From NCBI GenBank assembly GCA_965204575.1, contig OZ241993.1:64001-128000 (forward strand): DNA of 64,000 nt. Reading direction: 5' to 3'. Positions 1-64,000 of the stretch are shown here, in pieces. The notes under the pieces are model-generated. The model was not told the DNA's origin and did not search any database. It worked only from the letters and a program-made list of their open reading frames with translations. How positions within the stretch are numbered: the first letter of the stretch is position 1; the number at the start of each line of letters is the position of its first letter. Both the position numbers and the translations under genes were made by a program. The DNA comes from an uncultured candidatus Porisulfidus sp. Lineage in GTDB: Bacteria; Pseudomonadota; Gammaproteobacteria; Poriferisulfidales; Poriferisulfidaceae.

Positions 1-759
1 CTTGGCGCGAACTTGCTTGTTGCAACCGGTGTAGCGGCGGTGCAGGGTGCCGGTCGCGCCCCACTTCGACCGGTAGACCGGCCAGCCGGTCGCCTGGCCC
101 AGCGCCGGGCTTAGGGGCTCGGTCCGAAGCGTGCGCCCCGCCATGCTGAAATGGCAGTGCGCGCAAGCGAAATTCAATTGGCCGCGGCGCGTGAAATAGA
201 ACTCGCGCCCCTTCTTGTACGCCTCCAGCGCACCGGGGTCGTCCTCGGGCACCACCACATCGATGATCTGGCCCCGCGATTCGTACGCCATGTAGGCCAG
301 AAGATCCACGATCGGGCCTTTCTTGTACTCCAGCGGTTCTTCGCCATGGGCCTCGCGGCACTGGTTGATCGCAAGTGCCAAGGTGACAACCTGCCCTTGC
401 TCCCTGTCCCACCGCGGGTAGTGGTGCTGAACGCCCGGCTCTCCGAAGCAGTCCGCATAAGACTTCCCGTTGGCGAACGGGGTGTTCCACATTTCTTCGC
501 CATTGGCGACCGCGATTTCATAGGGTGGAAATTCTTCGATCAACAGCCAGTTCTCATACCAGGCCTTGTTCAAGGCGTATGTACCATTGGCGAAGTCTTC
601 CCAAGCGATCTCGGGAAACTTTTCCGTGAAGAATTTCTGGATCGCCTCCAGATCCTTCTTTGGACTCACATCGGCATCCAGGCTTTCCGCGCCCGCATTG
701 GCCACCAGCCCCACCAGCAGCAGGGAAGCCGACCAAGCCAGGACTTTTCTAGAGATCAT
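1..759 (-). CDS. soxA: SoxA sulfur-oxidation c-type cytochrome (runs off left edge; absent from ORF track)
   Basis: Manual translation from ATG at 759, overlapping the soxZ stop: MISRKVLAWS...signal peptide...FTRRGQLNFACAHCH...GWPVYRSKWG...LHRRYTGCNKQVRAK. One CxxCH plus SoxA C-terminal motifs; follows soxYZ. Confidence 0.93.
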   Translation of the reverse strand, partial: MISRKVLAWSASLLLVGLVANAGAESLDADVSPKKDLEAIQKFFTEKFPEIAWEDFANGTYALNKAWYENWLLIEEFPPYEIAVANGEEMWNTPFANGKSYADCFGEPGVQHHYPRWDREQGQVVTLALAINQCREAHGEEPLEYKKGPIVDLLAYMAYESRGQIIDVVVPEDDPGALEAYKKGREFYFTRRGQLNFACAHCHFSMAGRTLRTEPLSPALGQATGWPVYRSKWGATGTLHRRYTGCNKQVRAK

Positions 760-1064
760 TTGACCTCGGCCTCCAGAGAATCAGAATTGCCCTGATTGTC
801 CGTCCAGCTCAGGATCACGATGTCGCCCTTGGCGCCCTTGTATTTGAATGACAGATACGGATTCTTGGAGACACCGGTCCCCCAGTTCGCGGTAAAGACG
901 ACCTTGTCGCCAACCGTCGCAGTGACTTCCTGGATAAAGTGCGCCGGAATGATGTTTCCGTCACCGTCCTTGCGCAGGCCCGTCTCCATCGGATGGGTAA
1001 TCAGGGCCTTTACGGTCACGACACCGCCTTTTTCCTTAGCCCGTACACGCATGCTTCCTGCCAT
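756..1064 (-). CDS. soxZ: SoxZ thiosulfate oxidation carrier subunit
   Basis: HPMETGLRKD...IPAHFI...VSKNPYLSF motifs; adjacent to soxY. Confidence 0.96.
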   Translation of the reverse strand: MAGSMRVRAKEKGGVVTVKALITHPMETGLRKDGDGNIIPAHFIQEVTATVGDKVVFTANWGTGVSKNPYLSFKYKGAKGDIVILSWTDNQGNSDSLEAEVK

Positions 1065-1080
1065 GATTTTGCCTCCTCGT

Positions 1081-1518
1081 TCAGCCGCCGCAGCCGCCGA
1101 TGGTTACTTTGACTTCCCGCACGCCGGAATACGACTTGCCGCCCGCTTCGACCAGTGCCACGACGTTGGATGTCCTGAGCATCTTCACCCGGGTCGAGAC
1201 ATACGGAACCGAATCGGCGGTCAGATCGTACGTGGACGTCAACGGCAGAGGATTCTGCTCGACCACGATGCTGATCCGGGTCACACCTTCCAGCGTCGTG
1301 GAAACCGAAATCGGGACCACTGCGCCGTTTTCCGCAATGTCGGGGGCGGTAATGGTGATCGCGTCGCTGGGTGCCGGCTCGCTGCTTGCCAACATGTCGA
1401 TCAGTGCGCCGGACTCTTGGGCCTCGAACGCCTCTTTGGGCCAAGCGGCCTGCACGGAACCCGCCACGCATAGCGTCCCCAGGCCTAGACCCGCTGTCAG
1501 AAAAGTTCTTCGATCCAT
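1081..1518 (-). CDS. soxY: SoxY sulfur carrier (Tat signal)
   Basis: C-terminal VKVTIGGCGG arm. Start placed at ATG 1518 (MDRRTFL twin-arginine signal); the longer ORF-track start lies inside the inserted element. Confidence 0.95.
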   Translation of the reverse strand: MDRRTFLTAGLGLGTLCVAGSVQAAWPKEAFEAQESGALIDMLASSEPAPSDAITITAPDIAENGAVVPISVSTTLEGVTRISIVVEQNPLPLTSTYDLTADSVPYVSTRVKMLRTSNVVALVEAGGKSYSGVREVKVTIGGCGG

Positions 1519-1529
1519 GGTTTTGTTCT

Positions 1530-1558
1530 GGGAATTACTAACATAACTTGACAGACTC
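1530..1558 (+). repeat. Left terminal inverted repeat GGGAATTACTAACATAACTTGACAGACTC
   Basis: Reverse complement of 2813-2841 with one mismatch. Confidence 0.95.
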
Positions 1559-2788
1559 GCGTCTGCCATATTCTGCAATTATTTGACGCTTCCCAGGCCG
1601 ACTGTGGCGGGAGACCCCGCCGGTGTCGCCACCTCCACGTCCAGCCGCCCCATTCCCGAAGGCCAAAATGTTCAATGCGGCGTTCACATCCGCATCGTCC
1701 GCATGCCCGCAAGCGGTGCACTTGAAGTCTGTTCCATTTCTGTTTCTCTCATCGACGTGCCCGCATGAATGGCAGGTCTGGCTGGTGTACGCCGGAGGCA
1801 CATGGCGCACCTCCATCTTGTAGTCCAGGCAGAGCTCCAGCGTGCCCCATGCGCTGGCCAGTATCTTCCGGTTCAGAGCCGCCTTCGCCTTCACGTTCCT
1901 GCCGGGTTTCTGTTTCGTGCCCCTGGCCGATTTCGTCATGCCCTTGATGTTCAGCTTCTCGACATAGGCCACGTCGTATTCTGACGCAATTCCCTTGCTG
2001 ACGTGGTGCGCCCAGTTCAACCGGGCGAAGCGTTCCGCATGGAATGCCCTCTGCAATCGAACTTTGGTGATCTTCCTGCGATTGCTTCCCTTCGCCTGCC
2101 GCGCCATCTTGCGCTGGTAGCGCCTGCGCTTGGCCTCTTTCCACGCTAAGTCAGGCCCCGGGTGCTTCGTGCCATCCGACAATACCGCCCACCCGTCCGC
2201 GTTCACGTTGCGGTCGATGCCCACTTCCTTGATCGTGTGAGGAAGACTGGCTTCCGTCTGGACTTCATAGGTCAGGTAGGCGTACCAGTTGCCACATTCG
2301 TACTTGATCTGGCCGGACTTGAACTCGCCGTCCAAGTAAGGGTTGTTGCCGACTATCTTCATCCAGCCGACCTTCTGCACATACAGGCTTTCTCCTGCTA
2401 CCTTGGAACAATAGCGGTCTAATGGAAACGAAGGCTCGGCCGTCCACTTGCCGTGGAACTGGGGAAGTTTCCGGTTCAATTTTCCTCCTGTCTTGCAGTC
2501 CTTGAAATATTCACGGTAAGCCGTCTCGATGGGTTGCAGGGAACTCTTCACCACATACGCCGAATAATCCTGCAACCACTTGTAACTGTGCCTTCTCAAA
2601 ACGGTGAATACCTTGCCCAACGAGAAATAAGTCCATTCCGGCTTGATTCCGAATTCGTATTCGTCCCTGAGCTTCCCGACCATGTGGTTCCAGACGAAGC
2701 GGCAGGCCCCGGCGGTGCCGTGCAGTTGCCGGTTCTTTCTTGCAGAACCCGGATGCAGGCGGTAGCGGACGGTGCGATGGACTTTCAT
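1538..2788 (-). CDS. tnpB: TnpB RNA-guided endonuclease (IS200/IS605-type), RuvC catalytic residues intact
   Basis: N-terminal YRLHP...GACRFVWN; RuvC GIDRN, VEKLNIKGM, DADVNAALNI; zinc ribbon CHSC/CTAC. Stop codon lies inside the left TIR. Confidence 0.95.
   Translation of the reverse strand: MKVHRTVRYRLHPGSARKNRQLHGTAGACRFVWNHMVGKLRDEYEFGIKPEWTYFSLGKVFTVLRRHSYKWLQDYSAYVVKSSLQPIETAYREYFKDCKTGGKLNRKLPQFHGKWTAEPSFPLDRYCSKVAGESLYVQKVGWMKIVGNNPYLDGEFKSGQIKYECGNWYAYLTYEVQTEASLPHTIKEVGIDRNVNADGWAVLSDGTKHPGPDLAWKEAKRRRYQRKMARQAKGSNRRKITKVRLQRAFHAERFARLNWAHHVSKGIASEYDVAYVEKLNIKGMTKSARGTKQKPGRNVKAKAALNRKILASAWGTLELCLDYKMEVRHVPPAYTSQTCHSCGHVDERNRNGTDFKCTACGHADDADVNAALNILAFGNGAAGRGGGDTGGVSRHSRPGKRQIIAEYGRRESVKLC
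1552..1700 (-). ncRNA. Putative omega-RNA overlapping the tnpB 3' end, scaffold ending at GCGTCAA (TCAA 1586-1583), with internal guide
   Basis: GGACGTGGAGG...GAAGCGTCAA architecture shared with the second tnpB; internal hairpin GGCGGG-GTCT-CCCGCC. Boundaries approximate. Confidence 0.6.
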
Positions 2789-2794
2789 GGGAAG

Positions 2795-2823
2795 ATTCTG
2801 ATGCCGGGTTTAGAGTCTGTCAA
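2795..2823 (-). promoter_or_regulatory. Putative sigma70 promoter for tnpB with -35 inside the TIR (likely leaderless mRNA)
   Basis: TTGACA (2823-2818), 17-nt spacer, CAGAAT (2800-2795), then 6 nt to the ATG; no Shine-Dalgarno. Confidence 0.6.
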
Positions 2824-2841
2824 GTTATGTTAGTAATCCCC
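2813..2841 (-). repeat. Right terminal inverted repeat (minus strand GGGGATTACTAACATAACTTGACAGACTC)
   Basis: Inverted copy of 1530-1558. Confidence 0.95.
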
Positions 2842-2856
2842 TTTATTCTCTCCCGG

Positions 2857-3204
2857 CTACAGAGTGTGTATGAATTCGACAATCTTGTCGATTTCCTCTT
2901 CCGTCAGAATCTGGTGCTTGCCGAACGGCGGCATCATGGCGTGCGGCCGGAACTGGGTCTGATCCCAGACATTCTGCCGCAAGACTTCCTTGTCGGGGAA
3001 ACGTGCCTGCATCGCGACCAGCGGCACGGAAATGGTGCCCGGAACTTCGCCCCCCGCGATCGAATGGCAGGAGAGGCAGTTCCCCTTCTTACTGTCGAAG
3101 GCGATTTGCCGCCCTTCTTCGATCATTGCGTCGTCCGCCTGCGCCAATGGCGCGAAGCCTACGCATGCGACGACGAGCAGCAGCGACAAGCTAGAGAATT
3201 TCAC
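2857..3204 (-). CDS. soxX: SoxX c-type cytochrome
   Basis: KGNCLSCH heme motif, MMPPFG; signal peptide from GTG 3204 (start inferred). Confidence 0.92.
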   Translation of the reverse strand: MKFSSLSLLLVVACVGFAPLAQADDAMIEEGRQIAFDSKKGNCLSCHSIAGGEVPGTISVPLVAMQARFPDKEVLRQNVWDQTQFRPHAMMPPFGKHQILTEEEIDKIVEFIHTL

Positions 3205-3338
3205 GTTTAACGCCTTGAAAATTCGCAACGGCGAAACATTATACCTAAAGAAAATAGGGGTTTTTTGACAGAAATTTGACGGGAAACACCTTAAAATATT
3301 GGAGAAACTCATCGCGGCTGGTAGACTGTTTTGCGGAT

Positions 3339-3413
3339 GGGCGATTAGCTCAGGGGGAGAGCGCTGCCTTCACACGGCAGAGGTCGCTGGTTCAATCCCA
3401 GCATCGCCCACCA
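3339..3413 (+). tRNA. tRNA-Val (CAC)
   Basis: Cloverleaf GGGCGAT...ATCGCCC-A-CCA; anticodon arm CTGCC-TTCACAC-GGCAG; T-loop GGTTCAATCC. Confidence 0.96.
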
Positions 3414-3481
3414 CTCCCGACCGCACCTCGCTCCGGCGACTTAAAACATGTCGCCGCCTGCTAGAATTTCTAATGTGTTCC

Positions 3482-3557
3482 GCCCCCATCGGTTAAGCGG
3501 ATAAACCACGGGATTCCTAATCCCGGACTGGTGGTTCGAATCCACCTGGGGGCGCCA
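3482..3557 (+). tRNA. tRNA-Arg (CCT)
   Basis: GCCCCCA...TGGGGGC-G-CCA; anticodon arm CGGGA-TTCCTAA-TCCCG; GGTTCGAATCC. Confidence 0.95.
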
Positions 3558-3562
3558 CCCCC

Positions 3563-5215
3563 TCAGATCGGACAGACGATCTCGCCGAGGTGCTTGCTCA
3601 GGCGCATGTTCTCGTTATAGTCGATCGGCACCACGATCAGGGACGGCCCTTCTTCCTCGAACGCCGCCTCCAGCGTCGCCTCGAGATCCCGGCTGGCCGT
3701 GACCACGTGCCCGTACCAGCCGAACGCCCGGGCCAGGTTCAGCCAATCCGGATTCGTGAACTCCAGTTCCGTGTGACGGTCGAATTGCTGCTCCTGCTTC
3801 CAGGAAATCAACCCATAGCCGCCATCCTCCCACACCATCACGACAATGGGCACGCCCAAGCGGCGGGCGGTCTCCATCTCCTGCACGTTCATCAGGAACC
3901 CGCCGTCGCCACAGATCGCCAGGATTCTGCGGGTCGGATGCACGAGACTCGCCGAAATTGCTCCGGGCAACGCAAACCCCATCGAGCAAAATCCGTTAGG
4001 AATCAAGCAGGTATTGGGTTCATGGCAGTGATAGTGGCGGGCGATCCACATCTTGTGCGCGCCAACGTCGGACAGCAGGATATCCGACGGGCCCATGACC
4101 TTGCGCACGTCCCAGAGCACTTTCTGGGGGCGTAATTTTCCTTCCGCATCGTCATCCTTGTAGGTGGCGAATTCGCCCAGCATCTCTTCCCGGACCCTTT
4201 TCTCCCGGGACAAGTCCCAATCCATCTGCCCGTTCGTCCGCGCCCGCTCGTTGAGCATGGCCAGAGTCTGGGCTAGATCGCCGACCAGTTCCACCTCGGG
4301 ATGGTAGTGGAAGTCGATCTCGGCTGGTTGGAAATCTGCATGGATGATGGTTTTGAGACCCTCCGGATTCCACAGATGCGGGTGATACTCGACCATGTCG
4401 TATCCGAGCGCCAGCACCACATCCGCCGCATCGATCGCGCAAGCCACCAGGTCCTTGGCCCCCAGGCCAATCGTGAACAGGCAGTAGTCCTCGTCCATGT
4501 CCACACAACCCTTCGCCATGAACGTGCTGATCACGCCGATGTTGTTCTGCTCGCAGAACATGCGCAACTGCTGGCTGGCCCGGGTGCGGATGCAGCCATT
4601 TCCGGCAAGAATCACCGGACGCCGCGCCCGGCACAGCATTTCGAAGGCCCGGTCGACTTGCTCCTCGGCTGGAATCGGTCGACGGAAGCGGACCGGGGAG
4701 ATCGGCTCCACGTCAGTGTCGTGTTTCGCAATGTCCTCCGGCAACTCAAGGTGGACGGCGCCAGGCTTTTCACTGCGCGCGATGCGAATCGCCTTGCGCA
4801 CGATTTCCGGAAGACTATTCGGCTGGATAATGCTGGTCGACCATTTCGTCACCGCCTGGAACATGCTCACGGCATCCATGATCTGGTGGGATTCCTTGTG
4901 CTGGCGGGCGGTGGAGCCCTGGCCAGTCAATACCAGCATCGGCGACCGGTCCATGTTGGCGTTCGCCACGCCCGTCACCAGGTTGGTGGCGCCCGGACCC
5001 AAGGTGCCCAGGCAGCCTGCCGGCTGCCCGGTCAATCGGCCGTACACATCGGCCATGAATGCCGCCCCCTGTTCGTGCCGGGTCAGGATGAATTCAATCT
5101 TGTCCGACTTCGACAGGGACATGACGAAGTCCGCATTCTCTTCTCCGGGAACGCCGAATACGTACTCGATGCCCTCGGCCTCAAGGCAACGGACAAACAG
5201 GTCAGACGCTTTCAT
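3563..5215 (-). CDS. Acetolactate synthase large subunit-like TPP enzyme
   Basis: MKASDLFV start; FGVPGEEN, RHEQGAAFMA, GPGATN, GDGGFLMN TPP motif. Confidence 0.9.
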   Translation of the reverse strand: MKASDLFVRCLEAEGIEYVFGVPGEENADFVMSLSKSDKIEFILTRHEQGAAFMADVYGRLTGQPAGCLGTLGPGATNLVTGVANANMDRSPMLVLTGQGSTARQHKESHQIMDAVSMFQAVTKWSTSIIQPNSLPEIVRKAIRIARSEKPGAVHLELPEDIAKHDTDVEPISPVRFRRPIPAEEQVDRAFEMLCRARRPVILAGNGCIRTRASQQLRMFCEQNNIGVISTFMAKGCVDMDEDYCLFTIGLGAKDLVACAIDAADVVLALGYDMVEYHPHLWNPEGLKTIIHADFQPAEIDFHYHPEVELVGDLAQTLAMLNERARTNGQMDWDLSREKRVREEMLGEFATYKDDDAEGKLRPQKVLWDVRKVMGPSDILLSDVGAHKMWIARHYHCHEPNTCLIPNGFCSMGFALPGAISASLVHPTRRILAICGDGGFLMNVQEMETARRLGVPIVVMVWEDGGYGLISWKQEQQFDRHTELEFTNPDWLNLARAFGWYGHVVTASRDLEATLEAAFEEEGPSLIVVPIDYNENMRLSKHLGEIVCPI

Positions 5216-5244
5216 TACGAAGGGTTTGCCCGCCCATTTTAGAC

Positions 5245-5907
5245 TTAATGCTTGCGTGCCAAAGTCAGGCCGTCTCCGATCGGCACCAGGCTGGCCATGA
5301 CCCGGGAATCTTTCGCCAGCGCCCGGTTGAATTCCCGGATGGCAACCGTGTCGGATTCCTGTTCGGCAGGATCCGCCACCCGGCCGGACCACAAGGTGTT
5401 GTCCACCGCGATCACCCCGCCAGGCCGAATCAAATCCAGCAGGTGTTCGTAGTAAGCCTGATAATTCCCCTTGTCGGCATCGATGAAGGCGAAATCGAAG
5501 CGTCCGGCCTCTCCGGCCTCGCGCATCTCCGCCAAGGTTTCAAGCGCCGGGGCCAGCCGCAGGTCGATGCGCTCCGCCACTTTGGCCTGCTCCCAGAACT
5601 CCCGCCCGATCGCGGTCCATTCCTCGCTGATGTCGCAGCATACGACTCGCCCGCGAGCCCCGACCGCCTGCGCCATGCACAAAGCGCTGTAACCGGTATA
5701 GGTGCCGACCTCGATGACCTGCTGCGCATTCATCAGTTTGAGCAGCAGCTTGAAGAATTGCCCTTGTTCAGGGCTGATCTGCATGTAGTGCTCTTCCAGC
5801 GTGGCCGTCCGGGCACGCAGGGCGCAAGCCACCGGATCCTCGTCGACCGACACATCCAGCAGGTACTGATGCAGCGTGTCGTCCAGGCCGAGGGTTCGCG
5901 TGCTCAT
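5245..5907 (-). CDS. Class I SAM-dependent O-methyltransferase (caffeoyl-CoA OMT-like)
   Basis: EVGTYTGYS, FIDADKGNY, DNTLWSG motifs. Confidence 0.9.
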   Translation of the reverse strand: MSTRTLGLDDTLHQYLLDVSVDEDPVACALRARTATLEEHYMQISPEQGQFFKLLLKLMNAQQVIEVGTYTGYSALCMAQAVGARGRVVCCDISEEWTAIGREFWEQAKVAERIDLRLAPALETLAEMREAGEAGRFDFAFIDADKGNYQAYYEHLLDLIRPGGVIAVDNTLWSGRVADPAEQESDTVAIREFNRALAKDSRVMASLVPIGDGLTLARKH

Positions 5908-6686
5908 GATCCTTCCCGCAAGACGGTATGCACAGTCCGGTTACCGAGCGGCTGCACGGGCCGGGCATTCTGCCCTCTTTGTTGTTCCAGCCAACGCTGC
6001 TCTGCCGGCCCCAGAGCCATCGGCTCCATCGCCAGCAGCCAATTCACCCCCTCGGTGCACGGCGGCATCGTCAAGGACCCTCGATAACCCAAAAAACTGC
6101 TCTGCCGGGGAATCAGTCCGGTCGGGTCGAAAGTCAGCGGCTCACCGGTCTTGGCGGCCTGCAGCCAATCCCAGAAAGAGTCTGGAAAAGCCTGCGCCGC
6201 ATCGGGGCGCAACGGGACTCCAAGCACGGCGATTTCTCCCGAATCGGTCGTATGCACCAGGTGAAGTTCTCCCGCCTCCGCGCCATTCGGCCACAAGTGT
6301 TCGCTCGGAGTATGGAAGTGGAATTGCCTCAAGGAAAAGGCCCGGTCCCCGAGGAGCAACCGGGAGCCCGGCTCCATATCCACCCGCACGGCATGCGCGT
6401 TGTCGCTCAGTCGCCCGGTCGTCGGCTGATAGTGGAGCGCAAGACGTTCGGCCGTCGGCTCTGCTTCTTCCTCTGACAAGACAATTGGGGACTGTTCCCG
6501 GCCCTCGGCGCATGCTCTCCAGTCCGGATGCAGATGTCCCCATCGCTCCGGACCTCCGTCCCCATCGTAGCTCCAACAGGGAAGCTCCTGATGTTTGCAC
6601 GAAGTCACGGCAAGAGCCCTACCGGCCCCGAGAGACAGTCCAAAACATGCGATCGAACCTAGGAATTTCCGTCGATTCCACGCCAT
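5904..6686 (-). CDS. Alpha-class carbonic anhydrase with Tat signal
   Basis: NRRKFL signal; WSYDG, QSPI, QFHFHTPSEH, ELHLVH, YRGSLTMPPCTEGVNW, NARPVQP. Confidence 0.92.
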   Translation of the reverse strand: MAWNRRKFLGSIACFGLSLGAGRALAVTSCKHQELPCWSYDGDGGPERWGHLHPDWRACAEGREQSPIVLSEEEAEPTAERLALHYQPTTGRLSDNAHAVRVDMEPGSRLLLGDRAFSLRQFHFHTPSEHLWPNGAEAGELHLVHTTDSGEIAVLGVPLRPDAAQAFPDSFWDWLQAAKTGEPLTFDPTGLIPRQSSFLGYRGSLTMPPCTEGVNWLLAMEPMALGPAEQRWLEQQRGQNARPVQPLGNRTVHTVLREGS

Positions 6687-6817
6687 AACAGATCCCGATT
6701 GTTGAGCAGGACACGCGAGTCACTTCTGAAGTTGAGTTTGCAGGTCATTGTACCTGCCTGTCTGCACTCCGAGGCAAATCCTTCAAGTGTTAAAGTATGC
6801 GTGCCCGAGGGTTCGCC

Positions 6818-7489
6818 ATGCCTCTTTCCGACCAGATTGCCCCGTCCATCCTGTCCGCGAATTTCGCACGTCTCGGTGCGGAAGTGGATGCGGTTGTCGA
6901 AGCCGGGGCTGACATGATTCACTTTGACGTGATGGACTACCATTACGTTCCCAACCTCACCATCGGGCCGCTGGTCTGCGAGGCCCTGCGCAAGCACGGC
7001 GTCACCGTACCCATTGATGTTCACTTGATGGTGACCCCGGTGGACGGGCTGATCCATGATTTCGCCAAGGCGGGAGCCAGTTCCATTACGTTCCACCCGG
7101 AAGCGACCCAGCATGTTGACCGCAGCCTGCAGTTGGCCCGCGATCTCGGTTGCAAGAACGGATTGGTGCTCAACCCGGCCACGCCTTTGAGCGCCTTGGA
7201 TCATGTTCTGGACAAAATCGACATGGTCCTGCTGATGTCCGTCAATCCCGGGTTCGGGGGGCAGTCCTTTATCCCGCAAACTCTGGAAAAGATTCGCCAG
7301 GTTCGCGCCCGGCTCGACACCTGCGACCAGCCGGTACGCCTGGAGGTCGACGGCGGCATCAAGGTGGACAATATCGCCAGCGTGAAAGAGGCCGGAGCAG
7401 ATACGTTCGTCTGTGGCTCTGCTGTCTTCGGCAGCGACGATTACACAGCTACGATGGCTGCGCTGCGCTCAGAACTGGACCGAATCTGA
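6818..7489 (+). CDS. rpe: Ribulose-phosphate 3-epimerase
   Basis: [35 protein letters not shown]. Confidence 0.96.
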
Positions 7490-7605
7490 CCGGTCGATTA
7501 GATCTGAAGGGAAAATAATCGCTGGGTATATGCGGGCTATGCTTGCCAACCGATTGCGGGGAAGCAGGTGCGACGATCGTGTGCTGATCTGAAGGTAAAA
7601 CGACC

Positions 7606-10600
7606 ATGAGGAAACTCCCGAAACGCACGTTCCCCAAAGCGGCATTGGTTGCGGCAGAAAGTTTATTGTCCAAGCGCGATGGCCCGGAGGACCACGTCCG
7701 GCAAAACATCGGCCGGCTTCTCGACGCGCTCGGAATTGATAACGAGTTGACCTATCGGACCGCCGAAGGACCAGCCGACATTTATCTGCCTCGTCGCCGG
7801 ATCTTCATTGAAGCGAAATCAATTGGCCTAGCCGACGATCCCAACAAACCCCAAGCAAGAGACAATGACGAATCGCCCCGCCAGCAAATGGAACGTTATC
7901 TCTTGAGCGAATTACGGGAAGAGTGCGATCTCCCTCTCGAAAGCGCCCACGACAGGCCGTGGACCGGAATTGTCACCGACGGACATGTCTGGCATGTCTG
8001 GCTCTATGACGCGGCATCCGGCAGGGTCATACAACATCTTCTTGACGGGTTCCGGCCGTCCAGCGCAAAAGAATTGCTCGGCACAATATGGCCCTTGGTC
8101 GAGAGCAATCCGATCGGCAAGCCATGGATCTTCGCCGACCCCCGGCCGCTGTTCGAGCCCCTGCGCGAAGAGCTTCAGAAAATTTTCGAAGGCCTGCGCG
8201 AACAACACCGGGCGGAAACTGCCACGAAACAACAACTCTGGCTAGACATGCTCCGGACCTCCAACATGGAGCCGGAGAATGATGCGGCCACACAACGACT
8301 GTTCGTGACACATTCTTTTCTCGTTGCGCTGGCTCGCGGCGTCATCCACACGTTGGCACGGCCGCGCGAGAAGCCCGACCCGCGCAAGATACTGGCGGAC
8401 GGTTTCGTCGCATGGATTACGGCCACGGTCGCAGGCCGTCAGTGGGCACAGGGGTTTTTGGAGAAGATTCATTCGTATGAATGGCGGCGGCGGCGCGGTG
8501 ATGTACTCCGCCCGCTTTACGAACGTTTTGTAGATGTCCATGACAGACAAGACTTCGGGGAATACTACACGCCAGACTGGCTGGCAGAAATCATAGTCCA
8601 CGAAGTATTGGATGACGACTGGTGTGAACACGCCGTTGAAGCCGCGCTTGCCGCCGACCGGAACCCCGAATTCCTCTATGGCCGAGGGGTGCTTGATCCC
8701 ACTTGTGGTTCGGGCACGTTCCTCTACCATGCGGCCCGGCGAATACTAGGGTCTGACGCACTTGCGAGACAGCAACTGGATTCGGTCGGACGCGCACGGG
8801 TCGTTGCCGGGCTTGTCAACGGGGTTGACGTACATCCCGTGGCCGCAGAGATTGCCCGCGCCACACTCCTGCGCGCCTTGCCCTCAGAGCCCCCAGGGGG
8901 AAGCGCCGCAATCCGGATTTACGAAGGCGATGCTTTGCTTGTCCGATCCCATGACGAAAGTTCATTGTTCCGTCCAACGAACGGCGAATTCCGATTCGAA
9001 ACTCCGGCCGGGCGGGCGGTGCTGCTTCCCCGCTCCTTCGTCAATCTGGCAGGATTTGCGGATCTGCTTCGACGCCTTATCGACGCTGCGATGAAAGACC
9101 AGCCTGTCCCCACTGATGTTGGCACCAGCATCCCGAAAGAAGACCGGGACGCACTGGTGAAGGCCCGCGACAGTCTCGTGGAAATCATCCAGAACGAAGG
9201 CAATTCGGTTTGGACTTGGTTCATCACCAACATTACTGGCCCTTTCAGACTGATGGAGCAGAAAATCGACCGGATCGTTGCCAACCCCCCGTGGGTTTCG
9301 ATGGCTGGAATTCAGGCCATATCAAGAAAGCGAGCGCTGGAAGAGTTTTCGAAAGACCCGTGCGACCTTTGGACCGGCGGCAGAAATGCGCCGCATTTCG
9401 ATATCGCCCAACTGTTTGTCAGGCGCTGTCGGGAGATTTATCTTGCGGACCCGGACAACGATCCAGCTGGCTGGTTGGTCAAGCGCGCCGCACTGAAGTC
9501 CGAAAACTGGAGCCGATTTCGGCTGTGGCATGAAAAAATTCTTGCCCAGTCGATCGACCTGCTAGAAATCCAGCCTTTTGGCGGTGGGGATGCCCGCCGC
9601 TGTTGCATTCTGTTCGACCACCGACCTGCGTCGACAGCTTTGACGCGAGTGCGGGGACGAGAACTTCGGGCGCGAATCCTAGGGCGGGAGCGTCCGGAAC
9701 AGGATATGCCACGCGCAGCAGCGCTGGAGCTGATGGAATTCGCTCCTGTAGAGGCTCCGTTCCCCAAACAGGCTTCCGCCTATTGCAACGAAAAGGGCAA
9801 GCCCTGGTTCCGGCAAGGAGCCACGGTGACCCCGATGGTCCTCGCTGTAGCCGCCATCGTCAGGCGCGAAAAAACAGGGCCGGAACACTTGCTGACCGTA
9901 ACAACCGCCAAATCAAGCAAAGAGCCATGGTCCCGGATTGATTCCCAAGTGGGCGAGTTCCCCGAGAACTGGGTGCGTCATCTGCTGACTTCGAACGACT
10001 TTTATCCTTTCGCGACTGCACACCATCTGCAACAGGCAATTATTCCCGTAAATCAAAAAGGCCAATTACTTCCGGACCCCGGTGCTGTGTCCGATTCATG
10101 GCAAGAATTCGACGAAATATACAGGGAGCACAAAGGGCGCGGACAGAATACGCCTGTCACCCTTATTGGCCGGATAGACTACGGCAAAGGACTTTCCTCT
10201 CAACTCTCGTTGACTGGCACAAAAAAGACACTGGTTCTGCACCCCACGTCAGGCGACATCATGCGTGCCGCGCGGGTTGTCCCTGGTTCAGTCATCGTCG
10301 GTCACACACTTCACTGGTATCCCGCCGCAACCGAAGCGGAGGCCGCCTATCTGATCGGGGTACTGAATACCCCCGCGCTCAATCCTGCGTTTGTCGACGC
10401 GCGAACCGGTGGAAGGCATTTTGTCAACCATCCATGGCGCGCAATTCCCATCCCCCGGTATGATTCCAGTCAGAAGCTTCACCGAGAGATTGCGCGGCTG
10501 ACAAGGCGCGCGGAAAAGATTGTTGACCGCTGGTATTCAGAGAATCCAAGTCCGAGCGGGCAAGTGAAGATATCCAAACGAATCCGCAGTCTGCTGGAAG

Positions 10601-10671
10601 ACCGCGGAATTTTTGATGTGCTCAATGCCTCTGTGTACCAGTTACTGCCACATCATGTGCGTAGGAAATAG
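7606..10671 (+). CDS. Fused restriction endonuclease/N6-adenine methyltransferase (Type IIG/IIL-like)
   Basis: N-terminal PD-(D/E)xK-like ADIYL...FIEAK; GEYYTPDWLA; motif I VLDPTCGSGTFL; motif IV ANPPW; C-terminal TRD-like region. Confidence 0.85.
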   Translation: MRKLPKRTFPKAALVAAESLLSKRDGPEDHVRQNIGRLLDALGIDNELTYRTAEGPADIYLPRRRIFIEAKSIGLADDPNKPQARDNDESPRQQMERYLLSELREECDLPLESAHDRPWTGIVTDGHVWHVWLYDAASGRVIQHLLDGFRPSSAKELLGTIWPLVESNPIGKPWIFADPRPLFEPLREELQKIFEGLREQHRAETATKQQLWLDMLRTSNMEPENDAATQRLFVTHSFLVALARGVIHTLARPREKPDPRKILADGFVAWITATVAGRQWAQGFLEKIHSYEWRRRRGDVLRPLYERFVDVHDRQDFGEYYTPDWLAEIIVHEVLDDDWCEHAVEAALAADRNPEFLYGRGVLDPTCGSGTFLYHAARRILGSDALARQQLDSVGRARVVAGLVNGVDVHPVAAEIARATLLRALPSEPPGGSAAIRIYEGDALLVRSHDESSLFRPTNGEFRFETPAGRAVLLPRSFVNLAGFADLLRRLIDAAMKDQPVPTDVGTSIPKEDRDALVKARDSLVEIIQNEGNSVWTWFITNITGPFRLMEQKIDRIVANPPWVSMAGIQAISRKRALEEFSKDPCDLWTGGRNAPHFDIAQLFVRRCREIYLADPDNDPAGWLVKRAALKSENWSRFRLWHEKILAQSIDLLEIQPFGGGDARRCCILFDHRPASTALTRVRGRELRARILGRERPEQDMPRAAALELMEFAPVEAPFPKQASAYCNEKGKPWFRQGATVTPMVLAVAAIVRREKTGPEHLLTVTTAKSSKEPWSRIDSQVGEFPENWVRHLLTSNDFYPFATAHHLQQAIIPVNQKGQLLPDPGAVSDSWQEFDEIYREHKGRGQNTPVTLIGRIDYGKGLSSQLSLTGTKKTLVLHPTSGDIMRAARVVPGSVIVGHTLHWYPAATEAEAAYLIGVLNTPALNPAFVDARTGGRHFVNHPWRAIPIPRYDSSQKLHREIARLTRRAEKIVDRWYSENPSPSGQVKISKRIRSLLEDRGIFDVLNASVYQLLPHHVRRK

Positions 10672-10740
10672 ATTGAACTGTGACACGCTTTTATCCCAGT
10701 CCACAATCCAAGGCTTGGCTTCCCGGTGACAAGACTGGCT

Positions 10741-11022
10741 TCAAGCCGCAACGAAATGTTCGACTGAGATCTTCTCAGCGCGGTCTTGAGCCTGCCATAA
10801 GTCATACGCCATCTGCATCCCGAGCCAAGTCTCAGGAGTCGAACCAAATGCCTTCGACAGGCGGACCGCCATATCAATGGAAATGCCTGTACGCTCGTTC
10901 ACAAGTTTGGAAAGTGCTTGTCGCGTGACTCCCAAGCCTTGAGCGGCCCGGGTGACGGAAAGTCCCAGAGGCTCAAGGCATTGCCTCTTCACGATTCCAC
11001 CTGGATGTGGAGGGTTTTTCAT
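10741..11022 (-). CDS. higA: HigA-family antitoxin (no adjacent toxin)
   Basis: MKNPPHPG...HTH...MAVRLSKAFGSTPETWLGMQMAYDLW. Confidence 0.88.
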   Translation of the reverse strand: MKNPPHPGGIVKRQCLEPLGLSVTRAAQGLGVTRQALSKLVNERTGISIDMAVRLSKAFGSTPETWLGMQMAYDLWQAQDRAEKISVEHFVAA

Positions 11023-11141
11023 AGGCACCAAATGTTACCGTGCAACGCATCAATTGACAATTGGTAATGGCAAGTATGGGGCCAAGATACTCGCTCAAAT
11101 AAGGTACAATGCCGACATTCACATTGGCTGAGAAATAGGCT

Positions 11142-11345
11142 ATGGGCGGCATCAGCATCTGGCAGATTCTTATCATTCTGGCCATCGTGCTGTTGCTGTT
11201 CGGCACCAAGCGCCTGCGCAACATAGGCGGCGATCTGGGCGAGGCCATCAAGGGTTTCAAGCAGTCCATGCAGTCTGCCTCACAGACTGACAAGTCTGAC
11301 ACCGACGATTCCACCGAATCCAAGAAAGATAGTCCGGGCAGTTAA
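11142..11345 (+). CDS. tatA: Twin-arginine translocase TatA
   Basis: [40 protein letters not shown]. Confidence 0.95.
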
Positions 11346-11525
11346 CGCCTGATCGGCGGCTACCTGCCGCCTCAACCTCTGTTTGACAATAAGTCGGCAA
11401 GCACCTGCCCTTGCTTCAATATTGGCCTATGCAGAGGAAAAAGTCACAATGAGAATGGCCGGATTCCCAAGTATTTCCACTCCAATAGAGACTTAATTCA
11501 ATAATATTTATATTGCATGATAATC

Positions 11526-11545
11526 TTGCATTATTTATAATGCAA
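11526..11545. promoter_or_regulatory. Palindromic operator upstream of XRE-ImmA gene
   Basis: TTGCATTAT-TT-ATAATGCAA perfect 9-bp inverted repeat overlapping a TATAAT; GGAGG SD downstream. Confidence 0.6.
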
Positions 11546-11569
11546 TTTATATCAGCTGGAGGAAATGCC

Positions 11570-12679
11570 ATGTCTCGGCATCTGATTGGGCAAAGAATCA
11601 AGGCACTGAGGAAGGAAAGGGGGTTGACACAAGATGGCCTCACGGAACTGTTGGGCTTCAACGACCGGCAAACCGTTTCCGCCATCGAAACCGGGACGCG
11701 CCGCGTCACCGCGGATGAACTGGTGCTGGTCGCCGAGAAATTCGGCGAGTCGCTCGACTACTTCACTGATCCCTTCCGGCTTGTCGGCGAAGGACGTTTT
11801 TCCTGGCGTCAGGCAGGCGCAAAACCTGAGCAGCTGAATGTTTATGAACAACTTGCGGGAAGTTGGATTGCCGCGTATCGCACTTTGAGTGCCCAAATCG
11901 GATATGAACGGCCGCTTCTACGGCGCGCGCTCAGCCTCGACCGCCATGCACATTGCGAGGATTCGATGCAGGCAGGAGAACGTTTTGCCAGCCAATTCAG
12001 CCTCGGAAAAGCACCCGCATTGCGACTTGCCGAGGTGATGGAGAACGATCTGGGCATTTCCGTGCTTATGGTCGATGCGCCTGACAGCATTTCCGGCGCG
12101 GCCTGTCGATTGCCGGATCTGGATGTTGTACTGATTGCGCGTCACGAAGTGGCTGCACGGCGCCACTTCAATCTTGCCCACGAACTTTTCCATCTGCTTA
12201 CCTGGGAAGCCATGCCGCCCAAGCATATAGAAGAGGTAGAAGGCAAAACCGGAAACCGTGTCGAGCAACTCGCCAATAGTTTCGCAGCAGCAGTACTCAT
12301 GCCGTCGGAAGTCCTGGATCAATTTGGCGAATGGTCCGGTTTTGACGAAAAAGAGCTAATCGCCCACTTGAACCTCGCGGCGGATGAATTGCATGTGACA
12401 TCTTCGGCGTTGAAATGGCGTCTGGTCGCGCTTGGAAAACTAAAAAAAGCAGTTGCGAATTCATTGCCTCAAGTCGAATTGCGGAATAACGGCCGCGACT
12501 CTGTCGCGGAACAAGATCCTCCTCCCCTGTTCTCCCCATCCTTCATGAAAGTTATCGGCAACGCGATTGAAGACGGAAAGGTTTCAGTCCGGCGTTTGGC
12601 ACAGTTATTTGACATGTCTGTCGACGATCTTCCAGATCTGTTCACGGCACAGGGCCTGGAAAACCCTATTTCCCTGTGA
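11570..12679 (+). CDS. XRE-family HTH fused to ImmA/IrrE metallopeptidase
   Basis: IGQRIKALRKERGLTQ HTH; LAHELFH HExxH; EQLANSFAAAVLMP. Confidence 0.88.
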   Translation: MSRHLIGQRIKALRKERGLTQDGLTELLGFNDRQTVSAIETGTRRVTADELVLVAEKFGESLDYFTDPFRLVGEGRFSWRQAGAKPEQLNVYEQLAGSWIAAYRTLSAQIGYERPLLRRALSLDRHAHCEDSMQAGERFASQFSLGKAPALRLAEVMENDLGISVLMVDAPDSISGAACRLPDLDVVLIARHEVAARRHFNLAHELFHLLTWEAMPPKHIEEVEGKTGNRVEQLANSFAAAVLMPSEVLDQFGEWSGFDEKELIAHLNLAADELHVTSSALKWRLVALGKLKKAVANSLPQVELRNNGRDSVAEQDPPPLFSPSFMKVIGNAIEDGKVSVRRLAQLFDMSVDDLPDLFTAQGLENPISL

Positions 12680-12801
12680 AGTGCCATGACCCGACCCGAA
12701 AGGTCGGACACAAGCAACCTCGGCATGCGCGACACGAGTGATTACCCTGCGACTTGCCCCACCTGCGCGTAAAATGCGTTCACCAAACAACGGATTTCAC
12801 C

Positions 12802-14277
12802 GTGGACGACCGCCCAACCCTGAGTCAGGCTCAATTCGAGCGCTACCGTTCCGAAGGCTGCACGCATGTCCCGCTGGTGGCCACGCTGCCGGCAGGCCAG
12901 CGCAAGGCCTCAACCCTGTACGCGCCGATGGCGGATCAGCCGGGCAGCTACCTGCTGGAATCCGGAGAAATTGATACGCACGCCGGGCGGTACTCGATCA
13001 TCGGCATGCCCACCGCGGTTGAACTGATATACCAGGATGGCCAATTTCGTGTCGTGGAAGGCGGCGAAACCCAAAGTGCCCAGGAGACCGACGACCCGTT
13101 GTCCTGCGTGGAAGACTACCTGCACAGTCATAAAGTCGCCCCCCTGACGGAAGCTCTGCGCTTCGGAGGCGGCTTGGTCGGGTATTTCGGCTATGACCTG
13201 ATCCGAACCATCGAGCCGGTTCTCGCCGGGAGCCGGCCGGACGACCTGCTCGGCCTGCCGGACCTGTGGCTGCTTCGCTCGACCGAGTTAATCATGCTGG
13301 ATAACCAGACTGGGCAGATCCTGCTGATCGTCAACCAACCGGTAGATGTTCCGGAAGCCTATGCGGCAGGATGCCGACGGCTGCAGGAATTGCGCACCCA
13401 AGTCGAAGAGACTCCAGAGCCGGAACCACTGATGGAAACACCGGACCAGGAATCCTCGTTTACATCGGGGTTTACCGAGGCCGGGTTCTGCAAAGCAGTT
13501 CAGACGGCCCGCGAATACATCATCGCGGGTGATCTGATGCAAGTCGTGCTCTCGCAGCGGCTCAGCCGGCCCTACCAGGGCGATCCGTTTCACATGTACC
13601 GCGGCCTGCACGCGCTCAACCCTTCTCCCTACATGTACTTCCTGAATCTCGGCCCGGTCCAAGTGGTCGGCTCCAGCCCGGAAATCCTGGTGCGCCGCGA
13701 GGACGATGACGTCACGGTGCGCCCGATCGCCGGAACCCGCTGGCGCGGCGAGACGGAAGAAGAAGACCAGAGGCTGGAAGCGGAACTTCTGGCCGACCCG
13801 AAAGAATGCGCCGAACACCTGATGCTGATCGACCTCGGCCGCAACGATATCGGCCGGGTCTGCCAGCCGGGCACGGTCCGACTGACCGAACAGATGGTGA
13901 TCGAGCGCTACTCCCATGTCATGCACATGGTCTCGAACGTGGAGGGAAAGCTGTCGCCGGGCATCTCGACCCAAGACGTACTGCGGGCGACTTTCCCGGC
14001 CGGTACGGTCAGCGGTGCCCCCAAAATACGGGCCATGGAGATCATCGACGAACTGGAACCGTCAAGCCGCGGGATTTATTCCGGGGCCATCGGCTACTTC
14101 GGATGGGACCGGAACCTCGACACCGCTATCGCCATCCGAACCGCAATCGTTCACAATGGGCAGATTCATGTACAGGCCGGAGCCGGGATCGTTTACGATT
14201 CAATTCCGGAGCGAGAATGGCATGAAACCATGCACAAGGCGCAAGCCCTGCTCCAGGTTGCCGACCGGTACTGCTGA
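12802..14277 (+). CDS. trpE: Anthranilate synthase component I
   Basis: LLES, NPSPYMY, GSSPEILV, RPIAGTR, EHLMLIDLGRND, GTVSGAPKIRAM; start uncertain. Confidence 0.95.
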   Translation: MDDRPTLSQAQFERYRSEGCTHVPLVATLPAGQRKASTLYAPMADQPGSYLLESGEIDTHAGRYSIIGMPTAVELIYQDGQFRVVEGGETQSAQETDDPLSCVEDYLHSHKVAPLTEALRFGGGLVGYFGYDLIRTIEPVLAGSRPDDLLGLPDLWLLRSTELIMLDNQTGQILLIVNQPVDVPEAYAAGCRRLQELRTQVEETPEPEPLMETPDQESSFTSGFTEAGFCKAVQTAREYIIAGDLMQVVLSQRLSRPYQGDPFHMYRGLHALNPSPYMYFLNLGPVQVVGSSPEILVRREDDDVTVRPIAGTRWRGETEEEDQRLEAELLADPKECAEHLMLIDLGRNDIGRVCQPGTVRLTEQMVIERYSHVMHMVSNVEGKLSPGISTQDVLRATFPAGTVSGAPKIRAMEIIDELEPSSRGIYSGAIGYFGWDRNLDTAIAIRTAIVHNGQIHVQAGAGIVYDSIPEREWHETMHKAQALLQVADRYC

Positions 14278-14292
14278 ACACGGGTTACCATC

Positions 14293-14865
14293 ATGTTGCT
14301 CCTGATTGACAACTACGACTCGTTTACCTACAACCTGGTGCAGTATTTCGGCGAACTCGGTGTCGAGGTCAAGGTGGCGCGTAATGACCAGATCAGCCTG
14401 GAGACGATTCGCGCCATGGCGCCACGGCACCTGGTAATTTCTCCCGGCCCCTGCACCCCGAACGAGGCCGGCATCTCGGTCGCGGCAGTTCAGGAATTTT
14501 CAGGACAGATTCCCTTGCTCGGCGTCTGCCTGGGGCACCAGAGCATCGCGCAGGCGTTCGGCGGCACGATCGTCCGTGCAACCCACATCATGCACGGGAA
14601 GACTTCCACCATCCGGCACCAAGGAGAGGCATTGTTCGAGAATCTGCCGCAACCCCTAACGGCCACTCGCTACCATTCACTGGTGGTGCGCCAGGACGAC
14701 ATCCCCTCGTGCCTCAAGATCACCGCCTGGACCGACGACGAAGACAACGAGATCATGGGGCTGCAGCATGAAACCTATCCGGTGTTCGGCGTTCAGTTCC
14801 ATCCGGAATCGATACTGACCGAAAGCGGCCACACGCTGCTGCAGAACTTCCTCGACCAGACATGA
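14293..14865 (+). CDS. trpG: Anthranilate synthase component II (glutamine amidotransferase)
   Basis: [29 protein letters not shown]. Confidence 0.95.
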
Positions 14866-15908
14866 CCCCGGACCACGCCCTCGAGATCGCCCAAGCCGGC
14901 TCCGACCTCGACGCCGCACAGATGGAGGCGTTGATGCGCTCGATCATGGCAGGCGAAGTGGAGCCCGAGAAACTCAAGGCCCTGCTGATCGCCTGGCGCG
15001 ACAAGGGCGAGGCGGTTTCGGAAATCGTCGGGGCCGCAAGGGCTATGCGCACCTGTTCCGTACGCATCGACATCCATGCGCCACTGATTCTCGATACCTG
15101 CGGCACCGGAGGCGATGGCCTGGGAACTTTCAATGTTTCCACCGCCGTGGCAATCGTTGCTGCAACAGCGGGCGTTACCGTGGCGAAACACGGCAATCGC
15201 GCAGTCAGTTCCAGCAGCGGCAGCGCCGATGTGCTCGCCGCGGCCGGCCTTGCGATCGACCTTCAGCCAGAGTCGGTGCGCCACTGCATCGAAGAAGCCG
15301 GAATCGGTTTCCTGTTCGCCCCCTCCCACCACCCGGCAATGCGGCACGCCGCGCCGGTCCGCAAGGAAATCGGGACCCGGACGCTGTTCAACCTGCTGGG
15401 CCCCCTGACCAATCCGGCTGGCGCGACCCATCAGTTGATCGGGCTGTTCGACGCCCGCTGGCTGCGCCCCTACGCTGAAACCCTGGCGGAACTGGGCAGC
15501 ACGCGCGCCATGGTGGTGCACTCGCGGGACGGCATGGATGAAGTCTCGCTGAATGCGCCGACCGATTTCGCCCTGTTGGATCAGGGAGAGGTTTCCACCG
15601 GAACGCTGGATCCCAAAGCGTACGGATTCGATCCCGTGGACCCGGCTTTACTGCAGGCCGATTCCGCCGAGAACAGCCTCGCCATGATTCGCGAGGCGTT
15701 TGCCGGCAAGCCCTCGCCCGCGGCAGACCTGATCTGCCTGAACGCCGGCGTAGCGCTGCATACCGTCGGAAACGTCGAGGACATGAATGACAGCATCCAC
15801 CAGGCTCGCACCATCCTTGAAGACGGCTCCGCCGCCGCCGAACTGGATCAACTCGCGCAAATCACCCAGCGTCTGAAGCAGGAGGAAGCCGATGCAGATG
15901 CTGGATGA
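14862..15908 (+). CDS. trpD: Anthranilate phosphoribosyltransferase
   Basis: [35 protein letters not shown]. Confidence 0.96.
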
Positions 15909-16683
15909 GATCCTGGCGCACAAGCGCGATGAAATCAAGAAGCGAAAACTCAAGGTGACGGAAGCGGGATTCCGGGAGATGGCGCATGAGAACCCGTCGC
16001 CGGGTGGTTTCCGTGATGCTCTCCAGTCCTCCATCGAACAAGGCCGCCCGGCCGTTATCGCTGAACTCAAAAGAGCCTCTCCGAGCCAAGGCGTCATCCG
16101 CGAAGACTTCGACCCGACTGCCATAGCCGGCAGTTATCAGCGCGGCGGTGCCGCCGCCTTGTCGGTGCTGACCGATGCAAAATATTTCAAAGGCTCCGGA
16201 GTCGTCCTGGAGTTGGCCCGACGGGGCTCCACCCTGCCCATCCTGCGCAAGGATTTCATACTCGACCCTTACCAGGTCTACGAAAGCTGCGCCATGGGAG
16301 CCGCCGCCATCCTGCTGATCGTCGCGGCCCTGTCGGATGATGAACTCAAGGAGCTCCAACAACTGGCCCGAACCTTCGGGCTGGATGTGCTGGTGGAAGT
16401 GCACGATGGCGAAGAACTGGATCGCGCGGCATCGATCGGTGCGGATCTGATTGGCATCAACAACCGCGACCTGCAGGCCTTCGACGTGAGCTTGGACACA
16501 ACCGTCCAGCTGGCCCCACAAGCACCTGAAAATGCCGTTGTGGTCGCGGAAAGCGGCATTCACGCCCCGGAGGACATCGCCAAGATTCGTGCCTGCGGCG
16601 TGCAGGCTTTCCTGATCGGCGAGAGCCTGATGCGCGCGGACAACCCAGGCGACCGCTTGGCCGAACTGTTGCAGGAAGCATGA
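15892..16683 (+). CDS. trpC: Indole-3-glycerol phosphate synthase
   Basis: IAELKRASPSQG, LSVLTD, LRKDFI, GINNRDL, AESGI. Confidence 0.96.
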   Translation: MQMLDEILAHKRDEIKKRKLKVTEAGFREMAHENPSPGGFRDALQSSIEQGRPAVIAELKRASPSQGVIREDFDPTAIAGSYQRGGAAALSVLTDAKYFKGSGVVLELARRGSTLPILRKDFILDPYQVYESCAMGAAAILLIVAALSDDELKELQQLARTFGLDVLVEVHDGEELDRAASIGADLIGINNRDLQAFDVSLDTTVQLAPQAPENAVVVAESGIHAPEDIAKIRACGVQAFLIGESLMRADNPGDRLAELLQEA

Positions 16684-17096
16684 AAGCGCGCGTTACTTGG
16701 CAGGAGCACCGCACATTCGTCGGAGAATCCGGCAGCGGGCATACGGTCGTCATGGACGGCGCGCCTGAGCACGGCGGGCGCAACCTCGCCGCACGCCCGA
16801 TGGAAATGATGCTGCTCGGCATGGGTGGATGCAGCGCATTCGACGTAGTCGGCATGCTGGAACGTGCCCGCCAGCCTCTGGATCGGCTGGAACTGGAAAT
16901 CGAGGCGGAACGGGCCGAGGACATTCCCCAGGTGTTTACCCGCATTCACGTGATCTACCGGGCATTCGGCAGCGGCCTGTCGGAGGCGCAGGTGCGCCGT
17001 GCCGTCGACCTCTCGGTCACCAAATACTGTTCCGCCTCCCTGATGCTCGGAGAGACCGCCGAAATCACCTACGACCTTGAACTGATCGAAAGCTGA
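16680..17096 (+). CDS. OsmC-family protein (YhfA-like)
   Basis: RPMEMMLLGMGGCSAFDV...KYCSAS. Confidence 0.9.
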   Translation: MKARVTWQEHRTFVGESGSGHTVVMDGAPEHGGRNLAARPMEMMLLGMGGCSAFDVVGMLERARQPLDRLELEIEAERAEDIPQVFTRIHVIYRAFGSGLSEAQVRRAVDLSVTKYCSASLMLGETAEITYDLELIES

Positions 17097-18385
17097 TGGG
17101 CACTCCGCCCGAATGGACTGCCCTGGATCCTCGCCACCTGTGGCATCCGTACGCACCTGCCCCTGACCCTCTTCCGGCGCACCCGGTCGTCGGCAGCGAG
17201 GGCATCCACCTGATATTGGCCGATGGGCGCAGATTGGTCGACGGGATGGCCTCCTGGTGGTGCGCCATCCACGGCTACCGGCACCCGGAAATGGTGCGGG
17301 CCCTGCAGGAACAGGTCGATGTCCTGCCGCATGTCATGTTCGGCGGACTAACCCATGAATCCGCCGCGCGGCTGGCAGAGAGGCTGGCCCGGCTCTCCCC
17401 TGGGGATCTTAATCGAGTCTTCTTCTGTGATTCCGGCTCTGTTTCGGTCGAAGTCGCCCTAAAACTAGCCGTGCAGTATTGGCAAGCACGCGAGTGTCCG
17501 GAGAAATGTTGTTTCCTCGCCCTTCGCGGGGGCTACCACGGCGACACTTTCGCTGCCATGTCGGTCAGCGACCCGGACAACAGCCTGCACGACCGTTTCC
17601 GCAACCTGTTGCCGCGGCAGTATTTCACTCCACAACCTCCCGACGCGGATTGCACCATATCCGAACTGGAAGACGCTTGTGCGCGGTTCGAAGCCGATCT
17701 CGTTGCCCACCAGTACGAACTTGCCGGAGTCGTGTTAGAGCCCGTGCTTCAGGGGGCTGGGGGATTCCATCCCTACCCGCCCGCATTCCTGGCACAGGTC
17801 GCCGCCTTGTGTGCCCGGCATCAAGTGCTTCTGATCGCCGACGAGATCGCCACCGGATTCGGAAGGACCGGAACCCTGTTCGCCTGTGAGCAGGCCGACG
17901 TCGTCCCGGATATCCTGTGCCTCGGCAAGGCGTTGACGGGCGGCATGCTGAGCCTGGCTGCCACGTTGACACGTGAAGAAATTGCAAAGGTGGTCAGCGA
18001 AGCCGGGCCGTTCCTGCACGGCCCCACGTTCATGGCGAATCCTGCGGCCTGCCGGGTCGCGCTGGCGAGCTTGGATCTCTTGGAATCCCGGGACTGGAAG
18101 ACTGAAGTCGCTGCGATCGAAACAATCCTGCAGCGCGAGTTGCTGCCGCTGCAATCGGCCGAAGGTGTCGCAAGAGTGCGCGTGCTCGGCGCATTTGCTG
18201 TTGTCGAGACTTCTAAACCGGTGGATGCCCAGGCTTGGCAAGCCTTGGCTATCCAGCGCGGAGTCTGGCTGCGGCCGTTTCAGAATTTTGTGTACCTGAT
18301 GCCACCCTTTATCATTCAGGAAGCAGAGTTAATGCAACTAGCAAGTACTATCCAATCTGGTGTATCCGAACTCCTACAAGCATAG
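17096..18385 (+). CDS. bioA: Adenosylmethionine-8-amino-7-oxononanoate transaminase
   Basis: WHPY, DGMASWW, SGSVSVEVALK, GYHGDT, DEIATGFGRTG, GKALTGG. Confidence 0.95.
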   Translation: MGTPPEWTALDPRHLWHPYAPAPDPLPAHPVVGSEGIHLILADGRRLVDGMASWWCAIHGYRHPEMVRALQEQVDVLPHVMFGGLTHESAARLAERLARLSPGDLNRVFFCDSGSVSVEVALKLAVQYWQARECPEKCCFLALRGGYHGDTFAAMSVSDPDNSLHDRFRNLLPRQYFTPQPPDADCTISELEDACARFEADLVAHQYELAGVVLEPVLQGAGGFHPYPPAFLAQVAALCARHQVLLIADEIATGFGRTGTLFACEQADVVPDILCLGKALTGGMLSLAATLTREEIAKVVSEAGPFLHGPTFMANPAACRVALASLDLLESRDWKTEVAAIETILQRELLPLQSAEGVARVRVLGAFAVVETSKPVDAQAWQALAIQRGVWLRPFQNFVYLMPPFIIQEAELMQLASTIQSGVSELLQA

Positions 18386-18439
18386 GATTTCAAAGCATGA
18401 TAGTATATACATTATATATCTTTCTGTTGAGGCAAAGCT

Positions 18440-18679
18440 ATGGGGGCAAAATCACATGTTGCCAAATGGGGCAGTAGTTTAGCGGTTCGCATTCCCAAGC
18501 CCATTTGCGAACTGTGGGGCGTCCAAGAAGGCACTCTCATTGAACTGAGCCCTAAGGGCGACCATGTTGTCATGCGCAAGAAGACCTATCATCTTGACGA
18601 CATGCTGGCCCAGATTACGTCCGAAAACCTTCACCCCGAGTGGGATACCGGTCCTACTCAAGGCAAAGAAGAATGGTGA
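18440..18679 (+). CDS. mazE: MazE/AbrB-family antitoxin
   Basis: KWGSSLAVRIP; C-terminal DTGPTQGKEEW; overlaps toxin start. Confidence 0.9.
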   Translation: MGAKSHVAKWGSSLAVRIPKPICELWGVQEGTLIELSPKGDHVVMRKKTYHLDDMLAQITSENLHPEWDTGPTQGKEEW

Positions 18680-19023
18680 AACGCCCGTACATTCCAGACG
18701 CGGGAGATATCGTGTGGCTCAGTTTTTCTCCACAATCCGGGCACGAGCAGGCCGGGCGCCGCCCCGCCCTTGTGCTGAGTCCCCGAGACTACAACAAAAA
18801 GGCCGAGATGGCCCTGTTTTGCCCAATCACCTCGCAAATCAAAGACTACCCCTTTGAGGTTCACCTGCCCTCGGATGGTGCTGTTACCGGCGTTATCCTA
18901 GCCGACCAAGTTAGGAGCTTGGACTGGCGGGCACGCCAGTGCCGTTTTGATTCGAAAGCCTCACCTCGGATGGTGAGCGAAACTCTGGAGAAGTTGTCGG
19001 CCCTTTTGGACCAAAATGGATAG
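18673..19023 (+). CDS. mazF: MazF endoribonuclease toxin
   Basis: YIPDAGDIVWLSFSPQSGHEQAGRRPALVLSP, CPITSQ, DQVRSLDWRAR. Confidence 0.93.
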   Translation: MVKRPYIPDAGDIVWLSFSPQSGHEQAGRRPALVLSPRDYNKKAEMALFCPITSQIKDYPFEVHLPSDGAVTGVILADQVRSLDWRARQCRFDSKASPRMVSETLEKLSALLDQNG

Positions 19024-19875
19024 TTAAGCCAGCGCGACGCGCAACTTTTTCATTGCGGCAGCTTCAATCTGTCGAATCCGCTCACCCGAAACACCAAACT
19101 CTTCCGCCAGTTCCTGCAAGGTCCGCTTGGGCTCGGCAAACCAACGCTGCTGCAAGATCGAACGGCTGCGCTCATCCAACTCAGCCAACGCTTCGTGCAA
19201 GCGTGCATCACGGGTCTGTGCGTAATCTTCCGCCTCCACTTGCGGAGCCGGATCGGCACCGGGAGCCGGAAGATATGCCATCGGGGAAAGTGGAGCTTCC
19301 TCGTCGTCGGAATCTATCTCAAACGGCATGTCCGGCTGATTGAGACGGGACTCCATGTCCCGGATCTCACGGGCAGTCACGCCCAAGTCCTCCGCCACCG
19401 CGTTCACTTCGTCCTCATTCATCCAACCCAGCCGCTTCTTGGCCTTGCGCAGGTTGAAGAACAGTTTGCGCTGCGCCTTGGTCGTGGCCATCTTGACGAT
19501 GCGCCAGTTGCGCAGGACATATTCATGGATTTCGGCACGGATCCAGTGCACGGCGAAAGACACCAGCCGTACTCCGACCTCGGGATCGAAGCGTTTCACC
19601 GCCTTCATCAGGCCGATGCTGCCTTCCTGGATCAAGTCCGCTAGCGGCAGGCCATAGCCGCTATAGCCGCGGGCCACGTGGATCACGAAACGGAGGTTGT
19701 GCAGCACCAACTTACGCGCCGCCTCGACATCACCCTCATCGCGCAGGCGCAACGCCAGCTCGCGCTCCTCTTCAGGGCTGAGCACCGGCAAACTGTAGGC
19801 CAGCTGGATATATTGATCCAGACTGCCCGCCGCAACCGGCAGGTTTGGGGCGTAGTCCGAAACCGCTTGTGCCAT
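19024..19875 (-). CDS. rpoH: RNA polymerase sigma-32
   Basis: [17 protein letters not shown]; RpoH box QRKLFFNLR; region 4 ERIRQIE. Confidence 0.95.
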
Positions 19876-20086
19876 TTATTTTCTCCCGGAACAGGGAAAT
19901 TTCCCCTGCCCGCGACACCCTATTTTAGCAAATTGGGGTATTCTTGTCCACATTTCAAGCCCTATGCCTTTTGCCGCCCGTTTGGTCGAGGCATTTGATT
20001 TGACTGCTGATTTTACCGAAAATTCCCTCGGCCCACCGCTCCGGCATACTATTTTCGGCCCCATCGCGAATTACGCCATTACTATA

Positions 20087-21454
20087 ATGCGCCACATGAT
20101 TGACCTCCTGTATCCCCGTTTTTTCCTTCTGCTGGCGCTCGCGCTGCCCCATGCAGCGTTGGCGGAACCGCCTCCGGTGTTCACCCGAACCCTGGACAAC
20201 GGCCTGAAAGTGCTGGTACAACCCGATACGCGAGCCCCGGTGGCCGTCCAGCAACTTTGGTACGGCGTCGGCGCCGCCCATGAATCCCCAGGCCAGACTG
20301 GCATCAGCCATTTGCTGGAACACATGATGTTCCGGGGCACCGAACGCTATCCCGGGGAGGCATTCAGCCACACCATCGCCTCTCTCGGCGGCCGCGACAA
20401 CGCCTTCACCGGCCGCGACTACACGGCCTACTACCAGATTCTCGGCAGCGACCAGCTTGCGGTCGCGATGGAGATGGAGGCCGACCGCATGCAGAACCTG
20501 CTCCTGACCGAGGCGGATATCGAAAAGGAACTGGAGGTCGTGAAGGAGGAACGCCGGCTGCGGACCGAAGATCGGCCCGAGTCCTTGGCGTTCGAACAGC
20601 TGCAGGCGACCGCGTTCCAGAACCATCCGTACGGCCAACCGGTGATCGGATGGATGAGCGACATCGCGCAATTGGACCAGCAGCAGTTGCGTGACTGGCA
20701 ACGGCGCTGGTACGCCCCCAGCAATGCACGTCTGGTGGTGGTCGGCGACGTGGATCCGGAGCAGATCTTCGAGATGGCCGAAGAGCATTTCGGGTCTGTC
20801 CCGAATCATGAAATCACACCTACCCCAAGGCGCCAGGAACCGGTGCAACGAGGCGCGCGCAATGTCTCCCTGCGCATTCCCGCCCAGACTGAATACCTGC
20901 TCATCGGCTACAAGACCCCGGTCATGGCGCAGCTGCCCAAGAAACAACGCTGGGAAGCCTATGCGCTATCCATGCTGACCTCCATACTGGACGGCGGCAA
21001 TGCCTCACGGCTGGCAAAACGGCTGGTCCGAGGCCAGAAAATCGCTGCCAGCGCCAGTGCCGCCTACTCCCTGTACAGCGCTCTCAACAGCCTGCTCGTC
21101 CTGGATGCCACGCCCAACCCGGGGCACACCGCGGAAGAGATGGAACAGGCCCTACTCGCAGAAATTGCCGATCTTCAGGCCAACCCGGTCAGCGAAGCCG
21201 AACTGCAACGCGCCCGTGCGCAAGTGATCGCGCACATGGTCTACGCCCAGGACTCCCTGCGCCATCGCGCCTACATGATCGGAATGCTTGAGACGAACGG
21301 CCTCGGCTGGGAAATCGAACAGCAACTGGTCGCCGGCTACCAGGCCGTCACCGCCGCACAATTGCAGGAGGTCGCCCAGCGCTATCTGACCGACTACACC
21401 CGCACCACGGTCACGATCCACCCCATCGACATCACTGCAATCCCGGCCCCTTGA
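20087..21454 (+). CDS. M16 family zinc peptidase, catalytic subunit
   Basis: HLLEH inverted zinc motif, NAFT, VVKEERR; signal peptide; start uncertain. Confidence 0.9.
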   Translation: MRHMIDLLYPRFFLLLALALPHAALAEPPPVFTRTLDNGLKVLVQPDTRAPVAVQQLWYGVGAAHESPGQTGISHLLEHMMFRGTERYPGEAFSHTIASLGGRDNAFTGRDYTAYYQILGSDQLAVAMEMEADRMQNLLLTEADIEKELEVVKEERRLRTEDRPESLAFEQLQATAFQNHPYGQPVIGWMSDIAQLDQQQLRDWQRRWYAPSNARLVVVGDVDPEQIFEMAEEHFGSVPNHEITPTPRRQEPVQRGARNVSLRIPAQTEYLLIGYKTPVMAQLPKKQRWEAYALSMLTSILDGGNASRLAKRLVRGQKIAASASAAYSLYSALNSLLVLDATPNPGHTAEEMEQALLAEIADLQANPVSEAELQRARAQVIAHMVYAQDSLRHRAYMIGMLETNGLGWEIEQQLVAGYQAVTAAQLQEVAQRYLTDYTRTTVTIHPIDITAIPAP

Positions 21455-22764
21455 CCATGCCTCGAATCCTAACTGCCAGTCTTCTGGCCCTCGCCATCGG
21501 CACGCAGGCGCAGGCCGGTCCGCGCATCGAACACTGGACCAGCGACAGCGGCACCCCGGTGTACTTCATTGCCGCCCCGCAGATTCCTATGCTGGACATC
21601 CAAGTCGTTCTGGATGCCGGCAACAGTCGCGACGGCGCGCTTCCAGGACTGTCGCAAATCACCCATGCCCTGCTCAACACCGGCGCGGGAGACCTGGATG
21701 CGGACGCCATCGCCCAGCAATTCGAGGACGTCGGCGCGGCCTACAATGCCGAAGTCTGGCTGGACCGCTCCATGCTGTCCCTGCGCACCCTGGTGGATCC
21801 CGAATGGCGGGAACAGGCCCTGCAGACTTTCGTGACGTTGATCGGCCAGCCCGGATTTCCAGAGTCGGAACTGGAACGCCGCCGGAAACAGATGGAGGTC
21901 GCGCTCAAGAAGATCGAGGAGGATCCCGGCGCCATCGCGAAACGGGCCTTCTACCAGGCCGTCTATCCGGGTCACCCTTACTCTTCGCCTACCGCGGGGA
22001 CCCGTGATTCCCTCGCCGCCATCACCCGAAGCGATGTCGAGGCGTTCTACCGGACTTTCTTTTCCGCCGCCGGTGCCGTCGTCGCGATGGTCGGCGCCAT
22101 AGACCGGACCGAAGCCGAAACAATCGCAAACCGTATCAGCCAAGCACTCCCGCAAGGACCGGAACCGGAGCCGCTGCCGCCGCCCTCCGCGGTGACCGAA
22201 GCGAAAACCGTGACCATCCCGCACCCGTCCGAGCAGGCGCATGTCCTGATCGGCCGGCAGGGAGTCGCCCGCGGGGAGGCACTTCACTTCCCGCTGTATC
22301 TCGGCAACTTCACCTTGGGCGGCGGCGGGTTCTCTTCGCGCCTGATGCAGGAAATCCGCAACAACCAGGGCCTCGCCTATTCCGTGTACAGTTATTTCTT
22401 CCCCATGAGACATCGCGGACCCTTCCGGCTGGGATTCCAGACACGGAAGGACCAGGTCGATCAGGCTCTGGACGCGGCCTATGCGGAGGTGCGGCGTTTT
22501 GTGGCCGACGGGCCGACCGAAGAAGAACTGGAGCACAGCCGTAACAGCCTGGTGTTGGGATTCCCGCTGCGGATCGCGGACAATGCCAGCATGATCAACT
22601 ACCTCTCGATGATCGGCTACTACCGCCTGCCCCTGGACTACTTGGACACCTGGGCGGCGCGAATCAGCGCCATCAGCCATGAGCAGATCGTCACGGCGTT
22701 CCAAGACCGGCTGGACCCCGACCAAATGATCACGGTGATCGTCGGTGGCCAAGACCAGCCCTAA
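21451..22764 (+). CDS. M16 family peptidase, non-catalytic partner subunit
   Basis: Lacks HxxEH; LGGGGFSSRLMQEIRNNQGLAYSVYS; coupled to preceding gene. Confidence 0.88.
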   Translation: MTMPRILTASLLALAIGTQAQAGPRIEHWTSDSGTPVYFIAAPQIPMLDIQVVLDAGNSRDGALPGLSQITHALLNTGAGDLDADAIAQQFEDVGAAYNAEVWLDRSMLSLRTLVDPEWREQALQTFVTLIGQPGFPESELERRRKQMEVALKKIEEDPGAIAKRAFYQAVYPGHPYSSPTAGTRDSLAAITRSDVEAFYRTFFSAAGAVVAMVGAIDRTEAETIANRISQALPQGPEPEPLPPPSAVTEAKTVTIPHPSEQAHVLIGRQGVARGEALHFPLYLGNFTLGGGGFSSRLMQEIRNNQGLAYSVYSYFFPMRHRGPFRLGFQTRKDQVDQALDAAYAEVRRFVADGPTEEELEHSRNSLVLGFPLRIADNASMINYLSMIGYYRLPLDYLDTWAARISAISHEQIVTAFQDRLDPDQMITVIVGGQDQP

Positions 22765-23362
22765 GAACCAACCGCCGCAACGGGTCCGCATCATCGCCGG
22801 CCTCTGGCGCGGCCGTTATCTCCAGGTTCCTTCCATTCCCTCGGTGCGGCCGACCCCCGCGCGGGTGCGCGAGACCGTGTTCAACTGGCTGGCTGGAAAC
22901 GTCGAAAATGCCGAATGCGCCGACCTTTATGCCGGCAGCGGAGCCTTGGGGTTCGAAGCCGCTTCGCGCGGAGCCCGGCAGGTCACGCTGGTGGACCGCA
23001 ATCGCACCATCGTGCAATGCCTGCGACAGGAAACGCAAAGATTTTCCGCCACGCAGATCGAAGTCGTGCATGCCCGGGCGCTGGCCTATATCGACTGCCT
23101 GCGCGAACCGCTTGACATCCTGTTCATCGATCCGCCATTCGCGCTGGGCACCGAACTGCTCGAAAAAACCTGCTCGCACCTTGCCGCATCCCGAGCCCTG
23201 AAAGAATCCAGCCTCGTCTACGTCGAATCCCCCGCCGATTGGATCGTGCGGATTCCTTCCCGCTGGACTTCGCTGAAATCCAAGCAGGCCGGGCAGGTCG
23301 GCTACCACTTGTTCGCGGCACGCCCCTACGTTCCATCCGACCCGGCGACGCCCTCCTCATAG
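22745..23362 (+). CDS. rsmD: 16S rRNA m2G966 methyltransferase
   Basis: RIIAGLWRGR, RPTPARVRETVFNWL, DLYAGSGALG, DPPF. Confidence 0.94.
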   Translation: MAKTSPKNQPPQRVRIIAGLWRGRYLQVPSIPSVRPTPARVRETVFNWLAGNVENAECADLYAGSGALGFEAASRGARQVTLVDRNRTIVQCLRQETQRFSATQIEVVHARALAYIDCLREPLDILFIDPPFALGTELLEKTCSHLAASRALKESSLVYVESPADWIVRIPSRWTSLKSKQAGQVGYHLFAARPYVPSDPATPSS

Positions 23363-23381
23363 TTACAATGGGGGGAGAACC

Positions 23382-23864
23382 ATGACTCGTTGCGCAATCT
23401 ACCCGGGGACTTTCGACCCCCTCACGTTCGGCCACATCGACCTGGCCCAACGCGCATTGCGCCTGTTCGACCGGCTGATCGTCGCCATCGCGACCGATGC
23501 CGGCAAACATCCCACCTTCACGGCGGAGGAACGCGTCGAAATGGCGCAACTGGCCTTCGCCGACGAGGGCGACAAGATAGAAATCTCTTCCTTCGACGGC
23601 CTGCTCGTCGATTTTGCGCGGGACATGGGGGCGCAAGCCATCATTCGGGGCCTGCGGGCCGTATCGGATTTCGAGTACGAGTTCCAGCTCGCCAGCATGA
23701 ACCGAGAGTTGGCTCCGGACCTGGAGTCCATCTTCCTGACGCCCGGCAAGGAATATGCTTTCGTTTCATCGTCGCTGGTCAAGGAAGTGGCCATGCTGGG
23801 CGGCGACGTCTCGCATTTCGTGCCCAGGGAAATCGAGCAGATGCTGATTTCCAAACTTCGCTAA
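23382..23864 (+). CDS. coaD: Phosphopantetheine adenylyltransferase
   Basis: YPGTFDPLTFGH, RGLRAVSDFEYE, SSSLVKEVA. Confidence 0.97.
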   Translation: MTRCAIYPGTFDPLTFGHIDLAQRALRLFDRLIVAIATDAGKHPTFTAEERVEMAQLAFADEGDKIEISSFDGLLVDFARDMGAQAIIRGLRAVSDFEYEFQLASMNRELAPDLESIFLTPGKEYAFVSSSLVKEVAMLGGDVSHFVPREIEQMLISKLR

Positions 23865-23901
23865 GCATAAGCCTTTCTTGAAATAGCCTGACTCCTGAAG
23901 G

Positions 23902-25578
23902 ATGTTCTTGGTGAAACGGCCGGCCCTGCTGCTCTGCCTGTTCCTCCTGTCCGGCGGCCTGTCGACGGCCTCGGCCAATCCACCCGGACATGCCTTGGCG
24001 ACCGCGCATCCGGCCGCAACCGAGGCTGGTCTCGAAATCCTCAATGCCGGCGGCAACGCCTTCGATGCGGCCATTGCGGTTTCGGCGGTTCTGGGTGTCG
24101 TGGAACCCTACAGCTCGGGAATCGGCGGCGGCGGTTTCTTCCTCTTGCACGACAGTGCCCGAAACCACACCACGATGCTGGACGCCCGCGAACGCGCCCC
24201 GCTGGCCGCCCACCGCGACTTGTACCTGGATGCGGACGGAAACGTGGACCGCGACCGGGCGCTGAACGGTCCCCTGGCCGCCGGCATTCCCGGAATCGCC
24301 GCCGCCTGGGGTCACCTGGCGGAGCACTATGCGCAACTGCCGCTCGCTCGCTCGCTCGAAACCGCCATCCATCACGCCCGGGACGGCGTGCCGCTCAACC
24401 CCAAACTGCGACAAGCCATGGCCGCGCGGGCAGAAGCTTTTCTGCGCTGGCCGGGTTCTTCGGTCTTCGTGCTGGACTCTCCCAATCCGCCACCCGATAC
24501 GCGGATCGTCCAAGACGACCTGGCATCAACTTTGGCCCTGCTGGCCGAAAAGGGAGCGCAGGGCTTTTATCGCGGCCCGCTCGCGGAAACCTTGGTTGCG
24601 GAAGTCCAGGACGCCGGCGGCATTTGGTCGCTTGAAGACCTCGAACAGTACCGAGTCGTCGAGCGGGAACCGGTCACGGTCCACTGGCGCGGTGCCGAGA
24701 TCGTGACGGCAGCGCTGCCCTCCGCAACCGGCGTCATGCTGGCGCAGGCCTTCAACATGTTGGGCGAGGACTGGCTCGACGAAAAAAGGGGCGACGTTCG
24801 CGTTCATCGCCTGATCGAGGCCTTGCGCCGGGCCTACCTGGAGCGTGCCGCACACCTGGGCGACCCCGACCACGTGGACGTTCCGGTCGAGCGACTGACC
24901 GGCGCGGAGCATGCCCGGGAACTGATGGCGGATTTCGATCCCGGGCACGCCACTTCTTCCCAAAGCCTCTACACGGCCGAACCGGAAGCCGGGAACACCA
25001 CGCATTTCAGCATTCTGGACCGGGACGGCAACTGGGTCAGCGCCACTTTGTCCATCAACGGCCTGTTTGGCTCCGGGTTCATCGCGCCCGGCACCGGAGT
25101 CCTGCTGAACAACGAGATGGACGATTTCTCCGCCAAACCCGGCAGCCCGAATCTGTATGGCCTGATCGGCAGCGAGGCCAACGCCATCGCACCCGGAAAA
25201 CGCATGTTGTCTTCGATGGCGCCGACTGCCGTACACCACGCCAACACGCTGGCCCTGCTCGGAACCCCCGGCGGCAGCCGGATTACCACGATGGTGATGC
25301 AGGGGATCCTGCAGTTCCTGCAAGGCGCCAATGCCGAATCCCTCGTCTCCAGCCCGCGACTGCACCACCAGGCCCTGCCGGACAAGGTCTTCATCGAGCC
25401 CGATACGGTGGTGGACCGAGAGCGGCTTGAAGCAAAAGGGCATGTGTTCGAGGTTGCAGAACCCTGGGGCAACATGCAGGTGGTGGTGTGGGATACCCAC
25501 GAAGCTCGGCTGGATGCCGCATCGGACCCCCGGGGTCTCGGGTCTGCGAAAATCGAGATGCTGAATACCAATGACTAA
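23902..25578 (+). CDS. ggt: Gamma-glutamyltransferase
   Basis: GGNAFDAA, SGIGGGGF, TTHFS nucleophile, LLNNEMDDF, PGKRMLSSMAPT. Confidence 0.94.
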   Translation: MFLVKRPALLLCLFLLSGGLSTASANPPGHALATAHPAATEAGLEILNAGGNAFDAAIAVSAVLGVVEPYSSGIGGGGFFLLHDSARNHTTMLDARERAPLAAHRDLYLDADGNVDRDRALNGPLAAGIPGIAAAWGHLAEHYAQLPLARSLETAIHHARDGVPLNPKLRQAMAARAEAFLRWPGSSVFVLDSPNPPPDTRIVQDDLASTLALLAEKGAQGFYRGPLAETLVAEVQDAGGIWSLEDLEQYRVVEREPVTVHWRGAEIVTAALPSATGVMLAQAFNMLGEDWLDEKRGDVRVHRLIEALRRAYLERAAHLGDPDHVDVPVERLTGAEHARELMADFDPGHATSSQSLYTAEPEAGNTTHFSILDRDGNWVSATLSINGLFGSGFIAPGTGVLLNNEMDDFSAKPGSPNLYGLIGSEANAIAPGKRMLSSMAPTAVHHANTLALLGTPGGSRITTMVMQGILQFLQGANAESLVSSPRLHHQALPDKVFIEPDTVVDRERLEAKGHVFEVAEPWGNMQVVVWDTHEARLDAASDPRGLGSAKIEMLNTND

Positions 25579-25699
25579 GAGGTCATTGCCGCCGTCTTCC
25601 AAGGCTCAGGGGGGTTATACTAGTCAACCTCCAAAACCGGTCCAGGCGAACCCGGGATTCCTTCCTTACGTATGGAGTATCTGGGAGATGAGGAGCTGA

Positions 25700-26875
25700 A
25701 TGGACGACGACGCGATCAAAGACGCTAAAGTCAAAATCCTGGTCGTCGACGACGAAGTGGATCTGGAGCAGCTGATGTTGCAACAGATGCGCAGGGAGAT
25801 CCGGCGCGGGCGCTACTCTTTTGAATTCGCGCACAACGGTGCGGAAGCCTTGGAGCGCTTGCGCGAGGAGCCCGATTTCGACATCGTGCTGTCCGACATC
25901 AACATGCCCGTGATGGACGGGCTGACGATGCTGGAACAGATCCCGGACGTCAACCCCAACATCCGCGCCGTGATGGTTTCCGCCTACGGCGACATGGAAA
26001 ACATCCGTACCGCGATGAATCGCGGAGCATTCGACTTCGTCACCAAGCCGATCGACTTCGGAGACCTCAAGGTGACGGTGGAGCGCACGGTTGAAAACCT
26101 GATGCTGTGGCGCGAAGCATTAAGTTCGCGCGACAAGCTCGTCGCGGTCCAGCACGAACTGGGCGTGGCGCAGTCAATGCAACAGAACATCCTTCCCCAA
26201 ACTTTTCCGACGACTGAAAACTTCGACGTCTACGCCCACATGGTCGCGGCCCGTTCCGTCGGTGGCGATTTTTATGATGTCTACGACCTTGGCAACGGCC
26301 GGCTGGGCGTCGTCATCGCCGACGTGTCGGACAAGGGCGTGCCGGCAGCCATGTTCATGATGGCCAGCCGAACGCTGCTGAAAGCCTGTGCGTTTTGCTC
26401 CGTTTCCCCCTCCCAGGTTCTGGGACAGGTGAATCAGATGCTGTCCGAAAACAACGAGGCCATGACCTTCGTGACTCTCCTGTACGGCATTTACGACCCC
26501 GAAACCAGGAGTTTCACCTACTCGAATGCCGGTCACAACTTCCCTATCGTCGTCCGCCCGGGACCCTCGGTGGAACTGCTGGAATCCACTGGCGGCATTG
26601 CCCTCGGTATCGAGGGAGAATTCCCGTTCCAGGAAGAGACCACGACCCTCGAGCCGGGCTCCATGATCGTGCTGTATACCGATGGGGTATCGGAGGCGGA
26701 AAGGGAGAACGGCGAAATGTTCGAGATGGAACGATTTGGCCAGATTTTCAAAGACAATTCCTACGAGAGCGCCCAACAGGCCACGGACGCGGTATTCGAT
26801 GCCGTTCATGATTTCGTTGGCGACAGCCCGCAGTCCGACGACATCACCTGCCTGGTCCTGAAGATTTCGGAATAA
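25700..26875 (+). CDS. Receiver domain + PP2C/SpoIIE phosphatase (RsbU-like)
   Basis: ILVVDDE, SDINMP, FVTKP; VGGDFYD, IADVSDKGVPAA, YTDGV, QSDDIT. Confidence 0.92.
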   Translation: MDDDAIKDAKVKILVVDDEVDLEQLMLQQMRREIRRGRYSFEFAHNGAEALERLREEPDFDIVLSDINMPVMDGLTMLEQIPDVNPNIRAVMVSAYGDMENIRTAMNRGAFDFVTKPIDFGDLKVTVERTVENLMLWREALSSRDKLVAVQHELGVAQSMQQNILPQTFPTTENFDVYAHMVAARSVGGDFYDVYDLGNGRLGVVIADVSDKGVPAAMFMMASRTLLKACAFCSVSPSQVLGQVNQMLSENNEAMTFVTLLYGIYDPETRSFTYSNAGHNFPIVVRPGPSVELLESTGGIALGIEGEFPFQEETTTLEPGSMIVLYTDGVSEAERENGEMFEMERFGQIFKDNSYESAQQATDAVFDAVHDFVGDSPQSDDITCLVLKISE

Positions 26876-26892
26876 CCGGCACGGCCGAGAAA

Positions 26893-27309
26893 ATGGAATC
26901 CTCGCGCACCTTGATTGTCTCCAATCGCATCGAGGAAATCCGGACGATCGAGAGGTTTTTGACCGAATTCTCCGAACAGCATGACTTCCCGCCTGACGCG
27001 ATGTTCCAAATCCAGCTTTCACTGGAAGAGATTTTCACCAATGTCGTCAGCTACGGGTACGACGACGATACGGAGCACGACATCGAGATCATGCTTTCCA
27101 AAAACGGGGGGGCCGTAACCATCGAGATCGCAGATGACGGCCGCCCTTTCGATCCATTGCAGGACGCGCCGGAAATGGATGCAGAAAGCGCACTCGAAGA
27201 GCGCCGGGTTGGCGGCGCGGGAATCGCATTGACGAAAACCATGATGACTGACTTGCGCTATCACCGGGACGACGGCCGAAATCACCTGATCATGGTGAAG
27301 GATCTTTAG
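26893..27309 (+). CDS. Anti-sigma factor Ser/Thr kinase (RsbW-like HATPase)
   Basis: LEEIFTNVVSYGY, IADDGRPFDP, GGAGI. Confidence 0.9.
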   Translation: MESSRTLIVSNRIEEIRTIERFLTEFSEQHDFPPDAMFQIQLSLEEIFTNVVSYGYDDDTEHDIEIMLSKNGGAVTIEIADDGRPFDPLQDAPEMDAESALEERRVGGAGIALTKTMMTDLRYHRDDGRNHLIMVKDL

Positions 27310-27313
27310 CGAC

Positions 27314-28516
27314 GTGCGGACATTGCGGAAGCAGATTCCAAAAAGCATGTTCGCGGCTTTTGTGGCGGCGACACTGGCCGGTGTGGCTCTCGCCCAAGAC
27401 CACCAAGAATCATCCGCCGCGCCCGGAGTGTTCGAGGATCGCATCCTGTTCGGGCAGTCCGCTGCCTTCGAAGGTCCGGCTCAGGAACTCGGCCGGAGCA
27501 TGCAGGCCGGCGTTCTGGCTGCATTCAAGGAAATCAATGACCAGGGGGGCGTTCATGGGCGCCGCCTCGAACTGAGATCCCTGAATGATTCCTATGAACC
27601 GGACAAGGCCATTGCCAACACCCGACAGTTAATCGAGGAAGGCGTCTTCGCGCTGATCGGCGCAGTCGGCACCCCGACTTCCAAAGCCGTGGTGCCGGTC
27701 ACCGAAGAGAACCCCATTCCCTACCTGGCTCCGATGACCGGCGCAGAATTCTTGCGGGACAACGCGCACCATACCGTCATCAACCTTCGAGCCTCGTACT
27801 ACCAAGAAACCGAAGAAATGGTCAAACGATTGACGGTTGACCGGAAAATCAAGCGCATCGCCATTCTGTACCAGGACGATTCATTTGGCCGCGCCGGCTT
27901 GCGGGGGGTCCTTCGCGCCCTTGAGAAACGCAAGCTTTTCGCTATCGGCACGGGAGTGTTTTCCCGAAACACCGTTGCAGTCAAGACGGCGCTTCTGGAT
28001 TTGAAGGCGGTCGAACCGGAAGCCGTCATCATCATTGGCCCGTACCAGCCGACTGCGACGTTCATCAAATGGGCGCACCGCTTCGGCATGGAGTCCGCCG
28101 TTTTTATGACACTTTCCTTTGTCGGCAGCAACGCCTTGGCGAAGGAGTTAGGCGCCGATGGGGACGGAGTCCTCGTCACGCAAGTCGTTCCCTTCCCGAC
28201 AGGTGACACAGTGCCGGTTTCCGCGTTATACCGTGCCGCGCTGAAAACCTACGACCCCTCGATAACCCCCGGGTTCATCTCGTTCGAGGGCTACCTGGCT
28301 GGCCGCCTCGCCATTCATGCCCTGCAACAATGCGGTGAAAAGGTGGACCGGGACTGTATTCATTCCGCGCTGCGGAGCGGCAGCGACATTGATCTGGATG
28401 GATTCATCCTGCGGTTCGGCAAGTACGACAACCAGGGTTCGGATCGCGTATTCCTGACGGCTATCGGCCCTGATGGCCAATACATGCCGCTCACCACTTT
28501 GCCCTCTCGGCAATAG
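27314..28516 (+). CDS. Periplasmic binding protein (LivJ-like), no permease nearby
   Basis: Signal peptide; INDQGGVHGRRLEL...DSYEP, ALIGAVGTP, NLRASY. Confidence 0.85.
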   Translation: MRTLRKQIPKSMFAAFVAATLAGVALAQDHQESSAAPGVFEDRILFGQSAAFEGPAQELGRSMQAGVLAAFKEINDQGGVHGRRLELRSLNDSYEPDKAIANTRQLIEEGVFALIGAVGTPTSKAVVPVTEENPIPYLAPMTGAEFLRDNAHHTVINLRASYYQETEEMVKRLTVDRKIKRIAILYQDDSFGRAGLRGVLRALEKRKLFAIGTGVFSRNTVAVKTALLDLKAVEPEAVIIIGPYQPTATFIKWAHRFGMESAVFMTLSFVGSNALAKELGADGDGVLVTQVVPFPTGDTVPVSALYRAALKTYDPSITPGFISFEGYLAGRLAIHALQQCGEKVDRDCIHSALRSGSDIDLDGFILRFGKYDNQGSDRVFLTAIGPDGQYMPLTTLPSRQ

Positions 28517-28530
28517 AAAGGAAATTACCC

Positions 28531-30786
28531 GTGTTCGGCAAATTCCCCAGAATCTGGAACCAGATCTCGACGCAGCTCCACACTAGTTTTGGGGGCGCCG
28601 TGGCGCTGATTGTCGCCATCAGCCTTCTCACCATATTCGTGCTTGACCATATCAAGACCCTCCAGTACAACATCAGCGAGCAAAGCATGCCGGACATGCA
28701 GGCCGCATTCTCCGTTGCACAACAAACGTCTACGCTCGTCGCAGCTGCCCCCCAACTTTCGACCGCAGCTACGCTGGAGCAATTCGAAGAAGTTGTCGTA
28801 TCGGTAAACAGGCAGGAAAAGGCTTTCGAGGCTCGACTATCGGCCATGCTGGCTAGGCAAGAAGGCGGCGAGCATATACAGAAAATCCAGGAAGACGGGG
28901 AGGACATCATCGAGGACATCGAGCGCATCAAAGTGCTCGTCCAGGAACGGTTCGACCTCCGTCAGCGCAGTTATCTTCTCAAGGAGGAGCTCCGCTCGGT
29001 GCATGATGAGTTGATGACGGTTTTGATCAGCGAAATCGACAACCAGATGTTCTACACGATCACGGGCTACTGGTCCCTTGACGGCGCTCAATCGCCACGC
29101 CCGGACCATTTCTCCGAAGAAGAATTCCTGACTTACCGCCGTCTGGTCGAACTTCGTGAAGCAGCAACTGTGACCACCCAGTTGCTGGCGACAGCATTTA
29201 CAGTTGGCGACGCTGCCCTACTGCAACCGCTGCGCGAGGAATTCAACGCGACGACCGGACTTGCCAACCGATCCCTTGAGTATCTCGAAGGCCGTCCGAT
29301 ACATGAGGATTTGTCCCGAGCCTTCTCGAATCTTTTTTCAATCGGCCGTCGGCAAGACAACGGCTTTGATCTGCATGGCCAAGAACTCGCCGTCGAGGCG
29401 GAATTGTCCTTCCGGCTCCAACACAGCCAAACCTTGGGAGCAGAGATCGTGTGGCTGGTGGAGGAGATCGTTGGCCAGTACAGTCTGGCTGCGCTGCAGA
29501 TGACAGCGGAAGCCGCCGAGGTCACCAAGACGAGCTCAACGCTGTTGCTCATCATCAACATTATCAGCATCACCGGCGCGGTTCTGATTGGATGGCTTTT
29601 CGTGGAACGGCGCCTGATCCGGCGCTTGGGCATTGTCTCCCAGCAAATACAGCGCATCGCCGGTGGCAACCTGGAAATTCCCATCGAAGTGTCCGGCAAT
29701 GATGAGATTGGAGAACTGGCCAAGGCGCTCGAGGTGTTCCGGCAAAACGCACTGGAGGTGCAACGCCTCAGCCTCGTCGAGCAACTTGCCGACGAGCTGA
29801 AAGAAATGTATCAGGATTTGGAGCAGTCGAACGAAAAACTGAAGAGTGCGCAAGATCAGATCGTGATGCAGGAAAAACTCGCCGCTCTAGGCCAACTGAC
29901 GGCGGGAGTCGCACACGAAATCAAGAACCCCATGAATTTCATCATGAACTTCGCCCAAGTCTCGAAAGACCTGCTGGAAGAACTGTTGGAAGAAGTGGCC
30001 AAAACCAAGCCGGACGCAGAAGCCGAAGAAGAATACGACCCGGAACTGGTTGACGAAATCGCTGGAGACCTGACCGGGAACCTGGAACGCATCCACGAAC
30101 ACGGCACCCGCGCCAACCGGATCGTGATGGACATGCTCAAGATGGGTCGGCACGACTCTGGAGACTGGCAGCCGGCCGATATGGGCGTACTGCTGAACCA
30201 GCATGCCATGCTCGCGTTCCACAGCGCCCGCGCGACCGATCCTGACTTCCAGCTCGACATCCAAGAAGACTACGTGCCGGATGTCGACAAGATCATGGTG
30301 AAGCCTCAAGATCTCGGCCGGGTATTCTTGAACTTGGTCACCAATGCGTGCTACGCAACGGACGAAAAGCGGAAGGCCTTGATGGCAGAGAGTGGCAATG
30401 GCGCGACAACGTATCAGCCGACACTCAACTTAAGCACACAGTTGGCGGGAGAATTCCTTGAAGTGCATGTCCGCGACAATGGAAACGGCATCCCTGAATC
30501 CGCCTTGGAACAGATCTTCAACCCGTTCTTCACGACGAAACCACCGGACAAAGGTACGGGCCTTGGACTGTCACTGTCCAGCGACATTGTCCGAGAACAC
30601 GGCGGCGAATTCCGCGTGGATACGAAAGAGGGCGAATACACCGATATGATCGTCTCCCTGCCACTCAAAACCCCAGAAGAGTTGATGGCCGCTCCAGAGA
30701 AAAACGAAGAGGACAGCGCCCCAGATGCACCGGCGCCGGACACGCCGGAAGACTCGGCGGACACTCAGGATGGGGAAACTGCTTAG
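28531..30786 (+). CDS. Sensor histidine kinase (two TM helices, large helical periplasmic domain, HAMP, HisKA, HATPase)
   Basis: [12 protein letters not shown]; [11 protein letters not shown]-box; [26 protein letters not shown]. Confidence 0.93.
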
Positions 30787-30795
30787 AAAGGCACC

Positions 30796-31152
30796 TCAGC
30801 AGGTCACTGCGGAGACTGCCTCTGAAGGGGATTCGTAGACATCGATGACTTTATCTAAACCCGCCGTCTTGACCATAGAGCCAACGGCTTCCGTCAAAGA
30901 ACATATCGCGAATTTCTTGCCCTTGGCGTGGAGTATCTTCGCAGTCACCAGAATTGCACGCAATCCGGCGCTACTGATATAAGCCAAGGTTGCTAGATCC
31001 AAGATGACGGCATCGCCCCCGTAAGTCCTGACCTTTTCATTCAGCCCGGCTTGAAACTCTTCTGCATTCAGACCGTCGATATGACCCGCCACATCCACCA
31101 TGAGTGCGCTTTCAGTCTCGCGAATCTGAAATCCGAACTGATGATCAGAAAT
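30796..31152 (-). CDS. STAS anti-sigma-factor antagonist, paralog 1 (probable ATT start)
   Basis: LDLATLAYISSAGLR phosphoacceptor motif; SD AGGGAG 7 nt before in-frame ATT at 31152. Confidence 0.88.
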   Translation of the reverse strand: MSDHQFGFQIRETESALMVDVAGHIDGLNAEEFQAGLNEKVRTYGGDAVILDLATLAYISSAGLRAILVTAKILHAKGKKFAICSLTEAVGSMVKTAGLDKVIDVYESPSEAVSAVTC

Positions 31153-31257
31153 GGTTCTTCTCCCTAAAACAATTCCTTCCGAATCATAGCACACGGCAAC
31201 CGCAAACGCGGAAGAAATTGCCGCCTAAATGTGGAACGAGAATACGCGGCACGGCAC

Positions 31258-31620
31258 TCACTGTGTCACCGCTTCAATAGCCGAGGAACGGGACATGTAG
31301 ACATCGATAATGTTGTCAAAGCCTGTCGTCTGGATGATTTCCAGGATCGTGCCCGGCAAAGAGCAGAGTGCCAGTTTTTTACCCCGACGATTCATCGCCT
31401 CGGCAACCAGAAGAATCGCGCGCAGTCCTGCACTGCTGATGTAGGACAGGTCCTCAAAATCCAGGATGATGGCAGGACCGCCGTAGCTTCGCGTTGTTTG
31501 CTCCAAGCCGCTTCGAAACTCACGCGTATTCATGCCGTCCACGCGGCCCACGATATTGATCACGAGCGTGTTCTCAAGCTCTTCGGTCTGCAAATCGAAT
31601 TGGGTCTCTGAATCTGTCAT
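31258..31620 (-). CDS. STAS anti-sigma-factor antagonist, paralog 2
   Basis: LDFEDLSYISSAGLR; ATG start. Confidence 0.92.
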   Translation of the reverse strand: MTDSETQFDLQTEELENTLVINIVGRVDGMNTREFRSGLEQTTRSYGGPAIILDFEDLSYISSAGLRAILLVAEAMNRRGKKLALCSLPGTILEIIQTTGFDNIIDVYMSRSSAIEAVTQ

Positions 31621-31707
31621 GTTTCGGTGCCGGGTGGTTTCATAAGCAGACCTGAAATCCCCGTCCAGCCCCAGCGACCAGTCGGCAAAAAAGATTCCTG
31701 GGTTTAT

Positions 31708-32067
31708 TCAACCGGTCGTCGCCGTGACCGCCACGGAGCGAGACTCATGTATGTCGATAATCTTGTCAAAACCGGTAATCTGAATGATCTCCATAATGGG
31801 ATCGGGCAACGCACACATGGCAAACTTTATTTGTTTGCTCTTGAGCGTCTTGGCGATAAGCAAAATCGAGCGCAACCCGGCACTACTGATGTAGGACAGG
31901 TTCTCGAGATCCAAAACAATGGCTTGACTGTCGCTAGAACTCTCGGCCTTCTGATCCAGATTTTCCTGGAAATCTTGTGCGTTTACGCCGTCGATGCGGC
32001 CCGCCACGCTGATTACAAGGGCGCCTTGGAGTTCTTCAGTCTGTAGCTCAAACTGGTGGTCAGAAAT
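31708..32067 (-). CDS. STAS anti-sigma-factor antagonist, paralog 3 (probable ATT start)
   Basis: LDLENLSYISSAGLR; similarity to the paralogs extends upstream of GTG 32007 to ISDHQFELQTEELQG; SD GGAGG 6 nt before ATT at 32067. Confidence 0.88.
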   Translation of the reverse strand: MSDHQFELQTEELQGALVISVAGRIDGVNAQDFQENLDQKAESSSDSQAIVLDLENLSYISSAGLRSILLIAKTLKSKQIKFAMCALPDPIMEIIQITGFDKIIDIHESRSVAVTATTG

Positions 32068-32096
32068 GATCAGCCTCCAAAATGGTATAGGGTGCC

Positions 32097-32105
32097 ATTA
32101 TAACA
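32097..32105 (-). promoter_or_regulatory. Extended -10 promoter (TGnTATAAT) for STAS paralog 3
   Basis: Minus strand TG-T-TATAAT about 30 nt upstream of the proposed start. Confidence 0.6.
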
Positions 32106-32190
32106 ATTATGCGCTGCTTGTAACAGTCTCAGTCTCAGTTTTGGGCGGGTCGACTCCGGAATTATCTTTGGCGTTATATTGTCCAGAGTG

Positions 32191-32481
32191 CTATATATGT
32201 CGTTCTATGTCCATGCGCTGGTGCAAAATACGGACTACCTCCACTGTGTTCCCTTGCATGCGGTAGAAGAGCACGTGTGAACCAACGGTGATCTTGCGGT
32301 AACCGGGGCGGATGTCATCGGCCGGTTGACCGACCCGTGAGCCATCGCTTAAAGCCTCGCATGTAGCCTGAATGTTCCGCGTATAACGTTCCGCCTGTAG
32401 ATTGCTCCAATGTTTCGCGGTGTAGTGCCAGATATCCTCAACATCGGCTTGAGCCGCTGGAGATAGCGTATAGCTTGACAT
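32191..32481 (-). CDS. parE: ParE/RelE-family toxin
   Basis: YTLSPAAQADVEDIWHYT...IRPGYRK...HVLFYR...VRILHQRMD. Confidence 0.9.
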   Translation of the reverse strand: MSSYTLSPAAQADVEDIWHYTAKHWSNLQAERYTRNIQATCEALSDGSRVGQPADDIRPGYRKITVGSHVLFYRMQGNTVEVVRILHQRMDIERHI

Positions 32482-32487
32482 GCCCGC

Positions 32488-32724
32488 CTAGGAAGAGGTC
32501 TTACCGGCAATGAATGCATCAAAATCAAAGGGAGTTGCAGGACCGGATTGCTCACCTTCGATCAGGGCATTACGTAGGGCCTCGACTTTAGCTTCATGCT
32601 CTTCAAGCAATCGCAACCCCGCTCGTAACACCTCGCTGGTCGAACTGTAGCGTCCAGACTCGACTCGATCATCGATGAAGTCCGAGAAGTGCTCGCCGAG
32701 AGAAACCGAAGTGTTTTTGATCAT
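32488..32724 (-). CDS. parD: ParD-family RHH antitoxin
   Basis: NTSVSLGEHF...SGRYSSTSEVLRAGLRLLEE...GEQSG. Confidence 0.9.
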   Translation of the reverse strand: MIKNTSVSLGEHFSDFIDDRVESGRYSSTSEVLRAGLRLLEEHEAKVEALRNALIEGEQSGPATPFDFDAFIAGKTSS

Positions 32725-32747
32725 AAGTGGAACCTCTTGTAGAACTA

Positions 32748-32762
32748 TACCAAAAATTGGTA
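32748..32762. promoter_or_regulatory. Putative ParD operator palindrome
   Basis: TACCAA-AAA-TTGGTA just upstream of parD. Confidence 0.45.
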
Positions 32763-33023
32763 ATTTTGATAACTGTGACTTTACAAAACTAGAATGCACT
32801 AATTGACTTTTTCATTTTCCTCTCCCGTGATGGAAGACACCATGTTGCACAGTATGTACGCAAGTGCCAACGCTTAGTCTCTCGCACAGGTTCGCTGTAT
32901 TCCGGCACACGCCTTGCTTTGACGAAGCGTTCCCCGACGTATTCTGGAGGGACCCGGGCCGAGGCTCTCGCGGGGTCGGATCCGGCCGTGGTTGAAGAAG
33001 GTTTCGGGAGACGCCTCGTCGCC

Positions 33024-34436
33024 TCATGGAGGACGGGACGCGAATCTGTTCGCGACCTCTTCGGCTGCGGCGATGCCACTCACCAAGGCGCCATTCACCG
33101 AAGGAATCCGCATGTAATCGCCAGCCAGGGAAAGGTTCTCGATTTTCTGGTGGAGCAGGCGAGGAACTTCTGCCATCGACCTAAACATGCCCGGCGGAGC
33201 CATGCAGACTGCCTCCTTCCAGCGATACACGCGCGTGAACAACCCTTCATGGTCGCCGGGAAGGGAGGAGCCCGGAGGAGGATTTCGACGGGCATCACGG
33301 AGCAACTGGTGCTTGATCTCATCGTCTTCCAGAGGAAACAGTTCTTTGGCGCGTTCGCGACCGACGAGGAGATCCAGTGTGCTCTTGCCCGGAGGCACAC
33401 ATGCGGGAAGGTTGATGGACCGGTCCAGAAGCAACGGCGTTTCGTCTTCGGGGTACAGGGCTCCATTCCAGCCAGGGGGGAGCGGCGGACGATCCAGGCC
33501 CATCACCACCCGGCATCCGCACGAGTATTTCACCGTCTGAAGCACCCGCCGGACTTCCTCCGGCAAGTCGGGGATGAGGCGGGACACTGCCGTGGCAGGG
33601 GTGGCACAGATTACAGCATCCGCCTCGATGATACCGTCGTCCATGACCACGCCAGCCGCAGAACCCCCTTCGACGATGATGCGCCGGACGGGCGACGAGA
33701 CACGAATCATGTCTCCGCAGGCATCGGCCAAAGCGTGAGTCAGGGCGCCGGCACCTTTTTCCGGCACGTAAATCTGGTTTACTTTCAGCATCATTTCCGC
33801 CAGGTAGGTCCGCATGTACGGCGCACAGGCAGTTTCGACATCCCCCATGGTCATCTCCAGAAATCCGGCCACGGTGACCTGAAGAGATTCGGGCACGCCG
33901 ATTCTGTTCAGGAAGTCGCCGAAATTCTCCTCCCCGTCGATTTCGGCTAGCCGGCTGTCGCTGGAGAAACTGTGGCATTTCGGCCGGGTGCCCGAGTGCC
34001 ACATCAACCGAAAGAACGCGGGCGATAAAAACCCTAATTTCCAAGCCGTCGGCAGGCCCCGGACGAAAGAGCCAATGGACCGGGGCGGCCTCGACACCAT
34101 CCACTGCCCATTTCGGTACCAGCCGAGGTTCATGAAGGAACGAATCAGGGGCAGTCCAAGCTCTTCGCACAGATGGAGCGCCGCATCGTAGGAACTGCAG
34201 AAAAAGTCCGCTCCCTCATCTAGGGAAAAACCGTCCACCCTGTCTCCGCCAAGGCGTCCGCCTACGCGTGGGTTGGCTTCCAGCAAAGTGGCATCAATAC
34301 CGTGCTTCTTCAGTGTCCAAGCGGCGGCCAGTCCGGCCCCCCCTCCCCCAACGATTACGACTTTCCTGCTCCCGCGATGCTGCCCCGGCTCTTCTTGGCC
34401 GCGGATTGCAGGACCATTTCCCGTGGGCGACGTCAT
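33024..34436 (-). CDS. FAD-dependent oxidoreductase (amine oxidase/protoporphyrinogen oxidase/carotenoid desaturase superfamily)
   Basis: VVIVGGGGAGLAAA dinucleotide fold, RVGGR, C-terminal LAGDY...VNGALVSG; ATG overlaps the MMPL stop. Confidence 0.85.
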   Translation of the reverse strand: MTSPTGNGPAIRGQEEPGQHRGSRKVVIVGGGGAGLAAAWTLKKHGIDATLLEANPRVGGRLGGDRVDGFSLDEGADFFCSSYDAALHLCEELGLPLIRSFMNLGWYRNGQWMVSRPPRSIGSFVRGLPTAWKLGFLSPAFFRLMWHSGTRPKCHSFSSDSRLAEIDGEENFGDFLNRIGVPESLQVTVAGFLEMTMGDVETACAPYMRTYLAEMMLKVNQIYVPEKGAGALTHALADACGDMIRVSSPVRRIIVEGGSAAGVVMDDGIIEADAVICATPATAVSRLIPDLPEEVRRVLQTVKYSCGCRVVMGLDRPPLPPGWNGALYPEDETPLLLDRSINLPACVPPGKSTLDLLVGRERAKELFPLEDDEIKHQLLRDARRNPPPGSSLPGDHEGLFTRVYRWKEAVCMAPPGMFRSMAEVPRLLHQKIENLSLAGDYMRIPSVNGALVSGIAAAEEVANRFASRPP

Positions 34437-36721
34437 GATTTCTTTCGGTCCAGGGCCATCAGCAGGGCAGGAAGAAGCAGGAGGTCCGCAATCAGTGCAA
34501 AGATGATCGTGATGGCGACCAAGATGCCAAGCACCCAGTTTGGCTCGTAACCGGATAAAGAGAATATCAGAAACCCAGCCGCCAGGATAGCGGTGGTGAC
34601 CCACAATGCCGGACCCACGGCGCGAAAGGTGGCGCGGATGGCTTCGGGTGACGGCAATCTCTCCCGGCGAGCCTTCAGGTACCGGGCAAGAAAATGAATG
34701 GTATCGTCCACGATGATGCCGATGGCGATTGCGGTCACCACGGAGGCGCCAAGGCCGATGTTGCCGGAAAGATATCCCCACAAACCGAAGGCCATTACCG
34801 CCGGAATAAAATTGGGCACCAGACAGATCAGACCGATACGGATGCTTCGAAAGACCAGGAGCAGAATCAGAGAGATGAGTCCTGTGGCGGTGATGGTGCC
34901 CCACAGCATGCTGCTGATGTTCTCGTCCGACATGTGGGCGGAGATCATGGTGAAGCCGGAGGCCGGCCCTGCGATCTCGGGCGCGTTGGCCTGCAGCCAA
35001 GCCTGGGCGCGCGCATCAATGTCGAGATGATCCTTCGTCGAGGTGTTCTTGAGCACGACGGTCATCCGCGTGGCCGACTTGGCAATATCCATGCGATCGT
35101 TGAGATCGGCGCCAAACGGCAGTGACAATTCGTATAACAGAAGAAATTGGGCGATCAAGTCGGGGTCGTCCGGAATCCGGTAGAACGCCGGGGCGTCCCC
35201 GTGCATGTTCTTGCTCACGCGCTTCACAATGTCTGGAAACGCCTGGACGTGGTGCACTTCGGGCTGGCTGCGGTACCATTCCGCGAAGGACTCGACGGCG
35301 CGCAGGTATCCGGGGTCGACGATGCCGCCTTCCCTCCCGGAATTCAGCGAGTACTCCATCCGGTCGAGCCCGGTCAGATTTTTAACGATGAAATCTGTAT
35401 CGGTGCGGAAGGTGTAGCGGTCGTCGAAGTGGTGCAGCCAGTTGTCGCTGACCTCGCTGCGGGGAATGCCGGTGGCCAGCGCCAAAACCACCAGGGGACC
35501 GGCCCAAAGAAGCAGTTTTCGGCGGGCGGTCACGAAAGCACTCAGGCGTTCGAGGTGGTTTTCCCATCCACCATGCGGGCGGGGGCGGCGCAACGGAAAA
35601 ACGGAAAGCAATGCCGGAAGAAGCGTGACGGAGTAGATGAATGTGAACAACATGCCAAGCGCGACTAGATTGCCGAGGACATGAAACGGCGGTGAACTCG
35701 ATGTGTTCAGACTGAGGAATCCGATTGCGGTAGTGATGGAGGTCAGGAATACCGGATACAGGTTCTCGCGCAGGGATTGCGCCAGTGCCGCATGCCGATC
35801 AAGACCCTGACGCAGGCCAGACAGCGCGATGGTGACAATGTGGATCGCATGGGCCACTCCCACGGCCATGATGATGATCGGCATGCTGGCGCTGACCGGC
35901 GTGAGCCTTGTGCCGAACCAACCCGCGACTCCCACGGTGCTCAGGACGATGAAGGCAATCAGAACCGCGATGGCAAGGGTGGCGTACACCGAACGCAGGA
36001 GGAGGCCCGCGATGGTCAGGATGACAAGGAACACGATCGGGACCAAACCCTCGCCCTCCTTCCCGGCATCGTTGAAGGTTTGGTTGAGGATTACATTGCC
36101 GGTCAGGTAGTAGGAAAGGTCCGGATGGGCGATCCGGGCTTGGTCGAGCAGGTTCCCGAGATGACTCGAAATCTCTGCCCATTGGGGTTCTTCCGGCTCG
36201 GACAGTGCGAAACTGATGATCATCCCGGCCACACGCCCGTCGCCAGAGACCAGTTGCCCGACGATCTCCGGTTCGTTCAAGGCAATGGTCCGGACGCGGT
36301 CCAGTTCCGCATCGCTGAACGATGCCGCGCCGTCCACCAAGGGCGCGACCCTCAGGTCGTCCCCGGTCGCTTCACTATGGAAATAGTTGGTGAGCGAATC
36401 GACCCGGAGCGAGTGCGGGGTCTGCCACGCGGTCTCGGTCAGCTCTTCGATTGCGGCGAGGGTTTCGCGGGTGAACACCGATCCCTCCCGGGGCGTGATG
36501 GCGATCAACGCGGATCTTGATGCGGAATAGGTGTCCTGCAGTTCGTCGAAGGCGAGGAGGTGCGGATTGTCCTTTCCAAACAGTACGCGATAGCTACCGG
36601 AAACCGTGAGTCCGGGCGCTCCCGCCGCCAGCGCCAGCATGACCAGTGCAGCAAGCGCAAGAATCAGCCATCGCTGGCGCAGAATGAAAGTCGGATAGCG
36701 GTCCAGCAGCCTAGCAATCAT
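34433..36721 (-). CDS. MMPL/RND-family lipid transporter
   Basis: Two TM repeats with large periplasmic loops; TSITTAIGFLSL, IAIGIIVDDTIHFL; start inferred. Confidence 0.9.
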   Translation of the reverse strand: MIARLLDRYPTFILRQRWLILALAALVMLALAAGAPGLTVSGSYRVLFGKDNPHLLAFDELQDTYSASRSALIAITPREGSVFTRETLAAIEELTETAWQTPHSLRVDSLTNYFHSEATGDDLRVAPLVDGAASFSDAELDRVRTIALNEPEIVGQLVSGDGRVAGMIISFALSEPEEPQWAEISSHLGNLLDQARIAHPDLSYYLTGNVILNQTFNDAGKEGEGLVPIVFLVILTIAGLLLRSVYATLAIAVLIAFIVLSTVGVAGWFGTRLTPVSASMPIIIMAVGVAHAIHIVTIALSGLRQGLDRHAALAQSLRENLYPVFLTSITTAIGFLSLNTSSSPPFHVLGNLVALGMLFTFIYSVTLLPALLSVFPLRRPRPHGGWENHLERLSAFVTARRKLLLWAGPLVVLALATGIPRSEVSDNWLHHFDDRYTFRTDTDFIVKNLTGLDRMEYSLNSGREGGIVDPGYLRAVESFAEWYRSQPEVHHVQAFPDIVKRVSKNMHGDAPAFYRIPDDPDLIAQFLLLYELSLPFGADLNDRMDIAKSATRMTVVLKNTSTKDHLDIDARAQAWLQANAPEIAGPASGFTMISAHMSDENISSMLWGTITATGLISLILLLVFRSIRIGLICLVPNFIPAVMAFGLWGYLSGNIGLGASVVTAIAIGIIVDDTIHFLARYLKARRERLPSPEAIRATFRAVGPALWVTTAILAAGFLIFSLSGYEPNWVLGILVAITIIFALIADLLLLPALLMALDRKKS

Positions 36722-37339
36722 CGCTGAATATCCTCGTGGCATAGAGCAACGGATCGTTCCCGGGACTGAACGCAAGCCGCCATTTCCGGGGCAAGCGGTG
36801 AACCCTCTTGCGCCGAGCCGGCACATTGCTGGGTTCCCGCCATCGAATCGGCCTCGTTAATTTTCGTGCCTGACATTCGGCACCAAGCCGCGAAAGCGAT
36901 GGACATCATCACCGCAGATTCAGGACCAAGGCGCATCGCACTCTCACTGCCAAGATTATACTGCCCCAATCAGGCTTGTCGTGCTGCTCTGCCGTGCACA
37001 GAAAGACTGAAAGCCGTCTATGGGGACACGCATTCTTGTAGTGGGAGTTGAATCAGTTGTGTTTCATCTCATCTTACCAACAAACATCATTTTGCATTAT
37101 CCAAATTACCGCTCATGCAGTTGGGGCCTGACCAGTTGGCACTCTTTTTCCTATCAACCTCTCTGGCTTGGAAATCAGGGCATGCGTAAATTCTGCGCAA
37201 GTTCATGTGCATGCATGCATAGGTTCATAAACATTGCTGTGCTAGAATTTCGGTGCCCAGTTCCTTGACGAAATCATTCGGAGGAATCGACAGTGTCAGG
37301 GACGGGCGTGCCGCAAACGAGCCTACCTGCCTTTGTTGA

Positions 37340-37352
37340 CCCCCCCCCCCCC
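37340..37352 (+). repeat. C13 homopolymer tract
   Basis: 13 consecutive C residues directly following TTGA in the divergent MMPL/oxygenase intergenic region. Confidence 0.9.
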
Positions 37353-37579
37353 TCAAATTGCATTCACTATAAGGAAACAGCCTTTCCAAGGGCTTGGTTG
37401 CCCTTCAGGTCGATTTTCCTTCACATTCTGAACTTACGCAGTCGAGCGGCCGGGAAACCCTCTCGCGACGAAGGGACCTTCGCTACAATCATGCCGAGGG
37501 CGAGACCGGACAGTAAAATAAATACAACTCACCCAGCATCGGAAATGCCATTCTCCAATTTCAAGGTTCGCGAAGTTTC

Positions 37580-38743
37580 ATGAGTATTTCAATGCCTTCC
37601 GCATATGTCGCCCAGTATGCTTCAGCCCAGAAGCATAACAAGGTGGAAGTTGATAATTACATCAGGCATACGACCATAGGCGACCCCGAGTTGGACCCGA
37701 TAATGGAAGAGTTGACTGCCTCAGTATCGCCTGAGGACTTGCATCAATTCATCAAGGCCGGCATAGAAGGCGAGAAGGACGGCCTGCACAAGGCGCCACA
37801 AGCCCTGCGTGATTTTTTCGACAAAATCGAGATTCCTCCCCCTTGGCTTGATTACGACGCTTTTCACTCCGGGGTCCGCAGTTTCAACGTCAATGTGGAT
37901 CTTATGCTTGCCGCATTCGTTGCCGGGGTTCTAGTGGAAGGCTTTGCAACATTAATCGCCAAATCTTTCAACATCACGGGTCGAGTGGCCACCACCACAA
38001 GGCGCCTGCAACAAAACAACCGCCACCTGATGGAAATTTTCTTCCCCGATGGCTTGCAGAGGGACAACGATGGATGGAAACTGTCGGTTCGAATTCGTTT
38101 CATCCATGCCCGCGTCAGATGCCTGTTGGCTCATTCCGAACAGTGGGATCACGAAGCATGGGGCACGCCATTGAGCGCCGCGAACCTGGGTTTTGCCATC
38201 TCCGTCTTTTCCAAGCGCCTACTGGATTATGCGGCACTAGTCGGCGCGAAATTTACCGAGGAGGAAAAAACAAGTGTGATCGACGTGTGGAGATACACCG
38301 GCTACCTGATGGGTATCCCCGAGACCATTCTCTACCGCAACCGGGATGAGGCGGAAGCCATCTACCAGATCGCCCACCTGTGCGAACCCCCCCCGGATGC
38401 CGACTCGGTTCACATGGCAAACACCTTGATTCAGTCCATCCCCGAAGTCGCGGGAATAGAAAAGCCGTCCGAACGGGAAAAAACCACCGTCTTAGCTTAC
38501 CGGATTTCACGCGCACTTATCGGCAACAAGCTCGCGGATTCGTTCGAATATCCAAAATCTTCCACCACGGGGACATTGTTCGCCTTCAGGCTGAAGCAGC
38601 ACCTCCAGAGAGGGCTTCGAGGTTCGCAGTTGATCAGGCTCAACAACTTCACCCAACTTCTGCAGATTTCAATGTACGATAGAGGGGGAGTGAGCTACCG
38701 GATGCCCGACCATGTCCTTCAGTCAAAATCGCACGACTGGTGA
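37580..38743 (+). CDS. MpaB/latex-clearing-protein-like heme oxygenase family (DUF2236)
   Basis: GDPELD, PPPWLD, TGR...RRL, VRIRFIHARVR, WGTPLS, WRYTGYLMGI family motifs. Confidence 0.8.
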   Translation: MSISMPSAYVAQYASAQKHNKVEVDNYIRHTTIGDPELDPIMEELTASVSPEDLHQFIKAGIEGEKDGLHKAPQALRDFFDKIEIPPPWLDYDAFHSGVRSFNVNVDLMLAAFVAGVLVEGFATLIAKSFNITGRVATTTRRLQQNNRHLMEIFFPDGLQRDNDGWKLSVRIRFIHARVRCLLAHSEQWDHEAWGTPLSAANLGFAISVFSKRLLDYAALVGAKFTEEEKTSVIDVWRYTGYLMGIPETILYRNRDEAEAIYQIAHLCEPPPDADSVHMANTLIQSIPEVAGIEKPSEREKTTVLAYRISRALIGNKLADSFEYPKSSTTGTLFAFRLKQHLQRGLRGSQLIRLNNFTQLLQISMYDRGGVSYRMPDHVLQSKSHDW

Positions 38744-38875
38744 GGGTTCTCCACGCCTCACCCCCATCCCCCGCCCCCACTCAGTCACACAGAACACGTC
38801 AAGGCGGTAAAATCCCTCTCCAGCCACCCGGTTATTACTTTTCGAGCGTGCAACGCCATCAGCCCCCACCTTCTC

Positions 38876-39703
38876 ATGAAAACGATTGACCACTGCCTCG
38901 GGCGACGTGTATTTTCCCTGCCGCTCGCGTTTTGCATGAGCCTCCTGCTCGGCTGGAGTCTCTCAATACCCGCCCATGCGGAATCCGCCGAAGAAAAAGG
39001 GCTGAGAATTGCGCGTGATGCCGATGCGAGGGACCACGGCTTCGGCAACTACACTGCCCAGCAAACCATGGTGCTGCGCAACAAGCATGGGCAAGAAAGC
39101 CGCCGGAAACTTCGGGCGAAGGTTCTGGAAGTGCCGGAAGACGGCGACAAGAGCCTGTTTGTCTTCGACAATCCGCGAGATGTCCAGGGAACCGCTTTTC
39201 TGGTTCATTCCCACAAAAAGGGCTCCGACGACCAGTGGCTCTATCTGCCCGCCCTGAAGCGAGTCAAGCGCATCAGTTCGTCAAATCGCTCCGGCTCCTT
39301 CATGGGAAGCGAATTCGCCTACGAAGACATGACCGCCCAAGACGTCGACAAATTCACCTACCAGTATCTTCGCGATGAACCTTGCGGCGACCTGACATGC
39401 TTCGTGGTGGAACGCGTCCCCACCGACAAGGACTCGGGCTATCGGCGGCAGCTGGTTTGGTTCGACCAGGACGAATTACGTGCCCAGCAGATACATTTCT
39501 ATGACCGAAAAGACACGCATATGAAGACGCTTACCTTTGAAGAATACGCTCAGTATCTGGACAAGTTCTGGCGCTCCGGCCTGATGACGATGGTCAATCA
39601 CGTCACCGGGAAAAGCACGACCATGATGTGGAAAGATTTTCAGTTCCAAACCAAGCTGAGCGATCGCGATTTTACCAAGACAGGATTGAAACGAGTGCGT
39701 TGA
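38876..39703 (+). CDS. LolA-like outer membrane lipoprotein-sorting protein
   Basis: FDNPRDVQGTAFL, DDQWLYLPALKRVKRIS, SFMGSEFAYED; signal peptide. Confidence 0.88.
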   Translation: MKTIDHCLGRRVFSLPLAFCMSLLLGWSLSIPAHAESAEEKGLRIARDADARDHGFGNYTAQQTMVLRNKHGQESRRKLRAKVLEVPEDGDKSLFVFDNPRDVQGTAFLVHSHKKGSDDQWLYLPALKRVKRISSSNRSGSFMGSEFAYEDMTAQDVDKFTYQYLRDEPCGDLTCFVVERVPTDKDSGYRRQLVWFDQDELRAQQIHFYDRKDTHMKTLTFEEYAQYLDKFWRSGLMTMVNHVTGKSTTMMWKDFQFQTKLSDRDFTKTGLKRVR

Positions 39704-40962
39704 TGCTGCGCCGCAACGTGCTTTCCCACATCGCGCCTGTTGCGGTTCTGATTTCAGGTATCGTCCTCGGTAGCGGAGTCCGCGCGGAATCCGATATTTA
39801 TTTTGATTTTTCGGGGAAAATCAGCATCGAAAACCGATGGTTCCCGCAAACGAACCTCTATAAAGATCAATCCCGCCATGCAACCGGGTTCGTTTTCGAA
39901 CCCGAATTTTATCTCGAAGGCGCCGAGGGCTGGAGTTTCACCCTGGTCCCCTTCTTTCGCTACGACAGCGCCGATTCACGCCGTACCCACGGCGACCTCC
40001 GGGAAGCCTATTTTCTGTTGTTCGGCGAACTCGGGGAAGACGAGTGGGAGTTGCGCGTCGGCATCGACCGGATATTTTGGGGTGTCATCGAATCGAATCA
40101 TCTGGTCGACATCATCAATCAAGTCGATGTCATCGAGCACCCCGATCAAGAAGTCGAATTGGGGCAGTTGATGGCGCATCTCACCTTGTCGGGGGAGTGG
40201 GGGATCGCAGAGTTGTTCATCCTGCCGCACCACCGGGAGCGCACGTTCCCCGGTCGTGACGGTCGCCTGCGCAGCGGGCTGATCGTGGACGAAGACCACC
40301 CGACTTATGAGAGTTCGGCCGAACAATGGCATACGGACTTCGCACTTCGGTACAGCCATAACTTCGGGCCCTTTGATGTCGGCATCAGCGTGTTCGACGG
40401 CACCAGCCGGGAAGCGCTTCTGCTGCCACGCCTTGGACCGGATGGCACGATAGAGGGGTTGGTTCCGCACTATGAGCAGATCCGCCAATTTGGCCTGGAT
40501 GCGCAAATGACGTTGGAAGACTGGATATGGAAACTGGAAGCCATTCATCGGTCCGGCGCGCAAAACCTCAGTTACGAGGAAGATGACTATGCCGCGCTCG
40601 TCATGGGAGCGGAATACACGTTTTACTCCATATTCGACTCTCCCGCGGACTTCAGCCTAGTCTGGGAATGGAATTACGACGAACGCGGAGAGGATGCGGC
40701 CACCATATTCGACGATGATCTGTTTTTTGCGATCCGCTACGCCCTCAATGACATTCAGGATACGACTTTCTTCTTCAGCATGATGCAAGACAGGGAACAC
40801 GCGACAAATGTTCTTTTCCTTGAATTTAATCGGAGACTGACCGATCAATGGTCGATGGTTGCGGAAGGATTTCATCTGCTCAATTCGGATGAAAAAGATG
40901 TGCAAGCCCATCCGATACGCCGCGACAGCTTTCTGGAGCTGCGGCTAAACTATAATTTTTGA
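39703..40962 (+). CDS. Outer-membrane beta-barrel protein
   Basis: Signal peptide, alternating aromatic strands, DLREAY...LRVG...FWGV, C-terminal LNYNF; coupled to LolA-like gene. Confidence 0.75.
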   Translation: MLRRNVLSHIAPVAVLISGIVLGSGVRAESDIYFDFSGKISIENRWFPQTNLYKDQSRHATGFVFEPEFYLEGAEGWSFTLVPFFRYDSADSRRTHGDLREAYFLLFGELGEDEWELRVGIDRIFWGVIESNHLVDIINQVDVIEHPDQEVELGQLMAHLTLSGEWGIAELFILPHHRERTFPGRDGRLRSGLIVDEDHPTYESSAEQWHTDFALRYSHNFGPFDVGISVFDGTSREALLLPRLGPDGTIEGLVPHYEQIRQFGLDAQMTLEDWIWKLEAIHRSGAQNLSYEEDDYAALVMGAEYTFYSIFDSPADFSLVWEWNYDERGEDAATIFDDDLFFAIRYALNDIQDTTFFFSMMQDREHATNVLFLEFNRRLTDQWSMVAEGFHLLNSDEKDVQAHPIRRDSFLELRLNYNF

Positions 40963-40996
40963 TCCCCCTCCCCGAAACCCGTTCCAACGTTCCAAA

Positions 40997-41875
40997 GTGA
41001 CTCTGGCTACAGAACTTGCCCCATTGCGACAACGGATCATCGATCGGTTGGAGGAGGTCCTGCCGGGACCTGAAGTCGCGCCCGAGCATCTGCATGCAGC
41101 CATGCGGCATGGGGCGCTGGTCCCGGGCAAGTGCGTGCGGGGATGCCTTGTTTATGCTTCCGGACGGGCTTTAGGAATAGAAGTCGAGCGTCTCGACCGT
41201 TTTGCCTGTGCCCTGGAACTGGTTCATGCCTACTCTTTGGTGCACGACGACCTGCCGTGCATGGACGACGACGATATCCGGCGGGGGCGCCCCTCCTGCC
41301 ACGCAGCGTATGGTGAAGCAACGGCCCTGCTGGCGGGCAACGCCCTGCTGCTGTGTGCCATTGCCGAAGTGTCAGGCGACAGGGAATCGTCAGGAGAACA
41401 GCGCAGTGCGAGTATCGACCGGTTGTGCCAGGCGGCGGGTTCGTTCGGCATGATGGGAGGCCAGCAGCTGGATATCGAGTTGGAAGACGCTGAAGAGTGC
41501 CAAATCGACTTGCTTAATGAAGTGTATCGGCTCAAGACCGGGTGCCTGTTCCATGCCTCGGTCATGCTGCCGACGGAACTGGTGCAGGCCAGCCCAGGGC
41601 AAAGAGACGCGCTGGACACGTATGCGAGAAAAATTGGCCTGGCCTTTCAAGTGCGCGACGATCTCGAGGATATGGAGCAGGATGCCCAGCTTGCCGGCGA
41701 CGGGACGCGCCCGACTTATCCGGTCCTTCTCGGCGTCGAGGCAAGCCGCGAGAAGCTCTCCGGTCTCGGTGCGGAGGCGCTGGCGGCACTCGACATGTTC
41801 GGAGACCGCGCCGACTTGCTGCGTTCGCTTGGGCGATGGCTGACCTCAGGCTCTGCGGATGAACAGTTGGATTAA
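40997..41875 (+). CDS. ispA: Short-chain polyprenyl (farnesyl) diphosphate synthase
   Basis: HAYSLVHDDLPCMDDDDIRRG FARM with Tyr at -5, GQQLD, KTG, FQVRDDLED SARM. Confidence 0.88.
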   Translation: MTLATELAPLRQRIIDRLEEVLPGPEVAPEHLHAAMRHGALVPGKCVRGCLVYASGRALGIEVERLDRFACALELVHAYSLVHDDLPCMDDDDIRRGRPSCHAAYGEATALLAGNALLLCAIAEVSGDRESSGEQRSASIDRLCQAAGSFGMMGGQQLDIELEDAEECQIDLLNEVYRLKTGCLFHASVMLPTELVQASPGQRDALDTYARKIGLAFQVRDDLEDMEQDAQLAGDGTRPTYPVLLGVEASREKLSGLGAEALAALDMFGDRADLLRSLGRWLTSGSADEQLD

Positions 41876-41923
41876 GATGAGGTTTCACGGATTTGTTTGG
41901 AATCCGTGCTAGAGTAAATCATC

Positions 41924-43330
41924 ATGCACCGAGCCTCCCGCTACCGTCTGTATCCGAACCAGACGCATGAGCGGCAGTTCACTCGGCTGTGCGGGGCCGG
42001 CCGATTCGTCTACAACGAATTGCTGGCCAGCCAAATCCAAGAGTACAAGCGTTTCGAGGCCGGCGAGAGAGAAAGGCCGGGCACCTCCGAGTTTGACTTC
42101 GGAAGGCGGTATGCACGCCTGAAAGCACAGGAAGGTCACGAGTGGCTGCGGGAGCTGTCAGCCGTGGTCGTGCGCGGCACGGGGGCTTTCCCGCTGGGGT
42201 CGGCGTTCGCGCATTTCTCCCGTCGGATCCGGGAGAGCAAGTGCGGCAAGCAGGCCGGATTCCCCCGCTTCAAGGTCAAGGGCAAGAGCCGGGAGTCGTT
42301 TACGATCCCGGAGGACGTGAAGATCCGGAGCAAGCGGCTTTGGGTACCGAAGGTGGGCTGGATCCGGATGAACCGCAAGGCGCAATCGCGCACGCAGGGA
42401 GCCGACCCTTGGGACAGCGGCGAAGCCAAGACCGCGGTGGTGTACCGGGAGCTGGACAAATGGTACGTGTCGGTGCTGTGGGAGGTGCCAGACCCGGACT
42501 GGCGTTGGCACGGCGGGGTCTGCGGGATCGACCGCAACTCGGAGAACATCGCAGGGGCCTGGAGCGGCGGGCGGAGGCTGATCGAGATTCCGTATGAGCG
42601 AATCGGGAAGTACGAGGCGCGGGCCCGACACTACCAGTGGCGGGCGAGCCACCGGGAGCGGACCGAACTGAAGGATTCTGACGGAGAACCGGTGCGCACG
42701 AAGTCGGGCAAGAAGATCAAGGTGGCCTCGAACCGACGCCAGCGCTTGCAGTTGCGTGCGGCGAAGGCGAAGCGCAAGGCGGCGGAGATCCGCAAGGACT
42801 TCAGCCACCAGGCCTCGGCCGACCTGGCTCGGAACTTCCAGCACCTCGTGCTGGAGGACCTGGACGTGCAGGCGATGCGGCGCTCGGTGCGGGGGACGAA
42901 GGAAAAGCCAGGGCGGCGCGTGAAGGCGAAGACGGCGCTGAACCGGAAGATGGTGCAGTTCTCTTGCATGGGAATGGTGGACCGCTTTCTCCAGTACAAG
43001 GCGGCAGATCTCATCCGGGTGCCGGCGCGGAACACCAGCCAGGCCTGCGCGGAGTGCGGGCACACCGAACAAGGCAACCGGAAGGAGCAGGCGCACTTCA
43101 AGTGCCTGGCCTGCGGGCACACGGACAATGCGGACATCAATGCCGCACGAAACATCCTGGACCTGGGATTGAACAGGCTCCTGGCCGGAGGCGCTCCGGT
43201 GACGGGACGGGGAGGGGACAACGAAGCGGGGGCATTCTTCTATGAGTGCCTAGTGGACACCGCCGATGATCCGTCAACGATGCAGTGGAACTACCGGGGC
43301 TCGCCCCCCGACTTCCACACAGAATCGTGA
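41924..43330 (+). CDS. tnpB: TnpB RNA-guided endonuclease, RuvC catalytic residues intact
   Basis: YRLYPN...GAGRFVYN; GIDRN, LEDLDVQAM, NADINAARNI; CAEC/CLAC zinc ribbon; stop inside right-end repeat. Confidence 0.95.
   Translation: MHRASRYRLYPNQTHERQFTRLCGAGRFVYNELLASQIQEYKRFEAGERERPGTSEFDFGRRYARLKAQEGHEWLRELSAVVVRGTGAFPLGSAFAHFSRRIRESKCGKQAGFPRFKVKGKSRESFTIPEDVKIRSKRLWVPKVGWIRMNRKAQSRTQGADPWDSGEAKTAVVYRELDKWYVSVLWEVPDPDWRWHGGVCGIDRNSENIAGAWSGGRRLIEIPYERIGKYEARARHYQWRASHRERTELKDSDGEPVRTKSGKKIKVASNRRQRLQLRAAKAKRKAAEIRKDFSHQASADLARNFQHLVLEDLDVQAMRRSVRGTKEKPGRRVKAKTALNRKMVQFSCMGMVDRFLQYKAADLIRVPARNTSQACAECGHTEQGNRKEQAHFKCLACGHTDNADINAARNILDLGLNRLLAGGAPVTGRGGDNEAGAFFYECLVDTADDPSTMQWNYRGSPPDFHTES
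43150..43308 (+). ncRNA. Putative omega-RNA, scaffold ending at CCGTCAA (TCAA 43274-43277), with internal guide
   Basis: GGACGGGGAGG (43205-43215)...GATCCGTCAA mirrors the first tnpB; hairpins CCGGAG-GCG-CTCCGG and GGCATTC...GAGTGCC. Boundaries approximate. Confidence 0.6.
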
Positions 43331-43390
43331 AGCGCCGTTAAGATGCCGTAAACCGGACGACGGTACACAACGAGCGGGGTTCTGGTTCAC

Positions 43391-44464
43391 ATGCCTACTT
43401 CAATCTCGAAGAGTCTGCAAGACTGTGACAGCGACCTCGCCTATCAGGACGCTATTTTGCAAGGTGTTTCCCGCACCTTTGCTCTCACGATCCCCCGGCT
43501 TCCCGATGCATTGCGCGACGTGGTGGGCAATGCCTATCTCCTGTGCCGGATTACAGACACCATCGAAGATGAACCAAGCCTGCCCTCGGAACAAAAACAA
43601 ATATTCTCGGAGCGCTTCATCGATGTCGTCGCCGGCCGTGAAAGCGTAGAACCCTTCGCACGGGAACTCGGTTCCTCGCTGTCCGCATCGACCACCGAGG
43701 ACGAACATGATCTGATCGCCAATACCGACCGGGTTATCCGGATTACTCATGGATTCCGCCCCAACCAGCGGAAGATCCTTGAGCGTTGCGTGGAAACCAT
43801 GGCGCGGGGAATGTCCGAATTCCAGCGGAACGCAACTTCCGACGGCCTGGAAGACCTGTCCCACCTTGATCGCTATTGCTACTATGTCGCCGGGGTCGTC
43901 GGCGAGATGCTGACGGAACTCTTTTGTGACTACTCCGCAGAGATAAATGAACGGCGCGAGGAGCTTCTCGCGTTGTCGGTCTCGTTCGGGCAAGGGTTGC
44001 AGATGACGAACATCCTCAAGGACATGTGGGAAGACCGACGCCGTGGAGCCTGTTGGTTGCCGCGTGATGTCTTCCAGGCCGCGGGGTACGATTTGAGTGC
44101 CATGTCCGCTGGGGAAACCAATCCCGCTTTCGCCAAGGGATTGTCCGAACTCGTGGCGGTCGCCCGCTGCCACCTGGAAAACGCACTCCGGTTCATTACC
44201 CTTATCCCTCGCCACGAAACCGGCATTCGCCTGCACTGCCTGTGGGCATTGGGAATGGCCGTTCTGACCCTGCGCCGCATTCATGCAACCCCCGCTTTCC
44301 ATAGCGGGCAGGAGGTGAAAATCTCGCGCCGCAGCGTGCGCGCCGTTGTCGCCGTCACCAACGCATCGGTCCGCTCCAACCTGGCTTTGAAGGCACTCTT
44401 CGGGGCACTGGCCTCCAGGCTTCCGCGCAGTCAGGTGGACTGCCTCCCGCAAGCGCAACCGTGA
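43391..44464 (+). CDS. Squalene/phytoene synthase family (resembles single-enzyme squalene synthases)
   Basis: [46 protein letters not shown]. Confidence 0.88.
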
Positions 44465-44529
44465 CGAGCTGCCGCGTTTGGTACAAATCTGGCACAATGT
44501 AACTCTGAAAGCGGGGACTCACCACAAAC

Positions 44530-45495
44530 ATGATGAAGGTAATCCTGGCTCAACCACGCGGTTTTTGTGCCGGTGTTGATCGCGCCATCACCATCGTTGA
44601 GAAGGCGCTGGAGCTTCATGCCTCTCCCATTTACGTGCGGCATGAAATTGTCCATAACCGTAGGGTTGTAGAGAATCTGGAGGCGAAAGGCGTCGAGTTC
44701 GTGGACGAAATCGAACAAATCCCGGATGAGGCGGTAGCCGTGTTCAGTGCCCATGGCGTGTCGCAGAAAGTGGAGCAGGATGCCTCGCGGCGGAACCTTC
44801 GATCCATCGACGCCACGTGCCCTCTGGTTTCGAAAGTTCACAAGGAAGGGCAGCGTTATGCTGCGCAAGGCTACGACATCATCCTGATCGGACATGAAAA
44901 CCACCCCGAGGTGGAGGGCACTCTCGGTCGGATCTCGGGACCCGTTTTCTTGGTCAGCACCGTAGAGGATGTCGAAACTCTTGAAGTGCAAAACCCGGAG
45001 AAAGTCGCCTATATCACCCAAACCACTTTGTCGGTCGACGATACGCGGGAGATCATCGAGGCATTGCGCAAACGTTTCCCGGATATTGCCGGGCCGGACG
45101 TCAAGGACATTTGCTACGCCACCCAGAATCGCCAGGCCGCCGTGCGTGCACTTGCCGAGCAGGTGGATCTGATTCTCGTGGTCGGGGCGAAGAACAGTTC
45201 CAATTCCAATCGCTTGTGCGAAGTTGCGTCCGACATCGGGGTCTCCAGTTACCTGATCGAAGATCCCTCGATGATTGATCCTGAATGGCTGCGCGGGAAA
45301 GAGGCGGTCGGGATTACCGCCGGGGCCTCGACCCCCGAGGAGTTGGTGCAAGACGTCATTGAAACGTTGCGGAAACACGCCGAACTGGAAGTCTCCACAA
45401 TGGACGGAATCGAGGAAAACGTACGTTTCCCTCTCCCCCCTTCTTTACATCAGGCAGCCAAGAGAAAAGCAGGTTCGACCGGGAAAGTGACATAA
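44530..45495 (+). CDS. ispH: 4-hydroxy-3-methylbut-2-enyl diphosphate reductase
   Basis: [50 protein letters not shown]. Confidence 0.97.
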
Positions 45496-45602
45496 GGCGG
45501 CAAATACGCCGGCCGGATTTCCCAATATTCCTTCCCCGAATTTTTTATCGGCTTCATGCCGGGCGGGCATTTCATTTTCGGCCTGCGCGGGAGGAATGCC
45601 GG

Positions 45603-46418
45603 TCACCGCTGACATCGCCGGCAGTAAAAACTTGAGCGTTGCCCGATTACCCGGCTGCGCACCGGCTCCCCGCACCGGGGGCATGCCTCGCCGGCCCGCC
45701 CGTATACCTGGAGTTCCTGTGCAAAATAGCCCGGTTCCCCTTCCGCCTTCGTAAAATCCCTCAACGTCGTCCCGCCCGCTTTTATCGCCTGAGTCAGGAC
45801 CGCCCTTGCGGCCTCGGCCAGCCGTCGGTAGCGATTCAGGCCAACCCGTCCGGCAGCGCGAACCGGCGAGATTCCTGCTTCGAACAATGCCTCGCTGGCA
45901 TAGATGTTGCCCAGACCCACCACGATTTTCGAATCCATCAGGAAGTTCTTGACGGCACCGGAACGTCCCCGCGACCGGGCATACAGCCATTCCCCGCTGA
46001 ATTCTTCTCCCAGGGGTTCCGGGCCGAGGTTCCTCAGCAATCGATGCCGCAGCGGATCGGCACGGGTCCAATGCAGGCTGCCAAACCGCCGCGGATCCCG
46101 GAATCGCAACGTGGCGCCCTTCTTCAGGCAGACATCGACATGGTCGTGCGTGCCCGGCGGAGGAGGATTCTTGAGGACCCGAAACGAGCCCGACATTCCC
46201 AAGTGCCAGATCAGGTGTCCGTCGTCCAGTTCAATCAACAAATACTTGGCCCGGCGATCGACTGCATGGACACGCTGGTTTGTTGCCACGCCCGGAAGCG
46301 TCCGACTGATCGGCCAGCGTAACTGCCGTTGCCGGATGACCATCCGGTCGATGACTTCTCCAACCAGGTGCGGCGCAATTCCGCGGCGCACCGTTTCGAC
46401 TTCCGGCAGTTCCGGCAT
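45603..46418 (-). CDS. mutM: Formamidopyrimidine-DNA glycosylase
   Basis: MPELPEVET, HLGMSG, DPRRFG, GLGNIY, C-terminal zinc finger. Confidence 0.97.
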   Translation of the reverse strand: MPELPEVETVRRGIAPHLVGEVIDRMVIRQRQLRWPISRTLPGVATNQRVHAVDRRAKYLLIELDDGHLIWHLGMSGSFRVLKNPPPPGTHDHVDVCLKKGATLRFRDPRRFGSLHWTRADPLRHRLLRNLGPEPLGEEFSGEWLYARSRGRSGAVKNFLMDSKIVVGLGNIYASEALFEAGISPVRAAGRVGLNRYRRLAEAARAVLTQAIKAGGTTLRDFTKAEGEPGYFAQELQVYGRAGEACPRCGEPVRSRVIGQRSSFYCRRCQR

Positions 46419-47110
46419 CAGCAGCCCACCGGGATCGTCGCGAAGGTGGCCATCAAGTGGCGGGCCTGCTTCTCATTGAGCCATTGTTCGTGCCGGGTCT
46501 GCCAGACCGGCACCTCGCCAAGACGGCTTTCGAGGACGGGGAGATTCCCGAAATCCCCGGTACCCGGTCTTATTTGGTTGAGAATGACGCCCGCCAGCTG
46601 GCAGTGCGACTTCTGCACCGCTTCGCAGGTCAACAGAACCTGATTGATCGCACCCAGCCGATCCTCGGCCACGACCAGGACCGGCAATCCCAGCTCCGAA
46701 GCGAGCGCCTGGACGTCCCCGTCCTCTGCCAAGGGCGTCCTCCATCCCCCTGCCCCCTCGACGACCAGCAGCCCTTCCCGGCGGCAGAAGTCGACCAGGT
46801 CCTGCAACCGATATTCCACCCCCTCCTGCCGTGCCGCCAGCATCGGCGCAATCGGGGTGCGCAACTTGTAACGCACCACCGGCTCCGTCTTCGCCAATCG
46901 CGCTGCCTCGCGCAGAGCCTCTGCATCCTGCGCCCGCAATTCCTCGCCGGAAGCCCCATCGATTGCCACGCACCCGGATTCCACGGGCTTCAGGGGGCGA
47001 ACCTCCGGCACCTGCCCGTGCAAATCCCGGATCAAATGGGCCGCAGCCCATGTTTTCCCCACCCCGGTATCGGTTCCCGTCACGAAAATACCGCGCAAAT
47101 CGGAACACAT
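46418..47110 (-). CDS. bioD: Dethiobiotin synthase
   Basis: FVTGTDTGVGKT, KPVESG, VEGAGG, LGAINQ; start inferred. Confidence 0.93.
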   Translation of the reverse strand: MCSDLRGIFVTGTDTGVGKTWAAAHLIRDLHGQVPEVRPLKPVESGCVAIDGASGEELRAQDAEALREAARLAKTEPVVRYKLRTPIAPMLAARQEGVEYRLQDLVDFCRREGLLVVEGAGGWRTPLAEDGDVQALASELGLPVLVVAEDRLGAINQVLLTCEAVQKSHCQLAGVILNQIRPGTGDFGNLPVLESRLGEVPVWQTRHEQWLNEKQARHLMATFATIPVGC

Positions 47111-47162
47111 CACATATAATTCAAGTTTGACCTGAAGGTCGATCAATTTTACGCCTGTCTTC

Positions 47163-48398
47163 ATGAACGAGCCGGATTCCATGTTCTCCCCCCGCCGAAA
47201 ATCCGTTGCAGTACGGATTGGCTCGGTCACGCTCGGTGCCGGCCATCCCATTGCCGTGCAATCCATGACCGACACTCCCACCGCCGATGTCGCCGCGACG
47301 GTGGCGCAAGTCGAGGCCTTGACGCGTGCGGGCTCCGAACTGGTCCGGTTGACGGTCAATGACCGTGACGCGGCGGCGGCCGTCCCCCAGGTTCGCGAAC
47401 AACTGGACAAGCGTGGGGTTGCCGTCCCCCTGATCGGGGATTTCCACTACAACGGGCACAAGCTCCTGGCAGAATTCCCGGAATGCGCTGAAACCCTGGA
47501 CAAGTACCGCGTAAATCCAGGAAATGTCGGGCGCGGCAGTTCGCGCGACCCGCACTTCACGCAATTCATCGAACTCGCCTGCCGCCATCAGAAACCCGTG
47601 CGGATCGGCGTCAATTGGGGAAGCCTTGATGCAGCATTGCTGACCGAGCTGATGGACGAGAATGCCAAGCTCGATTCCCCTCTGGATGCCGAAGCGGTCC
47701 AGCGCGAGGCGATGGTTCAGTCGGCATTGCGAAGCGCTGCCCGAGCCGAGGAGATCGGCCTGCCGCACGACGCGATCGTGCTGTCCTGCAAGATGAGCCG
47801 GGTCCCCTTGGTGGTCCAGGTGTACACCGAGCTCGCCCAGCGCTGCGACTATCCGTTGCATCTGGGATTGACCGAAGCCGGCATGGGCACTCGCGCGGTC
47901 GTCTCGACCAGCGCGGCACTGGCCCTGCTCCTGCAGCGCGGAATCGGGGACACGCTGCGGGTATCGCTGACGCCGGAACCGGGCGGAGAGAGAACCGCAG
48001 AAGTCCGAGTCGCCTGCGACCTGCTGCAGAGCATGAACCTGCGCCACTTCATGCCGGCCGTGACGGCCTGCCCCGGCTGCGGCCGGACCAGCAGCGACTA
48101 TTTCCAGCGGTTGGCTCAAGACATCGAACGCTACATCGCCAAGCAGATGCCCGTGTGGAAGAAACAGTACCCGGGGGTCGAGAACCTGAACGTGGCGGTG
48201 ATGGGCTGTGTCGTCAACGGTCCAGGCGAAAGCCGCCATGCCGACATCGGAATCAGTCTGCCCGGCTCCAATGAGAACCCCAGTGCGCCCGTTTACATCG
48301 ACGGCGAACGGGTCTGCACCCTGAGCGGAGAGCGCATCGCGGAAGAATTCCAGGAAATGCTTCTGGACTACGTGGAAAAGAGATACGCGTCCGTATAA
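47163..48398 (+). CDS. ispG: HMBPP synthase
   Basis: [52 protein letters not shown]. Confidence 0.96.
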
Positions 48399-48432
48399 TC
48401 TTGGAAACTGAGCACATACCGCTTGCCCTTTC

Positions 48433-48969
48433 ATGAGCGTCCGAACTTTCGAGGACCACGCGCCCCGCATCGCCAATTCTGCCTACGTGGATGAACACGC
48501 GCTGGTCATCGGCGACGTGCACCTGGGCGAGGACAGCTCGGTCTGGCCGATGTCGGTCGTTCGCGGCGACGTCAACTCGATCCGAATCGGAGCGCGGACC
48601 AACATCCAGGATGGCAGCGTCGTGCATGTCACGCATGACTGCGAATATTCCCCGGGCGGCTATGCCGTCACCATTGGAGACGACGTGACGGTGGGCCACC
48701 GGGTCATCGCCCACGCCTGTGAAATCGGTGATCGCTGCCTGATCGGGATGGGCTCCATAATCCTGGATGGCGCCGTCATCGAGCCCGACAGCATGATCGG
48801 CGCCGGTTGCCTGGTGCCTCCCGGGAAACGCCTTGAAGGCGGCTGCCTCTGGATTGGCAGCCCGGCCCGGAAGCTTCGCGAACTGAGTCCCGAAGAACTT
48901 GAATTCCTGCGATATTCCGCGGCTCACTACGTCGACAACAAGAACCGTCACAAAGCTGAATGCTCCTGA
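48433..48969 (+). CDS. Gamma carbonic anhydrase family protein (YrdA-like)
   Basis: RGDVN, TNIQDGSVVH, TVGH...IAHAC hexapeptide repeats. Confidence 0.9.
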   Translation: MSVRTFEDHAPRIANSAYVDEHALVIGDVHLGEDSSVWPMSVVRGDVNSIRIGARTNIQDGSVVHVTHDCEYSPGGYAVTIGDDVTVGHRVIAHACEIGDRCLIGMGSIILDGAVIEPDSMIGAGCLVPPGKRLEGGCLWIGSPARKLRELSPEELEFLRYSAAHYVDNKNRHKAECS

Positions 48970-48982
48970 AAGGACCTGAAAC

Positions 48983-50278
48983 ATGAGCGAAACCAAGCCT
49001 CAAGGCCTGCACACCCGGGCCATTCATGCCGGCGCCTCGCCGGATCCGACCACCGGTGCCCGGGTCACCCCGATCCACCAGTCCGTCGCTTTCGTCTTTC
49101 GGGATGTCGAGCATGCGGCCAATCTGTTCAACCTGGACGAGGCCGGATTCATTTATTCACGCCTGACCAATCCGACGGTCAATGCCCTGCAGGATCGCAT
49201 GGCCGACCTGGAAGGCGGAGTGGGCGCGGTCTGCACGGCCTCCGGCCACGCGGCGCAGATGCTGGCCTTGTTCGGCCTGATGAAGGCTGGCGACGAATTC
49301 GTCGCCTCCAACAAGCTTTACGGCGGTTCCATCACCCAGTTCGGGCATGCCTTCACCCGCTTCGGCTGGAAAGTCGTGTTCGTCGACCCGGATGATCCGG
49401 ACAACGTGCGCCGGGCCTGCAACGAACGCACCCGCGCCGTGTTCAGCGAGAGCCTGGCCAACCCCGGTGGCACGATGTGCGACGTACAGGGGCTTGCCGA
49501 TGCCGCGCACGAGAACGGCGTCCCGCTCATCATCGACAACACGCTGGCCACGCCCGTGCTGTGCAACCCGATCGAGTACGGTGCCGACCTGGTGGTGCAC
49601 TCCACCACCAAGTTCCTGTCCGGCCACGGCAATGCAATCGGCGGCGTGGTCATTGATTCCGGCAAGTTCGACTGGTCCACCAGCGATCACTACTCTCACC
49701 TGACGGACCCCAACCCGGCCTACCACGGGATGTCGTTCGTCGACAAGTTCGGGGACCTCGCCTATACGGTGTATTCCATCGCCGTCAGCCTGCGCGATCT
49801 TGGCCCGACCATGTCGCCGATGAATGCCTATCTCACGCTGAACGGAATCGAAACCCTGCCGCTTCGGATGCGCCAGCACAGCGACAACTCCCTGGCCGTC
49901 GCCCAGTGGCTGGAACAGAACCCGAAAGTTGAATGGGTGTCCTACGCGGGCCTGCCGTCCAGCCCCTACTACGAATTGGCTCAGCGCTATTGCCCCGAAG
50001 GAGCAGGCTCGGTCTTCACTTTTGGGGTGCGGGGCGGCTACGAAAGCGGCGTGAAAGTGGTCGAGAGCGTGAAACTGTTCTCGCACCTGGCCAACATCGG
50101 CGACACTCGTTCGCTGATTGTGCACCCCGCTTCGACCACACACCGCCAGCTCAGCGACGAACAGAAAGCCGCCGCCAGCGCTGGCCCGGAAGTCATCCGC
50201 CTGTCCATCGGGATCGAAGATGCCGACGACATCATCGCCGACCTGGATCAGGCACTGGAAATCGCAGTTGGAGAATAA
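48983..50278 (+). CDS. metY: O-acetylhomoserine aminocarboxypropyltransferase / sulfhydrylase
   Basis: YSRLTNPT, DNTLATP, HSTTKFLSGHG PLP lysine, HLANIGD, HPASTTH. Confidence 0.9.
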   Translation: MSETKPQGLHTRAIHAGASPDPTTGARVTPIHQSVAFVFRDVEHAANLFNLDEAGFIYSRLTNPTVNALQDRMADLEGGVGAVCTASGHAAQMLALFGLMKAGDEFVASNKLYGGSITQFGHAFTRFGWKVVFVDPDDPDNVRRACNERTRAVFSESLANPGGTMCDVQGLADAAHENGVPLIIDNTLATPVLCNPIEYGADLVVHSTTKFLSGHGNAIGGVVIDSGKFDWSTSDHYSHLTDPNPAYHGMSFVDKFGDLAYTVYSIAVSLRDLGPTMSPMNAYLTLNGIETLPLRMRQHSDNSLAVAQWLEQNPKVEWVSYAGLPSSPYYELAQRYCPEGAGSVFTFGVRGGYESGVKVVESVKLFSHLANIGDTRSLIVHPASTTHRQLSDEQKAAASAGPEVIRLSIGIEDADDIIADLDQALEIAVGE

Positions 50279-50280
50279 AA

Positions 50281-50676
50281 ATGAATCCGAATGAAGTCAT
50301 CGAAGCTTATTTCGCGGCTTGGGACGCGCATGACGGGCAGGCCGTGATCGACCTGTACGCCGAAGACGGCACGTACCAGGATCCGGCCACCGAAGGCCCG
50401 CTTTCAGGACAAGCAATCGGCGATTACGCCGAGGCCCTGTTCGCGGCCTTTCCCGACTTGAAGCTGGAACTGATCTCCCAGACGGATACCAGCATCGGCC
50501 AGATTGCCGTGCCCTGGCTACTGTTCGGCACGCACCAGGGACCGCTCGGCGAAATGGAGGCGACCGGAAAATCCGTGGCGATCCGGGGCTGCGACTACAT
50601 CGTGGTCGAGGACGGCAAGCTGAAGACCGTTTACGGTACGTTCAGCCTTCAGGAACTGATGGAGCAATTGTCCTAG
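50281..50676 (+). CDS. SnoaL-like ester cyclase / NTF2-fold protein
   Basis: AAFPDL, GTHQG...ATGK, EDGKL; SD GGAG upstream. Confidence 0.8.
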   Translation: MNPNEVIEAYFAAWDAHDGQAVIDLYAEDGTYQDPATEGPLSGQAIGDYAEALFAAFPDLKLELISQTDTSIGQIAVPWLLFGTHQGPLGEMEATGKSVAIRGCDYIVVEDGKLKTVYGTFSLQELMEQLS

Positions 50677-50679
50677 TTC

Positions 50680-50877
50680 ATGCGCGTTACCGTCAACGGA
50701 GAAGCCCATACCCTCCCCGATGAGGCGACAGTCGAGGACCTGGCCCGGCATTTGCATGTAGAGGGCCGTATCGCGCTGGAAATCAACCACGAAGTCGTTC
50801 CACGATCCCGCTGGACCGGCCATGCCTTGCGCGAAGGCGACACCGTTGAAATCGTCCGGGCCATCGGAGGGGGCTGA
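50680..50877 (+). CDS. thiS: Sulfur carrier ThiS
   Basis: VNGE...VVPRS...EIVRAIGGG; upstream of thiG. Confidence 0.93.
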
Positions 50878-50878
50878 C

Positions 50879-51664
50879 ATGTCCGACGACGATCCGCTGG
50901 TCATCGCAGGGCGATCCTACACGTCCCGCCTGCTGGTCGGCACCGGGAAATACCGGGATCTGGAGCAGACCCGCGATGCGGTCGCCGCCTCCGGGGCGGA
51001 AATCGTGACCGTGGCCCTGCGCCGCACCAACATCGGCCAAGACCCGGACGCGCCAAACCTTCTGGATGTGTTGCCGCCGGACGAATACACCATCCTGCCG
51101 AACACCGCGGGCTGCTACAACGCCGAGGACGCCATCCGCACCTGCCGCCTGGCCCGCGAACTGCTGGGCGATCACCGGCTGGTCAAGCTGGAGGTGCTGG
51201 GCGACCCGCGCACCCTGTACCCGGATGTCGCGCAAACCATCGTTGCAGCCGAGACGCTGGTCGTGGAAGGCTTCGAGGTGATGGTGTACACCAACGACGA
51301 TCCGGTCGTCGCGCGTCGCCTGGCGGAAATCGGCTGCGTTGCCGTGATGCCTTTGGCGGCACCGATCGGGTCGGGGCAAGGCATCCGCAACCCGGGCAAC
51401 CTGAGGGTCATCCTGGAGGAAGCCACGACGCCCATACTGGTGGATGCCGGCGTCGGCATTGCTTCCGATGCAGCCATCGCGATGGAACTCGGGTGCGACG
51501 GCGTGCTGATGAATACGGCGATTGCCGAAGCCGGAGACCCCGTGCGGATGGCCCAGGCGATGCGCCTGGCCGTGGAAGCGGGCCGGGTCGCCTGGCGGGC
51601 TGGACGCATGCCGGAGCGTCGCTTCGCTTCAAGCTCCAGCCCGACCGAGGGCACCCTGACGTGA
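50879..51664 (+). CDS. thiG: Thiazole synthase
   Basis: [39 protein letters not shown]. Confidence 0.96.
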
Positions 51665-52350
51665 GCCGGGCCGCCGCCGAATTGCGGCGTCCGATCCGCT
51701 CCTTCGTCCACCGCGCCCGCAGCCTCACGAAGGCTCGGAAACAGGAATTCGAAGCCCTGTGGGAACGCTACGGAAGGGCGATTCCAGAGCAAGGATTCCA
51801 GCCGGAGGCCCTGTTCTCCCGAACCGGGCCGATTACGCTTGAGATCGGCTTCGGGCATGGCGAAGTGCTGCTGCACGAGGCCCAAACGTTCCCGCAACAC
51901 AACGTGCTCGGTATCGAAGTGTACCGGCCGGTGTTGTTTTCCGTCCTGCGAAAAGCGGAACAACTGGGGATCGACAATGTGCGCGTGCTCTCCGGAGACG
52001 CAGCCCTGTTGCTGCCGAGGTTTCCGGACCACTGCCTGCAACAGATCCGGATCCTGTTTCCGGATCCCTGGCCCAAACGCCGCCACTGGAAGCGCCGCCT
52101 GCTTCAGGATCGATTCATCACCGAATGCGCCCGCTGCCTCGTGCCCGGCGGTCTCCTTCACCTGGCGACCGACTGGCCGGACTACGCAAAACAGATCGAG
52201 CAGGTCGTAGAAAACGCCGGCTGCTGGCACCCTCGACCCGATGTGCCGAACCGACCCGAAACGCATTTCGAGCAGCGCGGCCTGCAGTTAGGGCATAAGG
52301 TCTGGGAGCGCGTCCTGGAACTCAAATCTCCCAATGCCGGGCAGGACTGA
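51661..52350 (+). CDS. trmB: tRNA (guanine-N7)-methyltransferase
   Basis: [32 protein letters not shown]. Confidence 0.95.
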
Positions 52351-52367
52351 AATCTGACCGGGAAGCC

Positions 52368-52559
52368 TTAGGGATTCTCGCGCATCTTGTACCACGCCCA
52401 TCCGGCCAGAGCCATCAGCACCAGCCAGCCCACCGGATAGGTGAGCACACCGGACAGGAACAGCCCGATCGTGGTGCACCATGCCAGCACCAACGCCACG
52501 AATGCGATCCGCCAGTGATTTTTCTGCATCGCCATATTCTGCGCTCCCGCCCCGATCAT
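52368..52559 (-). CDS. Small two-TM hypothetical membrane protein
   Basis: Hydrophobic ORF filling an intergenic gap; start uncertain. Confidence 0.5.
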   Translation of the reverse strand: MIGAGAQNMAMQKNHWRIAFVALVLAWCTTIGLFLSGVLTYPVGWLVLMALAGWAWYKMRENP

Positions 52560-52597
52560 TGCTACAATAGCATGCCGTCTAACCGCAACCTCATGCC

Positions 52598-52801
52598 ATG
52601 AGCACGAAACAGGACAAAATTGAAAAGTTGCTGGAGATGCAACGCCGCTTCATCGCCCTTGACCGTGAAAGGGGCGTCAGCATGGACGAGTATTTTGTGC
52701 CGGACGAAGATTCGGACCTGCACAACTACCGGCAGGACTACATGGAGTGCGCCATGGATGTCGTGAAACTCGCGCACGAAGAAAAAGGTTCCAAGAACTG
52801 A
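52598..52801 (+). CDS. Small hypothetical protein
   Basis: Coding-like composition; fills gap; no recognised motif. Confidence 0.6.
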   Translation: MSTKQDKIEKLLEMQRRFIALDRERGVSMDEYFVPDEDSDLHNYRQDYMECAMDVVKLAHEEKGSKN

Positions 52802-52814
52802 ATCTCCGTAGCCA

Positions 52815-53624
52815 CTACGGCTTCTTCTTTTTCGCCTTGAACTGGTAGGCTGGCGGCGGGCCCGGCGGCAACGGCGGACCTTGATAATCATCCGGCTCGG
52901 AGCCGGGCGGCAATTCCCCCGCCGGGGGCGTCAGATCCTTGTAGTCGAATTCCGACAGCAGGTGGTGGATGCAGTTCAGGCGTGCCAGCTTCTTACTGTT
53001 TCCATCGATCACGGTCCAAGGCGCCCGCTCGGTGTGGCAGTGCGCAAACATCTGGTCTCGTGCACGCGTGTAGTCCGTCCAGCGCGACCGGGCCTCCAGA
53101 TCCATCGAGCTGAGCTTCCAACGTTTGAGCAAATCGTCCCGGCGTGCCTGAAAACGCCGCTCCTGCTCTTCGCGGCTGATCGCGAACCAGTACTTGATCA
53201 GCTTGATCCCGGAGTTGATCAGCATCTCCTCGAATTTCGGGCAACTGATGAAGAATTCCTGCACTTCGGCTTCCGAGCAGAACCCCATCACCGACTCCAC
53301 GCCCGCCCGGTTGTACCAGCTGCGGTCGAACAGCACCATCTCGCCCACTCGGGGCAGGTGCGTAACATAGCGCTGGAAGTACCACTGCCCCCGTTCGCGT
53401 TCGGTCGGCTTCGGCAACGCCACCAGGCGCACGATGCGCGGATTCGTGTATTGCATGATGCGGCGGACCACTCCGCCTTTCCCGGCCGCGTCGCGTCCTT
53501 CGAACAGCACGATCACGCGCAGATTCTGGGATTGAATCCAGTACTGGAGCTTGATCAGTTCGGATTGCAGGCGCAGCAGTTCCCGCTCATAACCCTGTTC
53601 GTCGATCAGCTTCGGTTCAGACAT
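52815..53624 (-). CDS. ppk2: Polyphosphate kinase 2
   Basis: FEGRDAAGKGG, WYFQRY, FDRSWYNRAG, WKLSSMD. Confidence 0.95.
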   Translation of the reverse strand: MSEPKLIDEQGYERELLRLQSELIKLQYWIQSQNLRVIVLFEGRDAAGKGGVVRRIMQYTNPRIVRLVALPKPTERERGQWYFQRYVTHLPRVGEMVLFDRSWYNRAGVESVMGFCSEAEVQEFFISCPKFEEMLINSGIKLIKYWFAISREEQERRFQARRDDLLKRWKLSSMDLEARSRWTDYTRARDQMFAHCHTERAPWTVIDGNSKKLARLNCIHHLLSEFDYKDLTPPAGELPPGSEPDDYQGPPLPPGPPPAYQFKAKKKKP

Positions 53625-54285
53625 CGGCCCACATCCGCAACAGCCGCGAATAAATCCAGTCCAGCCTCTTCAGATCCTCGTCCGCCGGATCCTGTTCCAT
53701 CTTTCGAGATCTCACGGCATCCAGGGCCTGCAGGACTTCACGCTGCTGTTCGTCCCGCACCTGGCTCTGGATCCACAGTACCGCGACCCATCGTTCACCC
53801 GAACCCACTTCATCGACCCGGTGCAGGCGACCCGCGGGATACAGGACCGCATCTCCGGCCGGATATCGCGCAGCCTGTTCGCCACAAGGAGTTTCCACGA
53901 TCAGCGCACCGCCTTCATACTCCGAAGGATCGCTCAGAAATACGGTGACCGCAAGATCCGAGCGGTAACCGCCCTCGCCCATGACGGCGTCATCCGTATG
54001 CCAGCCATAGTGCATCCCGGGCCGGTAACGGGAAAAAATCGGGTGGCTGATCCGCAACGGCAATGCGTAACGCTGCACCAGGGGATGGCGCTGCAGCGCC
54101 TGCGCGACACAGAGTTCCAGAGGCTCGCGCTCGGAGCGGGATGCCTGAAATTCTTCATTCTGCTTGACTTCGCCGGCCAATCGGCCCGCGCTGGCGCGGC
54201 CGTCCGCAAAAGCGCCCTGACGCAGACCCGTGCGGATTTTTTCCAGTTCCTCAGGGGTCAGAACTTCAGGGAGATGGAGCAGCAT
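53617..54285 (-). CDS. PKHD-type Fe(II)/2-oxoglutarate hydroxylase (YbiX/PiuC-like)
   Basis: FSRY...YGWHTDDA, RSDLA, YEGGAL, LHRV, WIQS. Confidence 0.9.
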   Translation of the reverse strand: MLLHLPEVLTPEELEKIRTGLRQGAFADGRASAGRLAGEVKQNEEFQASRSEREPLELCVAQALQRHPLVQRYALPLRISHPIFSRYRPGMHYGWHTDDAVMGEGGYRSDLAVTVFLSDPSEYEGGALIVETPCGEQAARYPAGDAVLYPAGRLHRVDEVGSGERWVAVLWIQSQVRDEQQREVLQALDAVRSRKMEQDPADEDLKRLDWIYSRLLRMWADV

Positions 54286-54322
54286 GGCGGGGAAATCCGG
54301 CTTCCCTCATTATAATGAGGCG

Positions 54323-55213
54323 ATGGCACGGATATGCGTCCTGGGGGGAACCGGATTTGTCGGTCAGGCGCTGGTCAGCCGCCTGGTCGCACAAGGCCAT
54401 GAAGTCCGAGTGCTGACCCGGCAGCGCTTTCGCCATCGCTCCCTGCTGGTACTCCCTACACTGGACCTGGTGCAGGCGAACGTTCACAAAGAGCGGTCGC
54501 TGATGCGCCATACCGAAGGCATGGACGTCATCATCAACCTGGTCGGCATCCTCAACGAATCGCGCATGCGCGGACAGTCCTTCAAGAAAACGCATGTCCG
54601 ACTGGCACAGAAACTGGTGTCTGCCTGCCACACGCACAAGATTCCGAGATTGCTGCAGATGAGCGCGCTCGGCGCCAACCGCAATACGCGCAGCCAATAC
54701 CTGCGAAGCAAGGCCGAGGCGGAAGCGGCATTGCTCCAGTTCAGCGGAGTGACCCAGGTCACGTGTTTTCGCCCTTCCCTGATCTTCGGCCCCGGCGACC
54801 ATCTCATTGGCCGTTTTACCGCACTGCTGCGTCTTTCGCCGTATTTCTTCCCCCTCGGCTGCCCCGACACCCGCTTCGCCCCGGTTTATGTCGGCGATGT
54901 CGCCACCCGGATGTGCGATTCCCTGGATGATCGGCAGACCTATTCGCAGTCGATCAGCCTGTGCGGCCCGGACATCTATACCCTGCAGGAACTGGTGGAA
55001 CTGATTGCGAAAACGGCCGGCCTGAAACGCCGGGTCGCTCGTTTGTCTCCAGGCCTGTTCCGGATGCAGGCGCGTATCCTGGGGCACGTGCCCGGCAAAC
55101 CCATCACCATGGACAATTACTACAGCCTGCAGGTCGACAGCGTGTGCCCCGATGCGGACCCCTGCCCCACCCATCTGGAGCCGGTCATGCGGGAGATCCT
55201 TGCGGGAAACTGA
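54323..55213 (+). CDS. NAD-dependent epimerase/dehydratase (NDUFA9-like)
   Basis: LGGTGFVG, INLVGIL, SALGA, YLRSK, RPSLIFG. Confidence 0.88.
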   Translation: MARICVLGGTGFVGQALVSRLVAQGHEVRVLTRQRFRHRSLLVLPTLDLVQANVHKERSLMRHTEGMDVIINLVGILNESRMRGQSFKKTHVRLAQKLVSACHTHKIPRLLQMSALGANRNTRSQYLRSKAEAEAALLQFSGVTQVTCFRPSLIFGPGDHLIGRFTALLRLSPYFFPLGCPDTRFAPVYVGDVATRMCDSLDDRQTYSQSISLCGPDIYTLQELVELIAKTAGLKRRVARLSPGLFRMQARILGHVPGKPITMDNYYSLQVDSVCPDADPCPTHLEPVMREILAGN

Positions 55214-55222
55214 CTTTCTCCG

Positions 55223-55801
55223 CTATCGGAAAACTTTTTTCAACTGCGTCTCCTGCGCACCTTCCCATGCCTGTGGCAAGTCATCGTTGGCTTCCAATGC
55301 TTGGTAAATCTCCCTGATCTTTTCAGAATCAATCATTTTGGCTGCTCGCATCTTGTGCAACAGTTCGTAACCGTGCCACACCGATATCTCAAATTCTTCC
55401 GCCAATTGGTGCATTCCCAAGTCATCCGTCACCACTACCGCCTCCCGGACTTGACCGAAGGCCAGCATTCGACAATCTGTTTTGGAGGGTGGTGAGCGTC
55501 TGTTCTCTATAAACCGGGCTGCATGAATTTGCACATATTCGTGTAAGGCTTCAGTAATGTCGCTCAACTTCTTCTTTTCTTCGGGAGACATTCTCACTCC
55601 TTTGGAAACTCGCTCTTGAGTGAGATTCGGATTATCAAACCATGGGTAATGGAAACGCAATCGGCGACTCTTGTGAACTTCTCTTTCTACATCCCTTAGT
55701 ACGGTTAGACAATATTGCTTATGCCCGAACTTAACTCCCAACATCGGTTTGATGCGCTTCGCCAGACGGAGATATGCATTGGTATCAAGCAAAACCAGCA
55801 T
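55223..55801 (-). CDS. PIN-domain protein (putative RNase toxin)
   Basis: LLDTNAYL N-terminus, TDC, VVTDD acidic residues; overlaps upstream XRE-ImmA gene. Confidence 0.72.
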   Translation of the reverse strand: MLVLLDTNAYLRLAKRIKPMLGVKFGHKQYCLTVLRDVEREVHKSRRLRFHYPWFDNPNLTQERVSKGVRMSPEEKKKLSDITEALHEYVQIHAARFIENRRSPPSKTDCRMLAFGQVREAVVVTDDLGMHQLAEEFEISVWHGYELLHKMRAAKMIDSEKIREIYQALEANDDLPQAWEGAQETQLKKVFR

Positions 55802-56921
55802 TCGCGATCAATCCTTCATGAAGCGCCCTCGCATCATGGACGGAACTATCGATTACCTGCTGGATATATGCATATCCCGTACCATGCTCTTGAATCATGC
55901 GCTTTAAACCCTTGAAGAAATCTGATCGGAAAACATCTTCACAAAGCTTGACATATTCCTCCGGACCGGGTGTCCCGGATCCGAAAAGGAGGCGGCTAAC
56001 CAATTCTCCGGAATCCCGGTTTCGCAAGGCATGGATATCTTTCTCTTTGATCGGAATTCCAGACTGTTTCTCTAGTTCAGCATAGATTTGGACTTGTTTG
56101 AAAACCGTGTACGGAGAAATATCGTGTTGTTTGGCATGACTCTGCAGAACACGCAACTTGCCGCGATCGTGAGCCTGCATTGTCTCCGCATATACCGTCT
56201 CAGCGCAAACCCTGGGAAACAGCAAGGCTCCCGCAAAAGCATCAGCAAAATCTTCCCCTTGCTCAGTTCCAGCCCACTGTGGCGTGTAAATATGCGCAAG
56301 TTCATGCGCCATCCAGAATCCGAAATCCTCAATTCGAGTATCCAGATTCAGGAAGACAAATGTCACATTTTCTTTAGGCAGCCCGATGTGCAGCGCATTT
56401 TCATGCCTTTTCTTCTCTCCCCAAAGCACTGGCACCAGTATGGTCCCTGACCTTTTGAACTCTTTTATCAAGTCCTCATAGCGCAAAGGCTTCTGTTGGC
56501 CGACACCCAATCGCTTGCGAGCCTCTGTCGCATATGCTTGTACTTTCACAGGGTCGGTTGAGGGCGATGCGATCTGCGTGCGCAACTCTGGCACCGCTTT
56601 CAAATACGGAACTAGCGGCCTCAGAAGCCTACCGATGCCAACAGCTTTGCGGATGTGTGCCTCGACTGTCTTGGCGCCCCCTTTCCTGCGAAAGGCTATC
56701 ACCGGCTCTATTTCTTCTTCATCGACAACGAGTTTCTCATACCGCAACCCCAGGACTGCAACCAGTTTAAGAATGACGGCAGGACGCGGAAAATTTTCAC
56801 CTCGAAGCCAGTGAGTCACCGCCTGGCTGGTCACGCCGACCTCTTCGGCCAGGCGTGCTTGAGTCCACCCCCGCTCCCGAAGGGATTCTTTTATAATTTG
56901 AGAATTGATGGCCTGCCCCAT
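55785..56921 (-). CDS. XRE-family HTH fused to ImmA/IrrE metallopeptidase
   Basis: GWTQARLAEEVGVT HTH; MAHELAH; EDFADAFAGALLFP; lower GC than flanks. Confidence 0.85.
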   Translation of the reverse strand: MGQAINSQIIKESLRERGWTQARLAEEVGVTSQAVTHWLRGENFPRPAVILKLVAVLGLRYEKLVVDEEEIEPVIAFRRKGGAKTVEAHIRKAVGIGRLLRPLVPYLKAVPELRTQIASPSTDPVKVQAYATEARKRLGVGQQKPLRYEDLIKEFKRSGTILVPVLWGEKKRHENALHIGLPKENVTFVFLNLDTRIEDFGFWMAHELAHIYTPQWAGTEQGEDFADAFAGALLFPRVCAETVYAETMQAHDRGKLRVLQSHAKQHDISPYTVFKQVQIYAELEKQSGIPIKEKDIHALRNRDSGELVSRLLFGSGTPGPEEYVKLCEDVFRSDFFKGLKRMIQEHGTGYAYIQQVIDSSVHDARALHEGLIANAGFA

Positions 56922-57010
56922 GCCGATTTTTAATGTATCTTAAGCCGCCAAAAAAATCAAGTTTTGCAGCTGATAATGGCTGTGGGAATCTATAAAAAAT
57001 ATTATTTCTA

Positions 57011-57448
57011 TCAAATAGTTAGTGAGAAAGTAACCGGGCCGTCGTTGATCAGGTGAACCTGCATGTCGGCTCCGAATTCCCCGGTTTCCACCGAGCCATG
57101 CCGTTCCCGGCATTCTGCGCACAGTTTTTCAAAAAGCATGCGTCCGGTCTCCGGCGGCGCGGCAGAACTGAAACTTGCGCGCATTCCCCGGTCGGTCTCG
57201 GCTGCAAGGGTGAATTGCGGCACCAGCAGCAGCGCGCCGTCCGTATCCACCAAGGAACGGTTCATTCTCCCTTCTTCATCAGCGAACAAGCGATAGCCCA
57301 GGATTCGCTCCGCCATGCGCTCGATCCGTGCCGGCGCATCATCCTTGTGGAAACCGACCAAAGCCAGGATTCCGGGGCCAATGGCCGCCACGGTGCGCCC
57401 ATCGATATCGACGCGGGCTTCAATTGCACGTTGGAGCAGAGCGATCAT
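57011..57448 (-). CDS. dtd: D-aminoacyl-tRNA deacylase
   Basis: LLQRA, VPQFTL, GEFGADM, NDGPVT. Confidence 0.95.
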   Translation of the reverse strand: MIALLQRAIEARVDIDGRTVAAIGPGILALVGFHKDDAPARIERMAERILGYRLFADEEGRMNRSLVDTDGALLLVPQFTLAAETDRGMRASFSSAAPPETGRMLFEKLCAECRERHGSVETGEFGADMQVHLINDGPVTFSLTI

Positions 57449-57498
57449 GGTAGCTAATTTGGTCGAGTCATGGCGAAAGCACTATAATCCAATTCTAC

Positions 57499-57574
<76 letters not shown>

Positions 57575-57658
57575 ATTCGTTGTTTTTTGATAATTTCAAA
57601 CCCGCATCGAACATAGTAAAATGACCGGGCCAGCAGTGGCTCCACCCCGTTCCCTCCC

Positions 57659-58249
57659 ATGAGCGCCCGCACCGCCTGTATCCAGCGCGATACCCGTGAA
57701 ACCCAGATCGAGGTCGAAGTTGACCTCGACGGCAAGGGTTGCGCGGAACTCGAGACCGGCCTGCCCTTTCTGGAGCACATGCTGGACCAGGTCGCACGGC
57801 ACGGCATGCTGGACCTCCGCGTGAAGGCCACAGGAGACCTTTCCGTCGACGCGCATCACACCGTCGAAGACATCGGCATCGTTCTGGGCCAGGCCATACG
57901 CCAGGCGCTGGGCGACAAAAAGGCGATCCGCCGCTATGGCCACGCCTACGTCCCGCTGGACGAGGCACTATCGCGGGTCGTCATCGACTTCTCCGGCCGC
58001 CCCGGCCTGGATTACCAGGTCGAGTACCCGCGCGCCCGGATACAGGATTTCGACGTTGACCTGGTGAATGAATTTTTCCAGGGCTTTGTCAACCACGCCA
58101 TGGCCACGTTGCACATCGACGGCTTGCGCGGAAACAATGCCCACCATATCGCCGAGACGGTGTTCAAGGCTTTCGGCCGTGCCGTTCGCATGGCCGTGGA
58201 GCAGGATCCGCGGGAGACCGGCACCCCTTCAACTAAAGGCGTTCTATAG
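57659..58249 (+). CDS. hisB: Imidazoleglycerol-phosphate dehydratase
   Basis: [26 protein letters not shown]. Confidence 0.97.
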
Positions 58250-58271
58250 CTCCATTCCATTCTGCTTCGCG

Positions 58272-58910
58272 ATGCAGACCGTCGCCATTGTTGACTTCAG
58301 TTTCGGCAACCTGCGTTCCGTGCACAATGCCTTGCGCAGCCTGGCGGAGCCTGGGACCGACATTCGGATTGCAACCGAGCCTGCGGACATAGAACAGGCA
58401 GACCGGATCGTATTTCCGGGCCAAGGTGCGGCACGCCACTGCATGCTCGCTCTGCGCCAGAAAAGCCTGGCCGACGCGGTCCTCGATGCAGCCCGAAGCC
58501 GGCCCTTCCTCGGAATCTGCATGGGCATGCAGGTCCTGATGGAATACAGCGAAGAGAACGACGGGGTCGATTGCCTGGGGCTATTCTCCGGGAAAGTCCG
58601 GGCTTTCGCACCGCATGTCGAGCGCGGCAGCGGATTCAAGATCCCGCACATGGGCTGGAGCCGCATTGAACAGACAGCTCATCCATTGTGGGAGAATATC
58701 CCGGATCAAAGTCGTTTTTATTTCGTGCACAGTTACTACACGGCTCCTCGTGACGAGGAGGCCATCGCCGGACGCACCGATTACGTCCTGCCTTTCGCTT
58801 CGGTCATTGCGAAGGATCAGGTATTCGCCATGCAGAGCCACCCCGAGAAGAGCGGAGAGCACGGCTTGACGCTATTGCGGAATTTCCTGAACTGGGACGG
58901 ACAGTGTTGA
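58272..58910 (+). CDS. hisH: Imidazole glycerol phosphate synthase, glutaminase subunit
   Basis: GNLRSV, FPGQG, GICMG, PHMGW, YFVHSY, HPEKS. Confidence 0.96.
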
Positions 58911-58929
58911 GCCGGGAGCCTGCCCTATC

Positions 58930-59658
58930 ATGCTGATTATTCCTGCCATCGACATCAAGGACGGGCGGTGCGTGCGCCTGCGCCAGGGCCGGATGGACGA
59001 CGAAACCGTTTTTTCGGATGATCCGGTCAGCGTGGCCCAGCGCTGGATCGACCAAGGCGCGCAACGACTGCACATCGTGGATCTGGATGGCGCCCGCACG
59101 GGCAAGCCGGCCAACCTTTTGATCATCGAGCAGATCACGCAAAATCACCCGAAAATTCCAATCCAGGTCGGCGGCGGTATCCGAAGCGAGGAAACCATCC
59201 AGACCTACCTGGACGTCGGGGTGCGCTACACCGTCATCGGCACCCGCGCCGTGCGCGAGCCGCACTTCGTGGAGGAACTGTGTCTGGAATTCCCCGGCCA
59301 CATCATCGTCGGCCTGGATGCCAAGGACGGCAAGGTGGCGACCGACGGGTGGTCCAAGCTGTCCCACCACGACGCCATCGACCTGGCCCAACACTTTGTC
59401 CAGGAAGGGGTCGCCTCCATCATCTTTACCGACATCAGCCGCGACGGCATGATGCAGGGCGTCAACGTGGACTCGACGGTCGAGTTGGCTCAGGCATTGC
59501 CCATCCCCATCATCGCCTCCGGCGGCGTCAGTACGCTGGAAGACATCAAGGCCCTTCAAGCCGTTGCCGACGAAGGCATCAGCGGCGCCATCATCGGGCG
59601 AGCCCTGTACGAAGGCAGTATCGACCTCCAGCAGGCCCTGGCGCTGACTTCTGACTGA
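58930..59658 (+). CDS. hisA: ProFAR isomerase
   Basis: [32 protein letters not shown]. Confidence 0.97.
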
Positions 59659-60431
59659 TGGGCCTCGCCAAACGCATCATCCCGTGCCTGGATGTTGACG
59701 GGGGCCGGGTTGTCAAAGGCGTGAAGTTCGTTGATATCCGGGATGCCGGGGACCCGGTCGAAATCGCCCATCGTTACGATCAGGAGGGCGCGGACGAAAT
59801 CACGTTCCTGGACATCACGGCAAGCCACCACGACCGCGACACCACGGTCCACATGGTAGAAGCCGTGGCGGAGCAGGTCTTCATTCCCTTGACTGTCGGC
59901 GGAGGCATCCGGACCGTCGAGAACATCCGGACCCTGCTGTGTGCCGGTGCCGACAAGGTCGGCATCAACACGGCCGCCGTCACCAATCCGGAATTCGTAC
60001 GGAAAGCCAGTGACACGGTCGGCAACCAGTGCATCGTCGTCGCCATCGACGCCAAGCGGGTCAGTGCGCCAGACGAACCGCCGCGCTGGGACATCTTCAC
60101 CCACGGCGGGCGCAAGGACACGGATATCGACGCTCTAGAATGGGCACAAAAGATGGAAGCCTACGGAGCCGGCGAAATTCTCCTCACCAGCATGGACCGG
60201 GACGGGACCCGCGAGGGGTTCGATCTGGAACTGACCCGGGCCATGAGCGATGCGGTCGGCATCCCCGTCATCGCATCGGGCGGAGTCGGGAACCTGCAGC
60301 ACCTGGTGGACGGCGTGACCGAAGGCGGGGCCGACGCGGTGCTCGCGGCCAGCATCTTTCACTTCCAGGAGTACACGATTGGCGAAGCCAAGCAGTACAT
60401 GCAGCAGAATGGGATCGAGGTCCGCTTATAA
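59658..60431 (+). CDS. hisF: Imidazole glycerol phosphate synthase, cyclase subunit
   Basis: [30 protein letters not shown]. Confidence 0.97.
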
Positions 60432-60435
60432 CCCC

Positions 60436-60759
60436 ATGGACGAGAACACGCGCATCCTTGAACAACTGATGGACGTACTCCGGCAGCGCCGGGACGCCGA
60501 TCCGGACCGTTCCTACGTCGCCTCGCTGTACCGCGACGGGATTCCCGCCATTACGGCCAAGATTGCCGAAGAAGCGGCCGAAACGGTGGAAGCGGCAGAG
60601 GACGATCCCGAGCACCTGGTGCACGAAGTCGCGGACCTGTGGTTCCACAGCCTGGTTCTTCTGGCACTGCGCGATCTCGATGCCCGCGACGTCCTTGAAG
60701 AGTTGCGGCGCCGATTCGGGACTTCGGGACTGGAAGAAAAAGCTAACCGAAAATCATGA
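60436..60759 (+). CDS. hisE: Phosphoribosyl-ATP pyrophosphatase
   Basis: SYVASL, KIAEEAAE, EVADLWFH, RRFGTSGLEEK. Confidence 0.95.
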   Translation: MDENTRILEQLMDVLRQRRDADPDRSYVASLYRDGIPAITAKIAEEAAETVEAAEDDPEHLVHEVADLWFHSLVLLALRDLDARDVLEELRRRFGTSGLEEKANRKS

Positions 60760-61691
60760 CGCCATCCGCACTGCGGAATCTGGCCGGCGGCCTCGCCGTC
60801 CTGGTTCTGGGATTGGCCGGCACGATGCCGCCAGCAACCGCATCCGCCGCCCAGGACGATATTCCCCGCATTGCCGTCGTGTCCGCCTACACGCCGGAAA
60901 TGGTAGTTCTGAAAGGCGAACTTGAGAACGCCGCCGTACACTCGCTGAACGGCGTTGATTTCTCTACCGGCCAGTTGCAAGGGCATGAAGTCGTACTGTT
61001 TCTGAGCGGCATCAGTATCGTCAATGCGGCGATGACCGTGCAACTCGCCTTGGATTACTTCAATATCAAGCAGATCGTGTTCTCCGGCATTGCCGGCGGG
61101 GTCGATCCGGAACTGAACCTCGGCGATGTCGTGATTGCCGACCGTTGGGGGCAATACCTGGAATCGCTTTACGCCCGAAAAACCGAGGATGGCTGGGACA
61201 AGCCGGGATTTTTCGAATACCCGTATTCGAACTTCGGCATGATGTTCCCGAGATCCGTCACCGTGCAGCGAGCCGGAGCCGACGCACCGGAGACCCGGTT
61301 CTGGTTCGAGGTCGATGAATCCCTGCTCGCTTACGCCCGCCAAGCGGTTGCAGACGTGTCACTCAAACACTGCACGGTGGAAAATACCTGCCTGGAGCAG
61401 GCGCCGAAAATCGTCATCGGCGGATCCGGGGTGTCGGGCGGTGCTTTCATCGACAACGCGGAATTTCGCGATTACACCTTCAAGACCTTCGACGCACGCG
61501 TCCTGGACATGGAAAGTGCGGCCGTCGCCCATGTCGCTTACGCGAACGATGTCCCGTTCATCGCCATCCGAAGCCTGTCCGACCTGGCGGGCGGCGGCAA
61601 AGGCAAGAACGAGGCAGACATCTTCTACGCCCTCGCGGCGGACAATGCGGCCGAAGTCGTCAAGGCGCTGCTGCGAGCCATCCCCGAATAG
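60756..61691 (+). CDS. Secreted MTA/SAH nucleosidase-family (PNP_UDP_1) protein
   Basis: Sec-type signal; SGISIVNAA, FSGIAGG, DMESAAVAHVA, IRSLSDLAG. Confidence 0.85.
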   Translation: MTPSALRNLAGGLAVLVLGLAGTMPPATASAAQDDIPRIAVVSAYTPEMVVLKGELENAAVHSLNGVDFSTGQLQGHEVVLFLSGISIVNAAMTVQLALDYFNIKQIVFSGIAGGVDPELNLGDVVIADRWGQYLESLYARKTEDGWDKPGFFEYPYSNFGMMFPRSVTVQRAGADAPETRFWFEVDESLLAYARQAVADVSLKHCTVENTCLEQAPKIVIGGSGVSGGAFIDNAEFRDYTFKTFDARVLDMESAAVAHVAYANDVPFIAIRSLSDLAGGGKGKNEADIFYALAADNAAEVVKALLRAIPE

Positions 61692-61799
61692 CCGAACGAT
61701 CGGCCGGACGCGTTTGTCCGGCGATTTCGACCGCGGAGCCTGCGATAATAGGCGTGAAGCGATCTGGGTCGCTGATTCCGTAATTCCGGGCCCTCGGCC

Positions 61800-62153
61800 A
61801 TGTTTGATTTTGGATTCTGGGAACTGATTCTGATCATGATCGTCGGCTTGGTCGTGATCGGGCCGAAGCGCCTGCCGAAGGTCGCTGCCCAAGTCGGCGG
61901 ATGGGTGGGACACATGCGCCACCTGGTCCACCAGTTCCGCCAAAGCGTCCAACAGGAGCTGCAGGCCGAAGAACTCAAGGAAATCCTGCACCAGCAGCAA
62001 AACGAGATTCAAGAACTGCGCGACATCGTCCAAGATCAGGTCGATCCCGATGCCCCCCTTGTCGAAGCCATAGAAAAGCAACTTGAAGAACGCCCGGACG
62101 CCGAACCGGACGCTCCCGCTGGCGAACCCACCCAAAAACGTGAACAGAGTTGA
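61800..62153 (+). CDS. tatB: TatB
   Basis: MFDFGFWEL...VVIGPKRLP. Confidence 0.95.
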   Translation: MFDFGFWELILIMIVGLVVIGPKRLPKVAAQVGGWVGHMRHLVHQFRQSVQQELQAEELKEILHQQQNEIQELRDIVQDQVDPDAPLVEAIEKQLEERPDAEPDAPAGEPTQKREQS

Positions 62154-62994
62154 CCCGGAACGCCCGTTCCTCAGTCACTTGGTCGAGTTACGCGACCGGC
62201 TGTTGCGTGTTCTTATCGTCGTCGGCATCGTCCTGGTCGCGCTTCTGCCGTTCGCCAATACGCTGTACACCTTACTGGCTACTCCCCTGTTGAACAGCCT
62301 TCCGGAAGGTCACTCGATGGTCGCCATCGACGTGGCTTCGCCTTTTCTGGCCCCGTTCAAGCTGACCCTGCTCCTGGCACTGACGATCACAGTGCCGTAT
62401 ACCCTGTACCAGGCTTGGTCTTTCGCTGCACCGGGTCTGTACGGGCACGAAAAACGCCTGGCCGGGCCGGTACTCCTGTCCAGCGTAGTCCTGTTCTATC
62501 TCGGCATGGTATTCGCCTACTTCGTGGTGTTTCCGCTGGTATTCGGGTTCTTCGTCAGTACGGCACCGGAAGGTGTGGCGGTCATGACCGACATCAACCG
62601 TTTTCTGGACTTCGTGGTGAAGATCTTCCTGGCTTTCGGAGTGGCATTCGAGGTTCCAATCGTCACGGTCGCCATGGTCTCTATGGGAGTTACGACGCCT
62701 GCCCGTCTGCGCGAAATCCGTCCTTACGTGATCGTGGCTGCGTTCATCGTCGGCATGCTGCTGACACCGCCGGATGTTATTTCCCAGACCCTGCTCGCCG
62801 TTCCGGTCTGGCTGCTGTACGAGATCGGCATTCTTTTCTCCAAGATGGTGACCCCGAAACAGGACGAGGCAGAGGAAACGAAAGAAACCCGGTTCCGCCC
62901 CATGAGCGAAGAGGAGATGGACGCCGAACTCGACGCGATGGAGTCCACAGAAACCCCGGAGCCGGCTTCTCCCGACAAGAAGACCGATGAGTGA
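62140..62994 (+). CDS. tatC: TatC
   Basis: HLVELRDRL, APGLY, FEVP, LTPPDVISQ. Confidence 0.96.
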   Translation: MNRVDPERPFLSHLVELRDRLLRVLIVVGIVLVALLPFANTLYTLLATPLLNSLPEGHSMVAIDVASPFLAPFKLTLLLALTITVPYTLYQAWSFAAPGLYGHEKRLAGPVLLSSVVLFYLGMVFAYFVVFPLVFGFFVSTAPEGVAVMTDINRFLDFVVKIFLAFGVAFEVPIVTVAMVSMGVTTPARLREIRPYVIVAAFIVGMLLTPPDVISQTLLAVPVWLLYEIGILFSKMVTPKQDEAEETKETRFRPMSEEEMDAELDAMESTETPEPASPDKKTDE

Positions 62995-63595
62995 GGGTCG
63001 GCTGTTCATCGTGACGGCGCCATCCGGGGCCGGAAAGACTTCCCTGCTCCGGGAACTCCTGGGCCGGGAGGAGCGCCTTGCGGTCAGCATCTCGCACACG
63101 ACGCGACCGATGCGCAAGGGCGAAGAAGACGGTGTGGACTATTACTTTGTTTCTCCTGAAGAATTTGAGCAAATTAATGGGCAGGACGGGTTTCTGGAAC
63201 GTGCGGAAGTGTTCGGCAACCTGTACGGTACTTCGCGTGCGGAGGTGAAACGATTGCAGAGCGAAGGGCTCGACGTAATCCTGGAGATTGACTGGCAGGG
63301 CGCACAACTGGTGCGACAGAAAATACCGGAAGTGGTCGGGATTTTCATCCTTCCACCTTCGCTTGCCGTGCTGGAAGCGCGTCTGCGAGACCGCGGCACG
63401 GACAATGACGATGTGATCTCGCAACGACTGGATCAAGCCCGATCAGACATTCTGCACTGTGAAGATTTCGAACATTGCGTAATCAACGACGACTTTGAAG
63501 AAGCGGTAAAGCAGTTGTGCTCCCTGATTCAGAATCCGGATCAGGCCGATGAAGACCCCCGACCCTGTTACGAACGGGTACTGGGAGCATCCTGA
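62987..63595 (+). CDS. gmk: Guanylate kinase
   Basis: APSGAGKTS, SHTTRPMR, YGTS, LEIDWQGA. Confidence 0.96.
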   Translation: MSEGRLFIVTAPSGAGKTSLLRELLGREERLAVSISHTTRPMRKGEEDGVDYYFVSPEEFEQINGQDGFLERAEVFGNLYGTSRAEVKRLQSEGLDVILEIDWQGAQLVRQKIPEVVGIFILPPSLAVLEARLRDRGTDNDDVISQRLDQARSDILHCEDFEHCVINDDFEEAVKQLCSLIQNPDQADEDPRPCYERVLGAS

Positions 63596-63651
63596 CCCCA
63601 AAACCACCTCACTCAAGACATTCCGGGTATGGGTCGGCCTGCTAAAGAAAA

Positions 63652-63999
63652 TTAGATCCGCATATCCAGAGTGATTTCGGAATACAGGGTGCGCGGCGCA
63701 ACTCTACCCTTCTGGCCCTTCTCCAGACGCACGAGACCGTACTGCTCCAAGGTATGCAGTGTTCTTGAAAGATTTGATTTGGCGCGTCCCGAGATTTCGG
63801 CAAGCTCGGCAAGTGATTCCGGTTGTTCCTCCGCAATCTCTTTCAAGAGCCTTCGGTTTCTATCAGACAAAATCTTGGCAAAACTCTCGATGGAAGTGAA
63901 CCACACTTTCGGTTCGCCACGTTTTGGTTTGTATTCACCGCGAGCAATAGCGAGGCTACGAGCCTTCATTTCCTCGTAACTGGCAATTCCTACTTTCAG
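63652..63999 (-). CDS. wHTH transcriptional regulator / putative antitoxin (start beyond window)
   Basis: ...LKVGIASYEEMKAR...WFTSIES...SLAELAEISGRAKSNLSRTL; frame open to the window edge. Confidence 0.7.
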   Translation of the reverse strand: MKVGIASYEEMKARSLAIARGEYKPKRGEPKVWFTSIESFAKILSDRNRRLLKEIAEEQPESLAELAEISGRAKSNLSRTLHTLEQYGLVRLEKGQKGRVAPRTLYSEITLDMRI

Positions 64000-64000
64000 A

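Follow-up and report, generated by a model that had tools for sequence, protein, structure and literature searches.

A tnpB-only element with terminal inverted repeats and 8-bp target-site duplications in a sox operon, and its relatives in sponge-associated bacteria

The 64-kb window (the whole stretch of DNA analysed here) carries, between soxX and soxY, a mobile element that entered its site through a staggered 8-bp cut in the target and that encodes no enzyme of the kind that makes such a cut. Because it has inverted-repeat ends and 8-bp duplications, its route of movement is not typical of tnpB elements. Staggered cutting at terminal inverted repeats (TIRs) is a hallmark of DDE-type (RNase-H-fold) transposases. 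We consider it probable (roughly 60%) that the element belongs to a non-autonomous insertion-element family that carries only tnpB and a guide-RNA gene, is moved in trans and retains TnpB and its RNA as a maintenance module.

The element occupies positions 1530-2841 (1312 bp). Its TIR arms, at 1530-1558 (right end, 3' of tnpB) and 2813-2841 (left end, 5' of tnpB), are 29 nt long and match at 28/29 positions (97% complementary), and a search of the 64-kb window for the TIR pattern yields exactly two occurrences, even with up to three mismatches allowed, compared with none in 100 shuffles. Abutting the TIRs is a direct repeat, TTTGTTCT (1522-1529) and TTTATTCT (2842-2849), the copies of which agree at 7/8 positions and read AGAACAAA at the right end and AGAATAAA at the left end on the tnpB strand. 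The sole long ORF in the element recognised by Pfam is tnpB (1538-2788, minus strand, 416 aa), whose stop codon, TAG at 1538-1540, lies inside the right TIR, which also holds a following in-frame TAA. No transposase, serine recombinase TnpA or DDE_Tnp_IS1595 domain is encoded between the TIRs. The preliminary description of this DNA had proposed 29-bp inverted repeats, a flanking 8-bp direct repeat and a 1312-bp cassette with tnpB as its only cargo; the shuffles, the ORF and Pfam scans and the duplications of the relatives described below agree with it on all three points.

The relatives were sampled as 34 fetched loci, which together with the window amount to about 710 kb and reach 10 kb to each side of the tnpB relatives. 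Of the fetched loci, 33 hold a relative of the window tnpB (39-97% identity) and come from 13 assemblies, the hosts being sponge-associated MAGs (Gammaproteobacteria and Caldilineaceae) from two phyla. GGG-tipped TIRs of 24-29 nt bracket tnpB alone in these loci and are found at both ends wherever both are intact, so that other copies of this tnpB have kept the repeats. Flanking duplications are 8 bp long in all 22 elements with both ends readable, with 15 pairs identical at 8/8 positions, four at 7/8, two at 6/8 and one at 5/8, and every insertion has a different 8-mer. The homologous empty sites of five elements (L004, L012, L023, L028 and L030) contain a single copy of the 8-mer; two empty relatives are available for L023, and the window itself has an empty site where L016 carries an insertion. 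Both the retained repeats and the single-copy empty sites favour the preliminary description. Since the 8-mers vary and are single in empty sites, they are true target-site duplications (TSDs) left by a staggered cut rather than a fixed motif of the IS605 type. The 7/8 pair in the window, which alone could be due to chance, can be accepted as a real duplication on the strength of the perfect and varied 8-mers of the relatives and the single-copy empty sites. Related genomes differ by presence or absence of the element at several sites, indicating that the family moved after these lineages split.

The duplications also bear on whether this is an ordinary IS200/IS605- or IS607-type element for which a Y1 or serine TnpA acts in trans, with the TIRs and the 8-mer being incidental, such as when a fixed target motif recurs at the right end. 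Of the NCBIfam models, IS200_TnpB gives the protein 156 bits and IS607_TnpB 82 bits (cut-off 350), both scores being below the cut-offs but placing it nearest to the IS200/IS605 type, and the right end has a subterminal hairpin. The left end has none in 10/10 folds (z -0.3 to +1.8), and each end is an inverted copy of the other. Elements of the IS200/IS605 and IS607 types are described as having neither TIRs nor duplications (PMC13565253, PMC6188088), whereas the 8-mers found here vary from insertion to insertion and are single in empty sites. Mobilisation of either type is refuted by the variable duplications and has a vanishingly small probability, which agrees with the non-IS200/IS605 architecture proposed at the outset.

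TnpB comprises the Pfam domains HTH_OrfB_IS605, OrfB_IS605 and Cas12f1-like_TNB, scores 206 bits against NCBIfam guided_TnpB (cut-off 100) and is homologous to ISDra2 TnpB structures (E 5e-26). In the window copy the RuvC residues D192/E277/D367 and the CxxC...CxxC motif are intact. Across the family all 22 of 22 tnpB ORFs are full length, with D192, E277, D367 and the four zinc-finger cysteines invariant, and dN/dS has a median of 0.16 across the 174 pairs that could be used. The gene is under purifying selection with its active site intact, and on these sequence criteria TnpB looks like an active RNA-guided nuclease, as the preliminary description had suggested. A search for longer or fused TnpB relatives at E 1e-20 returned none.

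A conserved structured RNA (1530-1694, minus strand, with a 5' limit that is uncertain between 1665 and 1694) overlaps the 3' end of tnpB and ends exactly at the TIR tip. It consists of a hairpin, a two-hairpin domain and a long terminal hairpin in which the TIR forms the 3' arm, and we propose that the AUUCCC tip pairs with a GGGAAU loop to form a pseudoknot. The predicted pairing is maintained in 94.8% of cells compared with 31-54% when partners are slid, compensatory change is seen in nine pairs, and the covariation score was reached in 0/500 shuffles. The terminal hairpin that uses the TIR is present in 14/14 folds, despite sequence differences between subfamilies, and identity at third codon positions is 0.77 in the tnpB tail compared with 0.61 in the gene body. 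An Rfam scan of positions 1-5000 (E up to 1) gave two tRNAs and chance matches, with nothing over the element. The conserved RNA resembles a guide-RNA scaffold of the omega/reRNA kind. Since the element tip is where the scaffold stops, the guide would be read from the duplicated 8-mer and its flank, and we predict from the position of the scaffold end and from accounts of TnpB (PMC10711439) that it corresponds to 1510-1529 on the minus strand. This stretch is made up of the 8-bp duplication, the few bases ahead of soxY and the beginning of that gene. We also considered a pentamer located 20 nt from the right end as a self-cleavage TAM for both ends and rejected it, as the left end does not retain the motif.

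At the other end of the gene, a promoter-like site (2795-2823, minus strand) has a -35 TTGACA inside the left TIR, a 17-nt spacer and a -10 CAGAAT. The predicted -10 ends 6 nt before the tnpB ATG, which would leave a short leader or none, and -10-like hexamers are seen by eye at the same place in relatives. The compact element offers a naturally delimited TnpB and guide-RNA unit: one repeat holds the promoter-like site, the gene looks leaderless, and the scaffold ends in the other repeat, the tip of which marks the scaffold end.

The flanking genes place the insertion in a sox operon, as had been claimed, and all lie on the minus strand. A gene for a soxX-like mono-haem cytochrome c (2857-3204), the upstream gene of the interrupted operon, is found on one side and soxY (1081-1518, ATG at 1516-1518), soxZ (756-1064) and soxA (1-759, running off the window) are found on the other. 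The soxY ATG lies 11 nt past the element end and 19 nt past the tnpB stop, and a GGGAG at 2850-2854 (minus strand), read from the sequence, is likely the Shine-Dalgarno site of soxY, now 1.3 kb from the ATG. The element would then be located between the ribosome-binding site and the start codon of soxY in the same orientation as the operon, and transcriptional read-through with re-initiation after tnpB may maintain soxY expression. The host is a sulfur oxidiser, and the separation of soxY from its ribosome-binding site bears on how insertions of this kind are tolerated. No sox genes are present within the fetched relative loci.

The position of the window insertion has parallels in the family. 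A co-oriented ATG (opening at least 80 codons) lies within 16 nt of the right end in 10/26 insertions compared with 7.0% of random positions (p 5e-6). The base at -1 is a purine in 26/26 insertions and the base at -2 is never C, a signature that is asymmetric relative to the orientation of tnpB. The asymmetric target signature and the preference for sites immediately ahead of co-oriented start codons are new here. A symmetric transpososome does not predict such asymmetry, and in this respect the signature counts against movement by a transposase in trans.

The start-codon bias raises the possibility that the copies are immobile relics or domesticated, with tnpB and the RNA serving the host, for example in the expression or coupling of the downstream gene. 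Most members have their tnpB stop codon within the repeat tip, at 5 nt from the element end, and the window copy has one mismatch in its TIRs and one in its duplication. The tnpB paralogues within one genome are only 69-82% identical, indicating that there has been no recent burst. Against this, presence and absence differ between related genomes at several sites, and the nuclease triad is intact in 22/22 members, unlike in domesticated TnpB-like repressors as described in PMC10705468. The start-codon bias itself could equally reflect a choice of AT-rich spacers as targets or the survival of harmless insertions, and we regard the reading as relics or domesticated copies as very unlikely.

No transposase sharing the TIRs was found, with a TIR profile and a tip regular expression matching only the ends of tnpB elements in ~710 kb. 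Pfam searches of 311 flank ORFs identified one IS1595-family and one IS630-family transposase only, both with unrelated ends, and all-against-all clustering of 1,009 flank ORFs gave tnpB and its antisense frames as the only many-locus families. A 2,521-bp element in L030 that looked like a combination of tnpB and transposase is explained by an IS630-like IS that has inserted into the left repeat and has repeats of its own as well as a TA duplication. Among plasmids, blastn with the whole element gave no match, and blastn with two left-end repeats (E up to 10) gave 12 and 3 chance-level matches in unrelated genes. The 3,935 plasmid records matched by tblastn with TnpB were all below 60% identity (best 35%), so that they provided no close annotated relative for context. 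Of the non-autonomous, DDE-mobilised element envisaged in the preliminary description, the TIR and 8-bp-TSD transposon without a transposase is borne out, while an enzyme with these ends did not emerge from the sampled flanks.

An IS1595-like partner was the original guess for that enzyme, and would be a sub-case of mobilisation in trans. Duplications of 8 bp that are AT-rich, together with GG(G)-starting tips, are typical of IS1595, and the tnpB elements have both. Furthermore, L009 contains an IS1595-family IS (22-bp TIR, 8-bp duplication TATTGAAA) 2.3 kb from its tnpB element and absent from the homologous site in L021, from which it follows that IS1595-type enzymes have been active in at least one host genome. 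The repeats of this IS are different, however, matching the 24 tnpB TIR arms, when anchored at the tip, at a mean of 9.3/22 positions, a value that 10% of GG-preserving shuffles attain (p about 0.10, from this one member). It is also the single IS1595 match among the 311 scanned ORFs, and duplications of 8 bp are made as well by ISL3, IS256, IS6, ISH6 and the ISMich2 group. The best 120 IS1595 homologues showed no co-occurrence signal with the contigs that carry tnpB paralogues, in a test of little power. The guess is thereby neither supported nor excluded, and we consider an IS1595 partner rather unlikely.

The sequence of the TIRs constrains any enzyme acting in trans and to that extent counts against one. 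At the tip (positions 1-9), identity is 95% when the two ends of an element are compared and 87% when elements are compared; at the inner positions 10-24 the corresponding values are 94% and 60%, and several TIR subfamilies coexist in one assembly. A single enzyme would then have to read only the 9-12-nt tip, or there would have to be several matched enzymes. Co-variation of the inner TIR with the element is what would be expected of a recogniser encoded in cis, raising the alternative that the family is autonomous and that TnpB, with or without the RNA, recognises the repeats and performs or directs transposition with no separate transposase. Several findings fit such autonomy: tnpB is the sole gene inside the repeats in every element examined (39-100% identity, two phyla), no partner was found in 710 kb, tnpB is intact and under selection, the purine at -1 sits where a TAM would and is asymmetric relative to tnpB, and the 3' part of the RNA is, by construction, complementary to the left-end repeat. 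However, precise ends flanked by an exact 8-bp duplication are the classic outcome of transposase chemistry, and non-autonomous elements are normally unlinked to their partners, which limits what a sample of 10 kb to each side can say. To our knowledge, strand-transfer activity has not been reported for TnpB. Known TnpBs are described as hydrolytic RNA-guided nucleases that are dispensable for the transposition of IS608, ISDra2 and IS607 (PMC3627910). Autonomy is quite unlikely. The specific form in which an RNA-guided or RNA-positioned TnpB recognises both ends and target, and acts as or recruits the TIR/TSD transposition machinery, is decidedly improbable; if TnpB did work without a separate transposase, the orientation-dependent purine at -1 would be a TAM-like read-out of the target.

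Under mobilisation in trans, which we favour, a transposase encoded elsewhere in the genome would bind the GGG-tipped repeats and move the element, and TnpB with its RNA would be the element's own maintenance module. The complex could cleave a site from which the element is missing, with repair from the element-bearing copy resulting in homing or retention. Both outcomes have been shown for IS605-family TnpB. In the present family a homing role is unproven, because, beyond the degenerate signal at -1 and -2, no fixed or conserved 4-5-nt TAM adjoins the guide-matching DNA or the duplication, also when each TIR subfamily is inspected by eye.

TnpB is the ancestor of Cas12. The role known for it is homing once the element has been excised without a scar, and this relies on a transposase that fixes the TAM. 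The present family represents a clade of apparently active TnpB long resident in a type of transposon with variable 8-bp duplications and no fixed TAM. It makes two questions testable in a simple system, namely how an RNA-guided nuclease benefits a cut-and-paste-type transposon and what moves tnpB-only elements.

The presence of tnpB in inverted-repeat DDE transposons has been known since 2023, when prokaryotic TnpB was reported inside DDE transposons bounded by inverted terminal repeats, and solo TnpB copies sharing those ends were interpreted as being moved in trans (Altae-Tran et al. 2023, PMC10691335). The preliminary description had overlooked this precedent. These branches, DDE-1 to DDE-6, are named ISL2, IS630 and IS1031 in a review (PMC13565253), and the main text of PMC10691335 has no mention of target sites. 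The present family resembles them in having tnpB inside an inverted-repeat transposon, with its 3' end near one end of the element, and in the solo copies with shared ends that are taken as moved in trans, and differs in that some of their members encode a DDE transposase in cis and none of ours does. ISL2 and IS1031 duplicate 2-3 bp. IS630 is described as duplicating TA (PMC13565253), compared with 8 bp in the present family.

Like the tnpB-only IS1341 group of IS200/IS605, the family has tnpB as its sole ORF, with the same domains and an intact triad, and a guide-RNA scaffold that overlaps the gene's 3' end and runs to the element boundary. The IS1341 group is described as having hairpins at both ends and neither TIRs nor duplications (PMC3627910, PMC3119063, PMC13565253), in contrast to the 24-29-nt TIRs, the 8-bp duplications and the hairpin-free left end found here. 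With IS1595-family ISs, such as the one in L009, the element shares the AT-rich 8-bp duplication and a tip starting with GG, but it lacks an IS1595 transposase and the repeats are not significantly alike. It resembles MITEs and other non-autonomous TIR elements in its TIRs, fixed-length duplication, lack of a transposase and insertion polymorphism between relatives, and is unlike MITEs in being 1.3 kb long with a protein gene under selection and a structured RNA.

Fanzor1 is alike in that an RNA-guided nuclease of the TnpB type is the only gene of a non-autonomous element with TIRs and TSDs, that the element has no assigned transposase family and that the TIR is part of the guide-RNA scaffold (PMC10711439). 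Fanzor1 comes from eukaryotes and eukaryotic viruses and falls in another protein clade, and its duplication is also incorporated into the scaffold and forms part of the TAM that is read, whereas the duplication of the present family varies. On the prokaryotic side the family parallels Fanzor1 in its way of life, and the two phyla of bacteria in which it occurs have sponge hosts in common.

Only one family-matching ORF lies inside the terminal inverted repeats (TIRs) of the window element, namely tnpB (1538-2788, minus strand; 416 aa; Pfam HTH_OrfB_IS605, OrfB_IS605 and Cas12f1-like_TNB). The 29-nt TIR arms (1530-1558 and 2813-2841) match at all but one position, and their pattern occurs at two places only in 64 kb, also with three mismatches tolerated, and in 0 of 100 shuffles. 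Abutting them on the outer side are the direct 8-mers TTTGTTCT (1522-1529) and TTTATTCT (2842-2849). The neighbours share the strand of tnpB: on one side a soxX-like cytochrome c gene, with its end at 2857, and on the other soxY, with its start at 1518, then soxZ and soxA. The element is placed between a GGGAG (2850-2854) and the soxY ATG, which now has a repeat tip before it, 19 nt past the tnpB stop; soxY might still be translated, for instance if ribosomes re-initiate after tnpB. The preliminary description was accurate on all of these points (TIRs, flanking 8-mers, lone tnpB and sox neighbours). Two tRNA genes (3339-3410 and 3482-3554, plus strand) immediately precede the promoter region of the sox operon. 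The window also holds a second, different tnpB (41924-43327, plus strand; 468 aa; 32% identity to the sox-operon TnpB) with HTH_OrfB_IS605 and zinc ribbon domains and a small hairpin upstream of its ATG; a flanking inverted repeat was sought there and not found. A gene of this type recurs in locus L014 (19236-20645).

The database holds 1,065 relatives of this TnpB, and several paralogues (69-82% identity) occur on the 1.8-Mb contig that also carries the window's own protein. A genome scan gave 34 loci (cited here by L numbers), all from MAGs other than the window's own genome and seen with 10 kb on each side, of which 33 are TnpB relatives (39-97% identity, 13 assemblies); the remaining one, in Tannerella, is related at 30% and lacks the repeats. 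The hosts are sponge-associated Gammaproteobacteria (Candidatus Porisulfidus, Chromatiales, Oxydemutatoraceae) and two Caldilineaceae, the latter at ~40% identity. All elements with two intact ends have tnpB enclosed by 24-29-nt repeats starting with GGG, then A/G, then A/C, then TTAT or TTAC, and the TIRs proposed for the window are thereby kept in the other copies. Restriction-modification genes lie within 10 kb of the elements of L005, L006, L009, L010, L011, L019 and L032, a raw occurrence irrespective of how dense such genes are in these genomes; they comprise endonucleases (EcoRV, BglII, XamI and BsuBI/PstI-type), methylases (Eco57I-type, D12, MT-A70, N6_N4) and Mrr. In the window, a 1,021-aa ORF (7606-10668, plus strand) has no Pfam match at E 1e-8 and, by eye, an NPPW-type methyltransferase motif.

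Both junctions were readable in 22 elements, a count that omits L021 (the same insertion as L009), the decayed left ends of L002, L003, L006, L008 and L014, and elements cut by contig ends. The flanking 8-mers matched at 8/8 positions in 15 elements, at 7/8 in four (the window copy included), at 6/8 in two and at 5/8 in one. They are AT-rich in surrounding DNA of 56% G+C, and no two are the same, so that the new 8-bp duplications anticipated for other copies are indeed found, a different one at each insertion. Flank-to-flank BLAST among the loci recovered element-free homologous sites for L004, L012, L023 (two relatives), L028 and L030, each with one copy of the 8-mer and at most one substitution. 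A bioD-like gene in the window is preceded, at 47111-47150, by the unoccupied version of the site that holds the L016 element, with the 8-mer once as TCAATTTT (L016 has ACAATTTT). Because the 8-mers vary and are single in empty sites, the repeat must be made at insertion by an 8-bp staggered cut. A fixed target motif of IS605 type was rejected on the same two observations, and mobilisation of IS605 or IS607 type, refuted by the duplications, retains a negligible probability. One intergenic region has received two independent insertions of the family, at sites 40 bp from each other in two genomes (L012 9952-9959 versus L032 9944-9951/L027 285-292), the L032/L027 element being split across two contig ends of one assembly.

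There is no transposase coding capacity inside the element, and the search for a partner covered ~710 kb. Within this DNA, a profile built from 24 repeat arms matched tnpB-element ends only, as did a regex for the tip, and the transposase with shared ends that the preliminary description hoped to find did not emerge; clustering of 1,009 ORFs gave no multi-locus family besides tnpB. Pfam was run on 311 ORFs, comprising 306 of the 320 non-overlapping ORFs of 220-560 aa (the size range scanned in the loci; the 14 omitted were mostly syntenic duplicates) and five longer window ORFs. For the partner search it yielded just two transposases, one of the IS1595 family (L009) and one of IS630 type (L030), together with a XerC-like recombinase and two tnpB genes of another type. 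Fused TnpB forms were not found. Inverted repeats combined with a staggered cut of 8 bp suggest that a DDE-type enzyme acts in trans, and beside this autonomous, TnpB-dependent transposition seems improbable.

The narrower proposal that the trans-acting partner is specifically an IS1595-family transposase is doubtful. The IS1595-family insertion sequence of L009 (6930-7683; 754 bp) has 22-nt perfect repeats and an 8-bp duplication, TATTGAAA, and is missing from the homologous site of L021, but its repeats resemble those of tnpB elements no more than expected by chance. The earlier view of a tnpB-only TIR element with 8-bp duplications and no transposase holds, while its guess of an IS1595-like mover is neither supported nor refuted by the ends of this one insertion sequence. 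Just downstream of the L009 insertion sequence, a 95-aa ORF (7853-8140) carries a CxxC motif and matches HTH weakly. The IS630-like insertion sequence of L030 (8779-9800) sits within a tnpB element's left repeat and has its own repeats, a TA duplication and a DDE_3 transposase frameshifted over two ORFs; an intact copy lies at L030:4332-5393.

Several repeat subfamilies coexist within one assembly. At positions 10-24, the inner part of the repeat, the ends of one element agree at 94% and different elements at 60%, against 95% and 87% for the tip, so that one trans-acting enzyme could have just the tip to read. A 3.5-kb block common to L009 and L021 (L009 7692-11252, same span in L021) is 99.4% identical (21 differences) between flanks of 80-88% and contains a D12-class methyltransferase gene, an uncharacterised ORF and the tnpB element. 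On the left the block begins at the IS1595 target site, and on the right it stops no more than 38 nt past the right end of the element. This single case would fit break-induced co-conversion at a guide-matched site.

At the left end, a -35 TTGACA lies within the repeat and a -10-like hexamer stops 6 nt ahead of the ATG, with such hexamers read by eye at the equivalent position in relatives. Given this proximity, the tnpB mRNA probably has little or no leader. No folding was seen at the left end in 10 of 10 folds (z -0.3 to +1.8). The tnpB ORFs are full length in 22/22 (401-446 aa), D192, E277, D367 and both CxxC pairs are invariant in all of them, and median dN/dS is 0.16 (range 0.06-0.28; 174 usable of 231 pairs). 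The notion that the copies are relics or domesticated appears slightly less probable again than autonomous transposition.

The DNA past the RuvC-III motif is nearly invariant though member proteins are just 70-80% identical, with third-position identity of 0.77 versus 0.61 in the gene body. In the RNA predicted from single-sequence and alignment folds, a small hairpin is accompanied by a domain that encloses two more hairpins, and the GGGAAU loop of the former would pair with the AUUCCC repeat tip as a pseudoknot; no Rfam family matches this RNA. Paired cells on the alignment reach 94.8% versus 31-54% with partners slid, a generous control because the structure derives partly from the same sequences. 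Nine pairs show compensatory change, and the covariation score was reached in 0 of 500 shuffles; the pseudoknot is supported by one compensatory event, A-U to C-G in three Caldilineaceae. The final 50 nt form a long hairpin, with the repeat serving as its 3' arm (14/14 folds, sequence varying by subfamily). In most members the tnpB stop lies inside the tip of the repeat, at 5 nt from where the element ends; the window gene stops at TAG, with the family's TAA next in frame. Position 4 of the tip is G on the left and A on the right in five elements (the window copy, L025, L028, L029 and L031) of three subfamilies, a conserved difference in which the A on the right is one of the bases paired by the proposed pseudoknot. 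The predicted layout is that of a TnpB guide RNA with its scaffold ending at the element boundary, in which case the guide would be the duplicated 8-mer plus flank.

The target signature is asymmetric. The base just outside the left duplication copy is a purine in 26/26 insertions, the base before it is C in none, and the duplication opens with A or C in 23/26; the right-side mirror positions show no bias (15/26 and 14/26). A co-oriented ATG opening at least 80 codons lies at most 16 nt past the right end in 10/26 elements, the window copy among them, versus 7.0% of random positions in the same DNA (binomial p 5e-6). We infer the RNA, TAM, nuclease activity and mobility of the family from sequence, and favour, with a probability of about 0.6, a non-autonomous TIR element that would be moved in trans by a DDE-type transposase, tnpB and its RNA serving as a maintenance module with the guide read from the flank.

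Neither ISL2 nor IS1031 is known to make 8-bp duplications. A 2026 review (PMC13565253) names these two and IS630 as the DDE families associated with TnpB and gives the IS630 duplication as TA, thus not 8 bp; it agrees with Bao and Jurka (PMC3627910) that tnpB-only elements have neither TIRs nor duplications. TnpB branches are tied to DDE transposases in Altae-Tran et al. 2023 (PMC10691335), whose supplements may hold a family of prokaryotic TIR elements with tnpB alone and duplications of 8 bp; a full-text literature search returned no description of one. The link between TnpB and DDE transposases is thus already known. New are the empty sites proving the duplications family-wide, the lack of a cis transposase in any member, a predicted scaffold that ends within the tip of the repeat, the asymmetry of the target signature, the start-codon bias, and the spread of the family over two phyla. 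The same logic, with the TIR within the scaffold, appears in eukaryotic Fanzor1 elements (PMC10711439).

Follow-up and report, generated by a model that had tools for sequence, protein, structure and literature searches.

A tnpB element with ISL3-type ends lies between two isoprenoid genes

The DNA analyzed in this work is a stretch of 64,000 nt, hereafter the window, and a 1.46-kb element residing in it between two isoprenoid genes (copy A) very probably represents a nonautonomous insertion sequence (IS) with ISL3-family ends, in which tnpB and a 3′ omegaRNA-like scaffold stand in place of the transposase gene. The insertion is 1458 bp long (positions 41880 to 43337) and is flanked on both sides by TTAAGATG. 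The upstream host gene (40997 to 41875, + strand), taken from the list of open reading frames, codes for a polyprenyl (farnesyl) diphosphate synthase (Pfam polyprenyl_synt, 7e-41), and the downstream one (43391 to 44464, + strand) belongs to the squalene/phytoene synthase family (Pfam SQS_PSY, 6.5e-58). A first-pass annotation had reported a perfect 8-bp direct repeat with the stop codon of the upstream gene inside it, and both observations hold: TTAAGATG is present at 41872 to 41879 and at 43338 to 43345 as left and right target-site duplications (TSDs), and the TAA of the polyprenyl synthetase reading frame (41873 to 41875) sits in the left duplication and remains intact. Between the duplications, the element is bounded by terminal inverted repeats (TIRs) of the ISL3 type, the left one of ~26 bp at 41880 to 41905 (+ strand) and the right one at 43310 to 43337 (− strand). 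The left TIR contains a hairpin with an 8-bp stem (CACGGATT...AATCCGTG). The gapped inverted repeat described at first pass is real, since the same ends were found on all six copies of the element in the genome and on copies in relatives. The probability of an 8/8 match at fixed boundaries is ~1.5e-5, and this value, together with the duplications across the insertions of the family, argues that the direct repeat did not arise by chance.

The empty allele, for which a comparison with relatives had been proposed, was then found in five of the five close relatives examined. These carry a single TTAAGATG in the context ...CAGTTGGA TTAAGATG CCGTAAACC..., so that all 1458 bp and one of the two 8-mers are missing from them. 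The scenario that had been named as fatal to the insertion model, a junction at the TCAA at 43277, is excluded by two results: homology between copies extends to 43336, and the empty sites retain nothing that lies between the two 8-mers. The contigs of other copies part from the window sequence exactly after 43336. In the frame common to those copies, whose right end reads ...GAAGCGCC, the element spans 41879 to 43336 and the duplication is ATTAAGAT/GTTAAGAT, a 7/8 match with its left member at 41871 to 41878; the frame used at first pass, shifted one base to the right, yields the perfect 8/8 match, and the element measures 1458 bp in both. Contigs from three DNA runs of one study were also compared with positions 41400 to 43800. 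Both junctions were covered, and no contig of these runs spanned across the element as an empty allele would, although rare empty alleles could escape contigs.

The element belongs to a family that has inserted at many sites

Six copies of the family reside in the source genome, and across the genus it is represented by 28 distinct insertions and occurs in 10 of 16 genomes. Both flanks are known for 26 of these insertions, and 22 of the 26 show 8-bp duplications with at least 6 of 8 positions matching (12 at 8/8, 8 at 7/8, and 2 at 6/8), the remaining four being devoid of a duplication (4/8 or fewer). The duplications are A/T-rich, and the 8-mer differs at every site. These data showed that members of the family have inserted at numerous sites. 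They also bear out the suggestion that the tnpB elements with TIRs and TSDs form a family and do not reflect a single nesting event. The six copies in the source genome are 79 to 92% identical to one another, all with open frames. Recent mobility is evident in one genome of the genus (G013), in which four copies with 97.8 to 98.9% identity reside at different sites. The arrangement is stable across subfamilies whose proteins share 58% identity.

When 400 genomes of the class were sampled outside the genus, none yielded a homologue at E ≤ 1e-50. A metagenome scan yielded 80 loci, of which only two are close, and both represent the insertion seen at locus L017. The broader claim that GIDRN-type TnpBs generally carry TIRs and TSDs found no support. 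Among the 80 loci, 50 had enough flanking sequence, and in these the TIR(+TSD) scores, whether ungapped or gapped, did not surpass those of mismatched-pair controls, with the exception of L085, an H-like element (see below) with a perfect 8-bp duplication. L083 and L084, which are known positives, fell inside the range spanned by the controls. The test therefore has low power and its negative outcome is weak.

The ends match resident ISL3 elements that encode a candidate transposase

A search with a profile of the element's ends, along the lines proposed at first pass for a DDE transposase beside such an end, retrieved three ISL3 elements in the same genome. These resident copies are 1348 bp each and 100% identical to one another, and each is flanked by a perfect 8-bp duplication. 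Their open reading frame matches DDE_Tnp_ISL3 at 9e-64, in addition to the ISL3 zinc ribbon and HTH domains. The right TIR of the tnpB element is identical to a resident ISL3 end at 21 of 24 positions and the left TIR at 19 of 24. This ISL3 identity of the ends within the same genome had been missed by the first-pass annotation. A fourth PF01610 match (genome positions 793189 to 793509) was rejected as a transposase, as it proved to be a desaturase-like reading frame with a partial ISL3-like segment.

No match to the Y1 transposase (Y1_Tnp, PF01797) or to the serine transposase of the IS607 type (Resolvase, PF00239) was obtained in the one-contig genome, which is 98.75% complete; the PF01797 search was positive in 6 of 14 genomes used as a control. 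Given the ISL3-matching ends and duplications in a genome without Y1 or serine transposases, we reasoned that the element is a nonautonomous one of the ISL3 type. Since it lacks a DDE_Tnp_ISL3 transposase of its own, it is a nonautonomous derivative and not an IS in the strict sense, and none of the fetched copies contains an ISL3 transposase. Transposase-less ISL3 shells do occur, as indicated by a 40-bp remnant at genome positions 624981 to 625020 in which the two inverted repeats stand end to end. ISL3 transposase genes were found in only 4 of the 16 genomes of the genus, and a tblastn search with the transposase against the 80 metagenome loci gave no match. The tnpB copies of the source genome are diverged (79 to 92%) and the ISL3 copies are identical, and hence there is no sign that the resident ISL3 moved the tnpB copies recently in this genome.

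The tnpB gene is intact and ends in an omegaRNA-like region

The sole long reading frame in the element is tnpB (41924 to 43330, + strand), which encodes 468 amino acids. Several features noted at first pass were found here as described: the ATG lies near the left end (44 nt from it), the stop codon (TGA, 43328 to 43330) falls inside the right TIR, and the encoded protein contains the GIDRN motif. Pfam recognizes the domains HTH_OrfB_IS605, OrfB_IS605, and Cas12f1-like_TNB, the OrfB_IS605 score of 30.2 bits being slightly below the 30.5 cutoff, and chains of solved TnpB structures match the protein with E values down to 2.9e-22. Among 11 sequences with identity down to 39%, D203, E311, and D404 are invariant, and so are Cys 375, 378, 394, and 397, which form a CxxC...CxxC arrangement; from their motif positions, we take the three acidic residues to lie in the RuvC motifs. 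Diversity in the family is biased to the third codon position (0.122/0.107/0.265). Judged by these residues and this bias, tnpB is intact and under purifying selection. A sigma-70 promoter scan of 41700 to 43500 returned 0 sites. In the alignment of copies, a candidate conserved TGnTAGAGT was seen by eye ~12 nt upstream of the ATG.

A different pattern was obtained for the 3′ part of the gene, since codons 415 to 440 show flat diversity across codon positions (0.07/0.07/0.086). The region concerned (43177 to 43336, + strand; profile match at genome positions 107177 to 107336) is ~160 nt long, overlaps tnpB over its final ~50 codons, and extends as far as the right end of the element. It includes a ~55-nt block that is near-invariant even across the subfamilies sharing 58% protein identity, and compensatory changes are seen at 4 of the 39 pairs in the consensus structure of the region. 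By this substitution pattern, the last ~160 nt is conserved in the manner of a structured RNA, and we predict it to be an omegaRNA-like scaffold. An Rfam scan of 41700 to 43500 at E ≤ 1 gave no match. By analogy with IS605 TnpB, for which the guide is described as beginning at the right boundary of the element (PMC10691335), a putative guide segment can be placed at 43337 to 43356 (+ strand), consisting of the right duplication and its flank, read out of the right end.

Insertions are preceded by a one-sided G

When the flanks of the 28 insertions were aligned, the base immediately 5′ of the left duplication (−1) proved to be G in 27 of them (binomial probability 1.6e-13 at G = 0.30), with T at −2 in 16 and C at −3 in 14, giving the consensus CTG. 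The information in this motif is low and resides mainly in one base. At the mirror position on the right, C at +1 is present in only 6 of 21 cases. Transposase-bearing ISL3 copies have G at only 6 of 28 flanks, a small control of 14 elements that includes 6 with different ends from other genera; for the copies of the genus with near-identical ends, the figure is 3 of 16 flank sides. In copy A, the place of the conserved (C)TG is occupied by TGG (41868 to 41870, + strand, 5′ of the left duplication in the family frame), a candidate TAM, and these bases, with the G at −1, already exist in the five empty sites. Read in the family frame, copy A would have a guide whose first base does not match the empty site (G versus A).

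Two further tnpB families with inverted ends and 8-bp duplications, H and G, were found in the genome, so that three such families reside there, each with different inverted ends. Family H includes the element that the first-pass annotation had called element 1 (1530 to 2841, − strand; 1312 bp), which is as described there and has other ends than the 41880 to 43337 element; its inverted ends are ~28 bp and its duplication is AGAATAAA/AGAACAAA. In the H family, A occupies −1 in 16 of 20 rows. Left ends of the G family could be placed at only two of eight loci.

Proposed mode of mobilization and maintenance

On the basis of the matching ends, the element is probably mobilized in trans by an ISL3 DDE transposase, e.g., that of the three identical 1348-bp copies, which would recognize the near-identical ends and produce the same 8-bp duplication. 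A role for TnpB in maintenance has in our view about an even chance of being correct. TnpB would be loaded with an RNA running out of the right end, whose guide would consist of the right duplication and the flank, and would cut the unoccupied allele beside the motif (consensus CTG) immediately 5′ of the duplication; the element would then be copied back through recombinational repair. Insertions without the motif would be lost, which would leave G at −1 in 27 of the 28 surviving insertions. Somewhat more tentatively, such homing may be how TnpB works with a DDE transposon making a variable 8-bp duplication: the guide would include the duplication, the TAM would lie immediately outside it on the left, and only TAM-adjacent insertions would persist. 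The one-sided G could be the footprint of a TnpB TAM.

Four other readings were weighed. An ordinary IS200/IS605 (IS1341-type) element, inserted by a Y1 transposase 3′ of a short target (TCAA), with the 8-mer and the inverted ends arising by chance, would fit the IS605 OrfB domain names and the ability of the left end to form a hairpin as IS605 ends do. However, the hairpin loops at the two ends correspond to each other as inverted rather than direct sequences, copy homology reaches 43336 and not 43277, and the genome lacks a Y1 transposase. Above all, the flanking 8-mers differ at each insertion and the empty sites lack the entire 1458 bp and one 8-mer, by which this reading of 41880 to 43337 is refuted, and we regard it as hardly conceivable. 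It is improbable, too, that a tnpB unit of the IS605/IS607 type became nested in a small ISL3-derived MITE, the composite moving as a whole and the architecture being accidental rather than coadapted. The 40-bp remnant at 624981 to 625020 shows that transposase-less shells exist, and three tnpB families with different inverted ends in one genome point the same way, but the tnpB unit is not separated from the inverted repeats by any remnant of an IS605 or IS607 end, the ATG follows the left repeat after only ~20 nt, the conserved RNA-like scaffold continues directly into the right repeat, and the arrangement is kept at 58% protein identity.

Still less credible is a domestication of the tnpB copies as host genes (e.g., RNA-guided regulators) whose mobility is over. 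The copies of the source genome are old (79 to 92% identical) with all frames still open, and an ISL3 transposase is missing from the majority of genomes in the genus; yet the catalytic D, E, and D are intact, the copies occupy unrelated sites, each with its own duplication, insertion A is missing from five close relatives, and the four near-identical copies in G013 testify to a recent burst. More serious is the alternative for the one-sided G/CTG, by which it is a target preference shown by the transposase when acting on the particular left end of this element, or a sampling effect, and no TnpB TAM at all. We consider this a real possibility, if not the one we would choose: DDE transposases often show target preferences, the duplications are A/T-rich in keeping with such a preference, the A at −1 in the H family, which has other ends, could simply reflect a different transposase, and the control set is small. 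A dimeric transposase, however, should leave a mirrored preference, whereas C at +1 on the right is found in only 6 of 21 cases, and ISL3 copies of the genus with near-identical ends have G at just 3 of 16 flank sides.

Relation to known TnpB systems and implications

TnpB is the ancestor of Cas12 and, to our knowledge, nearly all understanding of it comes from IS200/IS605 and IS607 elements. These leave no scar on excision and insert beside a fixed motif that doubles as the TAM. The present element resembles the IS1341 group of IS200/IS605 in its single tnpB, its IS605 OrfB domains, and its conserved RNA-like 3′ end at the boundary. Unlike IS200/IS605 elements with their fixed 4- to 5-nt target, it has TIRs and variable 8-bp duplications in a genome without Y1, and unlike IS607 elements (serine TnpA, no TIRs or TSDs), it has both TIRs and TSDs in a genome without a PF00239 match. 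With the ISL3 family it shares inverted ends starting with GG, a common core ...TTCACG..TT.GTGTGGAA, and 8-bp A/T-rich duplications; it differs from an ISL3 IS in lacking a transposase gene and in its cargo, namely tnpB and an RNA-like scaffold overlapping one of the inverted repeats. IS200/IS605 elements are described as having neither inverted terminal repeats nor target duplications (PMC13565253), and the same is described for IS1341-type elements of Haloquadratum (PMC3119063).

The partnership of TnpB with a DDE-type element is rare and has already been reported, and the present element is a further case. Altae-Tran et al. (2023, PNAS; PMC10691335) described DDE-transposase-associated TnpB branches, DDE-1 to DDE-6, in which TnpB occurs with DDE transposases and inverted ends, and solo copies sharing the ends of transposase-bearing elements were read there as mobilized in trans. 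Compared by description, the present family is like those branches in that TnpB lies within inverted terminal repeats and the 3′ end of tnpB is near the element end (PMC10691335); unlike them, no copy of it joins tnpB and a transposase. The main text of that paper names IS630 alone, for one branch, and does not contain the string 'ISL' (PMC10691335), while a 2026 review, citing it, lists 'ISL2, IS630, IS1031' (PMC13565253). The one-sided flank motif has no counterpart among the features described in those parts of Altae-Tran et al. that bear on these branches (PMC10691335) and may be a new finding. In the literature on TnpB and ISL3, no paper with the present architecture was found by title or abstract. 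Fanzors, the eukaryotic TnpB homologues, have been described on DDE-type TIR/TSD elements (Yoon et al., 2023; PMC10711439; PMC13565253), and they too pair an RNA-guided nuclease with such an element and a guide RNA, here predicted, that overlaps an inverted repeat. Their duplication is fixed (such as TA), the 5′ copy being interpreted as a portion of the TAM and the 3′ copy as belonging to the RNA scaffold (PMC13565253). The 8-bp duplication of the present element, by contrast, is variable. For this reason it would need to be included in the guide, and the motif would be situated upstream of the duplication.

How a nuclease serves a DDE transposon with a variable target duplication is treated as an open point in the 2026 review, where homing is said to bring little benefit to cut-and-paste DDE elements (PMC13565253). 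The genus provides a clean natural data set for this question, in which the 28 insertions are complemented by empty sites, by an autonomous ISL3 that matches them, and by two other TIR-tnpB families, and the analysis yields a concrete prediction, namely, that the guide consists of the duplication plus flank and that (C)TG, located upstream of the duplication, is the TAM. In genome annotation, the label 'IS200/IS605 family' on a solo tnpB can misstate the mechanism of mobility. If the proposed homing is true, each family would bear its own one-sided footprint, CTG in the family of this element and A at −1 in the H family. It would then be the nuclease rather than the transposase that filters the sites at which elements survive, and the TAMs of DDE-borne TnpBs would be readable directly from genomes.

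Boundaries and target-site duplications of the window element

The window element, a 1458-bp tnpB insertion at 41880-43337, is flanked by the direct 8-mer TTAAGATG (41872-41879 and 43338-43345), and the sole long open reading frame between the repeats is a 468-aa tnpB at 41924-43330. Its product matched the Pfam models HTH_OrfB_IS605, Cas12f1-like_TNB and OrfB_IS605, the last just below the cutoff, and carries the motif GIDRN. The ATG lies 44 nt from the left end of the element and the TGA within the right terminal repeat, while the TAA stop of the polyprenyl synthetase gene (40997-41875) falls inside the left 8-mer. Each descriptive statement of the first-pass annotation (the 8-bp repeat, the stop codon inside it, the ORF stop in the terminal repeat, the ATG spacing and GIDRN) was borne out by sequence, ORFs and Pfam.

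A single 1.82-Mb contig makes up the host genome, the window being its bases 64001-128000. The genome contains six full copies of the element, whose proteins are 77-89% identical to that of the window copy and whose DNA is 79-92% identical from copy to copy. When the flanks of the copies were aligned, a common left end (consensus GGGGCTTCGAGGTTTTGTGTGGAA) and a common right end (...TTCCACAC....CGTGAAGCGCC) bounded the homology, and these two ends form inverted repeats of ~26 bp. The flanking 8-mers are TTAAGATG for the window copy (A), CTTCTAAA for copy B, ATAATAGG for copy C, AATTAGGA / AATTAGGT for copy E and CGTTCGTA / CGTTCGTG for copy F; copy D has none. That the 8-mers are distinct argues for staggered cutting by a DDE transposase, since a fixed target of the IS200/IS605 type would repeat one sequence.

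Further insertions were collected from records titled Candidatus Porisulfidus, uncultured Chromatiales or Gammaproteobacteria MAGs and from 16 genomes of one genus, giving 28 distinct insertion sites after duplicate removal. Among the 26 sites with both flanks known, the duplication matched at 8/8 positions in 12, at 7/8 in 8, at 6/8 in 2 and at 4/8 or fewer in 4. The first-pass annotation had inferred a family of tnpB elements with terminal inverted repeats (TIRs) together with target-site duplications (TSDs), and the multiple copies with common ends and site-specific 8-mers support it. The empty allele that it predicted was found in the five closest relatives (flanks ~95% identical), which carry a single 8-mer in the context ...CAGTTGGA TTAAGATG CCGTAAACC...; a junction at 43277, the alternative, is ruled out by these empty sites. 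In the frame common to the other copies, the window element spans 41879-43336 with a 7/8 duplication, and the first-pass frame lies one base rightward with a perfect one; contigs from other copies, taken from public DNA runs, diverge immediately after 43336.

Two disrupted copies were also seen. In a relative (L019:3677-5060), a tnpB of this family is broken after residue 392 by ~1.4 kb whose opposite strand carries a 417-aa ORF lacking Pfam matches, and the outer ends and 8-bp duplication (CTTTTTAT) of the element are intact. At G000:C1:1295684-1295755 (the host contig), a truncated copy consists of a solo left end and the first ~30 nt of tnpB, followed by unrelated sequence.

Proteins at least 58% identical to the window TnpB fell into ~50 clusters whose most specific name was 'transposase [Gammaproteobacteria bacterium]', and the next identity level below this group was 42%. 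A sample of 400 genomes from the class yielded no close homologue, and a screen for TIRs and TSDs among distant GIDRN-type TnpBs had too little power.

Genomic context of the window copy

Within 40997-44464, the element sits in the 8 bp between the polyprenyl synthetase stop and the leader of the squalene/phytoene synthase gene, which starts at 43391. It has the same orientation as both genes, so both tnpB and the RNA could be transcribed by operon read-through, and the insertion is not necessarily polar. The left end includes a perfect hairpin with an 8-bp stem (CACGGATT/AATCCGTG, 41886-41908), conserved only partly in other copies, and a conserved extended -10-like TGnTAGAGT (41905-41923) ~12 nt upstream of the tnpB ATG. 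If the latter were its -10, the tnpB mRNA would be nearly leaderless; a consensus promoter scan of 41700-43500 found no site.

tnpB and the omegaRNA-like region

In 11 TnpB sequences (down to 39% identity), the residues D203, E311 and D404 do not vary, nor do four cysteines, and tnpB diversity is concentrated at the third codon position (0.122/0.107/0.265). Judged from these patterns, tnpB looks functional. Profile match and conservation delimited an omegaRNA-like 3' region of ~160 nt (43177-43336), in which a ~55-nt block is near-invariant even across subfamilies with 58% protein identity. In codons 415-440, diversity is flat over the codon positions (0.07/0.07/0.086). Of the 39 pairs in the region's consensus fold, 4 show changes of both partners, among them those of a hairpin whose whole stem is swapped in the divergent subfamily. 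This stretch, a putative omegaRNA scaffold, looks as such a scaffold would when overlapping the tnpB 3' end and abutting the element end.

Copies of the omegaRNA-like core also occur away from any tnpB, at G000:C1:1479680-1479789, 1028845-1028927 and 775966-776063, with a fragment at 1563876-1563927. They show compensatory changes in the variable hairpin, two have ~200 nt of wider homology in common, and all could represent either remnants or RNA modules that stand alone.

An ISL3 transposase as the probable mobilizing partner

A search for the element ends beside a DDE transposase had been proposed at first pass. A profile built from twelve ends of window-element copies yielded three additional end pairs in the host genome, each bounding a 1348-bp ISL3 element. 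The three are mutually identical, have perfect 8-bp duplications (GAACATTT, CCTAAAGT and AATCTATT) and encode a protein with DDE_Tnp_ISL3 (9e-64), an ISL3 zinc ribbon and an ISL3 HTH. Their ends agree with the window element's right end at 21/24 positions and with the left ends at 19-21/24. Neither a Y1 transposase (PF01797) nor a serine recombinase (PF00239) was found in the host genome, whose 16 tnpB genes fall into three families, all with TIRs and 8-bp duplications.

The window element is thus very probably a non-autonomous ISL3-type carrier of tnpB and its predicted guide-RNA scaffold, and the simplest reading, which we consider likely, is that an ISL3 transposase moved it in trans. Several observations temper this reading: the tnpB copies in the host genome are old whereas the ISL3 copies are identical; ISL3 transposase occurs in 4/16 genomes of the genus versus 10/16 for the tnpB element; and the Pfam matches in five genomes amount to a desaturase-like ORF carrying a partial ISL3-like segment and, besides this, a single broken remnant. 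In G013, a related genome, four copies 97.8-98.9% identical at different sites indicate a recent burst of the window-element family.

The ORF in question (G000:C1:793189-793509; relatives L062-L066) encodes a 441-aa membrane desaturase-like protein whose C-terminal part weakly matches DDE_Tnp_ISL3 (profile positions 92-196); the match recurs in five relatives, and the segment may be a domesticated transposase fragment. A 40-bp palindrome at G000:C1:624981-625020 joins the outer ~20 nt of both ISL3-type inverted repeats head to head, without flanking duplication, and may be a minimal shell or deletion remnant.

Of the other tnpB families, H includes element 1 of the first-pass annotation (1530-2841 of the window, minus strand), has 7 copies in the host genome, is present in 8/16 genomes of the genus, and has 8-bp duplications and ~28-bp inverted ends (GGGAATTA...TTGACA) unlike those of the window element; no transposase with matching ends was identified. 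Family G (G000:C1:226531-227949, ~266600-268030 and ~362140-363560) encodes a protein ~40% identical to the window protein and has inverted ends (GGGAATTGTATACGATAATCC...) with duplications CTATAAAT (perfect) and AAAACTAG/AAAGCTAG. Genome self-comparison revealed more repeat families of 1.2-2 kb with copies at least 90% identical (G000:C1:13490-15469, 21431-25603, 713404-714859, 1066530-1068414, 1241919-1243330, 1378265-1379481, and partners); these may represent additional insertion sequences and could include the partners of the H and G ends.

A one-sided flank motif

In 27/28 insertions of the window-element family, a G directly precedes the left duplication on its 5' side; one base further out there is T in 16 and G in 7, the third base out is C in 14, and G is absent from the first duplication position (0/28). 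On the right, the mirror position (+1) has C in only 6/21. The motif is missing from the ISL3 copies that bear a transposase: G was present at 3/16 flank sides in the genus (n=8) and at 3/12 for six elements outside it. The latter came from 27 loci fetched and 26 scanned, seven with a TIR and TSD call; L169 was left out because its ends are unlike ISL3 (4/14 with it included). The bias toward G gave a binomial value of 1.6e-13 and Fisher values of 6.7e-9 versus ISL3 flanks and 4.6e-7 versus the mirror position, and the G pre-exists in empty sites.

If the guide were the right duplication plus flank, and if homing maintained only insertions adjoining a TAM (the motif adjoining a TnpB target), an orientation-specific signal on tnpB-bearing elements would be a TAM-like footprint. 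We propose this tentatively, as a possibility of slightly less than even weight. The chief alternative is that the transposase has a preference specific to this family's left end; a dimeric transposase is expected to have a symmetric target preference, however, and the observed signal is one-sided. Family H also has a one-sided signal with another base, A 5' of the left duplication in 16/20 rows (two of the same site), a signal compatible with footprint and preference alike because the H ends differ, and presumably the H transposase too.

Discussion

Six TnpB branches associated with DDE transposases, each with inverted terminal repeats, are described by Altae-Tran et al. (2023, PMC10691335), who also describe solo tnpB copies with identical ends that they interpret as trans mobilization. 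The window-element family resembles these branches in the architecture that the main text describes, and may be one of the six. For the DDE branches, that main text names IS630 alone; a 2026 review (PMC13565253) cites the same work for 'ISL2, IS630, IS1031', and its relevant passages call DDE associations of TnpB rare in prokaryotes and state that in Fanzors a fixed duplication serves as part of the TAM. A literature search on TnpB with ISL3 returned nothing on the architecture of the window element, and neither the flank motif nor the guide/TAM geometry that it implies for an 8-bp duplication of variable sequence appeared in the portions of the literature searched. Given the branches and solo copies in the former source and the associations in the latter, as there described, TnpB in DDE-type elements is already known, and the window element is a well-documented further example.

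Follow-up and report, generated by a model that had tools for sequence, protein, structure and literature searches.

TnpB proteins are generally tied to the IS200/IS605 and IS607 elements, and the Discussion of one study asks why (PMC10711439). According to the main text of a 2026 review, IS200/IS605 elements have neither terminal repeats nor target duplications, and DDE partners of TnpB are rare, with only ISL2, IS630 and IS1031 named (PMC13565253). The DDE-linked prokaryotic TnpBs fall into the branches DDE-1 to DDE-6 with these three partners; their elements have inverted terminal repeats, the 3' end of the gene lies at most 250 bp from the transposon end, and the ends of solo TnpB elements are like those of transposase-bearing elements, which suggests mobilisation in trans (PMC10691335, PMC13565253). 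In the Fanzors, the repeats are part of the reRNA scaffold and the RNA reaches beyond the element; in TnpB RNAs, 5 nt flanking the guide form a pseudoknot with the apical loop of stem-loop 1 (PMC10711439). ISL3 has 0 occurrences in the main text of PMC10691335 and is not named in that of PMC13565253 (the supplements may list it), no RNA architecture of the kind found in element 2 below was noted in either paper, and our literature search found no paper linking TnpB with ISL3.

The window analysed here, a whole stretch of 64,000 nt, contains two tnpB elements, designated element 1 and element 2 (Table 1). We found that these elements resemble IS200/IS605 TnpB loci of the ISDra2 type in their TnpB-family protein, in a scaffold that overlaps the 3' end of the gene, in a pairing between a loop and the element end, and in a guide that would be expected from the flank. 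In contrast to those loci, they lack TnpA, end in inverted repeats and are flanked by 8-bp duplications; an additional hairpin, formed with the repeat, separates helix A from the putative pseudoknot strand, and no 4-5-nt insertion motif could serve as the TAM. Membership of IS200/IS605, including the IS1341 group, was ruled out by the repeats and 8-bp duplications, as confirmed by the empty sites. IS607 elements have neither repeats nor duplications, use a serine recombinase and end in GG; this family was ruled out by the repeats, the duplications and the score of the IS607_TnpB model (89.7 bits, below the cut-off of 350).

With the DDE-linked TnpBs, the locus shares inverted repeats, a gene whose 3' end is close to the transposon end, and a solo tnpB on an element whose ends resemble those of a transposase-bearing element. 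With the eukaryotic Fanzor1 and Fanzor2*, it shares a predicted nuclease of the TnpB family on an element of the cut-and-paste type, a terminal repeat folded into the scaffold and an RNA that would reach beyond the element. The duplication of the Fanzors is short and fixed and belongs to the scaffold or the TAM, whereas here it is 8 bp long and variable, with the TAM-like G outside it, so that it could only be guide; additionally, the pseudoknot reported lost in Fanzor1 is apparently retained. The similarity to ISL3 insertion sequences comprises repeats of ~24 bp beginning with GG, AT-rich 8-bp duplications and the presence, in the same genome, of an autonomous copy whose repeats are nearly identical. 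Unlike plain ISL3 derivatives, however, the elements carry a TnpB/omega module as cargo, and the right end appears to have evolved RNA pairing partners within that cargo.

Table 1. Positions of the features of elements 1 and 2 in the window.
Feature	Position	Strand	Remarks
Element 2	41879..43336	+	1458 bp; non-autonomous, ISL3-type; cargo tnpB and omega RNA
Left target-site duplication, element 2	41871..41878	+	ATTAAGAT, 8 bp; GG at 41869-41870 in TAM-like position
Left terminal inverted repeat, element 2	41879..41902	+	GAGGTTTCACGGATTTGTTTGGAA; matches right repeat and ISL3 insertion sequence repeats
tnpB ORF, element 2	41924..43330	+	468 aa; stop TGA within right repeat
Stem-loop 1	43184..43200	+	stem 43184-43188 with 43196-43200; loop hexamer GGCGCT 43190-43195
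Helix A, 5' strand	43206..43210	+	GACGG; helix of the first-pass annotation
Helix A, 3' strand	43271..43277	+	CCGTC plus AA; 'TCAA' is the end of the helix
Repeat-folding hairpin	43278..43327	+	predicted RNA fold; in one subfamily, 5' arm and repeat have changed together
Right terminal inverted repeat, element 2	43313..43336	+	TTCCACACAGAATCGTGAAGCGCC; 22/24 positions identical to one ISL3 insertion sequence repeat
Putative pseudoknot 3' strand	43331..43336	+	AGCGCC; last 6 nt; complementary to 43190-43195
Right target-site duplication, element 2	43337-43344	+	GTTAAGAT
Predicted guide template	43337..43356	+	right duplication copy GTTAAGAT plus 12 nt of flank; placed from the pseudoknot position
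Element 1	1530..2841	-	1312 bp; tnpB ORF 2788-1538
Element 1 repeat arms	1530-1558 and 2813-2841	-	29-bp terminal repeat
Element 1 duplication copies	2849-2842 and 1529-1522	-	AGAATAAA and AGAACAAA
Element 1 loop and terminus	1657-1652 and 1535-1530	-	GGGAAT and ATTCCC
Element 1 helix A	1641-1637 and 1589-1585	-	GACGT with GCGTC

Borders, ISL3 partner and encoded proteins

The 1.82-Mb genome from which the window comes contains six copies of the element 2 family (81-100% identity), the homology of which stops at the element 2 borders, and seven copies of the element 1 family; in both families, the homology continues beyond TCAA up to the inverted repeats. The empty site of element 2 (...CAGTTGG ATTAAGAT GCCGTAAACC...) was present in 5/5 same-genus genomes in which the anchor was found (9 loci examined), and that of element 1 (...GGGAG AGAACAAA ACCATG...) was present in 7/7 relatives. 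These sites confirm the borders of both elements and place the segment after TCAA inside the element, as in the first-pass annotation, and not in the host flank. In contigs from three DNA runs, both junctions of the occupied site were bridged, loose contig ends lie at 43336, and no joint across element 2 was found. The borders of element 2, its terminal inverted repeats of ~24 bp, its 8-bp target duplication and its empty sites are thus established. Across the surveyed loci, the duplications were variable and AT-rich without a fixed motif; a repeat and duplication finder gave duplications matching at at least 7 of 8 bases at 35/82 loci, with further ones among additional sites, and as it resolved 32-35 of the 82 loci, the remaining 47 are not counted as negatives.

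The same genome carries an ISL3-family insertion sequence of 1348 bp in three identical copies with 8-bp duplications. Its transposase matched PF01610 at 216 bits, and its repeat is identical to the element 2 right repeat at 22/24 positions. By the likeness of its repeats and its 8-bp duplication, element 2 is a non-autonomous element of the ISL3 family, and it is presumably mobilised in trans by the transposase of this insertion sequence; ISL3 would then join the known DDE partners of TnpB. For element 1, a similar inner motif and the 8-bp duplication are the only pointers to the ISL3 type, and this assignment is tentative; no ISL3 partner with repeats of the element 1/Rhodothermales type was found by a pattern search of the own genome or among 30 ISL3 loci of five Rhodothermales genomes. 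A nested insertion, in which an IS605-like unit sits inside an ISL3 transposase gene and the 'guide' is the 3' end of that gene, was dropped: there is no convincing similarity to the ISL3 gene besides the common ...TTCCACAC...TGA end, the ~45 nt ahead of the ATG leave too little space for a left end, and the layout is common to two families that are 36% identical.

The element 2 protein belongs to the TnpB RNA-guided endonuclease family by its model scores, and nuclease activity is predicted. The NF040570 model gave 185 bits for element 2 and 206.5 bits for the other TnpB (cut-off of 100), PF07282 and PF12323 exceeded their cut-offs for both proteins, and PF01385 scored 46.6 for element 1 and 30.2 for element 2 against a cut-off of 30.5. 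Additionally, the PDB entries 8bf8 and 8h1j were matched at E = 4e-19. The residues D203 (in GIDRN), E311 and D404 and the cysteines C375/C378/C394/C397 (CxxC...CxxC) were invariant in alignment A1 and are intact in element 2; from familiar motifs, we take them to be the RuvC D-E-D residues and the zinc finger, respectively. A TldR-like, nuclease-dead TnpB with a fixed guide to a host promoter was rejected, as the catalytic residues are intact and the host contains no match to the internal post-TCAA segment with at most 2 mismatches except a decayed right-end fragment.

Scaffold and repeat hairpin

All scaffold letters described in the first-pass annotation are present, with GGACGGGGAGG at 43205-43215 (+) and GGACGTGGAGG at 1642-1632 (-). 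The pattern GGACGKGGAGG has exactly two matches in the window compared with 0.14 expected, a count reached by 1/100 shuffles. CCGTCAA lies at 43271-43277 (+) and GCGTCAA at 1589-1583 (-), and the change from T:G to G:C between the helices of elements 1 and 2 is as previously described. We found that this helix is real and that it covaries across 34 homologous 3' ends beyond the single change first noticed, occurring as GACGG/CCGTC, GACGT/GCGTC, CACGG/CCGTG and CACAG/CTGTG. Relatives with CACGG or CACAG as the 5' strand read CCGTGAA or CTGTGAA at the 3' strand, and TCAA alternates with TGAA as a strand of the helix. At column pair 25/95, G:C was present in 15 rows, C:G in 14 and other combinations in 5; the latter are the element 1 rows, in which MAFFT misaligned the 3' strand of helix A, and they were hence counted as unpaired. 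In the structure alignment as a whole (34 sequences, 16 pairs), 91.2% of the cells were paired compared with 80.4% in shuffles, and the covariation score was 0.338 compared with 0.157, with 0/500 shuffles as high in either measure; when the partner columns were shifted, pairing fell to 30-60%. The stem of stem-loop 1 was 97.6% paired, with 3/5 pairs changed on both sides, and the inner stems also carry compensatory changes. The fold of element 2 by itself is no better than shuffles (z = -0.27).

A covarying TnpB omega/reRNA scaffold is thus present at the 3' end of the gene in both elements, as had been proposed. The span of 43195-43337 given for it covers the 3' part of the scaffold, but it starts within the RNA, as stem-loop 1 begins at 43184, and ends 1 base past the element. 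On sequence grounds, the scaffold would extend past TCAA, from 43184 through the whole of the right repeat to 43336.

In element 2, TCAA is followed by CGATGCAGTGGAACTACC (43278-43295), GGGG-CTCG-CCCC (43296-43307) and the right repeat to 43336. The layout of TCAA, 15-18 nt, hairpin and terminal repeat, which had been ascribed to both elements, fits element 2 and applies only loosely to element 1, where 14 nt precede a hairpin (TGGCAGAC/GTCTGTCA) whose 3' arm is already within the 29-bp repeat. In the predicted fold, the segment of element 2 pairs with the repeat itself through CGAT (43278-81)/ATCG (43324-27) and GTGGAA (43285-90)/TTCCAC (43313-18), with GGGG(C)/(G)CCCC at the tip. A hairpin of at least 5 bp between the post-TCAA segment and the terminal repeat was found at 36/37 homologous ends, with z < -1.5 in 31/37 and a linker from the helix to the hairpin of 0-10 nt (median 4 nt); in this survey, the anchor of the copy E1_f fell within its own hairpin. 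A subfamily of 60% identity has a different sequence after the helix (AACCTTTGTCGTGGGATC...), yet this sequence pairs with its own repeat, and the stems are kept through differing sequences (GGGAT/ATCCC, GGCATC/GATGCC and ATCTGAA/TTCAGAT).

Most likely, what had been taken for a built-in guide forms a hairpin in which the end repeat of the element is tucked away. The earlier proposal that the 15-18 nt after TCAA are an internal guide with a 3' end defined by the hairpin is not supported, given their pairing with the repeat, the linker of ~4 nt and a loop-terminus pairing that points outside the element. The suggested guide searches also failed to reveal a target. Two exact 18-mer matches in viral contigs lie in unrelated contexts and are about as many as expected by chance on a rough estimate, and the 67-nt element end had no match in plasmids or phages. 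In the own genome, the internal 18-20-mer at up to 5 mismatches matched the copies and one fragment, the remaining matches having 4-5 mismatches and being chance-like; the fragment, at genome position 1563882, is more plausibly a decayed right end that carries a small deletion than a guide target. For annotation, a conserved '...CGTCAA' should not be equated with the scaffold-guide border in this TnpB lineage.

Loop-terminus pairing and the predicted guide

Across lineages, the loop hexamer of stem-loop 1 and the final 6 nt of the element are complementary, although the termini differ (loop:terminus GGCGCT:AGCGCC, GGGAAT:ATTCCC, GGGATT:AATCCC, GGGACT:AGTCCC and GGGACA:AGTCCC); the position of the loop had been spotted by eye ahead of testing. 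In the 34-sequence alignment, this helix was 90.2% paired with both-sided changes in 3/6 pairs, most of which represent few events (~4-5 independent ones, the element 2 lineage supplying columns 11/188 and 12/187), and pair 5 is a U:U mismatch in the majority of Rhodothermales copies (column 13/186, 16/34 cells unpaired). Among 31 scored loci, 10 paired at 6/6 positions, 19 at 5/6, one (L063) at 4/6 and one, with an ambiguous terminus, at 3/6. Position -16 was the sole window complementary to the terminus (at least 5/6) in 8/9 lineage representatives, and the next best positions reached 3/9. Loops and termini of the same lineage formed 5.56 pairs compared with 4.69 across lineages, a modest contrast, as GGGA/TCCC is common to many termini. 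At loci whose two repeats are not the same at bases 4-6, the loop usually matches the right repeat (L040, L078, L093, the element 1 copy of the window and the element 2 rows), with L052 and L064 as exceptions that match the left. GGGAAU and AUUCCC are joined in the minimum-energy fold of element 1 (z = -2.6), as are GCGCU and AGCGC in the centroid fold of element 2. The loop hexamer lies within coding sequence.

The loop-terminus pairing resembles the published guide-adjacent TnpB pseudoknot, and by this analogy the guide would be placed outside the element, most likely starting at 43337 with the duplication and the flank. The stretch 43337-43356 matches the empty site of the relatives except at the first base. 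Immediately 5' of the left duplication, we found a G at 32/41 sites (binomial p = 8e-13), whereas the mirror position has a C at 9/41, so the bias is one-sided; 8/8 further sites of the element 2 type have the same G, for a total of 40/49. In tnpB-less ISL3 copies, it was present in 1/8 and 0/3 (11 controls, mostly with other repeat types). The one-sided G looks like a short TAM. If it were the whole TAM, these proteins would be nucleases of ~415-470 aa with unusually free target choice. A TAM of 1-2 nt would be unusually short.

We consider it probable that element 2 is a non-autonomous ISL3 transposon in which tnpB and a guide-RNA scaffold reaching 43336 replace the transposase and a flank-derived guide serves homing. 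Such an element would keep the ISL3 repeats and 8-bp duplications, and the 1348-bp insertion sequence would supply in trans the ISL3 transposase that moves it. Its RNA would contain, in order, stem-loop 1 (GGCGCU), helix A (GACGG/CCGUC) around inner stem-loops, the long repeat hairpin, 3 nt and AGCGCC, which would form a pseudoknot with the stem-loop 1 loop. Transcription would pass through the repeat, the guide would comprise the 8-bp duplication and ~8-12 nt of flank from 43337 onwards, and the guide of each copy would match its own unoccupied site. TnpB would cut an empty site that has a short, G-ending TAM in front of it, and the element would be restored by recombination with an occupied copy, as has been shown for IS200/IS605 TnpB.

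More speculatively, a TnpB lineage may have moved from peel-and-paste elements to ISL3 (DDE) transposons and spread across phyla among sponge symbionts, a scenario that we regard as possible with the balance slightly against it. Its guide RNA would have been rebuilt, with the repeat tucked into a hairpin, the last six bases recognised by the transposase doubling as a pseudoknot strand, the variable 8-bp duplication as the first part of the guide and, outside the duplication, a TAM of only 1-2 bases (G, frequently GG or TG). Such a lineage would parallel Fanzor evolution in prokaryotes and would provide a natural TnpB whose choice of targets is almost free of TAM constraints. The elements suggest, from sequence alone, a way in which a guide RNA could be adapted to the end of a foreign transposon, so that the co-evolution of RNA and transposase could be tested directly in E. 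coli.

Alternative readings

It is unlikely, although of the alternatives this fares best, that the elements have no working guide RNA. The segment would then be kept because it codes for the TnpB C-terminal tail and for the sake of the repeat to which the transposase binds, the complementarity would act at the DNA level or be due to chance, and the copies would be decaying passengers. Consistent with this, the ORF is open through to its stop within the repeat, several substitutions are synonymous in frame (AAC/AAT, CCC/CCT and GAC/GAT) and indels are multiples of 3. Coding constraint, however, leaves unexplained the stems that pair through different sequences, the tendency of the loop to match the right over the left repeat, and the one-sided G by the duplication. 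Decay is suggested by the broken copies E1_e and E1_f, by stops within some matches and by element 2 copies that are 81-89% alike and hence not recent, but the catalytic and zinc-finger residues of element 2 are intact.

Distinctly less probable is a scaffold that runs to the element end with a guide from a transposition intermediate, namely a circle junction of right repeat, spacer and left repeat, or a TnpB that serves some other function, for instance in regulation. Circular intermediates occur in several DDE families, ISL3 among them. The main text of the 2026 review argues that restorative homing is less fitting for DDE transposons (PMC13565253). The G bias is nevertheless one-sided and by the chromosomal duplication, which fits a chromosomal target, and the contigs of the three DNA runs, which drop rare forms, contained no junction sequence.

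Least probable, by a small step, is that the scaffold ends at TCAA and 43278-43295 are a fixed internal guide, with the hairpin defining its 3' end and all copies sharing one target: the segment is indeed within the element and nearly invariant among six own-genome copies, and the BLAST similarity of three tnpB-less scaffold copies to element 2 stops directly after TCAA, but the pairing with the repeat after a short linker, its persistence in the 60%-identity subfamily, the alternation of TCAA with TGAA and the outcome of the target searches all argue against it, and these tnpB-less copies retain, ahead of the point of divergence, a hairpin of their own and a 3' strand complementary to the loop.

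Element borders and ISL3-type ends

Both elements in the window were found to encode TnpB, as their ORFs matched Pfam PF07282, PF01385 and PF12323 and scored 185 and 206.5 bits against NCBIfam NF040570 (cut-off 100). The two proteins shared 36% identity and retained the acidic and zinc-finger residues, and the element nuclease appeared intact. The motif letters reported in the first-pass annotation were present, and a pattern search returned them as the window's only two matches (see table).

In the organism's own 1.82-Mb genome (G000), element 2 belonged to a family of six copies (81-100% identity) and element 1 to a family of seven (73-100%). Alignment of the copies with their flanks revealed that similarity in both families extended far beyond TCAA, as far as the terminal inverted repeats, outside which the flanks were unrelated; 8-bp direct repeats surrounded most copies. 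The empty site of element 2, ...CAGTTGG ATTAAGAT GCCGTAAACC..., was found in five same-genus genomes (nine loci examined, anchor found in five, empty in all five). Element 1 was absent in seven of seven relatives, two of which read ...GGGAG AGAACAAA ACCATG.... The element spans therefore follow from copy borders and empty sites. DNA contigs confirmed only the occupied site and the divergence of the copies at 43336. The segment after TCAA, for which host flank had been named as the alternative, was placed inside the element by these empty sites and borders.

A scan of the genome with the element 2 repeat revealed three mutually identical 1348-bp units, each with 8-bp duplications, that encode an ISL3-family transposase (PF01610, 216 bits, with the ISL3 zinc ribbon and HTH). 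The right repeat of element 2 was identical to one repeat of this unit at 22 of 24 positions, so elements of this kind are ISL3-type, non-autonomous, and carry tnpB as cargo; the ISL3 transposase would move them. A search for an autonomous partner with repeats of the element 1/Rhodothermales type (GGGAATTAT...) found none. The layout of tnpB, repeats and 8-bp AT-rich duplication was found again in relatives from public genomes, mostly sponge-associated MAGs of Chromatiales/'Ca. Porisulfidus', Caldilineaceae and Rhodothermales, and of 82 loci the repeat finder resolved 35 with duplications matching at 7 or more of 8 bases, often at all 8.

The reading frames of the TnpBs and of the ISL3 transposase each stopped within the right repeat and had similar tails. 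Element 1 filled precisely the gap from the soxX stop to the soxY start and parts soxY from the GGGAG found ahead of this gene in relatives; expression of soxY may thus have come to rely on read-through out of the element.

Coordinates of the elements, motifs and related features (window positions unless marked G000:C1, the own genome)
Feature	Position	Strand	Sequence or basis
Element 2	41879-43336		copy alignments and empty sites
Element 1	1530-2841		copy alignments and empty sites
Element 1 between soxX and soxY	1522-2849	minus
Motif, element 2	43205-43215	plus	GGACGGGGAGG
Motif, element 1	1642-1632	minus	GGACGTGGAGG
Helix A strand, element 2	43271-43277		CCGTCAA
Helix A strand, element 1	1589-1583		GCGTCAA
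ORF stop in right repeat	43328-43330; insertion sequence copies G000:C1:36848-38195 and two others		tails ...PPDFHTES*, ...ANFHT*, ...PPFHTIP*
tRNA genes (three)	3339-3410, 3482-3554, 57499-57571		Rfam, gathering score
tnpB-less module 1 (locus L008)	G000:C1:1027345-1030425, module about 1028760-1028990
tnpB-less module 2	G000:C1 about 775900-776130
Third tnpB-less scaffold (locus L007)	G000:C1:1478182-1481284, about 1479682-1479830
Head-to-head repeat unit	G000:C1:624981-625020
Desaturase-like ORF	G000:C1 about 793189-794500

Covarying helices of the guide-RNA scaffold

Three helices were counted in A2, an alignment of 34 non-identical 3' ends of homologous elements (37 collected minus three near-duplicates). 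Paired cells amounted to 91.2% compared with 80.4% after shuffling, and the covariation score was 0.338 compared with 0.157; neither observed value was reached in any of 500 shuffles, and pairing fell to 30-60% once the partners were slid. An Rfam scan of the window gave no family over the scaffold region, its gathering-score matches being the three tRNAs only.

The helix proposed in the first-pass annotation (helix A; GACGG/CCGTC in element 2) proved real in this comparison of homologs. Its outer pair occurred as G:C (15 rows) and as C:G (14 rows), and another pair showed G:C, G:U and A:U variants. The five unpaired rows were element 1 sequences misaligned by MAFFT, which read directly as GACGT/GCGTC. 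Because TCAA alternates with TGAA within a helix A pair, these letters are a strand of the helix and not a cleavage motif.

Upstream, stem-loop 1 was 97.6% paired, with both sides changed at three pairs. A hexamer in its loop was complementary to the six terminal bases of the element, in a form that differed by lineage: the element 2 type read GGCGCT:AGCGCC and the element 1 type GGGAAT:ATTCCC, Rhodothermales copies had GGGATT with AATCCC or ATTCCC, and other copies had GGGACT or GGGACA with AGTCCC. This loop position, spotted first and tested afterwards, was the sole terminus-complementary window in eight of nine lineage representatives, other positions reaching at most 3. Where the repeats differed at bases 4-6, the loop mostly matched the right one (loci L040, L078 and L093, the window's element 1 and the element 2 rows), the exceptions being L052 and L064, in which it matched the left. 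Loops formed 5.56 of 6 pairs with termini of their own lineage versus 4.69 with those of other lineages, a modest difference, and one loop-terminus pair was U:U in most Rhodothermales copies. The A2 sequences are related, and the two-sided changes come from roughly four or five events. The minimum-energy fold of element 1 closed exactly the loop-terminus pairing (z = -2.6). Element 2 alone folded no better than shuffles (z = -0.27), and the pairing was present in its centroid structure.

The segment after TCAA and the putative guide

Element 2 had been proposed to carry an internal guide after TCAA, and the order of this region was as described: CGATGCAGTGGAACTACC, a GGGG-CTCG-CCCC hairpin and the inverted-repeat end. 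In 36 of the 37 ends, the stretch from helix A to the terminal hexamer folded into a hairpin of at least 5 bp whose 3' arm is the inner part of the right repeat, the single failure being a mis-anchored sequence. It began a median of 4 nt past helix A (range 0-10) and had a z below -1.5 in 31 of the 37. In the element 2 fold, CGAT paired with ATCG and GTGGAA with TTCCAC beneath a GGGG...CCCC tip, so the entire candidate guide was paired with the repeat. The stems varied by lineage with pairing kept (GGGAT/ATCCC, GGCATC/GATGCC, ATCTGAA/TTCAGAT), and a subfamily at 60% protein identity had another sequence after CCGTCAA (AACCTTTGTCGTGGGATC...), which paired with that subfamily's own repeat. It is the pairing of this segment that is conserved, whereas a fixed guide would show conservation of sequence. 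Searches with the 18-20-mer gave no usable target in the own genome (element copies and one decayed end) or in viral contigs (two exact matches in unrelated contexts), and the 67-nt element end had no matches in a plasmid and phage search. The pairing, the replaced sequence and these searches leave an internal guide after TCAA unsupported.

TnpB and Fanzor2 RNAs that have been characterised contain a pseudoknot of the five guide-flanking nucleotides with the apical loop of stem-loop 1, and in Fanzors on repeat-and-duplication transposons the scaffold includes the folded repeat and the RNA runs beyond the element (PMC10711439). By likeness to this pseudoknot, the last six bases of element 2 would be the guide-adjacent strand, which would put the guide start at 43337 and make the guide the duplication plus flank. 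The RNA would be transcribed or processed through the terminal repeat.

An independent observation fits this placement. After deduplication, 32 of 41 insertion sites had a G directly 5' of the left duplication (binomial p = 8e-13), with GG at the last two positions in 18; at the mirror position 3' of the right duplication, C was present in only 9 of 41. Eight of eight further element 2-type sites in same-genus genomes had the G, giving 14 of 15 for this type and 40 of 49 for all sites. In ISL3 copies without tnpB, which were few and mostly of other repeat types, the G was found in 1 of 8 and 0 of 3. This one-sided G, oriented with tnpB, is consistent with a TAM (the motif beside a target) for a target starting at the duplication. 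It could arise if insertions that TnpB is able to defend are retained. TnpB would cut the unoccupied allele, and recombination would restore the element.

Known systems, relatives and scaffolds without tnpB

TnpB on a DDE transposon is of a known kind. At survey level, TnpBs next to DDE transposases have been reported in prokaryotes, on elements that have inverted terminal repeats and are apparently mobilised in trans (PMC10691335). The partners named in a 2026 review, which regards such cases as rare, are ISL2, IS630 and IS1031 (PMC13565253). The main text of PMC10691335 does not mention ISL3, its supplements may bear on the point, and a search for literature linking TnpB with ISL3 found no paper. 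As far as we have seen, the ISL3 partner, the refit of the RNA (a hairpin formed with the repeat, and terminal bases that also serve as the proposed pseudoknot strand), the duplication as putative guide and the short TAM-like signal are undescribed.

Four Rhodothermales MAGs, reached through loci L042, L043, L038 and L069, contained 30-100 ISL3 transposase profile matches and up to 33 TnpB copies. In one Rhodothermales genome record (L073-L099), dozens of copies had the same left flank (...ATATATTA) and differing right flanks; this unit may lie inside a different repeat or reach further left. Mostly sponge-associated bacteria of three phyla share the TnpB lineage, a distribution that suggests horizontal spread.

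Additionally, the own genome contained a minimal MITE-like remnant, a 40-bp unit consisting of a head-to-head pair of ISL3-type repeats, and a 441-aa ORF resembling, by eye, a membrane fatty-acid desaturase, whose C-terminal region weakly matched the ISL3 DDE profile (34.9 bits). Two paralogous modules without tnpB, of about 260 nt each, combined a promoter-like TTGACA...TACCAT and an omega scaffold with a hairpin of their own and a loop-complementary ATTTCC, after which came divergent sequence and a terminator. A direct repeat of 16-17 nt occurred both across the -35 region and within the hairpin, its two copies alike within each locus and its sequence different between the loci. These modules may be stand-alone guide RNAs acting in trans. 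The third tnpB-less scaffold kept the GGCGCT loop and the ...AAGCGCC end and had a different hairpin (ATACCG/CGGTAT).
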